Source: Leucoraja ocellata (Eukaryota). Taken from it: a DNA stretch of 64,000 nt. Positions 1-64,000 of this stretch are shown here, in pieces (position 1 is the stretch's first letter; the number at the start of each line of letters is the position of its first letter). Made by a program: the position numbers and the translations under genes. The stretch lies in contig JAWMAR010000044.1 in the NCBI GenBank assembly GCA_036785375.1, forward strand, positions 5,890,001-5,954,000, given 5' to 3'. Below the pieces are notes generated by a model. It saw only the letters and a program-made list of their open reading frames with translations, had not been told where the DNA came from and made no database searches.

Positions 1-339
1 AGCCATGATTTAAACAAAATGATGAGGAAACTTTTGCATCCACTCCCTATACACTCGGGGCTATTTACATGGGGCCAATTGACCTACAAACCCGCACTTG
101 TTTGGGATGTGGGAGGAAACCAGAGCTGCCGGAGGAAACCCAAGTGGCCAGAGGGAGATGTGCAATCTCCACGCAGACAGCACCCGTGGTCAGGATCGAA
201 CCCGGGTCTCTGATGTTGTGAGGCAGTGGTTCTACCAGCTGTGCAACTGTGTTACGTGAGGTTTGGGCTTTTGTGAAAGTAGTCTTGTCAACTGACTGCA
301 ATTACACATGGACCATCCACAAGGTGATGTCCTTATTGG

Positions 340-963
340 TCTTTGAGTATAGGAGCAGGAAGGTTCTACTGCAGTTGTACAGGGTCTTGGTGAGACCACA
401 CCTGGAGTATTGCGTACAGTTTTGGTCTCCTAATCTGAGGAAATACATTCTTGCCATAGAGGGAGTACAGAGAAGGTTCACCAGACTGATTCCTGGGATG
501 TCAGGACTTTCATATGAAGAAAGACTGGATAGACTCGGTTTGTACTCGCTAGAATTTAGAAGATTGAGGGGGGATCTTATAGAAACTTACAACATTCTTA
601 AGGGGTTGGACAGGCTAGATGCAGGAAGATTGTTCCCGATGTTGGGGAAGTCCAGAACAAGGGGTCACAGTTTAAGGATAAGGGGGAAATCTTTTAGGAC
701 CGAGATAAGGAAAACATTTTTCCCACAGAGAGTGGTGAATCTCTGTAATTCTCTGCCACAGAAGGTAGTTGAGGCCAGTTCATTGACTATATTTAAGAGG
801 GAGTTTGATGTGGCCCTTGTGGCTAAAGGGATCAGGGGGTATGGAGAGAAGGCAGGTACAGGATACTGAGTTGGATGATCAGCCATGATCAAATTGAATG
901 GCAGTGCAGGCTCGAAGGGCCGAATGGCCTACCCCTGCACCTATTTTCCATGTTTCTATGTTT
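340..963 (+). mobile_element. CR1-clade LINE 3' end (young)
   Basis: LYRVLVRPHLEYCVQFWSP...LYSLEFRRLRGDLIETY...RTRGHSL...QRVVNL, uninterrupted, with 3' hairpin region and (TTTCTATG)n-like tail. Confidence 0.92.
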
Positions 964-1299
964 CAATACACTCACGATGGAGGGACTGAATGTTTAGGGT
1001 GCCAAAATGTCTGGACCATTAATGAGCTGGGAGAGGCAGCTAGACACTAATTCACAATGAAATGAATGATTTTCATTGAGTAATTTAATTACATCCTAAT
1101 GCAATATTGTGGCATAAGGATTGTGCAGAAAGGCTGACTCGAAGTAGAATACCTGGAGCCCATGCCATCGAAACATGGGAGGAGATTTTGTGCCACTTCA
1201 TCTCATCTGCCGGTTGATGGAAGAGATCCTTGAGGAAGCAAAGAAGCAGCAGGACATGGCAACGAAGTCAATGGTACATATCATGAACAATAAGCATCA

Positions 1300-1820
1300 T
1301 AGGTAGAATGGGTGGTCAAAAAAGATTTTGGCACATTGACCTTGATATGTCAGAGTATTGAGTATAGAAGTTGGGAGGTCATGTTGCAGTTATATACTGT
1401 AAGACATATAGAGTATTAGAGGGGTGATCTTATAGAGGTGTATAAAATCATGAGGAATAGTTTGGGTAGTCGCACAGAGTCATTTGCCCAGAGTAGGGGA
1501 ATCGAAAACCAGAGATCATAGGTTTAAGATGAAGAGGGAAAGATTTAATAGGAATCTGAGGGGTAACTTTTTCACACAAAGGGTGGTGGATGTATGGAAC
1601 GAGCTGCCGGAGGAGGTAGTTGAGGCAGGTACTATTGCAACGTTTAAGAAACAATTAGACAGGTACGTGGATAGGACAGGTTTATGTCCTAAGGTTTATG
1701 GCTAAGACAGGATATGGGACAAATGCAGGCAGGTAAGCCTCATGTGGATGGGACATGATGGTCGGTGTGGGAAAGTTGGGCCGAAGGGCCTGTTTCCACG
1801 CTGTATGACTCGATGACTAT
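1300..1820 (+). mobile_element. CR1/HER1-like LINE 3' end
   Basis: RGDLIEVYKIM...RNLRGNFFTQRVVDVWNELP. Tail GGGCCGAAGGGCCTGTTTCCACGCTGTATGACT is shared with the SINE 3' end. Confidence 0.85.
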
Positions 1821-2224
1821 GGGATGAAAGTGCAAGGAATGCAAGTAAATAACAGAGGGTAGAACAAAGCCCACACCCATGGTCCGTTATTATATGTTTG
1901 TAAAGTTGATTTTTCCCCCCAAATGAACAACAAATTAAAATAGAGAAGCTTCGTCTATTAATTGGAATAACTTCAAAGGATAGTACAGCAGCAGAGGAAA
2001 CAGCTTAAGAAGAAGAGGAAAACCTCAATGAAAGTGTACAGTTGGTGTAGTAAAAGCAAGTATGCCTCTCGAGGGAAAAGGAAATTAAACTCGCTTGCAA
2101 TTTGACAAAGATAGCATTTATAAAAAATAATGCTTGGACAGTCTCACCACACGTTCAATTTGTTTATTAACTACAGTATATCCTGTTCAACTTGATGACT
2201 TTTTTATGTGATTAAAATGTGCAT

Positions 2225-2480
2225 CCCAGGCCATCACACAAACCAGAGGTGATAACGAAGGGATCTAATGATGCAAACAGTGGAATTAGTAGGATGGCTA
2301 GTGTAGGGGAGGGGTGGAGGGGGGGGGGGGAAAGAGATGAAATGCAGGGGATACTTGAAATTAGAGGAATCAATGTTCATATCGCTGGGTTGTAAGCTGC
2401 CCAAGCAAAATATGAGGTGGTGCTCCTCCAAATTGTGTGCGGCCTCACTCTGACAGTGGAGGAGGCCCAGAACAGAAAGA
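2225..2480 (-). mobile_element. Penelope 3' fragment
   Basis: LSVLGLLHCQSEA...LEEHHLIFCLGSLQPSDMNIDSSNFK. Confidence 0.8.
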
Positions 2481-5400
2481 TAAACATAAGATAGACACAA
2501 AACGCTGGAGTATGCAGGCAGCATCTCTGGAGAGAAGGAATGGGTGATGTTTCGGGTCCAGGCCCTTCTTCAGACCTCCTTCTTCAGAAGGGGCTTGACC
2601 AAAACGTCACTCATTCCTTCTCTCCAGAGATACTGCCTGCTCCACTGAGTTACTCCAGCATTTGGTGTCTATAATTTAAACCAGCATCTACAGGTCCTTC
2701 CTGCACATGGAACTTGTGTAAATTGGTGATTGATGGTCAGCGTAGGCTCAGTGGGCCGAAGGGCCAGTTTCCATGCTGTATGTTTCAATCAAGCAAAATA
2801 AAAATAGGACCATCTCTAATCTGTATTCAATTCATCGCTTATTAAAGGCCTTATTTACCTATCATTTTATCTACAAATCTTTAATTCCAGTCTGATCTCA
2901 AGGAAATTAGTCCTCCAGTAACTGATATTTTTGCTGGTCCTTTTTCAATGCTACTTTATTAATGTGTACAAAGTTTTTGCAGATATATTAAGAAGATAGT
3001 GTTGAGAGATAACCCCGTCGTTCAATAAAGGCAGAGGCAGATTAGCCAATATTGGAAATGGCCATATTAGATTGCTTTTCAAACAGGCATATAACAAAAA
3101 ATGCAACTACTAGGTATATGCCAAGACAAAAACAAATAGTATATCATTTCATTTGAAGAATGGAAATGATTGAGAAAATAACATAATGAAAGACAGATCA
3201 TTCTCCAGGCCCCGATAGCCATCATGCAAAGTGTTTACGAAATTGCAGATGCATTATCAAAATTCTTCCCATCTCTCCAGACTATGGAATTGTGCATTTA
3301 AATTGAGCAATTCATAATTACTTGAGGAAATCTAGAAACAGGGAAGATTATTTTAAAATGTTTTATTCATCTTAAAGACAGGACATCCATTTTAATCGCA
3401 GGATGGCACAGTGGCAAAGTTGCTGCCTCACAGAGACAGAAACCTAGGGGTGGGTGCTGCGAGTACAGAGTTTGTACGTTCTCCTCGTGACTGCATAGGT
3501 TTTCCCCGGGTGCTCCTGTTTCCTACCACAGTCCAAAGACATACAGGTTTGTAGGTTAATTGACTTTGGTAAAAATTGTAAATGGTCCATAGTACTAATG
3601 TACGGGGTGATCGCTGGTTGGCACGGACTCGGTGGGCTGAAAGGCCTGTTTCTGCACTGTATCTCCAAAGTCTAAAGTTGCACACCGTCAGATTCAGGAA
3701 CAGTTAGTCTACTACCATCAGCTTCTTGAACCAACCTGCAAAACCCTCAAAAAAACACAAAATGAAGAAGTCAGCCAGCAGGTCAGTCTGAAGAAGGGTC
3801 CCGACCTGGAACGTCACCTATCCATGTATTCCAGAGATGTTGTCGGATACCCCGAGTTACTCCAGTACTTTGTATCTTATTTTGTAAACCACCATCTGCA
3901 GTTCCTTGTTTCTATACAACCCAAATCCTATTTTGGCAATGAAATATTATGGGCTACCTCCTGCACTACCATGGACTTTCTTTCATATTGTGCTTTGCAA
4001 TAATGTCTTATTTATTTGTGTTGTCTTTTTCTTTCACTGACGTGTAAATTATACGCAAGTTATACACAAATTATACATAAAGTAGAGGTTGATAGGTTCT
4101 TGATTAGTAAGCGCATCAAAGGATGGGGGGGGGGGGGGGTAGGCAGCAGAGTGAAAATTAGCTCAGCCATGATTGAATGACTCGATGGGCTGAATAGCCT
4201 AATTCCGCTCCTATGTCTTGTGGTGTTAAATTATGTGCTTATGCATTGACTGAGGATATATGTGTCAGCAATGTTGCAGCAAGCAAGATTTTAATTGTAC
4301 TTGTACATTGCCGTACTTCTGCATACAACCTTAAACTCAACTTGACTTGACAATTCCTGTGTACTTTTGTATCCATTCCATATGTCCATTCTTTAGAACT
4401 AGGCATCCCATTTCCATCCTCAGCCCAGTCCCTTCCACAAACAACATTAATATTCCAATAATACGGGGTTGCCAAGATTTCTATTAGTAACGCTGCATAC
4501 TTTTAATTCATTCTTTTCAAAAATGTTACACCATTTAATCAACTTTCCAGTGAACCAGATAAGTTTAAAGAAGTTGCTGTAAATGGAGAAGTAGATACAA
4601 GGAACTGCAGACGCTGGTTTGCACAAAAGGACATAAAGTGCTAGAGTAACTCGGCAGGTCAGGCAGCATCCCTGAAGAGCATGGGTCAGTGATGTTACGG
4701 CTCAGGACCGTTTTTCAGACTGAAGAAGGGTCCCGACCCGAAATGCTACTTATCCATGTTCTTCAAAAATGCTGCCTGACCCGCCGAGTTGCTCGTATCG
4801 TAAACTGGAGTGGACAAAATCATGAGAGGAATAGATTGGGTAAATGCACAAAGTCTTTTTGCCCAGAGTAGGAGAATCGAGAACTGGAGGACATAGGTTT
4901 AAGGCGAGGGGGGAAAGATTTAATAGGAACCTGAGGAGTACCATTTTTACACAGAGGGTGGTGGGTATATGAAACAGGCTGCTGGAGGAGGTAGTTGAGT
5001 TGCAACATTTAAGAAGCATTTAGATAGGTACATGGATAGGACAGGTTTAGAGGCATATGGGTCAAACACAGGCATGTGGGATTAGTGTAGATGGGGCATG
5101 TTGGTCGGTGTGGGCAAGTGGGCCGAAGGGCCTGTTTCCATGCTGTCTAATCCTTTGGCTCTATGGAGCCCTGCTGAGTTAAACTGGAGGCAGAAACTAG
5201 GGCCCTAGTGTGTAAAGAGGGAAGCACAGCACATGTGTCCCAGGTGAGTTTAATGAGAGCACAATGAACATCATTGTGTGAGGCATAAGTGTAAACATTG
5301 AGGTTTCTAAGTAAATGGATAGTGGATTATCAGAATTTACTGTACACATAAATCAATTTACAAGGGCTATATGAGCAAAGGTTAAAGATGATTCTACATG

Positions 5401-6129
5401 GTATTGCGGGCAGTTCGTAAGTTCTCGGAGCAGAATTAGGCCATTCGGCCCATCAAGTCTACTCCGCCGTTCAATCAGGGCTGATCTATTTTTCCTTCTC
5501 AACTCCATTCTCCTGCCTTCTCCCCAATAACCCCTGACACACACACTAATCAAGAATCGATCTATCTCCATCTTAAAAATATCAATTGACTTGGCCTCAC
5601 AGTCTTCAGTGGCAATGAATTCCACAGGTTCACCACACTCAGACTAAATAAATCCCCCCTCATCTCCATTCTAAAATGAGTATAGAGAAATATGAGTATA
5701 GGTGGATAGATCTTGCAGAAAGGCATCTGTGACACAGTGGGGTTGCGTGCAGATGTTACTGCCGGGAATAAAACCCTGAAATAAGTGGCATCTTCACGGC
5801 ATAATAGTATCATCTGATAAAAGAGTCAGAGTACATGTCAGCACATGTGATTTCTCATAAAATGAGTTCCTTGTCATTTATTGTCCTTTGACCAGATAAT
5901 GAATACTTCCTCAAAGCAAAGGTTCTGATGGGATTGCTGGGGCAGGACTAATAATTCAGACAGCTCTTGCCTCATCTGGCTATATTTCTTACGGAATTTC
6001 ATCTGCCTGAACTTCTCGCTAAGAGAATGATATATGTAACAGGCCAGTCCAACACAACACAGCTGAATAACATATTAACAGGGCTACCATAATGAAACCA
6101 TTACACGCTGTATGACTCTATGGTCTGTA

Positions 6130-6367
6130 TAAACAAAGAATTGCAGATGCAGGTTTACAAAAAAAAAGGCACATAGTGCTGGAGTAACTCAGTGGATCAG
6201 GCAGCATCTCTGGAGAACGTGGATAGGTGGCATTATGGGACGGGACTGGTCTTCAGTCCGAAAACATCACCTATCCATGTTCTCCAGGCATGCTGCCTGA
6301 TCCACTGAGTTACTCCTGCACTTTGTGTCCTTTTGTGTAAACCAGCATCTGCATTTCCTTGTTTCTA
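6130..6367. repeat. Palindromic Penelope terminal-repeat unit (representative; similar at ~2490-2705, 4590-4795, 13930-14130, 20025-20235, 24490-24620, 26610-26925, 33030-33435, 41865-42090, 44520-44705, 55445-55610, 61730-61930)
   Basis: Arm GAA(C/T)TGCAGATGC...GCTGGAGTAACTCAG...CAGGCAGCATCTCTGGAGAAC..GGATAGGTG followed by its reverse complement. Confidence 0.8.
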
Positions 6368-7386
6368 CCATTACACAGTACTTCATCAGCGGTGGAAAGC
6401 ACTTTTGAGACTTCCTGAGGTTCTGAAAGGTGCTGGTTAAACGTAAGTCTCATAGCAAGAGCCACGGAGCTGGGTGAGAAAATAAAGTGTATACAGTTCT
6501 CTGGTTATTTGGTTTTCCACCCTGTTCAAATCGAATGAGATAACTCACCACAAACATCGTAAATATTTGTTCTGATATCTTTCCATGCAGACCAGATGGA
6601 TGTTTTGTTACCATGGAGTAAATTTTCAAACATCAAAACTCCAGCTATAAAATATTGGCACTGGACTGAAAACCCACATTGTACAGTCCTCATACACTTT
6701 AAATTCATAAACCGTTCATTTGCGGTTTAGGTTCATGAGCAGACAACTTCATATGCAGAATCTACATTAATAAGGCCTAGATAGAGTGGATTTGGAGAGG
6801 ATGTTTCCACTAGGGGCACAGTCTAGGACCAGGGGGCACAGGCCCAGGATAAAAGGGTGTTCTTTTAGAATGGAGTTGAGGAGGAATTTCTTTAGCCAGA
6901 GGGTGGTGAATCTGTGGAATTAATTGCCATAGACGGTGGTGGAGTACTTACTTTTAATTTTTTAAGATTGAGAGGTTCTTGATTAGTAAGGGCGCCAAAA
7001 ATTACAGGGAGAAGGCAGGAGAATGGGGTTGAGAGGGAACAATGGATCATCCATGGTCAAATGACAGAGCAGATTTGATGGGCCAAATGGTCTAATTCTG
7101 CTCCAATGTCTAATTCAGATATGGGACATGGGCATTGTTGATAACACCACCATTTTGTGTTCCATTTTAATTGCTTCCTAAATTGGACTATTTTGGCAGA
7201 TAATAAACAATTACAGTGCAGGAAATCTGAGTCAAATAAAAGCCAGACAGCAGATTTTCTTCCTTGGAAAATATTAATGACAATAATGCTTATATTTTCA
7301 TGGCCACCATTATTGATAGTTGCTTTGTTTTTTTAAAAAGCAAGTTTCAATAAAAGGCTTCTGGGAATTGCTTAGCCATATTTAAG

Positions 7387-7678
7387 GGCAGCACAGTGGT
7401 GCAGTGGTAGAGTTGCTGCCTTACAGCGCCAGAGACCTGGGTTGGATCCCGACTATGGGTGCTGTCTGTATGGAGTTTGTACGTTCTCTCTGCGACCAAG
7501 TGGGTTTTTTCCAGATGCTCTGGGTTTCCTCCCACATTCCAAAGACATGCATGTTTGTAGGTTTCTGTAATTTGTCCCTTGTGTACAGGGTATAGCAAGT
7601 GTACGGGTGATCACTGGTCAACGTGGACTCGATGTGCCGCAGGGTCTGTTTCCACGCTGTTCCTCTAAAGTAAACTAA
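7387..7678 (+). mobile_element. HE1-type tRNA-derived V-SINE, representative full copy
   Basis: A box-like GTGGTGCAGTGGTAG, B box-like GGTTGGATCC, V-domain GGAGTTTGTACGTTCTC...GGTTTCCTCCCACA.TCCAAAGA, LINE-derived 3' end and (CTAAA)n-like tail. Confidence 0.85.
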
Positions 7679-8399
7679 GCTGCACGCAGATAATATAAGG
7701 GGATTCACGCACTTGTCTCCAGATATTCAGCAGTCTTTTTGATTACTAATCCAGTAATTTAACCACTACACTACTGTATCCCATATGAACCATTAATCCT
7801 AAATCAAACATATTTTCTTAAAGCATAGGTCTATTTGATTCCCGTATGCATAAACGACTCCTGGCCTCGATCAATCAGCACTTTCAAAGGAAAATAAATT
7901 CAATCGCACAATGTTGTTTTTAGAATTAGAAGCATGCCTTTGCTGGATTAGTTGATAATCCACTCCAAAATTGGTGAAACATTCATGAACATGGATACAA
8001 TTCTGCTCCATCAAGCCCAGAAGTTATATTCTTGAGGGATAAAGTGATAACCGCCAAGAATTATATTTGTTTCACATGTGAGTTAAATGGGTGGGTACTA
8101 ACATTTCTGCGCAGTCACAGCAACTGTGTTTCAGAAACTAATTTCACATCAAGGTAGATCAAACCTAACAACCTTCCGATGGTGATTATAATTAAAGCTG
8201 CTTGAGTCCATGTTAATAATCTGAATTAAAAAAACTCTAAGTGCTGGAGTATCTCAGCGGGTCAGGCAGCATGTTTGAAGTAAATGGATAGGTGAGATTT
8301 TGAGTCGGGACCCTTCTTCTGCCTGATTGCCGTAGGGGAGACAAAGCTGGAACAGAGGAGTGGGCAGAACAGAGCCAGACAAGTGACAGGTGGATACAG

Positions 8400-8717
8400 A
8401 TTTAATTTAGTTTAGTTTGGTTCAAGATACAATGTGGAAACCAGTACTTCGGATCACCAAGTCAATGCCGACCAGCAATCACCCATATACTAGTTCTATC
8501 CTACACACCAAGGACAATTTCATAATTTTACCAAAGCCAATTAACTTACAAACCTGTACATCTTTGGAGTGTGGGAGGAAACTGGAGCATCCGGAGAAAA
8601 CCAACGTGGTCACAGGAAAAACGTACAAACTCCGTACAGACAGCACCCGTGGTCAGGATCGAACCGTGTCTCTGGCGCTGTAAGGCAGCAACTCTACCGC
8701 TGCGCCACTGTGCCACC
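8400..8717 (-). mobile_element. HE1-type V-SINE
   Basis: Reverse complement of the consensus above, with a (TTTAG)n tail at ~8400-8417. Confidence 0.85.
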
Positions 8718-10365
8718 CCTCTGTCTTTCCAATCTATGTCCATCCATGAGTCCCATAGTGTTATGAATCCCTGCCTCTGTAATATTATCTACCCATAAAA
8801 CCATTAAGAATGTCTGGCCCTCCAATTGTACATTCTTAATTATTTGTGACATTATGCTGCTATAATTCCCAAGCACCAAAGATCTAATATTCCCTCCCTA
8901 AACCTCTCCGCACTTATCCTTATAACTTTAAGAAGATTATCAAAACCTCCCTCTGGCGCCTGCCTTACCATGTTGCTTAGCTTCAAATTTTCTTTGCTAA
9001 CATTCCTGTGAAATCCCTTGAGTTGTTTAAGCCATGTTAAAGAAACGAGATAAATGGAATTTGTTATATGAAGCAGACAAAATGTTTTAATAACTAGCCC
9101 GAGGCACAGACAACAGAAGAACATCAAAACCTTCCATTATTTTTACTTTGGTGTTAAATCAGAAACAGTGAGACTTCCAGCTATTATAGATCGATTGGCT
9201 CATGAACAAATGACTGCGAGGCTCATTTAATTTTGAGTTTTGTTTAGAGATACAGTGCGAGAACAGGCCCTTCTGCCCACCGAGTCCACACTGACCATCG
9301 GTTACCCTTACACACTAGTTCTATGTTATCCCACTTTCGCATCCTACACACTACGGGGCAATTAACAGAAGCCAATTAAACTGCAAACTTGCACATCTTT
9401 GGAATATGGAAGGAAACCAGAGCACCCGGAGAAAACCCATGCAGTCACAGGGAGAACGTACAAACTCCGCACAGACAGAACCCGTAATCAGGAACAAACC
9501 CGGGTCTCTGACGCTGCGAGGCAGCAGCTCCACTGCTGCCCTAAGTTGGTTAAGAAAACCAAAGATCATAATCCTTACAGAAAATAAATATGTATGAAGG
9601 GATTAATCATGGACAACCCATCATTTGTTGGTTTCCATTAAAACAAGAACAGGACTGAACTTTCAGTTAAAATCCCATGGGGAATTCCAGTTTCTTATCT
9701 GATTACGCTTCTGTAAATTCCTGTCACAGAAAGAGTACAAATTAAAATGGAGACAAGATACTGGAGATACTGAGCAAAAAAAAAACAAACTCTGGAGGAA
9801 CTCAACAGGTCAGGCAGCATCTGGGGAGAAAAATGGCTGACGTTTTGAGGCGGGACTCCTTCAGACTGATGGGAGCAGAGAGGAGATAGTTGGCATAGAG
9901 ATGTGAGGGGAAGTGGTGGGGCAAGAGATAAGTGTATTGCAGAAGGCGGGGTTGATTGGTGAATCAAAGCAGAGGATAGGGCTGAGTGAAGAAATAGACT
10001 TGGATAAAGTAAAATGTAGGGACAAAATTCATTTTTGATATGGTGATTAAATGCCTCCTTGCATGATGTGAATGACATTTCTCTTTCAGATGGCATGTAA
10101 ATTTTCTGCATATTCTTTAGAGCACAGTACGGAGAATCAGCGATCTTATAGAGGTGCACAAAATCATGATAGGAATAGATTGGAAAGACGCACAGAGTCT
10201 CTCCAATGGTAGGGGAATCGAGAACCAAAGGACCTAGTTTTAAGGTGAGTGGGGGTGGGGGGGGAGATTTAATAGGAACCTGTGGGGTATCTTTTTCACA
10301 CAAAGAGTGGTAGGTATATGGAACAAGCTGCCAGACGAGATAGTTGAGGCAAGTTTAGAGAGATA

Positions 10366-11116
10366 CTAGAATAAGTGGGACCCATTGGGTCCCAGTCACA
10401 CGGGAGGCCTGGTCCCTGTAAAGCAACACATTCCCCAACGCAATATTCCACCACTCACCTGTTCCCCCAATGCAACCCGTTCCCCCTAAGCAATATTCCA
10501 CTACTCACCCATAGCCCCTAACTGCGCAGGCGCGGCTAATTTCCCCTCACCCCCCAGCACTCCCCCCCCCCCCCCCACCTTCCTCTTCATGTGTGGGAGT
10601 GGAGGAGGGGTGTGGGGGCGTCTGTGGGTGGGGGGTGCAGGTGGGGGGGGGGGGGTGTGGGGAAGAGGGGGGTGTGAGAGGGGGTGTGTGGGGGGGGGGG
10701 AGGGGGAAGGGGGTGGGTGATCGCAGCAGACGCAGCTCGCACTATGCTCACCCTGCACCTTCAGCTTTCGGCCACACTCAACAGCTCCCGGTCACACTGT
10801 TCTCTGCCCGCTGCCCGCACGCTGCTCGGACTCAGCCCCGCCTCCGCGGTTTTATTCGCCTCGGGTGTCAGAAGGGACGTTACCTTCATGGTGACTGACA
10901 GGCGAGAAGACCAATCTGCTGATCTCTCAATTTGTTAAACCTTCATAACTTTTCGAATATTTCACTGATCAGAACAAAATTTGGTAAGCTTGGAGCAGAG
11001 GAGAACGGTGAGTAAGGTGGCAAAAAATCCTAGCGATATAAGTTATGTTTTTACGCAAATTTTAAAAGCGCAAACTGGAAGTGGTCAAGATGAGAGTTTT
11101 ATTAATAGTAGATAGA
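10366..11116 (-). mobile_element. Non-autonomous Helitron (751 bp) inserted in a CR1 3' end
   Basis: Minus strand begins TC (11116) and ends CTAG (10366). Perfect hairpin GGGACCC-att-GGGTCCC at 10377-10393, 7 nt from the terminal CTAG. Inserted in host GATA^TGGACC with no TSD (uninterrupted host version seen near 54612). Confidence 0.85.
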
Positions 11117-14100
11117 TGGACCAAACACCGGCAAGTAGGACTAGTGTAGATGGGACTAGTGTAGATGGGACATGTTGGCCAGAGTGGGCTAGTTGGGCCA
11201 AAGGGGGTGTTTCCACGTTGTTAGATTCTAGTTACTATCTCTTGATTACAACTAATAAATATCAAAATAATTATTTTGAGTTCAAAATTTAGTTTGCATT
11301 CTCAGTGGGATAATGATGTCAGAGTTTCGACAGCACGTGACGCAGCGGTAGAGTTGCTGCCTTGCAGTGCAAGAGACCTGGGTTCAATCCTGACTATGGG
11401 CACTGTCTGTATGGAGTTTTTACATTCTCCCCGTGACAGGCATGGGTTTTCTCCGGGATCTCCTGTTTGCTTCCCACAAGACGTACAAGTTTGTAGGTTA
11501 ATTGGCTTGGTGTAATTGTACATTGTCCCTAGTGTGTGTAGGACAGTGTTAGTGTGCGAGCATCGCCGGTCGGCACGTACTGGGTGGGCCAAAAGCCTGC
11601 TTCCACGCTGCAGCAATTTAAAAAAATGCCTTTCAATCTGCTTTTCTCTCTTCTCTCCATGTCCATCTGCCTACCTGATGTGCTTGACGCTATAAATCTG
11701 TTCCTCTTTCCCTTCCCTCACCGCACCACAGGTGCTGGTGAAAGCTGCCGGGTCACATCAGCAATAATTGTCAAATCCTAGAAGTACTTCAGGAGTACCG
11801 ACGCATGGCAGATGACATCTTCAGGATCAAATTTAAAACTCCATCAACCCTTAGTGTAAAACCCACGCGTTGCCTTCCCAATGATACTAAGAGCAGGGAA
11901 TTATTCCTGGTAAACTATTTTTTTGTGCCTTTGGTTATCTTGAGTAGTAATCCAAAGGCAGCATATCACAAGTAAATAAGGCATATGGTGTGTATACCAT
12001 CATCAGGTGGGGCATTGAGTCAGGAAGTCATGATGTAGTCATAAGACTTTGGTTAGGCTACATTTGGAGTATTGCATGCAGTTCTAGTCACCCCATCAAG
12101 AAAAGGATGTGTTGGCTTTGGAAAGGGTGCGGAGATTTCTTAAATTCCAGTTAGGAACAGAATTAGGCTATTTTGTCCATCAAGCCATTCAATCATGGTT
12201 GCTCTACTTTTCCCTCTCAACCCCATTCTCCTGCCCTTCTCCCCACAACCCCCGTACTAATCTGCGAATCTCAGCCTTAAAAATATCCATTGCATCGGCC
12301 TCCACAGCCATCTGTGGCAATGAATTCCAGATTCACCACCCATTGATTTAAAAAAAATCCTCATCTCCTTTCTAAAGATACGTCCTTTTATTCGGAGGCT
12401 GTAACCTCTGGTCCTAGACTCTCGCACTAGTGGAAACATCTTCTCCACATGCACTCTATCCAGGCCTTTCACTATTCAGTAAATTAGCAGACTGATGGCT
12501 GAGTTCAGTAGTATTAGCTACAGGGAAATATTGGACAGACCTGGATTGCCTTCTCTGGTGCGCTGGAGGTTGAGGGGAGATCTGATAGAAATCTATAAAA
12601 TTATGAGAGGTATAGAAACAGTACATTCAGAACCTTTTTCCAATGTCAAATGTCAAATGCTAGAGGGGGTCATAGTTTAAAGGTGATATGCGGGACAAGA
12701 TTATTTGTACACAGTGGGTGGTGGCAGAAACAGATGGCGTTTAAGAGAGGCACATGGATATGCAGGAAACAGAGTGACATGCATCATGTGCAGGGAGAAG
12801 GGATTTGTTTATCTTAGGTTCAGCACAAACATTGTGGGACAAACTGCCTGAGAAGGGCTCTGTCCCAAAACAACACCCATGTTCTCCAGAGATGCAACGT
12901 GACCCACTGAGTTACTCCAGCACTTCGCATTTTTGTTTTGTAAACCAGCATCTCAAGTTCCTTGCACGTCTAGTACTTTCCTACCAACACAAATCTTTCT
13001 ATTGTGTGGAGAAGAGGAAGGGAAATAATTCACCAGAGTTGTCAGGACGGGTTAATTATCAGGATAAAAGAGTAAAAAAGCTGGCTAATTTTTTTTTTTT
13101 GGCAATACTCAGGCATCAGTAAGATCGAAAGATGCAGCTATATTACTGCACCAGCTGAAACAAGCTGGGTCTATACATACAGCTGGCTGTTACCTTACTC
13201 CAGATGACTCACAGAGGAAGCTGGAACCTGCGCTCAGTTTCTTCCATTTGAAGGAAACTCCTTTCTGAATAACTTGTATTGATTTGGTTTTATTTCCCAG
13301 GTTTACATAATCTGCAAAACCAGCATCTCTTTCATGGAATGTTTTCCACTGACTGGAGTAGACATTAGCGGCTTTGGAAAGTATCAGTTATCTTGTGTCA
13401 CCGAATGATTATATCGCTGCTACCACCTAAAACAAATGGGAAATGGACAAAGCAAATCAGCAAGGGATTTTCTGCTAATTCCTGAATTTTCTTTCAAGGC
13501 ATATTCATCAGTCATAGAACAGTCCTTTCAAAGTCATTTTTGGCACCCTAACCATTCACACCCTCTACCACCAGTGCATCATAGACCACCTAGAAGCTCA
13601 GAAGACACAAAGTACTGGAGTGATTCAGCGGGTCACAGTGTGGGCAGCACAGTGGCGCAGCGGTAGTTGCCGCGTAACAGCGCTAGAGAGCCGGGTTCAA
13701 TCCCAACTATGGTTGCTGTCTGTACTTAGTTTGTGCATTCTTCCTGTGACCACGTGGGTTTTCTCCAGGTGCTCTGGTTTCCTCCCACACCCCATAGACG
13801 TTCATGATTGGAGGTTAATTGTCTACAGTAAAATTGTAAATTGTCCCCAGTGTGTAGGATAGTGTTAGAGTACGGGCTGATCACTGGTGGGCTGAAGGGC
13901 CAGATCTGCAATGCATCTCTATAGTCTAAAGAGTCGGGCAACATCTCTGGAGAACATGGATAGGTGAAGATTCGGTTTGGGAACCTTCTTCAGATTCTGA
14001 GTCTGAATAATAGTCCCAACCCGAAAAGTCACCTATCCATGTTCGCCAACAATACTGCCTGACTAGTTGGGTTACTCCAGTATTTTGTGTCTTTTTTTTG

Positions 14101-15811
14101 TAAACTAGCATCAGCAGTTCCTTATTTCTACATTTTGGGTGTGTCTCTAGAATGCGACTCAAGTACACAAACCTTAGACTTTAGAGATACAGCACAGAAA
14201 CAGGCCCTTCTGCCCACCGAGTCCATGCCGACCAATCAACACCCTGTACACGAGCACCATCCTACACATTAGGGACAATTTACAATTTTACCAAAGCCAA
14301 TGAACCTACAAGCCTGCACGTCTTTGGAGTGTGGGAGGAAACCAGAGCACCTGGAGAAAACCCATGTGGTCACAACACCTATAGTCAGGATCAAAGCCGG
14401 GTCTATGGTGCTATAAGCAGCAACTCTACCGCTGAGCCACTGTGCGGCACTACTTGAGAGCCAAGAATGCCTTGTAATTGTGCTGTGCAGATGCAATACT
14501 TTGCAGTTGAACCTCCAGCTAGGTTCAGCCGGCATCAGAAGTATATATTTTACAAATTGACAGTATTCACTCCCAAGAGCCTCTTCTATTCTCTTATTTT
14601 ACTCTCTCGCCAAAGCCCTGTGCTTTTTGATGTATTTGTTATGACAAGAGCTTGGATTTCAAATGTAGTCAGCCTGCAAGATTGCCAATAACTCTGACAT
14701 AAAAGTCAAGCTTCTCAACCTTTCCCCCCCGGGGGCCCGAATTATTCTACCATATGTTTCTTTTGTTCCCGTTTCCTTCATATTTTTACACTTTCTTATT
14801 TTTCAATGAATGGAACAAATTTAACGTGCCGATAGATAAATTAATTTAACTTGCAGCTCAGTTGGTAGTTTTCTCAGTTTAGAAGGTCTTGTCTTAGAAG
14901 CTCATGGTGCATTTCAAAGATTCACCAAGTTGTGGATGAAAACATCTCTTCTCAGCTCTGTCCAGAATGGTCATGACCTTATCTTCAGACTGTTACCCCC
15001 GGCATCTACATACGTATCCCATCCAGGGGAAACACCAACTCTGCATCTCTCCCTCAAGCCCCCTCACGTTGGATGTTTCCTTGTGATCATCTCTCGTTCT
15101 TCCAAACTCAACAGAAGATGAGACTTGGATGTCTGCCTAATCGCTCTGAAGCTCTCTGCAAGATGTTTACAGATTCTTTCAACCGTATGATAGGTTTCTC
15201 TTGGGTAATAACAAGCATTTGACAGTACGAAACATAACAAAGGCAGCTCCAACATCTTTCTTATTTTTCATCTAATATTCTAAGTGCAATCTGTTTTTAA
15301 TGCATGAAATAAACAGCCATAAATATTTGGGGCTTGCAATATTCACCATTATTGCTGAATGGAAACATTGTTTACACCTATGATGCTGCCGTTGCAGGTT
15401 AATAAATTCTACCTCTTTTAGCGAGTTTGCCAGAATGGATGATAATGTTTAGAACAGGGGGCAAATCTAAAAAAAAGCCATAGTACGCCTTTCGAGTCTA
15501 AGTCGACAAATGAAGCTCAATCATTTCCTTTTTTTTTTAAATGGAAACTGCACTACCTGCATCGTGGACCTTCAGAACCAACACCCTCCGTACAAAATGA
15601 AGAGAAAAGTAATCAATACTATTGTTGAACAAAATCATAAGTTTTGCAAGAAATTAAACACCAACTTGCTTTTGCCTCGGGTGTCACATCATTAGAAAAG
15701 TGTATCACCCTAGAGTGTAGATTGAGGGTCATACTATGTTTTATCCACAGTGACAAGGTCAAGTTCCACTTATAGGAAGGGATATAAAGAAACAAGAAAA
15801 TGCTTCAATGA

Positions 15812-15840
15812 CTGAAGAAGGGTTTCGGCCCGAAACGTTG
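15812..15840 (+). ncRNA. Minimal hammerhead ribozyme motif in a Penelope terminal repeat (repeat ~15810-15906)
   Basis: CUGAAGA-A-GGGU(UUCG)GCCC-GAAA-CGUU. Hammerhead core boxes, 4-bp stem II with UUCG loop, self-complementary AACGUU stem III. Activity untested. Confidence 0.65.
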
Positions 15841-16235
15841 CCTATTTCCTTCGCTCCATAGATGCTGCCGCACCCGCTGAGTTTCTCCAGCAATTTTGTC
15901 TACCTTCATTTTTCTTATCACTTTCAAACTACATCCCTTCTCAGCGAGCCTTATGAGTAGCACTCAGTCATGATAGACAATACCTCATATTTCTGAGTAT
16001 ATATTGATGTACAAGTAATACATAGGCTGAAGAACAATATAATCTCAATTTTTAAATTCTGTAATGCAGTTCGTCCAGTCTTTACAGCAGAAAATAAATG
16101 TCTCTCATATAAAAAGAACATCAAGCCGTGTATTTAACTTGCAATACACTTAAGTTGGCTTCAATTTAAAATATATGTCTCTCATTTTATGCAAAAGCCA
16201 GGTCAGAACTGAATGTCTTCAAATCCTTTAACTTG

Positions 16236-16430
16236 TCAGTGCAATAGCACTGGTTTTGTAAGGTTCATCGGTACATAAACATTAGAAGCAGCGTGTTCAC
16301 TCAAGTACTCTCCCCCCTTCTCTTCATAGTCTGCCAGTGTGATCCAGCCTTCAGCTTGATCGATGTGCTCAATAGCCCAGTCTCTTGCACCAAACCAGGC
16401 ATCTAGAACAGGATTGGAAGCAAGGGCCAC
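16236..16430 (-). CDS. ACTR5: ACTR5 exon 9 (terminal coding exon)
   Basis: [22 protein letters not shown]...[36 protein letters not shown]. Acceptor TTTTTCAG|, TGA at 16238-16236. Confidence 0.96.
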
Positions 16431-16964
16431 CTGAAAAATACAAGGGCCCATATCAGTATATACAATTCTATACAACTTAGGAGAAATTACTTAAAGGAGA
16501 AAGGTAAATACGTGACCACTAATTCATGGTGATATCGTGTCACTTTCATGAATTTTGTTTCCAGAGATTGGTCCGCATGGTGGCACAGTGGTAAAGCTGC
16601 TGCCTTACAGCGCCAGAGATCTGGGTTTGATCCTGACTACTGGTGCTGTCTGTACAGAGTTTGTGCGTTCTCCCTGTGACCTGCGTGGTTTTTCTCCAGG
16701 AGCTCCAGTATACAGAATTGTCCCTAGTGTGTGTGGGATTGTGCTAGCGTGCAGGGATCGCCGATCGGCACGGACACGTTGGGTTGAAAGCAGTGTTTCC
16801 GCGCTGTATCTCTAAACTAAACTAAAAAGCATCCATTGCCCCAAACGTTGGTCAACAGTGGGTCAGAGGGTAGATCAACTTTGATTTCCACATTTGTCAT
16901 TACTGCCTCTTCCTTGCCATCCATCCAACACATCCAACTTAACACAGCTTTGCTGTCGTAGTAC

Positions 16965-17097
16965 CTGGAACGACGACCGAAATGGCCTCATGGCAAGAAG
17001 CTCCCTCTCCATCCGCGTCTTCATCCCAGGATATAGAATGTTTCCGCCGGTAAGGAATACATTTTGTACAAGTTCGTCTTGTTGTTGCTTTGTGTAT
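16965..17097 (-). CDS. ACTR5: ACTR5 exon 8
   Basis: Translated by hand (not in the ORF track): (R)[44 protein letters not shown], containing the actin-fold LTGG motif. AATAG| acceptor, CAG|GTACTA donor, 133 nt. Confidence 0.96.
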
Positions 17098-17134
17098 CTA
17101 TTAAAGCAGAATTAAAGCAGATTTATTGAGAGCA

Positions 17135-17645
17135 ATTTCTGGCCCCATATCCGAGGAAGGATGCGCTGGCATTGGAGAGGATTCAGAAGTTTACAAGAAT
17201 GGTTGGGTTGGCATATGATGAACATTTAATGGCACTGGGCCTGTACTCGCTGGAGTTTAGAAAATTGAGGGGGGAGTCTTGTTGAAACTTACGGAATAAT
17301 AAAAGTCCTGGATAGAGTAGATGTGGAGAGGATGTTTCCTTTAGAGGGAGAATCGAAGACCCGATGCCATAGCCTCAGAATAAAAGGACGTACGTTTAGA
17401 TGAGGAACTTTGTTAAGTCAAAGGGTGGGGAATCTGTGGAATTCATTGCCAAAGACAGCTGTTGAGGCCAAGTCAGTGGATATTGTTAAGGCAGAGATTG
17501 AGAAATTCTTGATTAGTAACGATGTCAGGGGTTATGGGGAGAAGGCAGGAGAATGGGGTTGCGAGGGAAAGATCAATCAACCATGACTGATTGACAGAGT
17601 AAGACTTGATGGGCCAAATTGCCTAATTCTCATCCTATAACTTAT
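17135..17645 (+). mobile_element. CR1 LINE 3' end (other copies at ~4810-5150+, 5410-5675-, 6770-7110+, 12155-12475-, 27270-27622+, 53735-54725+, 55760-56260-, 57415-57730+, 58300-58930+, 62145-62490-)
   Basis: Decayed LYSLEFRKLRG, GATAGAGTAGATGTGGAGAGGATGTTTCC, CAGCCTCAGAATAAAAGG and GGAGAAGGCAGGAGAATGGGG hallmarks. Confidence 0.8.
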
Positions 17646-18889
17646 GAACTCATTAATTTATTTTTTTACAGCTTTCTGTTGCAGTTTTCAATCTTCAACT
17701 CATTCGTCCATGGGCATGCCATGTTTTGTACAAGCGATGGATACGTTGGCAATGGTTCTCCCAATGACTTCCTCCCAAGGTTATTCTGAGGTTGACTCAC
17801 AGCTAGGGTTTGTTTACCTTGCACTCTGCCATCTCAAGGAGCAGCACCAAGAGATTAGACAGGGCTGCACAGGGTTGTGGTAAGTTTAGATTTAGATGTT
17901 AGAAGCTGTTTCCATTAGCAGATGGACAGATTCAAACTGACAGGCAAAAGACACGTTTAGTTTAGTTTATTGTTGTCACCTGAACCAAGGTGCTGTGAGA
18001 AGCTTTTTTTGTTGCATGCTATCCAGTCAGCGAAAAGATTATACATGATTACAATCGAGCCATCCACAGTGTACAGATACAGGATAAAGGGAATCTGTTG
18101 AAATAAAGCTTGCAATCACTGTGGCAATTTTACAGTGCAATGTTAAATAATTCTAATTGGCGGTAGAGTTGCTGCCTAACAGCACCAGAAACCCAGGGTC
18201 AATCCCGACTACGGGCGCTGTCTGTATGGAGTTTGCATGTTCTCCTTGTGACCGCATGGGTTCTCTCCGGGTGTTCCGGTTTCCTCGCACTTTCCAAAGA
18301 CGTACAGGTTTTTAGGTTAATTGGCTTCTGTAAATAGTCCCAAGTGTGTAGGACAGAACTAGTGTACGGTTGATCATTGGTTGGCGGCAGACCCAATGGG
18401 CCTGTTTCCACGCTGTATCTCCAAACTAATCAACATAAGCCACTTTGTTCACCCATCTCAGATAAAACTTAATGCACGAAAGCTAATATTTCTATTCTAC
18501 TTACAATCATAAATCCATCCTCGTACAAGATGAATGAGTACGGGTGAACAAATGTTTAAAACACGATTGCCAAGTTTTGGGTTGTGGAATGGATATCCTT
18601 CTGGATCAGCCTCAAAAGAAATGTATTTTCAGCCAAGTATTTTAAGTCTGCTTACTTGCAGACTCAATCATTATTGTATTGAGGTGGGCACCATTATGCT
18701 GCTCTATAGCTGGTTCCTCGTGCAATTAAACAAACAGTGCCACGAAAAAGAAAACTCATCAGCCACCATCTAGCCCAAGGCACCAATGATCTTTTTGCTT
18801 TGCTAGTTCTTTAGTTCAGAATAGCCGCTTCTTCATCCAAATAGAGAAGGCCAGTATAATACCAGTGTAAAAGCCAGGTTTGAAGTGTA

Positions 18890-19440
18890 GGCTTAGGTTT
18901 ATTATTGTCACCGGCACTGAAGTACAGAGAAAAGGTTTGTTTTACATATTATCCAGTCAGATCAGATAATACTCTACACAAATACAATCATGTCAACATT
19001 CAAGTACAATGGGTAGAGCAATGGGGGAGATACAGAGGCCAGAATATAGTCTTCAGCATTACAGTGGACCCTTTCCATAGACCTCAGGAAGTAGAGGTGA
19101 ACCGCACAGTACCCTGGCTCATGGATGGGCCGTTTAGAAGCCTCATAATAGAGGGGAAGAACCTGTTCCTATGACTGGAGGTGCATGCTTCCAGGCTTCT
19201 GTACATTCTGCCAGACAGGAGCAGGAAGAGATGAAGAAATGACCCGAATGTGAGGTCTTTGATTATACTAGCTGCTTTTTCGATGTGGAGTGTAGATCGA
19301 GTCACTGGTGGGAGGTTTGGTCTGTGTGACGGACTGGGCTACATCGACAACTCTTTGCAATTTCTGGGGCAGAGCTGTTCCCAAACCAAGCTGTGACACA
19401 TCCCAACAGTATGGACCTTTTGAAGCTTTTACACTGGCAG
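18890..19440 (-). mobile_element. Rex1-type LINE 3' end fragment (also ~53155-53525+, 60600-61030-, 50567-50825+)
   Basis: ILLGCVTAWFGNSSA, KLQRVV..AQS, KAASIIKD...LLSGRMYRSL...RNRFFPSIMRLLN, then AATAAA plus simple-repeat tail. Confidence 0.8.
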
Positions 19441-21228
19441 ATGGGACTAGTGTAGATGGGACATGTTGGCCAGGGTAGGCAGACTGGGCCGAAAGACCTG
19501 TTTTCACACTGCATGACTATGACACTACAATAGGTGGAGCAAAGGGGAGGATAGAGAGTGCTGAATATAGTTCTCAGCATTGTATGGGACTTGGTCTGAC
19601 AAAAATTGCCATCTTTCTTCCTATCGTTTTTGCTAAAGGACTAAGATCAGGACTCTCAGGATAGGAGTAGAAATTGGATAATGTTGTCCTTGGAGATGAC
19701 GACAGCACCGCCTCCATGGACAGGTATATAGGACATGCCGGCTGCACGGGATTAACTCAGAGAAAAGCATGACCCTGTTTCTGCTACTATTCTGGCACAA
19801 CTATTCTTAGTTCTTTAAAAAGATTGTAAAGATGATGGCGTTTTTGTGTCCTATCTCACACCAAGACCCACTCACTCATCACCCGTCTCTGCTTAGTTTA
19901 ACAATGCAGCGCGTCAATGAGCCTTTTGGTCCACCATGTATGCACCAACCAGCGAACCCTATCCTACACACTAGGGACTATTTTTAACAATTTTTACTGA
20001 AGCCAATTAACCTTCAAATCAGTGTAGGAAGGAACTGCAGATGTTGATTTACACTGAAGATAGGCACAGAGCGCTGAAGTAACTCAGCGGACCAGGCAGC
20101 ATTTCTGGAGAAATGGGTGGGTGACGTTGTGGGTCGGATCCTTTCTTCAGTCTCACCCGAAACGTCACCCACCCTTTTTCGCCAGAGAGGCTGCCTGACC
20201 CGCTGATTACTCCAGCACTTTGTGTCTATCTTCAACCTACAAACCTGTACGTCTTTGGAGTGTGGGAGGAAACCGGAGCACCCGGAGAACACCCACGTGG
20301 TCACAGGGAGAATGTGCACACTCCATACAGACAGCATTCACAGTCAGGATCGAAACCGGGTCTCTGGCACACAAAGGCAACAGCTCTACCGCTGTACCAC
20401 TGTGCCACCCTTTCTTTAAACAAGCGAACTAGACAGAAATGGGTCACAGTGAGTGGTACGACAATATATCTTGATTTCACAGCAAGGTCACTGATCTCTC
20501 CTTTGTCAGGTGAATGTGAACAGTTGGTGCCAAACATCCTGCATTCCCGTATCTCACAGGGAAACCCCGCTAGTGGCTTTGTCATAACATGTCACTCAGT
20601 GGAACAGAGATACTGCAGAGATAGTGACACACACGCAATGTAAGGTGTTTGATCACAAGTTGAAAATAAACAGACCAATTTCCAAACGTAAGCCTATTTC
20701 TATTCTGTTTTGGTTTTTAGTTTTAGTGATACAGCGTGGAAACAGGCCCTTCGATCCACCGAGTCCAAGCCGACCATGATCACCCGTACACCAGTTCTAT
20801 CCTGAACTAGTCTGGTCTGAAGAAGGGTCTCGACCAGAAACGTCACCCATTGCTTCTCTCCAGAGATGCTGCCTGTCCCGCTGACTTACTCCAGCATTTT
20901 GTGTCTACCTTCGATTTAAACCAGAATCTGCAGATTTTCCTACACACTAGTTCTATCCAGTACGCTAGGGACAATGTACAGCGGCCAATTAATCTACAAA
21001 CCTGTACGTCTTTGGTGTGTGGGAGTCAACCGGAGCAGCTGGAGAAAACCCAGGCAGTCACAGCGACAACGTACAAAACCCATCCCAGACAGCACCAGAG
21101 GTCAGGATTAAACCCAGGTCTCTGGCGCTGTGAGGCAGCAACTCTACCGCAGTGCTACTGTGCCGCACCCTCTGCACCACTCTGTTCTTATGCTGTTAAT
21201 CGATTCAATAAAACCTGAAGAGACATAC

Positions 21229-21377
21229 CTGTCCAGAACATACTGTATTGTTTCGGCGATGCCAGACTGTTCCTCTCCTATCAGAGATGGCTGGAACATA
21301 ACTTCAGGGACCCGGATGCGCTCACTTCCCAGATGCAGCTGATGATATTCTGCAAGGTTGAACATCTGTCCAATTGG
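21229..21377 (-). CDS. ACTR5: ACTR5 exon 7
   Basis: [49 protein letters not shown](R). Polypyrimidine tract plus TAG acceptor, donor AG|GTATGT. An alternative in-frame CAG lies 12 nt inside. Confidence 0.93.
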
Positions 21378-22879
21378 CTATATAAAAAGGCAGAGGTTGA
21401 TAATAAGTAAAATTCAAATATTGGGCACTGTGAATCTCCTTTTAATGAATTCACAGATTGGTATCATTCACATTTTTTAAAAATGTATACTTTTCTAATA
21501 GCACAAAGCTGCTACAGATTCTTAAAAAGACAATGTTTAACACAAGCCAGATATCTCAATCCCCAAGTAGACTAACGCAACAGATGTGAATAAATGTAAA
21601 TCTGAAGGGTAGATACATGGACTGCAGTTGCTGGTTTACAAAATAAATGCTGGAGGAACTCAGTGGGCCGGCCTCCATCTCGAAGTCACAGAGCCATGCA
21701 GCATTGAAACAGGCCACTCGGCCCAATATGCCCATGCTGCCCAAGATGCCTTCTACACTACAAGATGAGGGGGCAATGATTTAATAGAAACCCGAGGGAC
21801 AAGGTTTTTTTTGTTTTTTTTAAACACAGAGGGTGGTGTTACATGAAATGAGTTGCTGGAAGAAGTAGTTGAGGCAGGTACTATCACAATGTTTAATAAA
21901 CATTTGGACAGGTACGTAGGTAGGATTGGTTTATGGGACAAACAAAAGCAGGCGGTACTCGTGTAGATGGGACATGTTGGTCGGTGTGGGCAAGTTATGA
22001 CTATGACTAGTTCCACCTGCCCAGGTTTGACTCATATCCCTCCAAACCTTTCCCGTACATGTACCTGTCCAAATGACTTTTTGGAGGACATGAAGAGGTG
22101 ATGATTTGGGCTGGGACTCTTTAGTACGGAGCAGAAAAATGAAAATGAGTTGGGGAGGGACAAAGCCTGGCAAGTGATAGGTGGAGTCACAAGGAACTGT
22201 AGAGATGCTGGTTTACAAAAAAAGACACTAAATGCTGGAGGAATTCAGCGAGTCAGGCAGAATTTCTGGGGGGACATAAATAGGCGATGTTTTGAGTTGG
22301 GATCCTTCTTCAGACTGATTGTAATGGAGTGGTGGGGTGGAGGGGAAGAAATCTAAAAGAGAGATGGAGGCAGGACAATGCCAGGCAAGTGATAGGTAGG
22401 TGGGTACAGGTGATGGAGCATTTGATTGGCAGATGGGTGGATAAAGGCCAGAGATGAAGAGCCATTGGCCATGTTAATTACACAGGCCACGTTAATGGCA
22501 TAGTTGCGCAGTGGTCGTGTCGCTGCCGTACTGTGCCAGAGACCCAGGTTCGATCCTGACTTCGGGTGCTGTCAATAAAGAGTTTGTACGTTCTCCCTGT
22601 GACCGGGTGCTCCGGTTTCCTCACACACGCCAAAGATGTACAGGTTTGTAGGTTAATTGACTTCTGTAAATTGTAAATTGTCCCTAGTTTGTAGGGTAGT
22701 GCTAGTGTACGCGGTGATAGCTAGTCAGCACGGACTCAGTTGGCCAAAGGACCCTTTTCCGCGCTGCATCTCTGAATTAAACTAAAGTGCCTGCTTCCAT
22801 GCTGAATCTCTAAAGCCACAGCATACCATTTGCTTGCATTTCACTATCATTGAAAGCAGATGCAAAACTGCACGCATTC

Positions 22880-23757
22880 AACTTGAAATATCACCTTCCA
22901 CCCCATCAGCCTTCGTATACAACACCTAATCCTCCAAAAATCCCGCCACCTCCAATGGGATCCCGCCACTAGCCACATTTTCCCAACTCAACCCCTTTCC
23001 GCCTTCCGCAGAGAATGTTCCCTCCGCAACTCCCTGGTTAACTCATCCCACCCACCTCCTCTCCAGGTACCTTCCCCTGCAACCTCAGAAGATGTAACAC
23101 CTGTCGCTATACCTCCTCCCTCGACTGTCCATGGACCCCGACAGCCCTTTCAGGTTAGGCAGAGGTTCACTGGCACTTCCTCCAACCTCATCTACTGTAT
23201 CCGTTGCTCAAGATGTGGACTCTTATACATCGGCGAGACCAAACGCAGACCGGGCGATTGTTTCATTGAACACCTTCGCTCAGTCCACCGGAACCCAACT
23301 GATCTCCCGGTTGCTGGACACTAATTCTCCTTCCCATTCCGACACAGGCCTTTCTGTCCTCAGTCTCCTCCATTGTCAGGGTGAGGCTAAACACAAATTG
23401 GAGGAACAGCATCTCATATTTCGCTTGGGCAGCTTACAGCCCAGTGGTATGAATATTGATTTCTCTGACTTCAGGTAGTCCCGGCATTCCCCCTCTCCCT
23501 ATCCCTCCTCCACCTAAGTCGCTAGCTTCTCATTTTCACCCTACAAATAGCTTACAATGGCCTGTTTCCTTTATCATCATTACTTTTTTGCATATCTTTC
23601 ATTCATTGTTCTTTATCTCTCCACATCGCCATCTATAGTTCTCGTTTCCCTTATCCCTAACCAGTCTGAAGAAGAGCCTCGACTTAAAACATCATCCATT
23701 CCTTCTCTCCACAGATGCTGCCTGTCCCGCTGAGTTACTCCAGCTTTTTGCGTCTAT
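22880..23757 (+). mobile_element. Degenerate Penelope element 3' half (GIY-YIG plus terminal repeat), ACTR5 intron 6
   Basis: PGTFPCNLRRCNTC, YIGETKRR, KLEEQHLIFRLGSLQPSGMNIDFSDFR*, then a pyrimidine tract and a decayed CTGAAGAAG hammerhead box at ~23665. Confidence 0.85.
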
Positions 23758-26228
23758 TAATGGTTTAGGATGTTGGATATTCACAACTGGTTGAAGGACA
23801 TACTTAAAAATGTCAATTCTGATTCATTTCTTCGTAGGTGTAGCCACATCCAGCAGCATTTTCTGTATATGCAGCAAAGAGAATCACAAATGCATAATTT
23901 CATGCTAAAATGTGCAAAGATTTCAAATATTTCTTTCTGATACTCCAGCCTATAACCTGGGATCTTTCTGATACGAGTAATAATATTGCCATCAATCCAG
24001 ATTCCCTGCACCCACAATTCGACCTGTAATTCAGTCAGTCACTCAATCAACACGAGATTCAATTATTGACGCCATTTGTCCTTGGGATTATCTAATTAGT
24101 GATCCTAAGAGTTATTTTGTAATTGTTGACCAAAAATATGACAGCCTCCTTAATTTCCCATGACACAACGTTGGAGCTGCCACCTAATCACCTCAAACAA
24201 CCTTCATCAACCAACGTACAAAAAATCCACAAAGTGCCAGAGTAACACGGGAGGTACTGGAGTAGATTTGCTGTCTTACAGTGCCTGTACGTTCTCCCTG
24301 TGACCGTGTGGGATTTCTCCAGGTGCTCCAGTTTCCTCCCACACTCCAAAGACAAACAAGTTTGTAGGTTAATTGGTTCAGTATAATTGTAAATTGTCCC
24401 TTGTGTGGGATAGTGCTAGTGTAGGCGGGATCGCTGGTCTGCACGGACTGGGTGGGCCGAAGGGCCTGCTTCCATGCTGTATCTCTGAACTAAACTCAGC
24501 AGGTCGGGCAGCATCTCTGGAAAACATAGATCCATGTTCTCCAGAGATGCTGCCTGAAATGTTGAGTTACTCCAGTAAAGTTTTTTTGTTTTTTGCAAAA
24601 CAGCATCTGCAGTTCCTTGCACAAACAAAACATTCCACACTATAACACTTTGGAAATCGTTAGTCCTAAGTTACCTGTTCCTCCCAAATATAGTAAACTT
24701 AGTTACATGCCATATCTCAAATTATCCCAATGCCTTTTACTTTTTGTTTTGTGCTGATAGAAATCTCTGTACTAACTGTTTTCATTGCCTTTTGTGGGAA
24801 GTATCACTAAGGCAGCAGAGATGCACAGTGATAGAGCTACTGCCTTACAGCACCAGAGACCCAGTTTCGATCCTGACTATGGGTGTTGTCTGTACGGAGT
24901 TCTCCTTGTGACCGCCTGGGTTTTCTCTGAGCACACCAGCTCCTTCCCACAATCCAAAGACGTGCAAGTTTGTAGATTAATTGGTTTCGGTAAAAAATAT
25001 AAATTCCCCCGTGGGTAGGATAGTGCAAGTCGACACAGACTCAGTGGGCTGAAGGACCTGTTTCTGAGCTGCATCTCTCTGAACTAAACTAAAGTGCCTA
25101 TTACCACGCTGTGTCTCTAAAGTCCAAAGATATACACTTCTCACTGGAAACAAATAAGGTGGAAAAGCAAGGGAAATTAAGTTAATTGCACAATTTTTGC
25201 TGGTACAGGTCGAATGGACTGAAAGGACCCTATGTGCTGTATGTTTAAATAAACTGACTGAAATATCAGAAAGACAGGCTAGTTTTTAATTTATTTCCTT
25301 TTAAGAGCGTGCCAATAACTACTGTACAGAGATGGTGAAATAGCCTGTCCTAGATTCTCCACCCCGTGGGATTTGGAGGCCAGATCATTGAGGGGAATTT
25401 AAAGAAGAATGAAAGATTTTTTTGAAAGATCAGGGAATTCAGGGCACTCTGGCACTGAGACAGATGAGATGAAGCCAGGGACAGATCAGTTATGATCATA
25501 TTGAATGGCGAGGCAGATTTGAGATCTATCCCCACTATTTTCTTGTTCTTGTGTCTGTAAATTAACTGCTACACTTCAGAACCAAGTCTGACAACAGAAT
25601 GAGCCTGCTTAGTTTTTTGTTTTTAGGGACACAGCATGGATACAGGCCCTTCGTCCCAATGAGTCCACGCCGACCATTGATCTCCCGTTCACTCTAGTAC
25701 CATGTTTTTCCACATTCACATCTGTTTCCTATACATTAGGAGCAATTGACAGAGGCCAATTAACCTACAAACCTTTGAGATGTGGATAGGAAGCCGGAGC
25801 ACCAGGAGGAAATCCACAAGGTCACAAGGAGTAAGGTGTAAACTCCACACAAACAGCACCTGTAGTCAGGATTGCATCCAGGTCTGTTACGTTGTGAGGC
25901 AGCAGCTCTACTAGCTGCACCACTGTGCTGTCAATTCAATATTGGAGTCAATTCAAGGTTGTAATCTAATCTTCATTAATCAATACACAATTAATTTAAA
26001 ACTATCAACAAAATCACAATTAAGGACTGACGCTCAGGTAATGATAGCTTTAAATACAACTTGCCTGAAGCCCACGAGCATACAAATGGATTTATCTGCA
26101 AAAATACATTTCTCCACATATGATTTTCATTTGCAAGTAGGATTGCCAATGCTCTGGATTTTGTGTGAGAAACGGAACGCAATGCACAAGGGAGCTTCTT
26201 GCTGGATAAATAGCTGTTGAAATCTTAC

Positions 26229-26354
26229 CTGAACAACATTGGTTTGCTTTCCAAAATCACTCTGATATTCAGGGAAAAGCTGTTCCAGATCATTGACTCC
26301 TTCCAAGTCATCCATTGACTGGTCGCAATTCAATACCTGATCCAGATCAGAAAC
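26229..26354 (-). CDS. ACTR5: ACTR5 exon 6
   Basis: VSDLDQVLNCDQSMDDLEGVNDLEQLFPEYQSDFGKQTNVVQ resembles the acidic ARP5 insertion exon. TTGCAG| acceptor, CAG|GTAAGA donor, 126 nt, phase 0/0. Confidence 0.9.
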
Positions 26355-28399
26355 CTGCAAATACGTTTGAACACAAATTGAGAGTCAAATACAAACAGTG
26401 AGCAAAGGCCTTTAAACTTTGAACGGCCTTCATCAACTTAGCTTCGGGATGTATTTGCACTAATATTCGTGGTTATTAGATCATTGAATGTTTGCTTATT
26501 ATATATTATCTGTATGTATTGCATCTACAGTCCAGTTATGCTGCTGTGAGTGAGTATTTCACTGTTCTATGGTCAGTACATATTGTGGCAATTAAACACT
26601 AGAAATATGTAAACTGGAGATGCTGGTTTACAGGGCAAAAAGGCACAAAGTGCTGGAATAACTCCGCGGATCAGGCAGCATTCCTGGAGAACATGGATAA
26701 GCAATGTTTCGAGTCGGGACCCTTCTTCCCAATAAAAAACTCTGAAGAAGGTGGATAGGTGGAGAACATGGATAGGTGATGCTTTGAGTTGGGAGCCTTC
26801 TTCAGACAAAAATAAAGGTCTTTGAGTTTGAAGAAGGGACCCAACCCAAACTGAAACTTCACCTATCCATGTTCTCCAGGGATGCTGCCTAACTCACTGA
26901 GTTATTCCAGCACTTTGTGTCTTTGACAATTAAACACTCTTGACTCTAGAGCTCAGATCTTGCATGTCTAGCAGGGCAGGACTCAAATCTTCCTCTTACA
27001 AAGCACTGTTTGGGTACATTGCTGGTTGGAAGGTAGGTGATAAAATGTAACATTTGATAACTTGATGCAATGGAGGCTTCTCCGATTAAAGGAATAAAGA
27101 ATTCATCCACATCTGGCATTGTGTATCAGCTAACTTGGCACAACAAACGCATGCATTTTAGTTAATCATGACCTCCTGGACTTGGCTCAACCACACTTGC
27201 AATATGGTGAACAGACGTGATCTGCACATAAAGAGAGAGGCACCGCAAAAGGTGAACAAAAATATTTAATAACAATGAGGCTAGACAGAGTGGATGTGGA
27301 AAATATGTTTCTTGTAGTGGGAAAATCTAGGACCAGAGGACACAGCTTCAGAATAAAAGGGCGTACTTTTATAATGGAGAAGAGGAGGAATTTCTTTAGC
27401 TAGAGGGTGGTGAATCTGCCTAATTCATTGCCACAGACAGCTATGGAGGCCAAGTCATTAGGTAATTTAAAACAGAGATTGATATGTTCTTGATTAGGAA
27501 GGGTGTCAAACATTACAGGGTGAAGGCCTAGGGTTGAGGAGGAAAATAGATTTGCCCTAATTGAATTATGGAGCAGACTTGATGGGCCGAATGACCTAAT
27601 TCTGCTCCTATATGTTATGGTCTTACACTATACCCATCAGGAAAGTACTAGTTCTTATTTTTCTATCAGAGAAAGGAGTGAGTAAATCAGCAGAAGTCTT
27701 CAACATTATGAAAGAGTTCCGAGCGAAATAAGGAATGGGAGCCACGTAGAGAATCATTGCGATCCAGCATAGAAAGAGGCTCTTCGGCCCGTCGAGTCCA
27801 TGCCAACCATCAAACACCCATTTATAGTTCATCCCATTTTATTCGCCCCGGGGCAGCAGTAGAGTAGCAGTCTTACCGAGGCCCGGATTCAATCGTGACT
27901 ATGGGTGCTGTCTGTACAGAGTTTGAACGTTCTCCCTGTGAAAGTGTGGGTTTTCTCCATGTGCTCCGGTTTCCTCCCACACTCCAAAGATGTACAGGTT
28001 TGTACGCTAATTGGCTTAGGTAAACTGGTTCATTGTCCTTAGTGTGTGTAGGATAGTGCTAGCATATAGGGCGAAGGCTGGTCAAAGTGGACTCGGTGGG
28101 CCGTGCTATATCTCTAAAGTAAAGTCTTTCTAAAGTAACTAATAACCACAGATGAACTGAAAACGATACATCTGAGAATAAAATTGAGATATGACCTAAC
28201 CACAACTTATACAAATTTGAATTAAGCTTAATTTTTCCCCATACCAAACAATTGTTCTAAACACAATCTCAAGTATGCTGGCAATCAAATTAATGATAAA
28301 ACAACATCTTGAAACGACAAATGACATGCTGAAACAATGAATAGCAATCAAGAGCATGTATGTGATGTCACAAGTAAATCACGCTGGCATGGATAAAGA

Positions 28400-28828
28400 A
28401 CTTCGGGTCGGGATCCTTCTTCAGAATAAAAGTAGGGGAGGCAAGTGGTGGTAAGAAAAGGCCAGAACAAATCAGGACCAGCAATAGATGACCAAGGAAG
28501 GGAGGAGCTCATAATGGCCTGTTGTTGGCTGGGGAAGAGGTGATTACGAAGGGATACAAGGATGCGACCAGTGGAACTAGTACGACAATTAGGGTGGGCA
28601 AGGGGATGGGAGAGACCGAATGCAGGGATTACTTAAAATTAGCGAAATTAACGTCCATCCAGCTGAGTTGTAAGCTGCCCAAATGAAATATGAGCTGCTG
28701 TTCCTCCAATTTGCGTGTGACATTCTGACAGTGGATGAGGCCCAGGACAGAAAGGCCAGTATGGGAATGGGAAAGAAATTTGAAATGTTTGGAAACCGGG
28801 AGATCGCGTGGTCCAAGGCGGACACCGA
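28400..28828 (-). mobile_element. Penelope 3' fragment with terminal repeat
   Basis: Frameshifted LEEQQLIFHLGSLQ..MDVNFANFK; hammerhead-type box at ~28402-28424. Confidence 0.75.
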
Positions 28829-29321
28829 GAGGATTTTATTTTGTACTAAACATTATTCTCTTTATCCTGTATCCACACACTGTGGATGGCTTGATTGTAA
28901 TCATCTATCGTCTTTCTGCTGACTGGATAGCACGCAACACAAAAGCTGTTCACTGTACCTCAGTAAACGTGACAGTAAACAAAACTCAAGGAGGTTACAT
29001 AACCAGACATGGGGAAAAAGAATAGTATGGATTGGTGGGAAGGGAGCAATGGAGCATAAATACTTCTGTGGATCAGACAGATAAAATGGCCTGTATATAC
29101 GTTTCTAACCCAGACATTGATGCTGCTTTCTGATTACTGACAACAAAACTTATTTTATTTTTCTATTCTGTTGTGTGTGGAGATGAACCTACAACAATCT
29201 GCAAGCCTGTCACAGACTGTCCCCCTCTTAGACTTGCAGCTCCTGCTAAGGAGTATCACCACAACTTCAAGCTGTGGTTCTGTGTTAAGTGAAAATGATG
29301 TCAAGGTCCACAAACACTTAC

Positions 29322-29504
29322 GTCTGGCTTTGTGTCGACAACATCCACCTCCACATTCACCTCTGCCTGCAGTATCCTGTGCTTAGTCTGCTCAATCACC
29401 AGGCTAAGCTTGTTAATGTACGACTGCAGCTCCTCTGCAGAATCCATGTTCATTTCCAGCAGTGCACGCTTGAATCGGTCCATCATGCCTTCTTCTAGAA
29501 GCTC
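29322..29504 (-). CDS. ACTR5: ACTR5 exon 5
   Basis: [61 protein letters not shown]. Acceptor TTTTAG|, donor |GTAAGT, 183 nt. Confidence 0.96.
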
Positions 29505-29580
29505 CTAAAATGATTGACAATAATATGAAAATCAAAAGTACAGAACATGTTGGAAATCTGAGATAATAGTAGAAAATTTA

Positions 29581-29896
29581 GGCCAGCACGGTTGCGCAGC
29601 TGTAGAATTGCTATCTTACAGCAGCAGATACCAGGGTTCGATTCTGACTATGGATACTGTCTGTACGGAGTGTGTACGTTCTCCCTGTGACCGCATGGGT
29701 TTTCTCCGGGAGTTCCAGTTTCGTCCCACGCTCCAAAAATGTGCAGGTTTGTAGGTTAATTGGCTTTGGTAATAAAAACCAATGTAAATTGCCCTTAGCG
29801 TGTAAGATAGCGCTAGTGTGCAGGGATCGCAGGTTGGCACGGGCTCGGTGGGCCGATGGCTTGTTTCCGCTCTGTATCTCCAAACTAAACTAAAAT
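29581..29896 (+). mobile_element. HE1-type V-SINE (about 30 further copies, e.g. 41-250-, 3404-3680+, 9235-9540-, 11330-11610+, 13642-13930+, 14175-14447-, 16578-16826+, 18160-18430+, 22496-22786+, 24830-25093+, 25610-25930-, 27850-28125+, 32548-32832-, 33830-34110-, 36355-36930-, 38310-38590+, 41272-41545+, 50838-51117+, 55295-55755-)
   Basis: Same A/B boxes, V-domain and CTAAA tail. These copies generate the recurring spurious ORFs (KPINLQTCTSLECGRK, GAVCTEFVRSP). Confidence 0.85.
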
Positions 29897-30859
29897 AATA
29901 GGCACAAAATGGTGGAGTAACTCAGCGGGTTACGCAGTATCTCTGGAGAAAATAGATAGGTGATACTTCAGGTCGGGACCCTACTTCAGACTGAATGGAT
30001 GTAGTTCCTCACCTGCTCTCTCGGTGGTTTGGTCTAGATTCCTCAAGTACAACCGATCATTCACACCATTGTCCCTTGTGGCTGTTCGCCATATGATTCA
30101 TTCATTCCAAATATAATGTTAGGAGTAATTTAATACGCAAGGGCACTGCTAATAGAAAAATACATTTGTACTCCTCAAATATTTCCTTTGACATTAAAAC
30201 AATGTGTTGATCGTGGTTTATGTTTAAAGGACCCATATGTCATAAATAATGGTTTAATTTTACCCAAGGAGATCCCCAGCAAAACTTATCTAAATGTGAA
30301 ATTGCACCATTGGCGCGAGTTATAAAAAATACAAGAAAGACCCAGGTAGATGGCATATAAAATTCATATAGAAACAAGGAACTGCAGATGCTCATTTAGA
30401 AAAAAAGATACAAAGATATAAAGTGCTGGAGTAACTCAATGGGTCAGGCAGCATCTCTGGAGAATATGGATAGGTGACAATTCCGTTTGTGACTTCATAT
30501 TTTTAATCCATAATTCACAGGAATGGTCTTAATTTCCAAAACATAACTAAAACGTTCCATTTATTATCGTCTTTCACCACCTCAGGAAGTCCAAAAGAGG
30601 TTTACGACAATCAAGTACTCTTTGAAAAGCAAACGTGGTGGAAAACACGGCAGATAATTTATATGCTGCAATCTGCCATCACAACTCTGTGTTGATACCA
30701 GATGGTCTGCTTTAACGATGTTGATAAAATATATTTTATTCATAAAATGCTCAGGTCAACATTTGCAAAGCTGATGACATGCTAATGTGAAGCAGTTGTT
30801 CATTTAAAACCCTAAAGCAAATAGTTCATGGGGGTTTTAATGCAGATTTCAACCAAACG

Positions 30860-31240
30860 TGTGTAACGGCAGACAGGCCTTAACGTTGTCCTTCCCCGTG
30901 GAGTCCTCGCAGATGCTGCCCTTCAGCTTCAATGCATCCCTCAGCACAATATTCTGGACCATTGCGTGTTTGCTTATAGCATCCGCCATGGACACGTGCC
31001 CTACCAGCAGAGTGAGATGTCTGTCAGGGAATGTTGCCGACTGGCCCACTCCACACTGCAGGAGTACGTGCTGAAGCTCGGTGCAGCCAAGACTTTGCTG
31101 GGGAGGGCCACAGTCTATGGTCCTTCTGCAACGGAACACTGAGGGGCAGCGTTGGGTGGGGACATTCCTCAAACAAGGGAAGGGATATCACCCCAGGAGG
31201 TCACAAGTGGGGAGGGCGTTCTGTTTAAAGATAGGTGCAA
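30860..31240. mobile_element. Two divergently oriented Tx1/L1-type LINE C-terminal fragments
   Basis: Plus: QQSEMSVRECCRLAHSTLQEYVL-KLGAAK. Minus: VQNIVLRDALKL. Both resemble the Tx1-clade ORF2 end; a TGTAA-rich 3' UTR-like tract lies at ~31770-31950. Confidence 0.55.
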
Positions 31241-33161
31241 ACTCCACTGCGTATGACACTCAGTAGGGCAGCACAGTGGCGCTGCAGTAGAGCTGCTGCC
31301 TCACAGCGCCAGAGACCCAGTTTTGATCCTGACCTTGAGTGCTGTCAGTGCGAACTGTTGCTTGTTCACCCTGTGACCGCGTGGGTTTTCTCACGGTGCT
31401 TTCCGTTTCCTCCCACAACCCAAAGACATGCAGGTTTGTAGGTTAATTGGTTTCAGTAAAAAAATGTAACTTGGCCCTAAAGGGCAAGAGGGTGAGAGGG
31501 TGGGATAGAATGAGGCAGTGTGGGCAAGTGATCAATAGTTGGCATGGGCCAAATTACCTGTTCCCATACATCTTTCATAGTCATACAGCGTAGAAACAGG
31601 CCCTTCTGCCAGGCTTATGATACAATACAATAGAACTTTATTTATCCCAAGAAGGAAATTGATCTGCCAACAGTCATAAAACACCAAATACATGAAACAT
31701 GAAATTAAAGTGACGAGTGGAAAGGATTGTGGGTGTACAAAGATTGGGGGTCGGGGGGGGGCAGTCTGTCTGTGATGTATTTGTAATGTACTTAAAGTGA
31801 AGGGGGAGATGTGATGTAATTAAAGTGAAGGGGGAGATGTGATGTATTTGTAATGTACTATCATTGAATGTATCAGAATGGAATTTGTGATGTATATGTA
31901 ATGTAATATGTAATGTAAATGCCAGTGTCCCTCGAGGCCAAAAGCAGAAGCTGGCAAATGTACCTGTGCCTCGTGACTGAGGTCAAGTGACCTTCTGGAA
32001 CTTTCTGTCATTGCAGATTAAACAAGATGTTGGACGTGTATTCATTGTGCTAGTCACAACAAGGTCTTAAAGAAGACATTACAAGTCTACCACATGACAG
32101 AAGGAGGAGGAATTGCCCACGTTGACCAACATGCCCCATCTACACTAGTGCCACCTGCCCACTCGTAGCCCATAACCCTCTAAACCCATCCCATCCCATC
32201 CCATGTACCTCAGAATCAGATATCCTAATCAGAAGGCTCTCTTATACTGAAAATAGGATATAACATACTTGTGGCATAGCTAAGCTGATACAACCACGGA
32301 GGAAGCATAGCAGGTAATGCTTATAACATTAAAAAGGAAGATGGGGTAGAGAGAAGAGGCTGGCATTGAGCAATGAATGCTGGAAGAGACTGACTGGCTA
32401 AAACACGACACGTTTCAAACTGTTGCAAGTAGTTGAAGCAAATTCTCCTTTGTAAAGGATATGGAATTACTGCAATTTAATGCTCCACTAATTTGGAAAA
32501 TAATGTTAACAGTTGTCAGGAGGGTCAGGTCTTCCAAGTGCACACACTTTAGACTTTAGAGATACAGCACTTCTGCTCACCGAGTCTGCACCGACCCAGC
32601 AATCACTCCATACACCAGCACTATCCTACACACTAGGGACAATTTTACCAAATCCAATTAACCTACAAACCTGTATGTCCTTGGAGAGTGGGAGGAAACC
32701 GGTGTACCCAGAGAAAACCCATGTGGTCACAGGGTGAACATATAAACTCCATACAGACAGCACCCATTCCCAGGATCGTACCTGAGTCTCCGGCGCTGTA
32801 AGGCAGCAGCTCTATTGCTGCGGCACTGTGCCTCCACACATACACAGATTTTCTGGCACTCACTTGGAGAAATGTGTTTGACCTGTGAGGAACTACTGAC
32901 TTTCCCGTTAAATGTGTCCATTTTCTCCCAAGTGCTTCAGAGATACAAAGCATTTTATTTGCATTGAACCACAATGCCTTCAAGTGGTAAATATCAAGTA
33001 CTGCAGTTAAACGTTGGTCATGACACGTGAAGGAACTGCAGATGCTGGTTTAAACCGAAGATAGACACAAAAAGCCAGAGTAACTCAGCAGGTCAGGCAA
33101 CATCTCCGGAGTAAAGGAATAGGCGACATTTCGGGTCAAAACCCCTGCTTAAGTGATTCAG

Positions 33162-33294
33162 CCCGGGCGTGGGGGAGTGGTCCGTCCTGTTTCAACGAAT
33201 GCAATCAACCTGGCGTGCACAATTAAAAAAAGATCAAATAGAACAAGTTGTCCTACAACTTTAGGCTGTGCACGCCATACGCAAGAAGAAGAAG
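33162..33294 (+). mobile_element. Short non-LTR retroposon 3' end with (AAG)n tail; family uncertain
   Basis: 11-bp TSD AAGTGATTCAG (33151-33161, 33295-33305); ends ...GCCATACGCAAGAAGAAGAAG. Confidence 0.7.
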
Positions 33295-35128
33295 AAGTGA
33301 TTCAGTCCGAAGAAGGCTCCCACCCCGAAACATCACCTGTCCACGTTCTCCAGAGATACGGTCTGACCGCTGAGTCAGTCCAGCACTTTGTCTTATTTTT
33401 TTGTAAACCAACATCTGCAGTTCCTTGTTTCTACAGGTGAATTTAACTTTGATGATGCAATCCAGAGTTCTTTTAATAATAAAGAAAATAGAAATTATAA
33501 GCTAGAGCTTTGATGGTATATTTATAGTATCCTGATTAATTGTGCACCACAATATTTGTGCTTAAAATTATAACAAAGAAAGCTCTATGATGACACTAGT
33601 GTCATTGAAAACATTCACCCGCTGAATTGGCATTCCTTTTTTTCTACCAAGGTGGAAAATAAAGCAAACGTCATTAGCAGGCTATGGCTGGCCTCCTTTC
33701 AATAGCAATGCAGTGCAAGATGGCATTAACTACTCTATCCACAAGGTGCACAATAATAAACGATGGAACGGTTAAGTGCTGTGCATCTAATTGTCTACCT
33801 ACATACTCCAAATATCTGTGTTTAGATGAGTTTAGTTTAAAAATACAGCACAGAAACAGGACCTTCGGCCCACCGAGTCCGAGCCAGCCAGCGATCTCCA
33901 CACTAATACTATTCCACACAATAGGGAATATTTATAATTTGCCTACAAACCTGTACATCTTTGGAGTGTGGGAGGAATCCGGAGCACCCGGAGTAAACCC
34001 ACGCAGCCACAAGGAGAGCGTAGAAACCCCGCACAGGTGGCACCCGTGGTCAGGATTGAAACTGGGTCTCTGGCGATGTAAGTCAGCAACTCTGCCACTG
34101 CGCCACTATACAGCCCCCTATGCATGTACTTGTTGATGGGTTTTGAAGTAGTTGCGTGATTAGGATGGAAGGATGTCATCACACAATACATTTGCCTACA
34201 GGAAAATAGCGTGCTTCTTCCTGTACACAGAGAGACAGAGAGAGGCACAGACATGCATATTCATTAATGCCTGAATGCGCCTGGGGTGGCGGACAGTGAG
34301 CGTCAATGGAGTTGATGCAGAAAATGGCCATTAAAGAGAAACAGAAATTAAGAGGGTCAGTTTCCTACAGCAGGCGACCTCTGTCTCATCAGCCTGTGCA
34401 AGCTCCCTGAAAGAGTCGATCTAATTAGTCAGCAATCATCAGGCAAGACAAAAAAGCTAAATAATTCAGTAATTACCTCCAGCCTCTAATCTCGGGCAAC
34501 AGATGTTGCAGCACCTAGATATTTCAATAACAAAGAAGCACATTTGAACCCTCAGATTTAATTAATTGAAAAAAAATTAAAAGAGGCAACGGCTCCCTTA
34601 CAGCGCCAAAGACCCGGGTTCGATCCTGACTACGGGTGCTGTCTGTACAGAGTTTGCACGTTCTCCCTGTGACCATGTGGATTTTCTCCGGATATCATTT
34701 TCCTCCCACATTTCAAATGCATATGTGTTTATAGGTTAATGGGCTTTGGTTAAAATTGTAAAATGTCCCTAGTGTTTAGGAAAGTGCTAGTGTATGAGGA
34801 TCGTTGGATGGCATGGACCCAGTGGGCTGAAGGGCCTGTTTCCTCTTGTATCTCTAAAGTCAAAAGAGACCATGGCTTCTGCATCCTAACTTGTTGGAAA
34901 GATGAATATTTGGAAATAACTACGTCCCTTATACTGAAGATCATCGTGATGGTGACTAATCTTGCGTGACTATGGCTATTTTTTATAACTAAGGTTCAAT
35001 TTTTTTTTTTAAGGGCGTTTAGATTACTGGTCTATCCAATGTTATCCATTTTTTCCCTGAGAAATAGAAACCTGACGCAGGAAAAAAAATGCAACGTTTC
35101 AAGAGTAATCAGCTTGACTCAACTGGTA

Positions 35129-35464
35129 CAGGTCCACCATCAAAGTGTTGACGACTGGTGGTCCGCCCCCCACCACTTTAATCAGGACAAACCCCCTCCC
35201 GGAACCCCTCCCAAAAATGTGGCACCTAGGCCTGTCGAGGCGGCCGATCTCAACCTCATCACGACTTGCGCACTGATCAGTGGGTTCCAGTATTGCCGGG
35301 GCTCGGAATCTCCAGCCCGCCAGGAGACGGCTGATCCATTCCTATAGCCAATTTCCGCCAACGGCTTTACAGCCTCCAAGGCTGTGACCTCTGTTGGCCT
35401 GGCAAAACCAATACTTCGGAAGGGCTCCGGAACCAATGGTGCCGAAAAGTCAATGGTGGACCTG
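35129..35464. mobile_element. Tc1/mariner (Tigger-like) MITE inserted in an old tRNA-SINE head
   Basis: Inverted termini CAGGTCCACCAT / ATGGTGGACCTG, TA at left and TC (decayed TA) at right. Flanks rejoin to A-box-like TGACTCAACTGGTA and B-box-like GGTTCAAAC. Confidence 0.6.
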
Positions 35465-35519
35465 TCGTGCTCAAGCCACAAGGTTGTTGGTTCAAACCTC
35501 CCCTGGTCCATCTCTTTGC

Positions 35520-35770
35520 ATCATCATTATCATCATGGTTGAAAACATCAACAGGCACAGTGCCTTACAATGCTCTGTACGACAGTGATCGCAGCTTCTA
35601 CTGAAGTGTGGATGGCCATTGGCTCTCTAATAGCTCATCCGCCCTTTGACAGGTCTTGTTTTTGGTCCTGCTCAGGGGTCCACAGCCCCCTCCTCACCTG
35701 GCAAACCAGGTGGGGGAGACAGTTTAGTCGCCGACTATCCGACCATGGAGCAGGCAGCACGGGATTACAC
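35520..35770 (-). mobile_element. Probable RTE-related short retroelement
   Basis: (CAT)n at the left end, i.e. (ATG)n 3' tail on the minus strand, with a GC-rich body. Family assignment is from recall only. Confidence 0.4.
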
Positions 35771-36416
35771 GGGAATGCAATATTGTCGCTAGAGTGTCTT
35801 TCGTAGGAGACCCAAACGTAAGGTTCTGTCAGTCAGGTGTTGAGGAATGTTTTGAATTGTGACAACCAAAATCATCAACACATTACGTTGTAGAGACACA
35901 TAGCACGGAAACAGGCCCTTCAGACGACTGAGCTTGCAGCAACCATCATACACCTGTTTATACTAATCCTGAGGCTGAGGGTGAAGGTATATCCTTCTAT
36001 TCTGTGCCCTCTGGTCCTAGACTCCGACTAGTGGAAACATCCTGTCCATATCCACTCTATCCCGCCCTACGCTAATCAGTCTGACGAAGGGATCCAGCCC
36101 GAAAAGCCACCTATCTATTTCCTCCAGAGATGTTGCCTGAACCGCTGAGTTGCTCCAGCATTCTGTGTCGATCTTTGCCAAGCGTAAATTGCCTGTCACA
36201 TCCACTCTCTTTATAGAGTGTGGACTCTGAAATGCTTTGGAACGTCCAAGTGCTGAGGGCATGAAAAGCTGAACACATTCCCACAAGATAGACTCTTGAG
36301 CTCGTTCCCCCATCTTGTGGAGCATCACATGCATGATATGGATGAGAATGGAGAGTTTAGTTTAGAGATTCAGCGCGGGAACAGGCCTTACGCCCACCGA
36401 ATCTGCGCCAAACTAA

Positions 36417-36723
36417 TGGGGCTGCCCCACTGTACGAGCTAATTCTCCCGCGATTCCCCTGATTCGAACTCGGATAGTTACGGTAATAGCCACTCGTAGG
36501 TACTCGGGGCTCTCGTGGACATTTTTCAACATGTTGAAAAATCTTCACGAGTCTTCCTGAGCTTACTGCGTTTCCCGAGTACCTGCCGTTAGCGTTACGA
36601 GCTGCTGAGACGTCCTGAGCTCCGACGTACCCGCTCCGTACATTCTACGTGCTTACCACGAGTTTGATTTTTTTTTAAACTCGGGAGAGCTCTTGAATTA
36701 GCTCGTACGGTGGGACAGCCCCT
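36417..36723. mobile_element. PIF/Harbinger-type MITE inserted in a SINE (ACTR5 intron 4)
   Basis: ~28-bp TIRs GGGGCTG(C/T)CCCAC(T/C)GTACGAGCTAATTC. TAA TSD at 36414-36416 and 36724-36726. Internal palindrome ATTTTTCAACATGTTGAAAAAT. Confidence 0.85.
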
Positions 36724-36980
36724 TAACACTATCCTACACACACTAACGACAACTTTACCAGGCCAATTAACCTACGCGTCTTTCGAGTATGGGAGATATG
36801 CAGGGCACCTGGAGAAAACCCACGCAGGTCACGGGAAGAACGTACAAACTTCGTGCAGACAGCACCCATGGTTGAGATCGAACCCGGGTTTCTGGCGCTG
36901 TAAGGCAGCAACTCTACAGATATGCCACCATTAATGAACACGATGGATAGCGTTTCATTGGTGTAGCCCGAATCCTTTAC

Positions 36981-37198
36981 CTGGATGCTGAGCAGTCTCT
37001 CTAGCTTCTCCTGGTCGAGCTGAAGCTTCTCCTCCCTGCGACGAGCGTTGAGCTCCTGCAGTCTGCGAATCTGCTGTTGCCGCCGTTCCATCTTCTCCTC
37101 CACCGTCAAAGTGCTAGCCAGTAGCTTGTTGTTGAAGGGCAACTGCATCCTGTGAATGTTCTTCTCATAGAAATCCGGGAGCTTCCACAGGCCGAGTT
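36981..37198 (-). CDS. ACTR5: ACTR5 exon 4
   Basis: [27 protein letters not shown]...[36 protein letters not shown]. Acceptor TTTTGTAG|, donor CAG|GTAAAG, 218 nt. Confidence 0.96.
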
Positions 37199-40134
37199 CT
37201 ACAAAAGGGCAAATACTTAGATCAAAGCCACATCAGAATTGCAACTCCAACTTCAAGACACCCAGGTCAGAGTCCAGCTTCCTGCATCCAATAACATTGT
37301 TCAAAGAAGGGTCTCGACTCAAAACGTCACATGTTCCTTCTCTTCAGAGATGCTGCCCGACCCGCTGAGTTAGTCCAGTATTTTGCGTCTATCTTCAGTG
37401 TAAACCAGCATCTGCAGTTCCTTCATACACACATTGTCCTTTTATTTATTTTTAAATCAAGTCCAGAGCAGGGGAATCGAGAACCAAAGGGCATGTAAGG
37501 CAAGGGGGGAACAATTTGATAGGGACCTGAGGGGTAACACTTTTTTTTACACAAAGGGTGGTGGGTATATGGAACAAACTGCAGGTGGGGGTAGCTGAGA
37601 CAGGTATCATTGTAAAGTTTCAGAGAAATTGTGACAGGTGCATGGATAGGACAGGTTTAGAGGGTTGTAGGTCAAGCACAGGCAGGTGGAACTGGTGTAG
37701 TAAATGTTGATCTTGTTTTCACACTGTATGACTGTCACTCGAAGTTGAATACTGGAGGGTAGAAACAAGGAACTGCAGATGCCAGTTTACAACAAAAAAA
37801 AGACACCAACTGCTCACTCAAAAAATGACAGCTATAAGAGGATGAAATATAGTTATTTATATTTATACTGGCGAACATGGATAGGCTATATTTCAGGTCA
37901 GGACCCTTCTTCAGACTGACACTAGAGGGCATAGCTTTAAGGTGAGAGGGGTAAAGTTTAAAGGAGATGTGTGGGGAGGGGTTGTTTTTTATTTTACACA
38001 GAGTGGTGAGTGTCTGGTACATGCTGCCAGGGGTGATAGGATAGTGGCATTTAAGAAACGGTTGGATAGGCAGGGAATAGAGGAGTATCAGTTGTGTGCA
38101 GATAGAAAAGAGAGGGTCCTGGCATCATGTTTGGCACAGATATTGTGTGCCGAAGGGCCTGTTCTTGTGCAGTACTGTTCTATGTGTAATATATTTCCTC
38201 CTCCTAGATATCGGGGCAACAAAGGTTTGTTCTGAAGTTATTTTCAGGCCTCATTACATTACAAGGTGGTGTCAGGCAGGGAGCTCCATGATTTACGGCA
38301 GTACAGAGACGCAGCAGAGGAGTTGCTGCTTTATGGCGCCAGAGACCCGGGTTCCATCCTGACTACGGGTGCTGTCTATACGGAATTTGTATGTTCTCCC
38401 AGTGACCGCATGGGTTTTCCCCGGGTGCTCCAGTTTCCTCCCATACTCCAAAGACATGCAGGTTTGTAGGTTAATTGCCTATGGTAAAGATTGTAAATTG
38501 TCGTTTGTGTGTAGGATAGTGCTAGTGTACGGGACGATCGCTGGTTAGCGCGGACTCAGTTTCCGTGCTGTATCGCTAAACTAAACTACTATTAAGGGCA
38601 TGGTTGGACCAAACTGTTCATCAATAGTTGTCCTTGAACAGTTCATCTAATGTAGCTGAAGACACGAGGAAATCTTCAGCAAAAACACAAAGAGTTGGAG
38701 TGACTCAGCAGGTCAGGCAGAATCTGTGAAAGGAAATTGAAAGACGACTTTTCGGATCGGGACACTTCTACAGACGAAGGAAGGGTTCTTCAGTCTACAG
38801 ATGCTGCCTGACCTACTGAGATCCTCCAGCACTTGAAGGTGGTGTCAGGAAAGGTGGTCCAAGATTTTGCCAGGCATTTGCCAAACACTCACCACCCTCT
38901 GTGTAAGTAAAACCCACTGAGCACATCTCCTTTAAACGTTGCCCCTCTCACCTTAAAGCCATGCCCTCGAGAAATGTATTTGTTCCTCCTGGGAAAAAGA
39001 TTCTAATTGGTATTCGAATTCCATCAGACTAACAACAAGGCAACCAGGGACAGGGTCACATTAAATCTGGGATGTTAAGATTATGATTATACAAGTTAAC
39101 GGTTTTCAGATGTTGCAATGACTGGTCAGACAAATATGCAGCTGAAAATATCCTCCAGGCAACAGGCCTAATGCATTGTCATTGTTTAAAAAAATGACAG
39201 CTATAAAGAGGATGAAATATAGTTATTTATACCCGAGCTCAGTGGAACCATAAACTAACAGGTGCAAAACACATGTAGCATAAAATCAAATTAATTAACC
39301 AGTAACGGCAAAAAGTGGCAGTGGTATTATTAAAGAGGTCTTCAATAAACCATCTTCATCCTCCGGCTAAGGTCAGGCTTTCACAGGTTGGCGTATTGAA
39401 GTGATGTAGCTGTATCTGCTTACAGTAAATGTAGATGACACACACCATGTATAAAACAACAGTGTATTCTTGAGTATGGCCAATATTCAAAAAATGAATA
39501 ATGCAGAAAGGAACTGCAGATGCTGCTCTATACCAAAGAGAGACACAAAACGCTGGAGTAACTCAGCGGGTCAGGCAGCATCGCTGGAGAAAAGGGATGA
39601 GAGACCTTTCAGGCTCAGTCTGACCTGCTGAATTACTCCAGCACTTTGTGATTATCTATTCAAAAAATGAAACTGATTAAAGTAAGCTTTTACAGGAAAA
39701 TGCTCAAAACGATGTTTTTCAGAAGGAGGGGAAGTTTTGTGTTTATATAGCACATTTTAGGTCCCTTGCTGTAGGTCTCAAACTACACATTATAAGGTAA
39801 TTAATGCTCTAATAAATGAAAAAGCCACAGCTAATTTATGCACAGCAAGCTCTCTCAACTAAGCAAAGCGGCAATAACCAATGACAACATTTTCTTGATA
39901 AAGTGGCATAGCTGGTAGAGCCACTGCCTCACAATGCCAGAGACACGGGTTCGATCCTGACTTCGGGTGTTTTCTGTGTGGAGTTTCCATGCTCTACCTG
40001 TGACCATAAGGGTTTCCTTCATGAGCTCCTGTTTCTTCCCACATCCTAAAGACTTCCTTCCACTTTCCAAAGAAGTGTGGGTTAGTGGGTTAATCAGCCT
40101 CTGTAAATTGTTCCTGGTGTGTAGGAAGTGGAGA

Positions 40135-40670
40135 TGGAGAACATGGATAGGCAACATTTCAGGTAAGGAACTGATGGTGGTGGGGGGGGGGTTGTGCAAA
40201 AGCTGGAAGGGAGGTGGGGCAGGACAATGTTTAGCAAGTGATAGGTGGACACGGGTGAGGGGGAGGGGTGGGTTGATTGGCAGAAGGTTGGACAAAGGAC
40301 AGAGATGGAAAAAGTGTGAGATAAGGATAGCAGAAGCACAAATTGTGAATCCAGACAAAGGAATATATAATGGAAGGGAAAAGGAAGAAGTGGGTGTGAA
40401 TCCTGGCTGGGCACGGGAAGAGAGGGGGTACAAGAGAGAGAGAGAGAGGGAGGGGAGAAAATATGTTTGTAGGTTTGCTACCTAAAATTGGCTAATCCAA
40501 TGTTCACCCAGTTGGGTTGCAAGCTACCCAAGCAGAGTAAGAGGTGCTGTTCCTACAGTTTGCGTCCGGCCACACTATGGCAGCGGAGGAGGTCCAGGAC
40601 AGAAAGGTCAGCGTGGCAATGGGAAGTGGAGTTAAAATGGTTTGCACCCGGGAGATCCAGTAGGTCTTGG
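40135..40670 (-). mobile_element. Penelope 3' fragment
   Basis: Reverse strand encodes ...EQHLLLCLGSLQPNWVNIG, with a purine-rich spacer and terminal repeat. Confidence 0.7.
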
Positions 40671-41567
40671 GAGATTTCTTCCTTGCTATTAAATTCGTGG
40701 CAGGTGAAGGTCAGTCAGAACTCTAATTTTGAGCTGTGGTATGAACATAGAAACATAGAAAATAGGTGCAGGAGTAGGCCATTCAAGCCAGCACTGTCAT
40801 TCCATATGATCATGGCTGATCATCCAAAATCAGTACCCCTTTCCTGCTTTCTCCCAATATCCTTCGACTCCGTTAGCCCGAAGAGCTATATCTAACTCTT
40901 TTTTGAATACATCCAGTGAATTGGCCTCCACTGCCTCCTGCGGCAGAGAATTCCACAGATAAGCTGTAAAGAGTATATTGCACTGTGCAATGGAGGCGGC
41001 CCAGGGCAGAAAGATTGGAATGGGAATGGGAAGTTCAGTTCATTGTCCACTGACGCCATGAGTGGCAAATAATTGGCAAAAAAAAATCAAGGTTCAATTA
41101 GGATAGAAAGATTATTAGGGAAAATTCCTCTCCGAACATGTTCTATCTAGTCTGCCTCCAAACCCCTAGACAACAGGAACAAGCTTCGAGCGTCAGGTGA
41201 AGCAAATATTATTTCTAATGACACTTGCCATTCTATATCAGCTAAATAGCTGAAGAATTAGTAACGATTTAGTGGCGACACAGCGGTAGAGCTGCTGTCT
41301 TACAACGTCAGAGATCTGGGTTCAATCCTGACTATGGATGCTGTCTGTACGCAGTTTGTACGATCTCCCTTTGACCGTGTGGGTTTTCTCCGGGTGCTCT
41401 CATTTCCTCCCACACTCCAAAGATATACATGTTTGTAGGATAATTGACTTTGGTAAAAATTGTAAATTGTCCCAAGTGTGTAGGATAGTGCTAGTGTACA
41501 GGGATCGTTGGTCGGTGCCTGAGAGCCTGCATCCGTGCTGTATGTGTATCCATGCAACTCTAATTAC

Positions 41568-41737
41568 CTTCCATGTAGTCGCCTGCGATGTAGCAGTGTT
41601 CATGGAGAATTTCCTCCACTCTGCTGAGCGTGATGGCCGGTAAATGTCCAGGGTATTTGAGCTGCAGCAAGCGTTGCATGTACGACGCTGCTTGGCTTCC
41701 ACCAAGATTAATCCTTTTACTGTTACAGGCATCCAAC
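41568..41737 (-). CDS. ACTR5: ACTR5 exon 3
   Basis: (R)[56 protein letters not shown]. Acceptor TGCAG|, donor G|GTAATT, 170 nt. Confidence 0.96.
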
Positions 41738-42133
41738 CTGCATTTGACAAAGAAAATATTCATCATCAAAACACAAAGCAAATGCAGTCTGATACAAATA
41801 TACAACTCTATAGGATGCCCTCACACATGCCATTTCTTGGATGAGGGTAAGTGGGTAGCAATGTGGACACAAAGAACTGCAGCTGCTGGTTCACAAAAGA
41901 GGGCACAATAGTGCTGGAGTAACTCAATGGGTCTGGCAGCATCTCTGGAGAACAAGGATCGGTGATGTTTCGGGTCAGGACACTTCTTCAGACACAAATC
42001 TGAAGAACTTCAGTCCCAACCCGTAACATCACCTATGCATGTTCTCCAGAGATGCTGACACACCGATTGAGTTGCTCCAGCACTGTTGTGCCCTTGAACT
42101 AGTTTCTTTAAGATGGAGTGAAATCATATCTGT

Positions 42134-42274
42134 GTTCAAGAAGGAACTGCAGATGCTGGAAAATCGAAGGTACACAAAAATGCTGGAGAAACTCAGCGGG
42201 TGCAGCAGCATCTATGGAGCTCCATAGATGCTGTTGCACCCGGCTGAGTTTCTCCAGCATTTTTGTGTACCTGG
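42134..42274. mobile_element. Fold-back (tail-to-tail) Penelope terminal-repeat insertion
   Basis: 14-bp TSD GAAATCATATCTGT (42120-42133, 42275-42288). Near-perfect loopless palindrome 42168-42272 made of the same terminal repeat as 47221-47270. Confidence 0.85.
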
Positions 42275-42797
42275 GAAATCATATCTGTCTGTTTTTGTCC
42301 TATTTTAACCTCTCTTTTAAGTCAGTGGTCCATAGACCTCAGAACTCATCGTTATGGTATCGTGCAGGATTCTTTCTCACTCAAAGTTGGCCACTTCATC
42401 CGACTGCTGTGTTTTAGGGCTCAACCCAGCTTTAGTCAGCCAATGCGAGTTGCCATGGGCTCGCTAGATAGTTGCATTCCCATTTTGCTTCCAGATGCCC
42501 AACAAGCTATTTCCTACCTATTCCCCTACTATCCCCTCCCCCAAATGAATTTAAATCCAAGGATTGGCATTGGCTCAGTTGGTGCAATCATGAATATTAA
42601 CTCTTGTTTCTCCTTCCACAGTTGCACACTTTTTTGCTATTCCCAGAGTTTTCATTTTACACTTCCTGTATCTGTAGTTATTTTTCTTATTTTTTTCTTA
42701 TTTTCATTTAATAGAAAAGATCCAAGAAAGTCAAGAGTGTTTTATTGTCATATGTCCCAAAATGACATTCTTACTTGCAGCAGCACAACAGATAAAT

Positions 42798-44175
42798 AAG
42801 GGAGAGAAAATACAGGGAATTATAGACCAATTAGCTTGGCATCGGTGGTGGGGAAGATGCTGGAGTCAATTATAAAAGATGAAATAGCGGCACATTTGGA
42901 TAGCAGTAACAGGATCGGTCCAAGTCAGCATGGATTTACGAAGGGGAAATCATGCTTGACTAATCTTCTGGAATTTTTTGAGGATGTAACTGGGAAAATA
43001 GACAAGGGTGAGACAGTGGATGTAGTGTACCTGGACTTTCAGAATGCATTTGATAAGGTCCCACATAGGAGATTAGTGGGCAAAATAAGAGCACATAGTA
43101 TTGGGGGTAGAGTGCTGACAAGGATAGAAAATTGGCAGATAGGAAACAGTCGGGATTAATGGGTCCCTTTCAGAATGGTAGGCAGTGTCTAGTGGGGTAC
43201 CGCAAGGCTCGGTGCTGGGATGGCAGCTATTTACAATATACATCAATGATTTAGATGAAGGGATTCAAAGTAACATTAGCAAATTTGCAGATGGGTGGCA
43301 GTGTGAGCTGTGAGAAGGATGCTGTGAGGATGCAGGGTGACTTGGACGGGTTGGGTGAGTGGGCGGATGCTTGGCAAATGCAGTTTAATGTGGATAAATG
43401 TGAGGTTTTATCCACTTTGGTGGTAAAAACAGGAATGCAGATTATTATCTGAATTGTGTAAAATTGGGAAAAGGGAAAGTACAAACAGATCTCGAGGTCT
43501 TTGTTCAACACTCACTGAAAGTAAGCATGCAGGTGCAGCAGGCAGTGAAGAAAACTAATGGCATGTTGGCCTTCATAACAAGAGTTGAGCATGGGAGCAA
43601 AGAGGTCCTTCTGCAGTTGTACAGGGCCCAAGTGAGACCACACCTGGAGTATTGTGTGCAGTTATGGTCTCCAAGATTTGAGGAAGGACATTTTTGCTAT
43701 TGAGGGAGTGCAGCTTAAGATCACGAGGTTAATTCCCGGGATGGCGGGACTGTCATATGTGGATAGAATGTAGCGACTGGACTTGTATTCACTGGAATTT
43801 AGAAAGATGAGAGAGGATCTTAAGATTATTAAGGGTTTGGACACGCTAGAGGCAGGAAACACGTTCCCGATGTTGGGGAAGTCAAGAACCACGGGCCACA
43901 GTTTAAGAATAAGGGGTAGGCCATTTAGAACGGAGATGAGGAAAAACTTTTTCACCCAGAGAGTTGTGAATCTGTGGAATTCCCTGCTTCAGAAGGCAGG
44001 ATGCCAATTCTCTGGATGCTTTCAAGAGATAGATAGAGCTCTTAAAGATAGCAAAGTCAGGGGATATGGTGAGAAGGCAGGAACGGGGTATTGAATGTGG
44101 ATGATCAGCCATGATCACAGCGAATGGCAGTACTGGCTCGATGAGCCAAATGGCCTACTCCTGCACCAATTGTCT
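42798..44175 (+). mobile_element. CR1 LINE RT fragment, antisense in ACTR5 intron 2, nested in a Rex1 3' UTR remnant
   Basis: [68 protein letters not shown] with frameshifts. Flanks (42727-42797, 44176-44292) rejoin to match the repeat at 60600-60830. Confidence 0.9.
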
Positions 44176-44867
44176 AAACATATTGTGTAAAACCCATACT
44201 AAACAAAAAGTTCAGTATATATATAAAACAGACAAATTAAATAATAGTGGTTCAAATTCAAAAATCTATATAGTTCAGAGCCCATTTGGAGAAAGTAGCT
44301 ATTCTCGATATCCTGATCAAAAGTTATCCCGAACCTGATTGTATCTCCATGCTGATTAACTGTTTATAGGCTGTACAACCTTTCCTTTAGAATATTTACA
44401 ACATTTCAAAAATGAATAATTTTTATGATTCAATTGCTTTGGGCAGTCACAAAAATGGTTAAAATAATTCAGCAGATATTCAAAGATAGATTGAAAAAAA
44501 TAATACATTTGGAACAAAGGTATACACAAAGTGCTGGATTAACTCAGCAGGCCAGGCAGCATCTCTGGATTTCATGGATAGGTGACGTTCCCGACCCGAA
44601 TGGCACCCATTCTTTTTCTCCGGAGATGCTGCCTGACCTCCTGAGTTATTCCAGCACTTTGTGTGTTTCTTCGTTACATACCAGCATCTGCAGTTCCTTG
44701 CTACACAATATATGTGGAACTGCAGGTCGAGCTTCTGGCTCGAAGTCTAATCACTTTGCTCCGAAACCAATCTTACTCTATAATATACTGTAAACTGGAG
44801 GGAGGCATCATGCAAGTGGTTTTTGTGCAGTTTCTTTTCACTCTATCAATGAAGATGCTCCACAAAC

Positions 44868-45091
44868 CTGCCATTCAGCACTGGCAAAATATGACAGCAA
44901 TGGTACCCAGAGGAAACGATCAGTCCAGTGGAGTTTGCTTTATTATTTCGCCAAAAGCTGTAGAGATTGTCAATTCCATACGACACTTTGGGAACGTGGT
45001 AACACTCGAAGAGGAGTTCGGACATTAACTGTCGGGAATACAGTGGATTACACGGAGCTTCTGTTAGAACGACTGGATGTTCCACACGACT
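44868..45091 (-). CDS. ACTR5: ACTR5 exon 2
   Basis: [43 protein letters not shown]...[15 protein letters not shown]. Acceptor TTACAG|, donor AG|GTTTGT, 224 nt, ends phase 2. Confidence 0.96.
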
Positions 45092-45254
45092 CTGTAACAG
45101 GTACACATGGAAGTAGTTAGCCCAATTTTCACAACTTACTACAGCAGCTTATATTATTTAAAATAACACAACATGCTGGAGTAACTCAGAGGGTCAGACA
45201 GCATCTCTGGAGAACATGAAGAGGTGAGGTCAGGAATTTACTTCAGACTGATTC

Positions 45255-45660
45255 CACTCCTCCACACCCCCCCCCCCCCCCCCCACTCCCCCCTCCCTCC
45301 CCCCTCGTCCCACCCAACCATCCCCCTCAGGATTCCACCCCCTGCAGTAGCCCCTGCCCACCCCCATCCAACAACAACCCTCCCTCACACAACTCTCCCC
45401 ACTAAAATCTGTCTGAGTCATCTCATCCCCTTCAATCCCCCTCAACCTCCTCCAATCCCTCCTCCAACCTCCTCCAATCCCTCCCACCTCCCCCCACCCA
45501 ATCCTTCTCACCCCCCCATCATCCCACTCTCCTCCCCACCCCCTCTCTCCCCGATGCCCCCCCCCCCCCCAATCCTTCTCCCCTTCCCTCAGCATCCTAC
45601 CCATCCACTCCCACTCCCACTCCCACCACCACCATCCCCATCACTCCTCTCCCTCCCGGG
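45255..45660 (-). repeat. C-rich low-complexity tract (G-run-rich on the ACTR5 sense strand) at the start of intron 1
   Basis: Dense CCC/CCCC runs over ~400 bp immediately after the exon 1 donor. Confidence 0.85.
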
Positions 45661-45674
45661 TCTGTAACCTGCAC

Positions 45675-46055
45675 CTGGGAGGCGATGCCGAAGTGCTGGA
45701 AGATGTGGTCGAAGATGTGCTCCTGTATGTCGAGGTTGACCACCACGTTCCTGTCGAACTGGCTCTTGAGGAGCCAGCGGACGAGCTCGACGTTGCCGAT
45801 GTCGTTGCCGACCTGCGTGTCGCTGCGCGCCGCCCCCCGGCCCCGCGCCGCCATGTTCCTGAAGAGCAGCCGCGGTGCCCGCTCCGTCGCCGCCGCCCAG
45901 TCGGCCCGGCACTGGAACGACCCGTTGTCCACCACCAGCGGCAGCCGGCCCTCCCCCAGCTCGAAAACCGGGTCCGCCGCCGCCTTCGCATCCCGAAAAT
46001 AGTAAACATTGGGCGGCGGCGGCTCAGCGCCATCTCGGCCCATGGACGCCGCCAT
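45675..46055 (-). CDS. ACTR5: Actin-related protein 5, coding exon 1
   Basis: MAASMGRD...LVVDNGSFQCRADW...VGN...RWLLKSQFDRNVVVNLDIQEHIFDHIFQHFGIASQ matches the ARP5 N-terminus. ATG in strong context (AAGATGGCG); donor CAG|GTGCAG at 45674. Confidence 0.95.
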
Positions 46056-46120
46056 CTTGGTCCGCCGACAAAAACAACCCTTCCACACGCAAAGCGCCCG
46101 GAACTTTTGTTCCTGCTGCA
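45680..46120 (-). promoter_or_regulatory. CpG island / ACTR5 5' end with YY1 and ETS-like motifs
   Basis: Very GC- and CpG-rich against a CpG-poor background. YY1 consensus AAGATGGCGGC overlaps the ATG (46048-46058); CCGGAA at 46098-46103. Confidence 0.7.
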
Positions 46121-46275
46121 TGCAGTTATATGAATGACAACAGGTAGTTTAACTTCATATAAAGCAAAGATCTTAGAGCAGATCTTTTATATAAAGTTCT
46201 GTAACTGTCAGTCTAGCGACTTGTGGAAGCCACTTTGTAAATTTGGTTGTCTTATCGACTCTCGTTGGCTCGTTT
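46121..46275 (+). mobile_element. Putative left part of the Gypsy 5' LTR, split from its right part (~48954-48991) by the Rex1 insertion
   Basis: Starts TGCAGT and has TATATAAA at 46188-46195. Joined to 48954-48991 it gives a ~200 bp unit ending just before the tRNA-Trp PBS. No 3' LTR is present for confirmation. Confidence 0.45.
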
Positions 46276-47218
46276 ATGAATATACCACAGTCGTTACAGA
46301 CTTCATTAAGAAATGTGTGGAGGACTGCATCCTCATCAAAACCTTCCGAGTGTTTCCCAATCAGAAACCTTGGATGAACTTTGAGATCCGCACTCTTCTG
46401 AAGACCAGACACCGGGCATTCATGTCAGATGATACAGTGGTCTACAAGAAGTCCAGATACGACCTTGGTAAGGCCATCAAAAAGGCTAAAAGGGACTTCT
46501 GCTCCAAGCTGGAGGATGAGACTGATGTTCGGCAGCTGTGGCGGGGCCTGAATGCAATCACCACCAAGGCGAAACCAGGAGGCAGCTCGAATGTTGGCGA
46601 AACATCACTCCCTGACGAGCTCAATGCGTTTTACGCACGCTTTGATGGGGAGAATACTGATGTGCCTTCCCGAGCCCCCATTCGCTGTGATGGTATCTCA
46701 GTCTCAGTCACAGAGGCCGACGTCAAGAAATCCTTCAGAGGGGTGAACCCCCGAAAAGCACCTGGTCCTGATGGCATACCCGGTCGTGTTCTAAAAACCT
46801 GTGCGGACCAACTGGCTGGAGTTTTTACGGACATTTTCAACCTTTCACTACTGAGGTCTGAGGTTCCCACCTGCTTCAAAAGGGCATCAATTATTCCAGT
46901 GCCAAGAAGAGTAAGGTGATGTGCCTCAATGACTATCGACCAGTGGCACCAACGCCGGTGGTGATGAAGTGCTTTGAGAGGTTGATCATGGCGAAAATCA
47001 ACTCCTACCTCGACAAAAACCTGGACCCACTGCAGTTCGCTTACCGCCATAACAGATCAACGGTGGATGCAATCTCGCTGGCTCTCCACTCCGCTCTGGA
47101 CCACTTGGACAACAAAAACTTATATGTCAGGCTGTTATTCTTTGATTACAGCTCGGCATTTAATACTATCATCCCCTCCAAGCTGGTTACCAAACTCGCA
47201 GAACTGGGTCTCTGCGCA

Positions 47219-47999
47219 GGTTACACAGAAAAGCTGGAGAAACTCAGCGGGTGCAGCAGCATCTATGGAGCGAAGGAAATAGGCAACGTTTCGGGCCGAA
47301 ACCCTTCTTCAGACTGATCGGGGGTGGGGGTGGGTGGGGACAAGAAAGGGAAAAGGAGGAGTAGCCAGAAGGCTGGAGGGTGGGAGGAGACAGCAGGGGA
47401 GCTGAGGAAGGGGAGGAGACAGCAAAGACTAACAGAATTGGGAGAATTCGATGTTCATGCCCCGGGGGTGTAGACTCCCCAAACGGAATATGAGGTGCTG
47501 TTCCTCCAATTTCCGGTGCTGCTCGCTGTGGCCATGGAGGAGACCCAGGACAGAGAGGTCGGAGGCGGAGTGGGAGGGGGAGTTGAAGTGCTGAGCCACC
47601 GGGAGGTCAGCTTGGTTATTGCGGACCGAGCGGAGGTGTTCGGCGAAACGATCGCCCAACCTCCGCTTGGTCTCACCGATATAGATCTGCTGGCATCTAG
47701 AGCAGCGGACGCAATAGATGAGGTTGGAAGAGATGCAGGTAAACCTCTGTCGCACCTGGAACGACTGCTTGGGTCCTTGAACGGAGTCGAGGGGGGAGGC
47801 AAAGGGACAAGTGTTGCATCTCCTGCGGCCGCAAGGGAAAGTGCCCGGGGAGGGGGTGGACCGAGAGGGAAGGGAAGAATTGACAAGGGAGTTATGGAGG
47901 GAGCGGTCTTTGCGGAAGGCACCGAGAGGGAAGGGAAGAATTGACAAGGGAGTTATGGAGGGATCGGTCTTTGCGGAAGGCAGACAAGGGAGTTATGGA
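47219..47999 (-). mobile_element. Penelope-like element 3' part (GIY-YIG endonuclease plus terminal repeat) nested in Rex1
   Basis: GTFPCGRRRCNTC...NLIYCVRCSRCQQIYIGETKRRLGDRFAEH...GMNIEFS. Flanked by 13-bp TSD GGGTCTCTGCGCA (47206-47218 and 48000-48012); excision restores Rex1 [17 protein letters not shown]. Confidence 0.93.
47285..47312 (-). ncRNA. Minimal hammerhead ribozyme motif of the nested Penelope element
   Basis: Reverse complement reads CUGAAGAAGGGUUUCGGCCCGAAACGUU, identical to the 15812 copy, ~120 nt downstream of the GIY-YIG stop codon. Confidence 0.65.
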
Positions 48000-48953
48000 G
48001 GGTCTCTGCGCATCCCTCTGCAATTGGATCCTCGACTTCCTCATCCACAGACCACAGTCTGTTCATATTGGTGGAAATGTGTCAGACTCGATAACAATCA
48101 GCACGGGAGCACCTCAAGGCTGCGTGCTCAGCCCCCTGCTGTACTCACTCTATACTCATGACTGCGTAGCCGGTCATAGTGCGAACTCCATAATCAAGTT
48201 TGCTGACGACACCACGGTCGTGGGACGTATCACTGATGGGGATGAGTCCGAGTATAGAAGAGAGATTGAGCAACTGTCCATATGGTGCCAGCACAATAAC
48301 CTGGCTCTCAACACCAGCAAAACCAAGGAACTGATTGTGGACTTTGGAAGGAGTAGGAGGGGGACCCACAGTCCCGTTTATATCAACGGGTCAATGGTTG
48401 AAAGGGTCAAGAGCTTCAAATTCCTGGGCGTGCACATCTCTGAAGATCTTTCCTGGTTCGAGAACACTGATGCAATTATCAAGAAAGCACATCAGCACCT
48501 CTACTTCCTGAGAAGATTACGGAGAGTCGGTTTGTCAAGCAGGACTCTATCTAACTTCTACAGGTGCACAGTAGAGAACATGCTGACCGGTTGCATCGTG
48601 GCTTGGTTCGGCAACTTGAGCGCCCTGGAGAGGAAGAGACCACAAAAAGTAGTAAACACTGCCCAGTCCATCATCGGCTCTGACCTTCCTTCCATCGAGG
48701 GGATTTATCGAAGTCGCTGCCTCAAAAAGGCTGGCAGTATAGCTACTTCCCCACAGCCATCAGGCTATTAAACCTGGCTCGGACAAATCTCTGAACATTA
48801 TAACCCATTATTTGTTATTTGCACTTTATCAGTTTATTTATTCATGTGTTTTGTAGTCAATGCCATTTATGTTCTGTGTGCTGAAGCAAAGCAAGAATTT
48901 CATTGTCCTATCAGGGACACATGACAATAAACTTGAATTTGAACTTAAACTTG

Positions 48954-50562
48954 TTTTGTTAAAATAAGACAATTCAAACCAACTCGTCAAATTGGTGACC
49001 CCGACGCGTCCAATCGAACAATAGACGCCGAACATGCAAGCCACCACCATTCCTGACGCCCAACAAAATGCCGTTGGCCTCAAGCTGCCCGTCTTCTGGC
49101 CCGAACAACTGCAGGTCTGGTTCGCGCAGGTCGAGGCGCAGTTCCACCTACACTACATCGCCGTTGACGACACAAAATATTTTTATGTCGTCAGTGCCCT
49201 CCCGCAAGAGACAGCCTCGCGGTTGCTGCCGTTCCTCCAGAATCCGCTAGCCCTCGCGAAATACGAGGCCCTCAAAGCTCTTCTGCTCTGCACGTTCGGG
49301 CTCAGCCGCCGGGATCGCGCCGCCCAACTCCTGCACATGAACGGTTTGGGCGACCGCAAACCATCCGCGTTGATGATTGAAATGCTGGCCTTAATGGACG
49401 GCCACCACACGTGTCTGCTCTTTGAACAGGCGTTCTTAGAGCAGATGCAGGACGACATCCGCCTCATGCTCGCGGGCGTCGACTTTACCTATCGCATGAG
49501 GCTTGAGGGGAGGGCCGACGAACTCTGGTTGGCGAAGCAGCAAGATGGTGGCGTAATCAGCCGGGTTCCGCGTCCGCGTGCCAGCAGCCTCGGCAAGACT
49601 GCGGCAAAGCCCCGCCCACTGCTTCTACCACTTCCGCTGCCGCCAATCCTACTCATTTCAGGGAAACACCTCGGCCGATCGTCTGTAGAGGCGATCGCGA
49701 TTAACCTTAACAATCGACTCTACGTCCTCGACCGTCACTCCGGCAGGCGTTTCCTCATAACACCGGGGCGATCATCAGCATCCTACCATCGACTGGAAGA
49801 GACACTCGTGCATGTACGCGAGGTCCTGCGCTCACGGCCGTTAACCATAGCACAATTCGAACTTACGGCACGCGGACCCTCTCGCTGTCCTTTGACTCCT
49901 GCCTGTACGAATGGTCGTTCATCGTTGCGGACGTCGCCCAGTCGCTCCTGGGTGCTGACGCCCTGCGGGCCTTCTCCCTTCTCGTCAATGTGCGGGGCGG
50001 CCGCATGATTCCGGCGTCAGACCTCGGACCCGCGGCCCCCTTCAAACCAGCCCACAGCTCAGCGCCATCGGCGAGGTCGACGGCCCCTATGCCTCCCTCC
50101 TCACCGGAGCTCCTCACTCCCCGTTTCAGCGCGATGGCCCCCAAGCACGGAGTCGTCCACCACATTCCCAACGTGGGCCCACCGGTACATGCCCGGGCAC
50201 GACGCCTCCCACCAGATAAACTGCGCATCGCCTGGGAGGAGTTTCAACTCATGGAGGATTTGGGAATTGTCCAGCGCTCAGACAGCCCGTGGGCGTCCCC
50301 ACTGCACATGATCTCAAACGCATCTCAAAAAGTGGAGGCCATGTGGGGACTATAGACGTCTGAACGCCAGCACCACTGCGGACCGCTACCCCGTACCCCA
50401 TATTCAAGACTTTTCTGCCTACCTTGAGGGTGCCACTTTCTTTTCTAAGGTAGACCTGGTCCGTGGGTATAACCAGATTCCCGTCCACCCAGACGATGTC
50501 CCAAAGACCGCGACCATCACCGCGTTTGGTTTATTCGAATGGCTGCGGATGCCCTTTGGTTG
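48954..50562 (+). mobile_element. Degenerate Ty3/Gypsy retrotransposon (CsRn1-like): LTR end, PBS, gag, protease, partial RT
   Basis: PBS TGGTGACCCCGACG (48993-49006) complements the tRNA-Trp 3' end. Gag KLPVFW...WFAQVEAQF...LGDRKPS; protease FLI[D]TGA broken by a 1-nt deletion; [44 protein letters not shown]. Truncated at ~50562. Confidence 0.9.
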
Positions 50563-53500
50563 ACGAACACCTCTCCCATCAGGCAAGAGGTACAGAAGTG
50601 TGAAAACATATACTAGAGAGCGGTCCTGACGTCCCATCTACTTCATCGGAGACCCTTGGTATATTTTGAACCAAACTTTATTGGACCTTATGTTGTACTG
50701 AATGTTATCCCGTGTCTGCACACTGTGACGCTTGATTGTAATCACGTATAATTTTTTTTGCTGACTGGATAGCACACAACAAAAAATATTTTAATTGTAC
50801 CTCGGTACACTTTACTAGAATAAACAAAACCGAAGTGTGGCACGGTGGTGCGGCGGTAGAGTTGCTGCCGCCGGAGAACAGGTTTAATCGCTGGAGAACA
50901 GGTGCGGCCAGTCTGTACGGGTTCTCCCGATGAACTGTTCTCCAAGATCTTCGGTTTTCTCCCACACACCAAAGACGTACAGGTATGTAGGTTCATTGGG
51001 GTCCATTGGCTTGGTGAATGTGTAAATTGCCACTAGTGTGTGTAGGGTGGTGTTAGTGTGCGGGGATCGTGCGGTGGGCCGAAGGGTCTGTTTCCGCGCT
51101 GTATCTCAAAACTAAACACAATTGTATCAAACCTCGTTACAACCAGCCTTACAATCTTCAGAGAATTCAAATTTTCTTGTCCCTAACTTTCAATAAAATA
51201 CAAACAGAAAATGCTGGAAACACACAGAAGGTCAGCCAGTTCTGTGGAAAGAGAAACAGATTTCAGGTCAATGAACCTTAATAGGATTCAGAATTCTTTC
51301 CAGTTGAGTTTAGTGATACAACATGGAAACTGGCCCTTCGGCACACCGAGTCCGTGTCGACTAGCGATCCCCATTACACTAGCACCCACGACACTCTAGG
51401 GGCAATATACAATTTATCCAGAACGTCTTTGGAGGGTGGGAGGTAACCGGAGCACCCAGAGAAAACCCGGGGAGAAGGTACAAACTCCGAGCAAACAACT
51501 CCCATATCAGGATTGAACCCCGGTCTCTGGAGCTCTATCGTGGCACCACCCGTCCCGATGAAGAATATTTGAGTTGTGGCAATAATTCTGTTTCACTCTC
51601 CACAGATGCTGCCTGGCCAGCCTAGTGTATCCAATATTTTCAAATTTGATTTCAAAATTCCAGCAGATGTTTTTTTTGTAGGGATTAGTTAGTGGATTCT
51701 ATCAGGCACCATTAATAGAAAAGCAAAAGCAGCACCTTCTCACTCCTCCCTTGTGGTATTCTTTAAAACTTATTGAGGAACTTTTTGCTATGTTAAAGAT
51801 GATTTGTTTTTAAAAGGCACACATCAATGTAAGACACAAAATGCTGGAGTAACTCTGACATTGCAGGTTGGAATCCTCCTTCAGTCTGAAGAAGGGTTCT
51901 AAACAAAAACAAAAGTCTAGAACATACCTTTAGAAAGAAGATGAGGAGGAATTTATTTGTTTAGAGGGTGGTGAATTTATAGCTTTAATTCGTACAGAAG
52001 GCTGTGGAGAACATCAATGGATATTTTTAAGGCAGAGATTGATAGATTCTTGATTAGTACGGGTGTCGGGGGTTATGGGGAGAAGGCAGGAGAATGGGTT
52101 TGTGAGAGAAAGATAGATCTGCCATGAATGATTGGCGGAGTAGATTGGTTGGGCCGAATGGCCTAACTCTGCTCCTATAACTTATGAACATTGCTACTCC
52201 ATATTTTTCATGGATGCTGCCTGACCTGCTGAGTTACACCAGCATTTTGTGTCTTTCTTTTATATTAGCCAGCATCTGCAGTTCATTGTTATTGCACTTT
52301 GATGTAATTGGACTGTTGGGATGGAAATTCACACGTGCCATTCTTTGCCCCATGACCACTTTAGCTCCATATTCAGTGGTAAATAACTGGCACAATTTGT
52401 TATAGTTGCTGTGATCAGGTTGATACCTCAGAGTGTGATGGTTATTTGTCGCTTCGAGCTGACTCGTTCTTGCACTTGGCACCTCATCCAGATGCTGGAT
52501 ATTTTTCTTTGCATTCAGGTGGACGTAGTTCTCATTTTAGACAGCAGTGGAGAATCTCTCTTTAGTCACCTGAAACATGAATATACATATTCAGATATAA
52601 TTATATGAAATATACAAAGGACAGCAATGGTTCAATGGTGCTTTACCATCACATGGGCAAAGTGCAAACGCACAGTGAAATTCTATTCTTACAAACGGTC
52701 CAGTACAGTATTGCCATACCCAAGCACATCCCTGATTAGCAAGTGAACAGAAATAGTCCACTGATCCCGCATTCAGGAGACGCCATGCTTTGGCATTATT
52801 TTCAAAGTCCAGTCCACGGACTAGTTGTGATGAGTGTTGCCGCTCCAGGCGAGCCCCAGGGCCTCCAGCCATCACCTTCCTTGGACGGGCAGGTTGACCA
52901 GCAAACCGACGTCCCTCTCCTCGCCCGTCCACCTTTGTTCCCCGGGGGCGCCTCCTGCAGCCGACCTCGAGGGTACAGACTGTAGTGCTCCTGGCAACGG
53001 TGCTCTGTCTCTGCTCCAGCGACACTGGCTCGATCCTGCAATCCAGCACTGCCAGTGTGGAGTTTGCATGTTCTCCCTGTGACCGCATGGATTTCTTCAT
53101 GGGTGCCTCAGTTTCTTCTACATCTCAAAGACATACGGGTTGCGAGGTTAATTGGGCATTGCCTCAAAAAGACAGCCAGCATCATCAAAGACCCACACCA
53201 ACCTGGCCATGCTCTCATTTCACTCCCACCATCTGGAAGAAGGTATAGGAGACTGAAAACCATGACCACCAATTTCAGGAACAGTCTCATCCCCACTACC
53301 AACAGGCTCTTAAACACTACACAACACTAACCTCAACTATGAACTATGGATTGTCTTTGCATTGCGGACTGCGGGCTTTTATACACGTTTGGGGTTATTC
53401 ATTTGTTGATCTTTGTTTATTATGTATTATCTAAGTGTGTTGCATTTCGAGGCTTGCTAAGCTGCTGCAAATAAGAATTTCATTGGTCTATTGTCAGTAC

Positions 53501-54307
53501 ATATGACAATTATACACTCTTGACCATAAATTGCCTGTTGTGTGTTGGTGAGTGATAGATTCTGCGAGTTGTTGGGGATGTGGGAAGAATGAAATGCAAT
53601 TGATGTAGGAGTAGCTTAAATAGATGGTTGATGGTCAGCGCTCGGTGGGCCAAAGAACCTGTTTCTGTGCTATATGTCTCTTTGACTCTCAATAGGTACA
53701 GGAATTAGCCACTACTCCTGCGACTAATTCTGTGAGGAGTGTTTGATGGCTCTGTGCCTATACTCATTGGAGCGTAGAAGGCAGAGGGGGGATCTCATTG
53801 ATATCCACCGAATGATGAAAAGCTGAGATTGGGTGGATGTGTAAAGGATGTTTCCAGTAAGGGGAGAGTCCAGGAGGACACAGCCTCAGAATAAAAAGAA
53901 GTACCTTTAGAAAGGAGGAGGAATTTATTTAGTAGAGGGTTGTGAATCCGTGCAATGCATGGACACAGACAGCTGTGAAGGGCAAGACATTGGGTATTTT
54001 TAAAGCAAAGGTTGATAGGCTCTTGATTAGTAAGGACGTCAAAGATTAAGAAGAGACAGCAGGCGAATGGGATTGAGAGGGAAAAATAGATCAGCCACGA
54101 TGGAATCGCGGAGTAGACTCAATCAGCCGAATGGCCTAATTCTGCTCCTGTGTATAAAAGATGGAAAGGGTACAGAGAAGATTTACTAAGATGTTGCCAG
54201 GACTAGAGGGTCCTGGGTGAGCAGGAGGATGAGGGGTGATCTTATAAAATCATGGGAGGAATAGATCAGATGCACAGGGTCTCTTGCCCAGATTAAGTAA
54301 ATCGAAG

Positions 54308-54417
54308 GTACACAAAAATGCTGGAGAAATTCAGCCGGTGCAGTAGCACCCACTGAATTTCTCCAGCATTTTTGTGTTCCTTCGAATTTCCAGCATCTGC
54401 AGTTCCTTCTTAAACAC
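54308..54417. mobile_element. Fold-back Penelope terminal-repeat insertion within a CR1
   Basis: Imperfect 15-bp TSD TTAAGTAAATCGAAG / TTAGGTAAATAGAAG (54293-54307, 54418-54432); inverted arms. Confidence 0.7.
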
Positions 54418-57400
54418 TTAGGTAAATAGAAGACCAGAGGACATAGATTTAAGGTGAAGGGAAAAAGATTTAATAGGAATCTGAGAGATAACTTTTTCAT
54501 ACAAAAGGTGGTGGCTGTATAGAACAAGCTGCCAGAGGAGGCAGTTGAGGCTGGAACTATCCCAATGTTTAAGAAACAGTTGGACAGGTACATGGATAGG
54601 TTAGGTTTGGAGGGATATGGACCAAACGCAGGCAGGAGGGACTAGTGTAGCCGGGACATGTTGGCCGGTGTGAGCAAGTTGGGCTGTGGGGCCTGTTTCC
54701 ACACAGTATCACTCAATGACTCCATGTCATATGTTCTTATGATCTATCCCTTCTGCTCCACCATTCAATAAGATTATGTGTGATTTTATTCTAAACTCAC
54801 CCTCTTACCTAATAGGTCACAATTTCACGGTTATTGGTTCTCTTTTTCCAGGTTTTTCTTTTATTTCTTCTTATTTCCATTAATAAATGATAGTAACTAG
54901 TCAGTTATCAACAGTGACCCGGAGTACTTGTGCAAAATTGGCTCAATCATCTATCAAAGTCTACCTTAGAGGAGGAACTTAATTCCAGTCATAGACATTT
55001 TAGCCTCGACCCATTCACCCATAAATGTTGCAAGAAAGAATGGGTCAGCTGATAACTGATCTTAAAGTTTTCAAAGAAATCCAAAGAGCAATTCTGGTGA
55101 AACCTATTCACCCAAAAAATTGTGAAAATGTACAAATTGCGACAACAGGGACTGGTTGAGGTTCGTGGAAGTAAATGAGGGAAGTTAGTAAAAGGTTTCA
55201 GAGGTCCATGAGTATTGGGCTGCTCCTGTACCACTGATTCCCCATGTATTTCTGTGTGTAGCAAGATTTGGCCCTCTTATTGGAGACTCAGAGTCTTTAG
55301 ACTTTAGATTTTAGAGATACAGTGCGGAAACATGCCCTTGAGCCCATCTAGTCCGTGCCAACGAGCGATCACCCCTTACACTAGCACTATCCAACACACT
55401 TGGGACAATTTTTTACCCAAGTCAATTAACCTACAAACCTGCAGGAAGGAACTGCAGATGCTGGTTTAAATCGAAGATAGACACAAAATACTCTAGTTAC
55501 TCAGCAGGCCAGGCAGAGTTTGGAGAAGGGCCTCGGCCCAAAATGTCACCATTCCTTTTCTCCGGAGATGCTGCCTGTCCTGCTGAGTTAATCCAGCATT
55601 TTGTGTCTACCCCACAAACCTCTATGTCTGTGGAGTGTGGGAGGAAATCGGAGCGCCCAGAGAAAACCCACATTGTCATTGTCACTCTGTACAGACAGCA
55701 GCCATAGTCAGGATCAAACCTGGGTCTCTGGCACTGTAAAGCAGCCACTGTGCCATCCTAAATACAGCATGGAAACAGGCTCTTTGACACAACTCATCCA
55801 TGCTGCCCAAGATACTCCATTTACACCAGTCCCACCTGCCCACATTTGGCTCCTATCCTTCAAAACTTTTCCTAGCCATGTATCAGTCAAAATGTGTTAT
55901 AAATTCTGTTAACACCCATTTCAACTACCTGCTTTGGCTGCTCATTCCATATACCCACCACCTCCTGCATGAAAAAGTTGCGCCTCAGGTTCCTATTGAA
56001 TCTTTCCATTCTCACCTTAAACCTACATCCTCCGGTTCTTGACGTCCCTACCCTGAGTAAAAGTGTGCGTTCACCCTATTAACTCCCCTTGTGATTTTAT
56101 GCACCTCTATAAGATCAGCACGCAACCTCCTGCACTCCAAGTCTTATCTTGCCCAGTTTCTCTCTATTGCTCGGACCCTCTAGTTCTGGCAAAATCTCCT
56201 CTGTATTCTACCCAGCTTAATGATGCAGGGTGACCAAAACTGAACACAATACTACAAATACTCCTTTTGCCCATCAAGTCCACGCTGACCATCAACCACC
56301 CATTTAAACTAATCCTTTACAATTACTAAATTATCTCTCTACTTAAATAATGTTTAGAGAAGCATAGTACTGCAGTGATCACTTCTGGAGATGCAGCCAT
56401 TGAAAGCTACAAAAACACTGTGTGGTTGCTAGAACAAGGACCAGAAAATTCACCAGGAAACACCAAAAAGTATATATAATGACCATTCATGCCTGTAAAA
56501 AGAATGTAGAAATCGGCATGAAACAGATTCATATACTGTATTCCCTCTCCCCTGGCTCTCAGTCTGGAGAAGGGTCTCGACCCAAAATTGAATTATAATT
56601 TGCTCATAGAGTCAGAGTCATTTATCATGGAAACGTGCCTTCAGCATAACTCGTTAATGCCATCCAAGATACCCCATCTAAGCTAGTGACATTTACATAT
56701 GGTTGGCCCATATCCATAGAATCGTAGAGCAACAGAGTCATAGTCATACAGCATGGAAACAGGTCCTTCGACCTAGTTTGCCTATTGCCCATCTACACTA
56801 GTGCCACTTGCCCACGTTTGACCCCCTGAACCATGTGCCTGTCCCAATGTCTTTTAAATGTTGTAATCATACCTACCTCAGCTACGTCCACTGGCAGCTT
56901 CTTTTATTTCCCCATCAAATTCACAATGAAAAAGTTGCTCCTCAGATTAGTATTAAATCTTTTCTCTCCTACCTTAAACCCATGTCCTTTAGTTATTGAT
57001 TCCCCTACCCTGGAAAATAGGCTCTGTGCATTCACACCTCATGAATTTTTACATCTCAGTAAACTCGCCCTTCAATCTCCTGTGCTCCAACGAATAAAGT
57101 CCCAACCTGCCCAACCTCTCCCTACAGCTCAGTTCCCTCAAAATCATCACTCTTTCCAACTTAATAGCATCATTCCTATTGCAGAGTGACCATATAATAC
57201 TCTAAGTGCGGCCTCACCGATGTCTTATACATTTAGGTTTAGATTTATTATTGTCACATGTACCGAGGTACAGTGAAAAGCTTTGTTTAACATGCTATCC
57301 AAACAGATCAGATCTACCATAAAATGATACAATCAGTTCAAACTCAAGAACAGTATGGTGGCATGGTGGGCACAGCGGTAGAGTTGCTGCCTTACAGTGT

Positions 57401-57949
57401 TTGCAGCATCGGAGACCCGGTCTAGAACAAGAGGGCACAGCCTCAGAATAAAAGCATGTACCTTCAAAATGGAGAGGAGGAAGAATTTATTTAACCAGCG
57501 GGTCGCGAATCTGTGGAATACATTGCCACAGATGGCGGTGGAGGCCAAGACATTGGGTATTTTTAAAGTAGAGATTGATGAGTTCTTGATTAGGAAAGGT
57601 GTTAATGGTTACAGGGAGAAGGCAGGAGCATGGGGTTGAGATGGAAAAAGAGATCAGTTATGACTGAATGGCAAAGTCAACTCAATGGGCTAAATGGCCT
57701 ATTTTTGCTTCAATGTCTTATGGTCCTATGGCACGTTTTTGGAGGGGATAGACACAAAAAGCTGGAGTAATTCAGCAGGACAGGCAGCATCTCTGGAGAG
57801 AAGGAATGGGTGACGTTTCAGGTCGAGACCCTTCTTCTGAGAGACAGGATCGACATGCAAAGGTCAAGACCAGTTAGCAATAGTCAACCTGGCTTTGTGC
57901 ATGGGAAATTGTGTCTCACCAATTCAATTGCTTTTTTGAAGACACAAGG

Positions 57950-58160
57950 AACACTTGTCATTTCAAGAGGCAGCTTTGGAGAAGGTGTAGTCCAGATAAA
58001 TATGGTGGTTTTGCAGTAGACATCAGTCGATAGTCTGACCTTGCAATGGATACAGAGATCAAGGAAGGGGGGAGGGGTGTCAGATATAGTCCAAGTGCAT
58101 TTGATGGCAGGGTGGAGATCTGCATGGGTGCAGAAGTGATAACTGTGGGAGTCGGTGGGT
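57950..58160 (-). mobile_element. Penelope RT fragment
   Basis: DLHPAIKCTWTISDTPPPFLDLCI...LSTDVYCKTT matches the PLE RT C-terminal motifs (HPxIKFT, PFLD, TDxYxK). Confidence 0.7.
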
Positions 58161-61094
58161 TTATAGTAGACTAAAAATATAGCTCTTCGAAACAAAACGT
58201 TTTTGAAGAGCTGGCAAAGAGGATTTATGAGGGCATTGCAGCAGACTTGTAGACATGGGCTTTGACAATATATCACATTGTAGGCCAGTCTAGAAGGTCA
58301 CATCAAATTGGATGTAACTAATTAAATACAAAATTGGCTTAAAAGCAGGAAGCAGAGGGAGGCAGTAGAGAGTTGTTATTTAGAGTGGGGGCCTGTGACC
58401 AGTGGTGTAACACAGGGATCGATGTAGGGTCCACTCTTGTTTTTTCTTTATTTTAAGGATTTGGATGTGAATGTAGATGGCATCATTAGTAAGATTGCCA
58501 AAGACACTGAAATTGGTGGTAGAATTGGCAGTGAGGAAGATTATCTATAATTACAATGGTATCTTGATCAATCGGCTAAAGAGTTTCGGATGCTGTTTAT
58601 TTCAGATAAATGTGAGTTTTTGCATTTTGGTCGGGCAAACTAGGGCAGGATTTACACAGTAAGTGGTAGGCTCCTGGGAGGGTTGCCAAGCAGAGCAACC
58701 TAGGGGTGCAGGTACATGCTTACCTTGAAAGTGGTGACTTGGGTAGACAGAGTTGTGAAGAGATTGTTTGTCATTTGCCTTCATCTGTCAGGGTATTGAG
58801 TACAGGGGTTGGGATGTCTTGTTAGAGCTGTATAAGATGTTGGTAATGCCATATCTGGAGGACTGTGTACAGTTTGTCCTGTTATAGGAAGGATGTCATT
58901 AAACTGAAAATGATGCAAAAAAAGATTTATGTGGCTGTTACCATTTCTGGAGGATTTGAGATATACAAAGAGATGGATAGGCAAAGTGTCATCTACCCAT
59001 GTTCTCCAGAGATGCTGCCTGATCCGGCATCTGAGTTACTCCAGCACTGTGAGTTGTTTTTTTTTTTTAACATAAATGAAGTGTACGCATTAAGAACAGT
59101 TTGCACCTTTCTGTGGAAATAATGGATATTGTTAAACTTTCCTCATTTAATCAAGAAAAATTGGTGAGATATTGCAAGGATGCACTTAAAGATCTGGAGT
59201 AACCTGCTGCCTATTCCTGCATAAGTTCTAAGTGCACGTTATTGGGTGGCACAGTAGTGCAGCTGGTAGAGATGCTGCCACACAGCGCCAGAGACCCAGG
59301 TTTGATTCTGACCTCGGCTGCTGTCTGCGTGGAGTTTGCACGTTCTCCCCGTGACTGCATGGGTTTCCTTCAGCCTTCAGCCCAACTTACCCATGCCAAC
59401 CAGGATGCCCCATCTACACTAGGCGCAGCCGCACACATTGCACACACATCTGTCTAAACCTTTCCTATCTATGTATCTGTCCAAATGTCTTTTAAATGTT
59501 GCTATAGCATAGTTTTAGTTTAGTTTATTATTGTCACGAGTACCGAGGTAAAGTGAAAAGCTTTATTTTGTTTGCGATCCAATCAGCAGAAAGACTACGC
59601 ATGAGTATGAGGGTCTCCAATGAGGTACCACTTGCACCCCTTTATTCATTCTTAAGATGCTCTGAAATGTTTTCCCATATAAAGTCTAACATCAGAATAA
59701 TTTATTTATCTACTGACTGGATTGACATTTTAATGGATCATTACACCCTGTCAAATCATACACTGAATCAAGACAGGCAGGCAAGAGTCTTATCGCCCCT
59801 TTAGCTGGTAGTTAAAGTGTTATTTCAGCAGTTGTTTTTGTAACCGTCCATCATAAAGTCAACCAGCAGAGATGAAAGTTGACAATTTTACACCTCAGAA
59901 GAAAACTCAGTTCAGAGGATTGTAAGAAAGAATCAAGAGTGGAAGAGCTAAGAATGTAAAAGCAGGATAATCTGAATAGATTCTTTATATTTTCTGCATC
60001 AGAGAGGTAATATGACCTAGTAAGATGATTGTTTAGAGTCAGGGACACAAAGGGCTGCAGGTTAATCAGCAGGTCAGGCGGCATCCGCAGAGGCAGAACG
60101 ATGGGCAACGTTTCAAGATTTATCTTCTTTCAAGGTTAAAAGCCAGCACATCAGAAGCCGATCCTTGTGTGTTTGGAGATTAACCTTATGGTCTGTTCTT
60201 TCCACAACATCCAGGCATTTCTCTCTCTTCCTCACTCATCAGATTTGGCTTGGCATCAACGTTGCGACATTTTTCTCTGAAAATCAAAAACGCTGCAAAT
60301 GTTGAAAATCTGAAACAAAGGTGGCAGATTCTGGAAATACGCAGACAGCACCTGTGGAAGGAAAGACAGCGTCAACGTTTAATGCTATTCATCTTTGCTT
60401 TTCCAATTTCTGATCTGTCGAGATTGCGTGGATTGAGATTGATGTCTGTTCACTGTCTCCTCAAGCTAGGGTTATAGTTATTGGTCAAGTACATCCTGCA
60501 TTCTGCATCATGAGGTCCATTTTAAATGTCTCTCATGTGCTGTCACATGTGGCCCCCTTTATATCTCTTCTCGTTCACTCTTGAACTGGTGCCAGGCAAG
60601 AGTCAAGAGTGTTATATTGTCATATGTTCCAAAAGGGAACAATGAAATTCTTACTTGCAGCAGCACAACACATATGTAAACATAGTACCCTGTATAGCCC
60701 ATAATAAACAAAAAAAAGTTATACATGTGTGTGTGTGTATCATACATTTATAAAACAAACAGACAATAATAGTGTAAAGTCAAAAATAATACTTTTTTAA
60801 TAAGTCTCTATAGTTCGGATCCTATTTGGAGGTTGTGGTGTTTAATAGCCTGATGAGTGTAGGGAAGAAGCTGCTCCTAAACCTGGACGTTACAGTTTTC
60901 AGGCTCCTGTGCCTCCTTCCAGATGACAGGAGTGAAATGAGAGCGTGGCCAGGGTGGTGCGGGTCTCTGATGATGCCGGCTGCCCTTTTGAGGCAACTCT
61001 TATCGATCCCTTCGATGGTCGCGATGTCGGTACAAAATGTTCACCACTTTTTGCAATCTTCTTCATTCCTAGGCATAATTATAATATCACGTAT

Positions 61095-61490
61095 GAAAAT
61101 CCAGCCATCAGCCCCGTGATATTCAATGGCATTAACATCACTGAGTTGCCCACCATTAGCATCATGGAGGTTATAAATGACCAGGAACTGGCCTGGAGTT
61201 GTCAGATACACCATGTGGCTACAAGACCACGTCAGAGGCTAGTAATTCTGCAGTGAGTGACTGATCTTGTAACTCACCCACATCTCTCCGCCGTTCACAA
61301 GCCTCATATCAGGAGAGAGATGGAACGCTCTGCACTCACCAGCGTGAGTGCAGCTTCAACAACACTCAAGAAGCTCGACATCGACTGGATAGGCACCCCA
61401 TCCACAACCATCCACTCGTCCCCAAGACCGACACACAGTGACATTAGTTTTGTACCATCTACAGGATGCACTGCAGTGACTCAACAAGTT
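61095..61490 (+). mobile_element. Old L2/Crack-like LINE RT C-terminal fragment
   Basis: PVIFNGINITELPTISIMEVINDQELAWSCQIHHVATRPRQRLVILQ...AVHKPHIRREMERSAL...SAASTTLKKLD. Confidence 0.65.
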
Positions 61491-62869
61491 TCCTTAGCTG
61501 AAGAAGGGTTCCAACCCAAATAGTCACCTATCCCTTTCCTCCAGAGATGCTGTCTGACCTGCTGAGTTACTCCAGCATTTTGTGACTATCTTCAGTATAA
61601 ACCAGCATCTGCAGTTCCTTTGTACACAAAATTCCTTCAAAACCCACCACCTCTACCAGCTTGAAGGATAAGGCCAGCAAAAGCATGGGGAACAAAACTA
61701 CAGGCAATAAAAAGGAGCTGCAGATGCTAGTTTAGTACATCAAAGATAGACACAACATGCTGGAGTAACTCAGCGGGTCAGGAAGCATCCCTGGAGAAAA
61801 TGGATAGGTGACGGTTTAGATCGGGACCCTTCTTCATATAGTCTGAGGAAGGTTCCCGATCCAAAACATCACCTATTCACGTTCTCCAGAGATGCTGCGT
61901 GATCCATTGAGTTACTTCAGCATTTTGTGACTACCACCTAGAAGATGCCCACCAAGACTCACTGAATTGGAAATAAATCCCTGTTCCTTCACCATCACTG
62001 GTCATGTCAAGAACCCTGCACTTACAAACTGAGAAATCAATGGCTCCAAAAACTGTTGACTCTGTATACTATCTCAGTGCACCTCTGCTGTATAATTGTA
62101 CTGTATCTGAGATGCTTACAGTATGTAAGAGTTCGTAAGCTCATGTCACAGGAGCAGAATTAGGTCATTCGGCCCATCAAGTCTACTCCCGCTATTCAAT
62201 CAAGGCTGATCTATCTTTCCCTCTCAATCCCATTCTCCTGACTTCGCCCCATAACCCTTGACACATGTACTAATCAATAATCTATCAATCTCCACCTTAA
62301 AGATATCCATCGTCTTGGCATCCACCGCCTTCTGTGGCAATGAATTCCACACATTCAACATCCTCTTGACTAAAGAAATTCCTCCTCATCTTCTTTCTAA
62401 AGGAATGCCCTTCAATTCTGAGGCTACGGCCACTGGCTCTGGACTCTCCCACTAGTGGAAACATCCTCTCCACGTCCACTTTGTCCAAGCCAAGTGGAGG
62501 ATAGTGTTAGTGTGCGGGGATCGCCGGCTGGTGTGGGACACAGTGGGCCGAAGGGCCTGTGTCCGCGCTGTATCTCTAAACTAAACTAAACTTCACTAAA
62601 CGAAACTAAAAGTATCTAAAAGTGCTTATGTGAAGTGATACTTGTACTGAACGGTATACAGCTATTCATGTTACGGTACGTCGGCACATGTGACAAATAC
62701 AGTAGCATTGAATCATTGAAGCACTGGGTCAAAATCCTGGAAGTCCCTCCCCAGTGGCGATGCGGGTGCAGCTCGCCTCAAGGCAATTCACCAGCACCCA
62801 TCATCTCAAGTGGTGTTATCCCCAATCATTTTATTCCGCGATCATAATCACAATACCCAGTGCTCTTTG

Positions 62870-63088
62870 TCTAAAACGCCCATATTAATAATCTCTGGTT
62901 GAAATCGATAACTGGGTAATCTATTTTAGCCAGACACGGACGGCGGTTCGGTGACAAATACTTTGGACCGAGAGGTCGGGCGCTTTGGTTAAAGTCTCTC
63001 CGAGCTTTCACGTGCTGCTGACACTGAAGGGGGAGAGAGAGAGAGAGAAGGGAGAACTGAAAGAGATCGCCAAAGTGCCATTGGAAGT
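62870..63088 (+). promoter_or_regulatory. Probable SLC13A3 proximal promoter / 5' UTR
   Basis: Non-repetitive, CpG-enriched sequence directly 5' of the ATG, with CACGTG E-box (63009-63014), a GA repeat and partial HNF4-like CAAAGT motifs. TSS not determinable. Confidence 0.45.
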
Positions 63089-63199
63089 ATGGTGAAGATC
63101 GGGGTATTCGCCAAGAAGGTTTGGAGCCTCCGTAAAACCATCGTGGTCTTCTTCACACCTGTGATACTTTCCCCTATTTTGGTCTTCGTAAGTCCCAAG
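63089..63199 (+). CDS. SLC13A3: Solute carrier family 13 member 3 (Na+/dicarboxylate cotransporter NaDC3), coding exon 1; gene continues beyond the window
   Basis: Hand translation MVKIGVFAKKVWSLRKTIVVFFTPVILSPILVFVSPK (37 aa) then AAG|GTAAAT donor. Aligns without gaps to recalled human MAALAAAAKKVWSARRLLVLLFTPLALLPVVFALPPK. Confidence 0.85.
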
Positions 63200-64000
63200 G
63201 TAAATATCACTCTGTAACTGCGGCTAGGGGCAAATTGGACGGCGTTTGACCCAGTCGTGTACAGCAATTGCTTTTAAAAAACATTTTGAAGCGATAAACT
63301 GAATCGATTTAACTTGTAATAACTTGAATAACATAATAATTCGTTGAGGATTCAGGGTCTAGATACTTGAGTCTTGATTAGGTGAGGATGAATTCTGTCC
63401 AACTGTCCCGAACTTCTGAAGAAGGGCCCGTCCCAACGCGAAACATCGTCTGTCCATCTTCTAAGATGGACATCTCCATGATCTACATTTACTCTCATCT
63501 ACATTTCACTCAAGTCCGTGTACATTGGAGAGCCGCGAATGTAGACACGCGGGTTGGATGGGACACGGGAGATTAACATCTTGAGACGAAAGCAAATTAG
63601 ACAGCATATGTGGAGGGAATGGGCAGACGAGATTTCGCGACGGGACCCTACTTCAGACAATAATAAGACTTTAATTAATAATTTTTGGGGGTACAGCCAG
63701 CGCTTGAATTGAAATGGTTGTCCAGGTTTTTGCTCGCCGGTTGCTGTCATGTTAGGAGCTCGCGTTTGTGCTCAGTGCAGCGGGACGTTGTTTAACATGT
63801 TCTTGCTAAATTGGGTCACTTCTAAAGTGGAAGTGACAGCTGTAATTTGGATGAGTCAGGAGTTGGGAGTCAGAGTGATACAGTGTGGAGACAGGCCCTC
63901 TGGCCAACATGTCCCAGCTACACTAGTCCCACCTGCCTGCCTGCCTTTGGTCCAAACCCCCCAAACTTGTCCCATCCATTGTACCTGTTTAACTGTTTCT

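Follow-up and report, generated by a model that had tools for sequence, protein, structure and literature searches.

A nest of dead retrotransposons beside a most likely older, compact ACTR5 promoter in a skate

Introduction

Which promoter does a basic-function gene use when retrotransposons lie almost against its start codon? The question is raised by ACTR5 in the skate Leucoraja ocellata, within the 64-kb stretch of DNA analysed here (64,000 nucleotides, hereafter the window, to which all positions refer). A sequence-only reading had described a nest upstream of the gene, in which a Penelope element sits inside a Rex1 LINE that had itself entered the 5' LTR of a Gypsy element. It had placed the start of that LTR at 46121, leaving ACTR5 only ~65 bp of non-transposon DNA, and had offered either a compact promoter with a YY1-type element or the LTR acting as a bidirectional promoter. 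We confirm the three-layer nest. The element families and the promoter type are already known; what is unusual is the tightness of the spot. A search of the open literature, read by title and abstract start among the papers listed, found no publication on this locus.

Results

The nest, and the fragment that ends it, comprise the following features.

46276..48953, plus strand: Rex1-type LINE, 5'-truncated, with a reverse transcriptase (RT) carrying one frameshift, a 3' UTR and a short tandem tail; split by Penelope
47219..47999, minus strand: 3' part of a Penelope-like element, made up of a putative GIY-YIG region and a high-copy terminal repeat; 61 bp are tandemly duplicated where it is truncated
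48954..48991, plus strand: 38-bp stub from the 3' end of the 5' LTR of the Gypsy, with the right arm of a 9-bp inverted pair (48964-48972), directly before the primer-binding site
48993..49008, plus strand: primer-binding site (PBS), tRNA-Trp type; the same 13-mer, with at most 2 mismatches, precedes gag in 65 of 78 related loci
49034..50570, plus strand: dead CsRN1-type Gypsy that has lost its 3' half and retains gag, protease and the beginning of RT, with several frameshifts and a zinc knuckle that is shortened
50570..50830, plus strand: 3' fragment of another high-copy LINE, ending the Gypsy; 651-797 contigs per DNA run start matching at 50570

The limits first given for the Rex1 LINE and its Penelope guest hold. 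Homology to relatives begins at 46272-46281 in 43 of the 66 alignments that start within 46100-46400, and the RT (RVT_1 and PF09004) lies in two halves that form one continuous protein (P0153, 91-95% alike). Relatives extend upstream of 46276, so that the copy is 5'-truncated, with RT and no endonuclease. A short tandem oligonucleotide tail follows the 3' UTR at 48929-48953 (loose ends of the family fall at 48933), the copy is internally deleted near 48740-48815, and a possible, weak 4-bp duplication (46272-46275 / 48953-48956) surrounds it. From its architecture we take the LINE to be of Rex1 type, the relatives matched carrying no Rex1 name. Its 5' frame had no match to another open reading frame of the window. 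Reading 46245-46275 as internally deleted Rex1 was rejected: only 10 of 66 alignments get there, through a gap, and profile tests gave p 0.30 and 0.45. In a second sample, an X2 contig covering 45670-46305 (5 differences) ends 30 nt into Rex1, where depth climbs to 1e5-1e6, and another (48939-49439, 0 differences) crosses the right junction. Since both outer Rex1 junctions recur in that sample, the misassembly considered earlier is unlikely there.

Penelope inserted into Rex1. The fragment, first described as flanked by a target duplication, indeed lies between exact 13-bp copies (47206-47218 / 48000-48012), and other Rex1 copies are uninterrupted at this site in four of four runs (joint 47205 to 48000, with 13 letters that fit both sides). 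This empty-site joint was seen in 13, 13 and 11 contigs and in 44 reads; the joints and pieces listed, 15 of ~1,500 and 24 of ~325,000, are dominated by Rex1 and Penelope. The 781-bp fragment ends before the RT. Its GIY-YIG region matched PF01541 at E 0.0011 and 19.7 bits, below the Pfam cut-off of 22.6, and a solved-structure search with this piece gave no match. The terminal repeat holds what we take to be a hammerhead-like core motif; it had no Rfam match at E 0.5 and folded no better than shuffles.

To the right of Rex1, the earlier call of a tRNA-Trp PBS with Gypsy gag-pol stands for the PBS and gag, whereas pol amounts to protease and the first part of RT, frameshifted. A tRNA-Trp PBS is a CsRn1 trait (PMC2582038), which the skate copy would share, judging by the likeness of its 13-mer to related loci. 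The LTR stub ends AAA-T, as in 2 of 65 relatives. Gag, from 49034, is PF23055, and gag, protease and RT start are colinear with relatives; all seven closest full-length relatives (P0001-P0007) carry the CHCC knuckle CX2HX9CX3C, which in this copy is present through CX2H and shortened beyond. RNase H, integrase and a 3' LTR are absent from the 64-kb window, where self-BLAST also found no second Gypsy copy; 50705-50830 has further copies there. No gag relative was found among viral contigs, the exact 24-nt LTR-end/PBS pattern had 0 matches in metagenome contigs, and an Rfam search gave no match. The CpG o/e is 1.05 in the Gypsy body, 0.47 in the window and 0.69-1.14 in related elements, and one Gypsy CpG (49594-49595) has decayed in both directions. 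Gag domestication and a Gypsy CpG island were considered and rejected, given the frameshifts and the equally CpG-rich relatives.

Gypsy ortholog pieces in organism B stand at 95.5-97.9% and paralog pieces at 83-88%, among the pieces listed. X2 contigs run unbroken over 501 and 306 bp of the Gypsy, which, together with the divergence of its paralogs and set against the contig break exactly 30 nt into Rex1, suggests that the Gypsy is older than Rex1. Three observations lead us to infer that Rex1 inserted into the LTR end: a 38-bp stub follows the intact tail of Rex1, the Gypsy is the more diverged element, and depths match in two of three runs. Residual contig depth is 25.2 at both 46249 and 48980 in X2, 49.5 and 49.6 in X10, and unequal in X7 (189 left of Rex1, 28.4 right). 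Of the order first proposed, Gypsy, then Rex1, then Penelope, the last step is thus established, and entry of Rex1 into the 5' LTR would be the step before it. A joined LTR paralog is not among the 15 joints listed, and placing LTR on both sides of Rex1 draws on depth arithmetic. The Rex1 junction seems to be present in organism C as well, with 34 letters overhanging past 46275, close to the break 30 nt into Rex1; the Gypsy contigs there are paralog-like only (49183-49202 and 49487-49509), with none at 49757-49759. A Rex1 junction without the orthologous Gypsy body in this organism therefore calls for later loss or a data hole.

On the other side of the nest lie the gene and the DNA that separates it from Rex1.

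46053-46055, minus strand: ACTR5 start codon ATG
45666..46055, minus strand: ACTR5 coding exon 1, CpG-rich (o/e 1.10), 98% to P0013
46048..46059, minus strand: predicted TISU / YY1-type element that spans the start codon, a sequence match with the core AAGATGGC
46056..46113, minus strand: putative native 5' leader and core promoter, predating the nest; sawfish match, single-copy in X2 and X7
46114..46156, unstranded: probably native upstream promoter DNA, including the proposed LTR start at 46121; weak sawfish match, colinear in organisms A, B and C
46151..46198, unstranded: AT-rich palindrome with a 24-bp inverted unit (46165-46188) and 8-bp direct repeats (46157-46164 / 46189-46196)
46222..46275, plus strand: best candidate LTR sequence left of Rex1, with a TGTGG start at 46222 and the left arm of the 9-bp pair (46247-46255)

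ACTR5 gave nine coding exon matches, down to a stop at 16236; P0013 is a 592-aa transcript-contig protein whose cluster carries the batoid ACTR5 name, and Ala directly follows the ATG in 7 of 7 chondrichthyan ACTR5 matches listed. The compact promoter with a YY1-type element that had been suggested agrees with what we found, a TISU/YY1-type core containing the start codon. The TISU motif lies at +5 to +30 relative to the start site, and such promoters belong to ~4% of human genes, with a median leader of 12 nt (PMC2518114). With a TISU/YY1 element on the ATG, transcription is predicted to start 5-30 nt upstream, so that no LTR promoter would be needed. A sawfish ACTR5 model with an in-frame upstream extension aligns up to 46143 at 37.8 bits (0 of 150 shuffles above 12.3), strongly from the ATG to 46113 and weakly from there to 46143 (p 0.12 anchored; 0.012 as best of 4 offsets), and establishes, at the level of sequence, that 46056-46113 is conserved. 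This stretch includes an imperfect site at 46098-46104, which we presume to be ETS-like. The sawfish model has an Arg codon in place of Lys just before its ATG, an altered ETS-like core and a TISU core one base off; given the first two of these changes, the motifs concerned are not conserved strictly. If they end at the repeat 322 nt past the stop, transcript contigs of 2165, 2180 and 2185 nt would have a leader of 34-84 nt, a weak indication. An RNA run from organism C (X22, 6% read) placed 0 reads on either exon 1 or the Gypsy body, showed no pile-up of starts, and is uninformative. Most likely, ACTR5 still uses its own older compact promoter.

The letters TG do stand at 46121, as first read; the boundary drawn there was an interpretation and lacks the clade start motif TGT(G/A)G. 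Among 21 related LTRs (120-364 bp, median 178; GC 0.33-0.56), 20 begin TGT and 20 have starts scoring 6.2-12.7 on a position weight matrix (PWM), against -2.6 at 46121. The best-scoring start is 46222, at 6.0 bits, a score that 35% of random windows reach. An LTR from 46222 would be 89-92 bp, below all 21 relatives; a start at 46121-46157 fits their range. The middle of 46121-46275 is single-copy in two of the three DNA runs: X2 depth is only 21.8 at 46188 and 46218, and X10 leaves a residual 21.4 at 46218. X7 (organism B) has extra contigs at 46188 (17.0) and 46218 (79.2), and an extra contig at 46249-46257 occurs in all three runs (X2, X7, X10). An extra X10 contig at 46081-46095 was rejected as an LTR start, being a CA-rich stretch with low-complexity matches elsewhere in the window. 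Three organisms retain the left segment at 98-99%, and 46121-46275 persists in a relative that showed no orthologous Gypsy body. Self-BLAST found no second copy of it within the 64-kb window, and the left and right segments, each alone, gave nothing below E 0.24 against 78 related loci. The 9-bp inverted pair is present as described and statistically weak: pairs of at least 9 bp turned up in 4.3% of shuffled sequences and in 2.6% of window pairs drawn at random, a figure of 0.9% applying when the pair is confined to the last 40 bp. As a clade hallmark it was rejected, eight related LTRs showing 4-7 bp. The AT-rich palindrome scores z -3.2, and may be native DNA, LTR U3 or a mini-insertion. In organism C the contig breaks at 46156, with depth 0 at 46188 and a residual 21.4 at 46218, and 32 bp of the block appear to be absent, an indel deduced from contig break and depth.

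LTR-like support is confined to ~46249-46275. The proposed LTR start at 46121, with its ~65 bp of non-transposon DNA, is not supported, given the PWM score, the middle that is single-copy in two of three DNA runs, the sawfish match and the persistence of the segment in a relative that showed no orthologous Gypsy body; 46121-46218 largely behaves as single-copy DNA kept in such a relative, with the limit that holes in a contig set prove nothing. The LTR left of Rex1 probably begins somewhere in 46143-46249, and the transposon-free zone is probably 90-190 bp, 220 bp at most.

Discussion

We consider it probable that this is an ordinary nest of dead retrotransposons beside an old compact housekeeping promoter. 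It is unlikely that all of 46121-46275, or the part from ~46143, is U3/R of the 5' LTR, with transposon DNA 65-90 bp from the ATG and ACTR5 on its proximal core. Such an LTR would measure 158-190 bp, inside the range of relatives and close to their median, and near the pufferfish CsRN1 LTRs of 174 and 302 bp (PMC11117352); the segment's GC of 0.36 also lies in range, 46143 misses a TGTAG start by one base and coincides with the end of the sawfish match, the extra X7 contigs at 46188 and 46218 favour a longer LTR, and single-copy status is compatible with an old LTR at 80% likeness. However, 46121 has no start motif, the weak sawfish match runs across 46121-46143, X2 and X10 show the segment at single copy against a summed contig depth of 160-2800 for the Gypsy body, and no match below E 0.4 was found among 78 related loci. 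Less probable still is that nothing left of Rex1 is LTR and 46056-46275 is all native, either because Rex1 deleted the rest of the LTR or because Rex1 came first and the Gypsy later. In two of the three DNA runs the residual depths at 46249 and at 48980 agree, which argues against this, as do a deletion that must end exactly at an intact Rex1 tail, a Gypsy more diverged than Rex1 and the possible 4-bp duplication, even though organism C has the left segment, and probably the Rex1 junction, with paralog-like Gypsy contigs only, the 9-bp pair is near chance and the 46222 motif is not significant.

For the LTR as a bidirectional promoter of ACTR5, as once suggested, no evidence emerged, and we regard an LTR acting as its bidirectional or essential upstream promoter as very improbable. 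The head-to-head geometry would suit it, as would TATA-like words in the palindrome (46157-46196), the 98-99% conservation of the left segment and the CpG-rich Gypsy body; yet the proximal promoter is common to sawfish, the TATA-like words point away from ACTR5 or are >100 bp distant from its start codon, organism C has apparently lost 32 bp of the block, the left segment is conserved about as well as the dead Gypsy body in organism B, and related elements are equally CpG-rich, with one CpG decayed both ways. A misassembly joining unrelated repeats would fit the facts that no contig listed spans the whole stretch and that this copy's two Penelope junctions are not among the joints listed; it is hardly credible beside outer Rex1 junctions in single-copy contigs of a second sample, an exact Penelope duplication and Rex1 halves that continue one protein. 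A more speculative variant, to which we give little credence, is that a Gypsy LTR from 46143, ~88 bp off the ATG, settled in the TISU nucleosome-free zone, its AT-rich palindromic U3 block being kept as a promoter element. If true, it would offer a dated, side-by-side case of a cartilaginous fish in which the promoter of an essential gene took up a piece of LTR, the block having been cut off by Rex1 and retained without the Gypsy body.

On the reading of an ordinary nest beside an old promoter, a CsRN1-type Gypsy would have integrated head-to-head with ACTR5. A 5'-truncated Rex1 may then have entered a T-run ~35-38 bp from the 3' end of the 5' LTR by target-primed reverse transcription, the Penelope fragment would have followed into the Rex1 RT with a 13-bp duplication, and the Gypsy 3' half would have been lost at the junction with another LINE fragment. 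Transcription of ACTR5 most likely begins 5-55 nt before the ATG, at a CpG-rich promoter that is TATA-independent and carries a TISU/YY1 element, and the DNA that needs to stay intact would be the first 60-90 bp and exon 1, with the nest just outside. If so, the locus is a natural deletion experiment that bounds the upstream need of a vertebrate TISU/YY1 housekeeping promoter at ~60-220 bp, and the Gypsy body, the 32-bp indel and Penelope could serve as presence/absence markers for skate relationships. No new mechanism is revealed; greater weight would follow only if the AT-rich block were LTR-derived and required for ACTR5 expression.

Each component has known counterparts. An LTR-derived bidirectional promoter is exemplified by the human ERV LTR common to DSCR4 and DSCR8; the skate locus shares its head-to-head gene/LTR geometry, but here ACTR5 most likely has an older core promoter, the LTR is broken and no transcript starting in it was seen. 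With the CsRN1 Gypsy/Ty3 clade (CsRn1, PwRn1, AgCR, pufferfish CsRN1-1/-2), the skate copy shares the tRNA-Trp-type PBS, a short LTR stub, the gag-protease-RT order and a gag family whose 7 closest full-length relatives carry CX2HX9CX3C; unlike them it is dead, being frameshifted, with a knuckle truncated after CX2H and an interrupted LTR, and it lacks RNase H, integrase and a 3' LTR. As in Rex1/Babar, 5' truncation leaves an RT without endonuclease, and RVT_1 goes with PF09004 as in 120 of 120 relatives listed. A 3' UTR followed by a short oligonucleotide tail, described for Rex1/Babar (PMC6274825), is present too, whereas the skate copy is Penelope-split and internally deleted. With Penelope-like elements of fishes (Poseidon/Neptune types), the fragment would share a GIY-YIG region at the C-terminal end and, after it, a high-copy terminal repeat, and hammerhead motifs are reported in fish elements (PMC4209133); the skate fragment differs in being 781 bp, with no RT and no Rfam match. 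Finally, like TISU/YY1 housekeeping promoters, that of ACTR5 has the core AAGATGGC on its start codon, a CpG-rich exon 1 and a gene of basic function, but unlike them it has retroelement DNA within 220 bp and a core one base off in the sawfish model.

Gene and nest structure

The ACTR5 start codon lies at 46053-46055 on the minus strand, and the translation of exon 1 is 98% like P0013, a 592-aa ACTR5 protein from a transcript contig, which groups with annotated ACTR5 from skates and rays. P0013 is covered by nine matching exons, the last reaching the stop at 16236. PMC9788768 describes ACTR5 as an INO80 subunit. All coordinates of the sequence-only reading were borne out on checking, and the upstream arrangement is as follows.

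220 bp between the ACTR5 ATG and Rex1: low-copy DNA
46276-48953: Rex1-type LINE (RVT_1 and PF09004)
47219-47999, minus strand: Penelope-like fragment within Rex1
38 bp between the Rex1 tail and the primer-binding site: stub
48993: primer-binding site
Up to ~50570: Gypsy gag, protease and start of RT
From 50570: 3' fragment of another high-copy LINE

Searching the window by tblastn with three full-length relatives gave no match past 50560, so the RNase H, integrase and 3' LTR of the Gypsy are absent from it. Where the Penelope insert is cut short (47860-48002), it carries a 61-bp tandem duplication and a third copy of 20 bp, as template jumping would leave.

Head-to-head with ACTR5, 17 kb apart, another gene opens with its first coding exon at 63089-63199 (plus strand); we take this gene to resemble SLC13A3 or a paralog. 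Self-BLAST of the window, which misses repeats lacking a second copy there, places the nearest self-repeat 499 bp upstream of this gene start, with a median gap of 244 bp between self-repeats. A young Penelope terminal-repeat copy (15812-15913, 94.5% like 47222-47312) lies 322 nt past the ACTR5 stop; no canonical poly(A) signal was seen between the two, so the repeat may lie inside the 3' UTR. Intron 1 begins with a long C-rich low-complexity tract (45260-45660; transcribed strand G-rich), a possible G-quadruplex or pausing region.

Assembly and order of insertions

Four public runs were compared with 45670-50750 at 80% likeness, and 15 of about 1,500 joints and 24 of about 325,000 pieces were listed. 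X2, which samples the best-matching organism a second time, yielded a single-copy contig spanning 45670-46305 with five differences from the window, which stops exactly 30 nt into Rex1, matching the repeat start at 46276, and another spanning 48939-49439 with none. Both outer Rex1 junctions are thus recovered and real. For the Penelope insert in this copy, whose junctions are absent among the listed rows, the evidence is an exact 13-bp duplication and the continuity of other Rex1 copies, unbroken at the site in four of four runs, which shows that Penelope went into Rex1, as had been proposed.

The preceding step, Rex1 into the 5' LTR of Gypsy, we infer from several lines of evidence. After an intact Rex1 tail only 38 bp remain before the primer site; the 21 distinct LTRs from related elements (one apparently a false pick) measure 120-364 bp, median 178. 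Gypsy is also the more diverged element, its paralog pieces being 83-88% alike among those listed; its X2 contigs are unbroken for 501 and 306 bp. Finally, contig depth after removal of the locus's own contig and gapped repeat contigs agrees between 46249-46257 and 48980 in X2 (25.2 and 25.2) and in X10, a DNA run of organism C (49.5 and 49.6), as if one copy elsewhere carries both LTR pieces, although their joint is absent among the 15 of about 1,500 listed. In X7, from organism B, the depths do not match (189 vs 28.4). The 9-bp inverted pair cited for this order is present but adds little, arising by chance in 2.6-4.3% of cases, or 0.9% if limited to the last 40 bp.

Organism C has 34 letters of overhang past 46275, and the Rex1 junction appears common to it. 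Its Gypsy contigs are only paralog-like (49183-49202 and 49487-49509), and among the pieces listed it has no contig at 49757-49759, where X2 and X7 carry the ortholog. This pattern needs later loss of the Gypsy body, a data hole or the reverse insertion order.

Native DNA upstream of ACTR5

The sequence-only reading began the LTR at 46121, leaving ACTR5 only ~65 bp of non-transposon upstream DNA; neither claim gained support. Related LTRs start TGT in 20 of 21 cases, mostly TGTGG or TGTAG, and 46121 scores -2.6 against their start motif vs 6.2-12.7 for 20 related starts. In X2 the depth at 46188 and 46218 is that of one contig, and so it is in X10 at 46218, against a summed depth of 160-2800 across the Gypsy body. 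Extra depth at 46188 and 46218 appears in X7 (17.0 and 79.2). The highest-scoring site, 46222, reaches 6.0, as do 35% of random windows. Against so late a start, the LTR would be only 89-92 bp, shorter than any of the 21 relatives; a single base separates 46143 from a TGTAG start. Most weight falls on a start between 46143 and 46249. The stretch free of transposon DNA probably spans about 90-190 bp, with 220 bp as its upper limit.

The sawfish ACTR5 model P0133 opens with 39 extra residues, an in-frame reading of the upstream DNA. Aligned with the window between the ATG and 46143, the codon profile of this extension scores 37.8 bits (0 of 150 shuffles above 12.3), almost all from ATG-46113, the part beyond giving 4.2 bits (p 0.12); from 46121 it gives 8.4 bits at the best of four offsets (p 0.012). 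Judged by this alignment, 46056-46113 is old native DNA, and 46114-46143 is probably native as well. Residues 1-39 match the skate DNA across a frameshift, and the extension is probably a mis-called start reading through the promoter.

Further out, 46151-46198 is AT-rich and palindromic (z -3.2), and within it 8-bp direct repeats flank a palindromic unit of 24 bp (46157-46196 together); organism B has a perfect 9-bp inverted pair here (46188 G). The organism C contig breaks at 46156, with no depth at 46188 and depth again at 46218, from which we infer that the direct repeats bound an indel of 32 bp; a doubled TATA-like word in this block is therefore not fixed among the compared relatives. The 24-bp unit may be a very small hAT-like insertion or its footprint; alternatively, slippage removed a hairpin in organism C.

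A probable compact promoter

A TISU core, AAGATGGC, includes the ACTR5 start codon, in line with the YY1-type element suggested earlier. According to PMC2518114, ~4% of human genes carry this motif 5-30 nt past the transcription start, with a median leader of 12 nt and YY1 as main binder. CpG o/e is 1.1 in exon 1 and leader. Three transcript-type contigs (2165-2185 nt) weakly suggest a leader of 34-84 nt, provided that their 3' ends coincide with the repeat located 322 nt past the stop. Sawfish has an Arg codon before the ATG and a change in what we take to be an ETS-like site, so neither motif is strictly conserved.

Five sites differ between X2 and the window within 67 bp (46029-46095, start codon and leader), sparing the TISU core, and none over 807 bp of Gypsy contigs. 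All three DNA runs have C at 46067, giving a GC box. RNA run X22 has no reads on ACTR5 exon 1.

The predicted promoter would comprise exon 1 and 60-90 bp, which would explain why the nest is tolerated. Nothing found requires the LTR for ACTR5 expression. High CpG in Gypsy was rejected as a sign of promoter use, because eight relatives are similar (1.05 vs 0.69-1.14) and, when the window is compared with organism B, one CpG site shows decay in either direction.

Comparison with known elements

The primer site is common to 65 of 78 related Gypsy loci and a CHCC knuckle to 7 of 7 full-length gag relatives (P0001-P0007), traits that PMC2582038 gives for the CsRN1 clade; by traits rather than tree placement, this Gypsy would be of CsRN1 type. 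Three related loci (L012, L019, L076) show the primer-binding site again after a downstream LTR copy, and are either tandem elements or collapsed assemblies. Two Narcine CCDC175 models (P0010, P0011) open with ~170 residues of the same gag family, either an annotation fusion or exonised Gypsy.

The clade is named in PMC3670739, and LTR end motifs are described in PMC3601003, which places CsRN1 outside vertebrates. PMC11117352, however, reports CsRN1 in pufferfishes, the LTRs there being 174 and 302 bp long, and this skate copy is therefore not the first from a vertebrate. The Rex1 features are those given in PMC6274825, and hammerheads occur in fish Penelope elements according to PMC4209133. 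Among the titles and abstract openings listed by a literature search, no publication on this locus appeared. The striking part of the sequence-only reading, in which the LTR begins 65 bp from the ACTR5 start codon and possibly drives the gene, is unsupported, though it keeps a small probability. Rather, this is a well-ordered nest of known, dead elements near a known kind of compact promoter.
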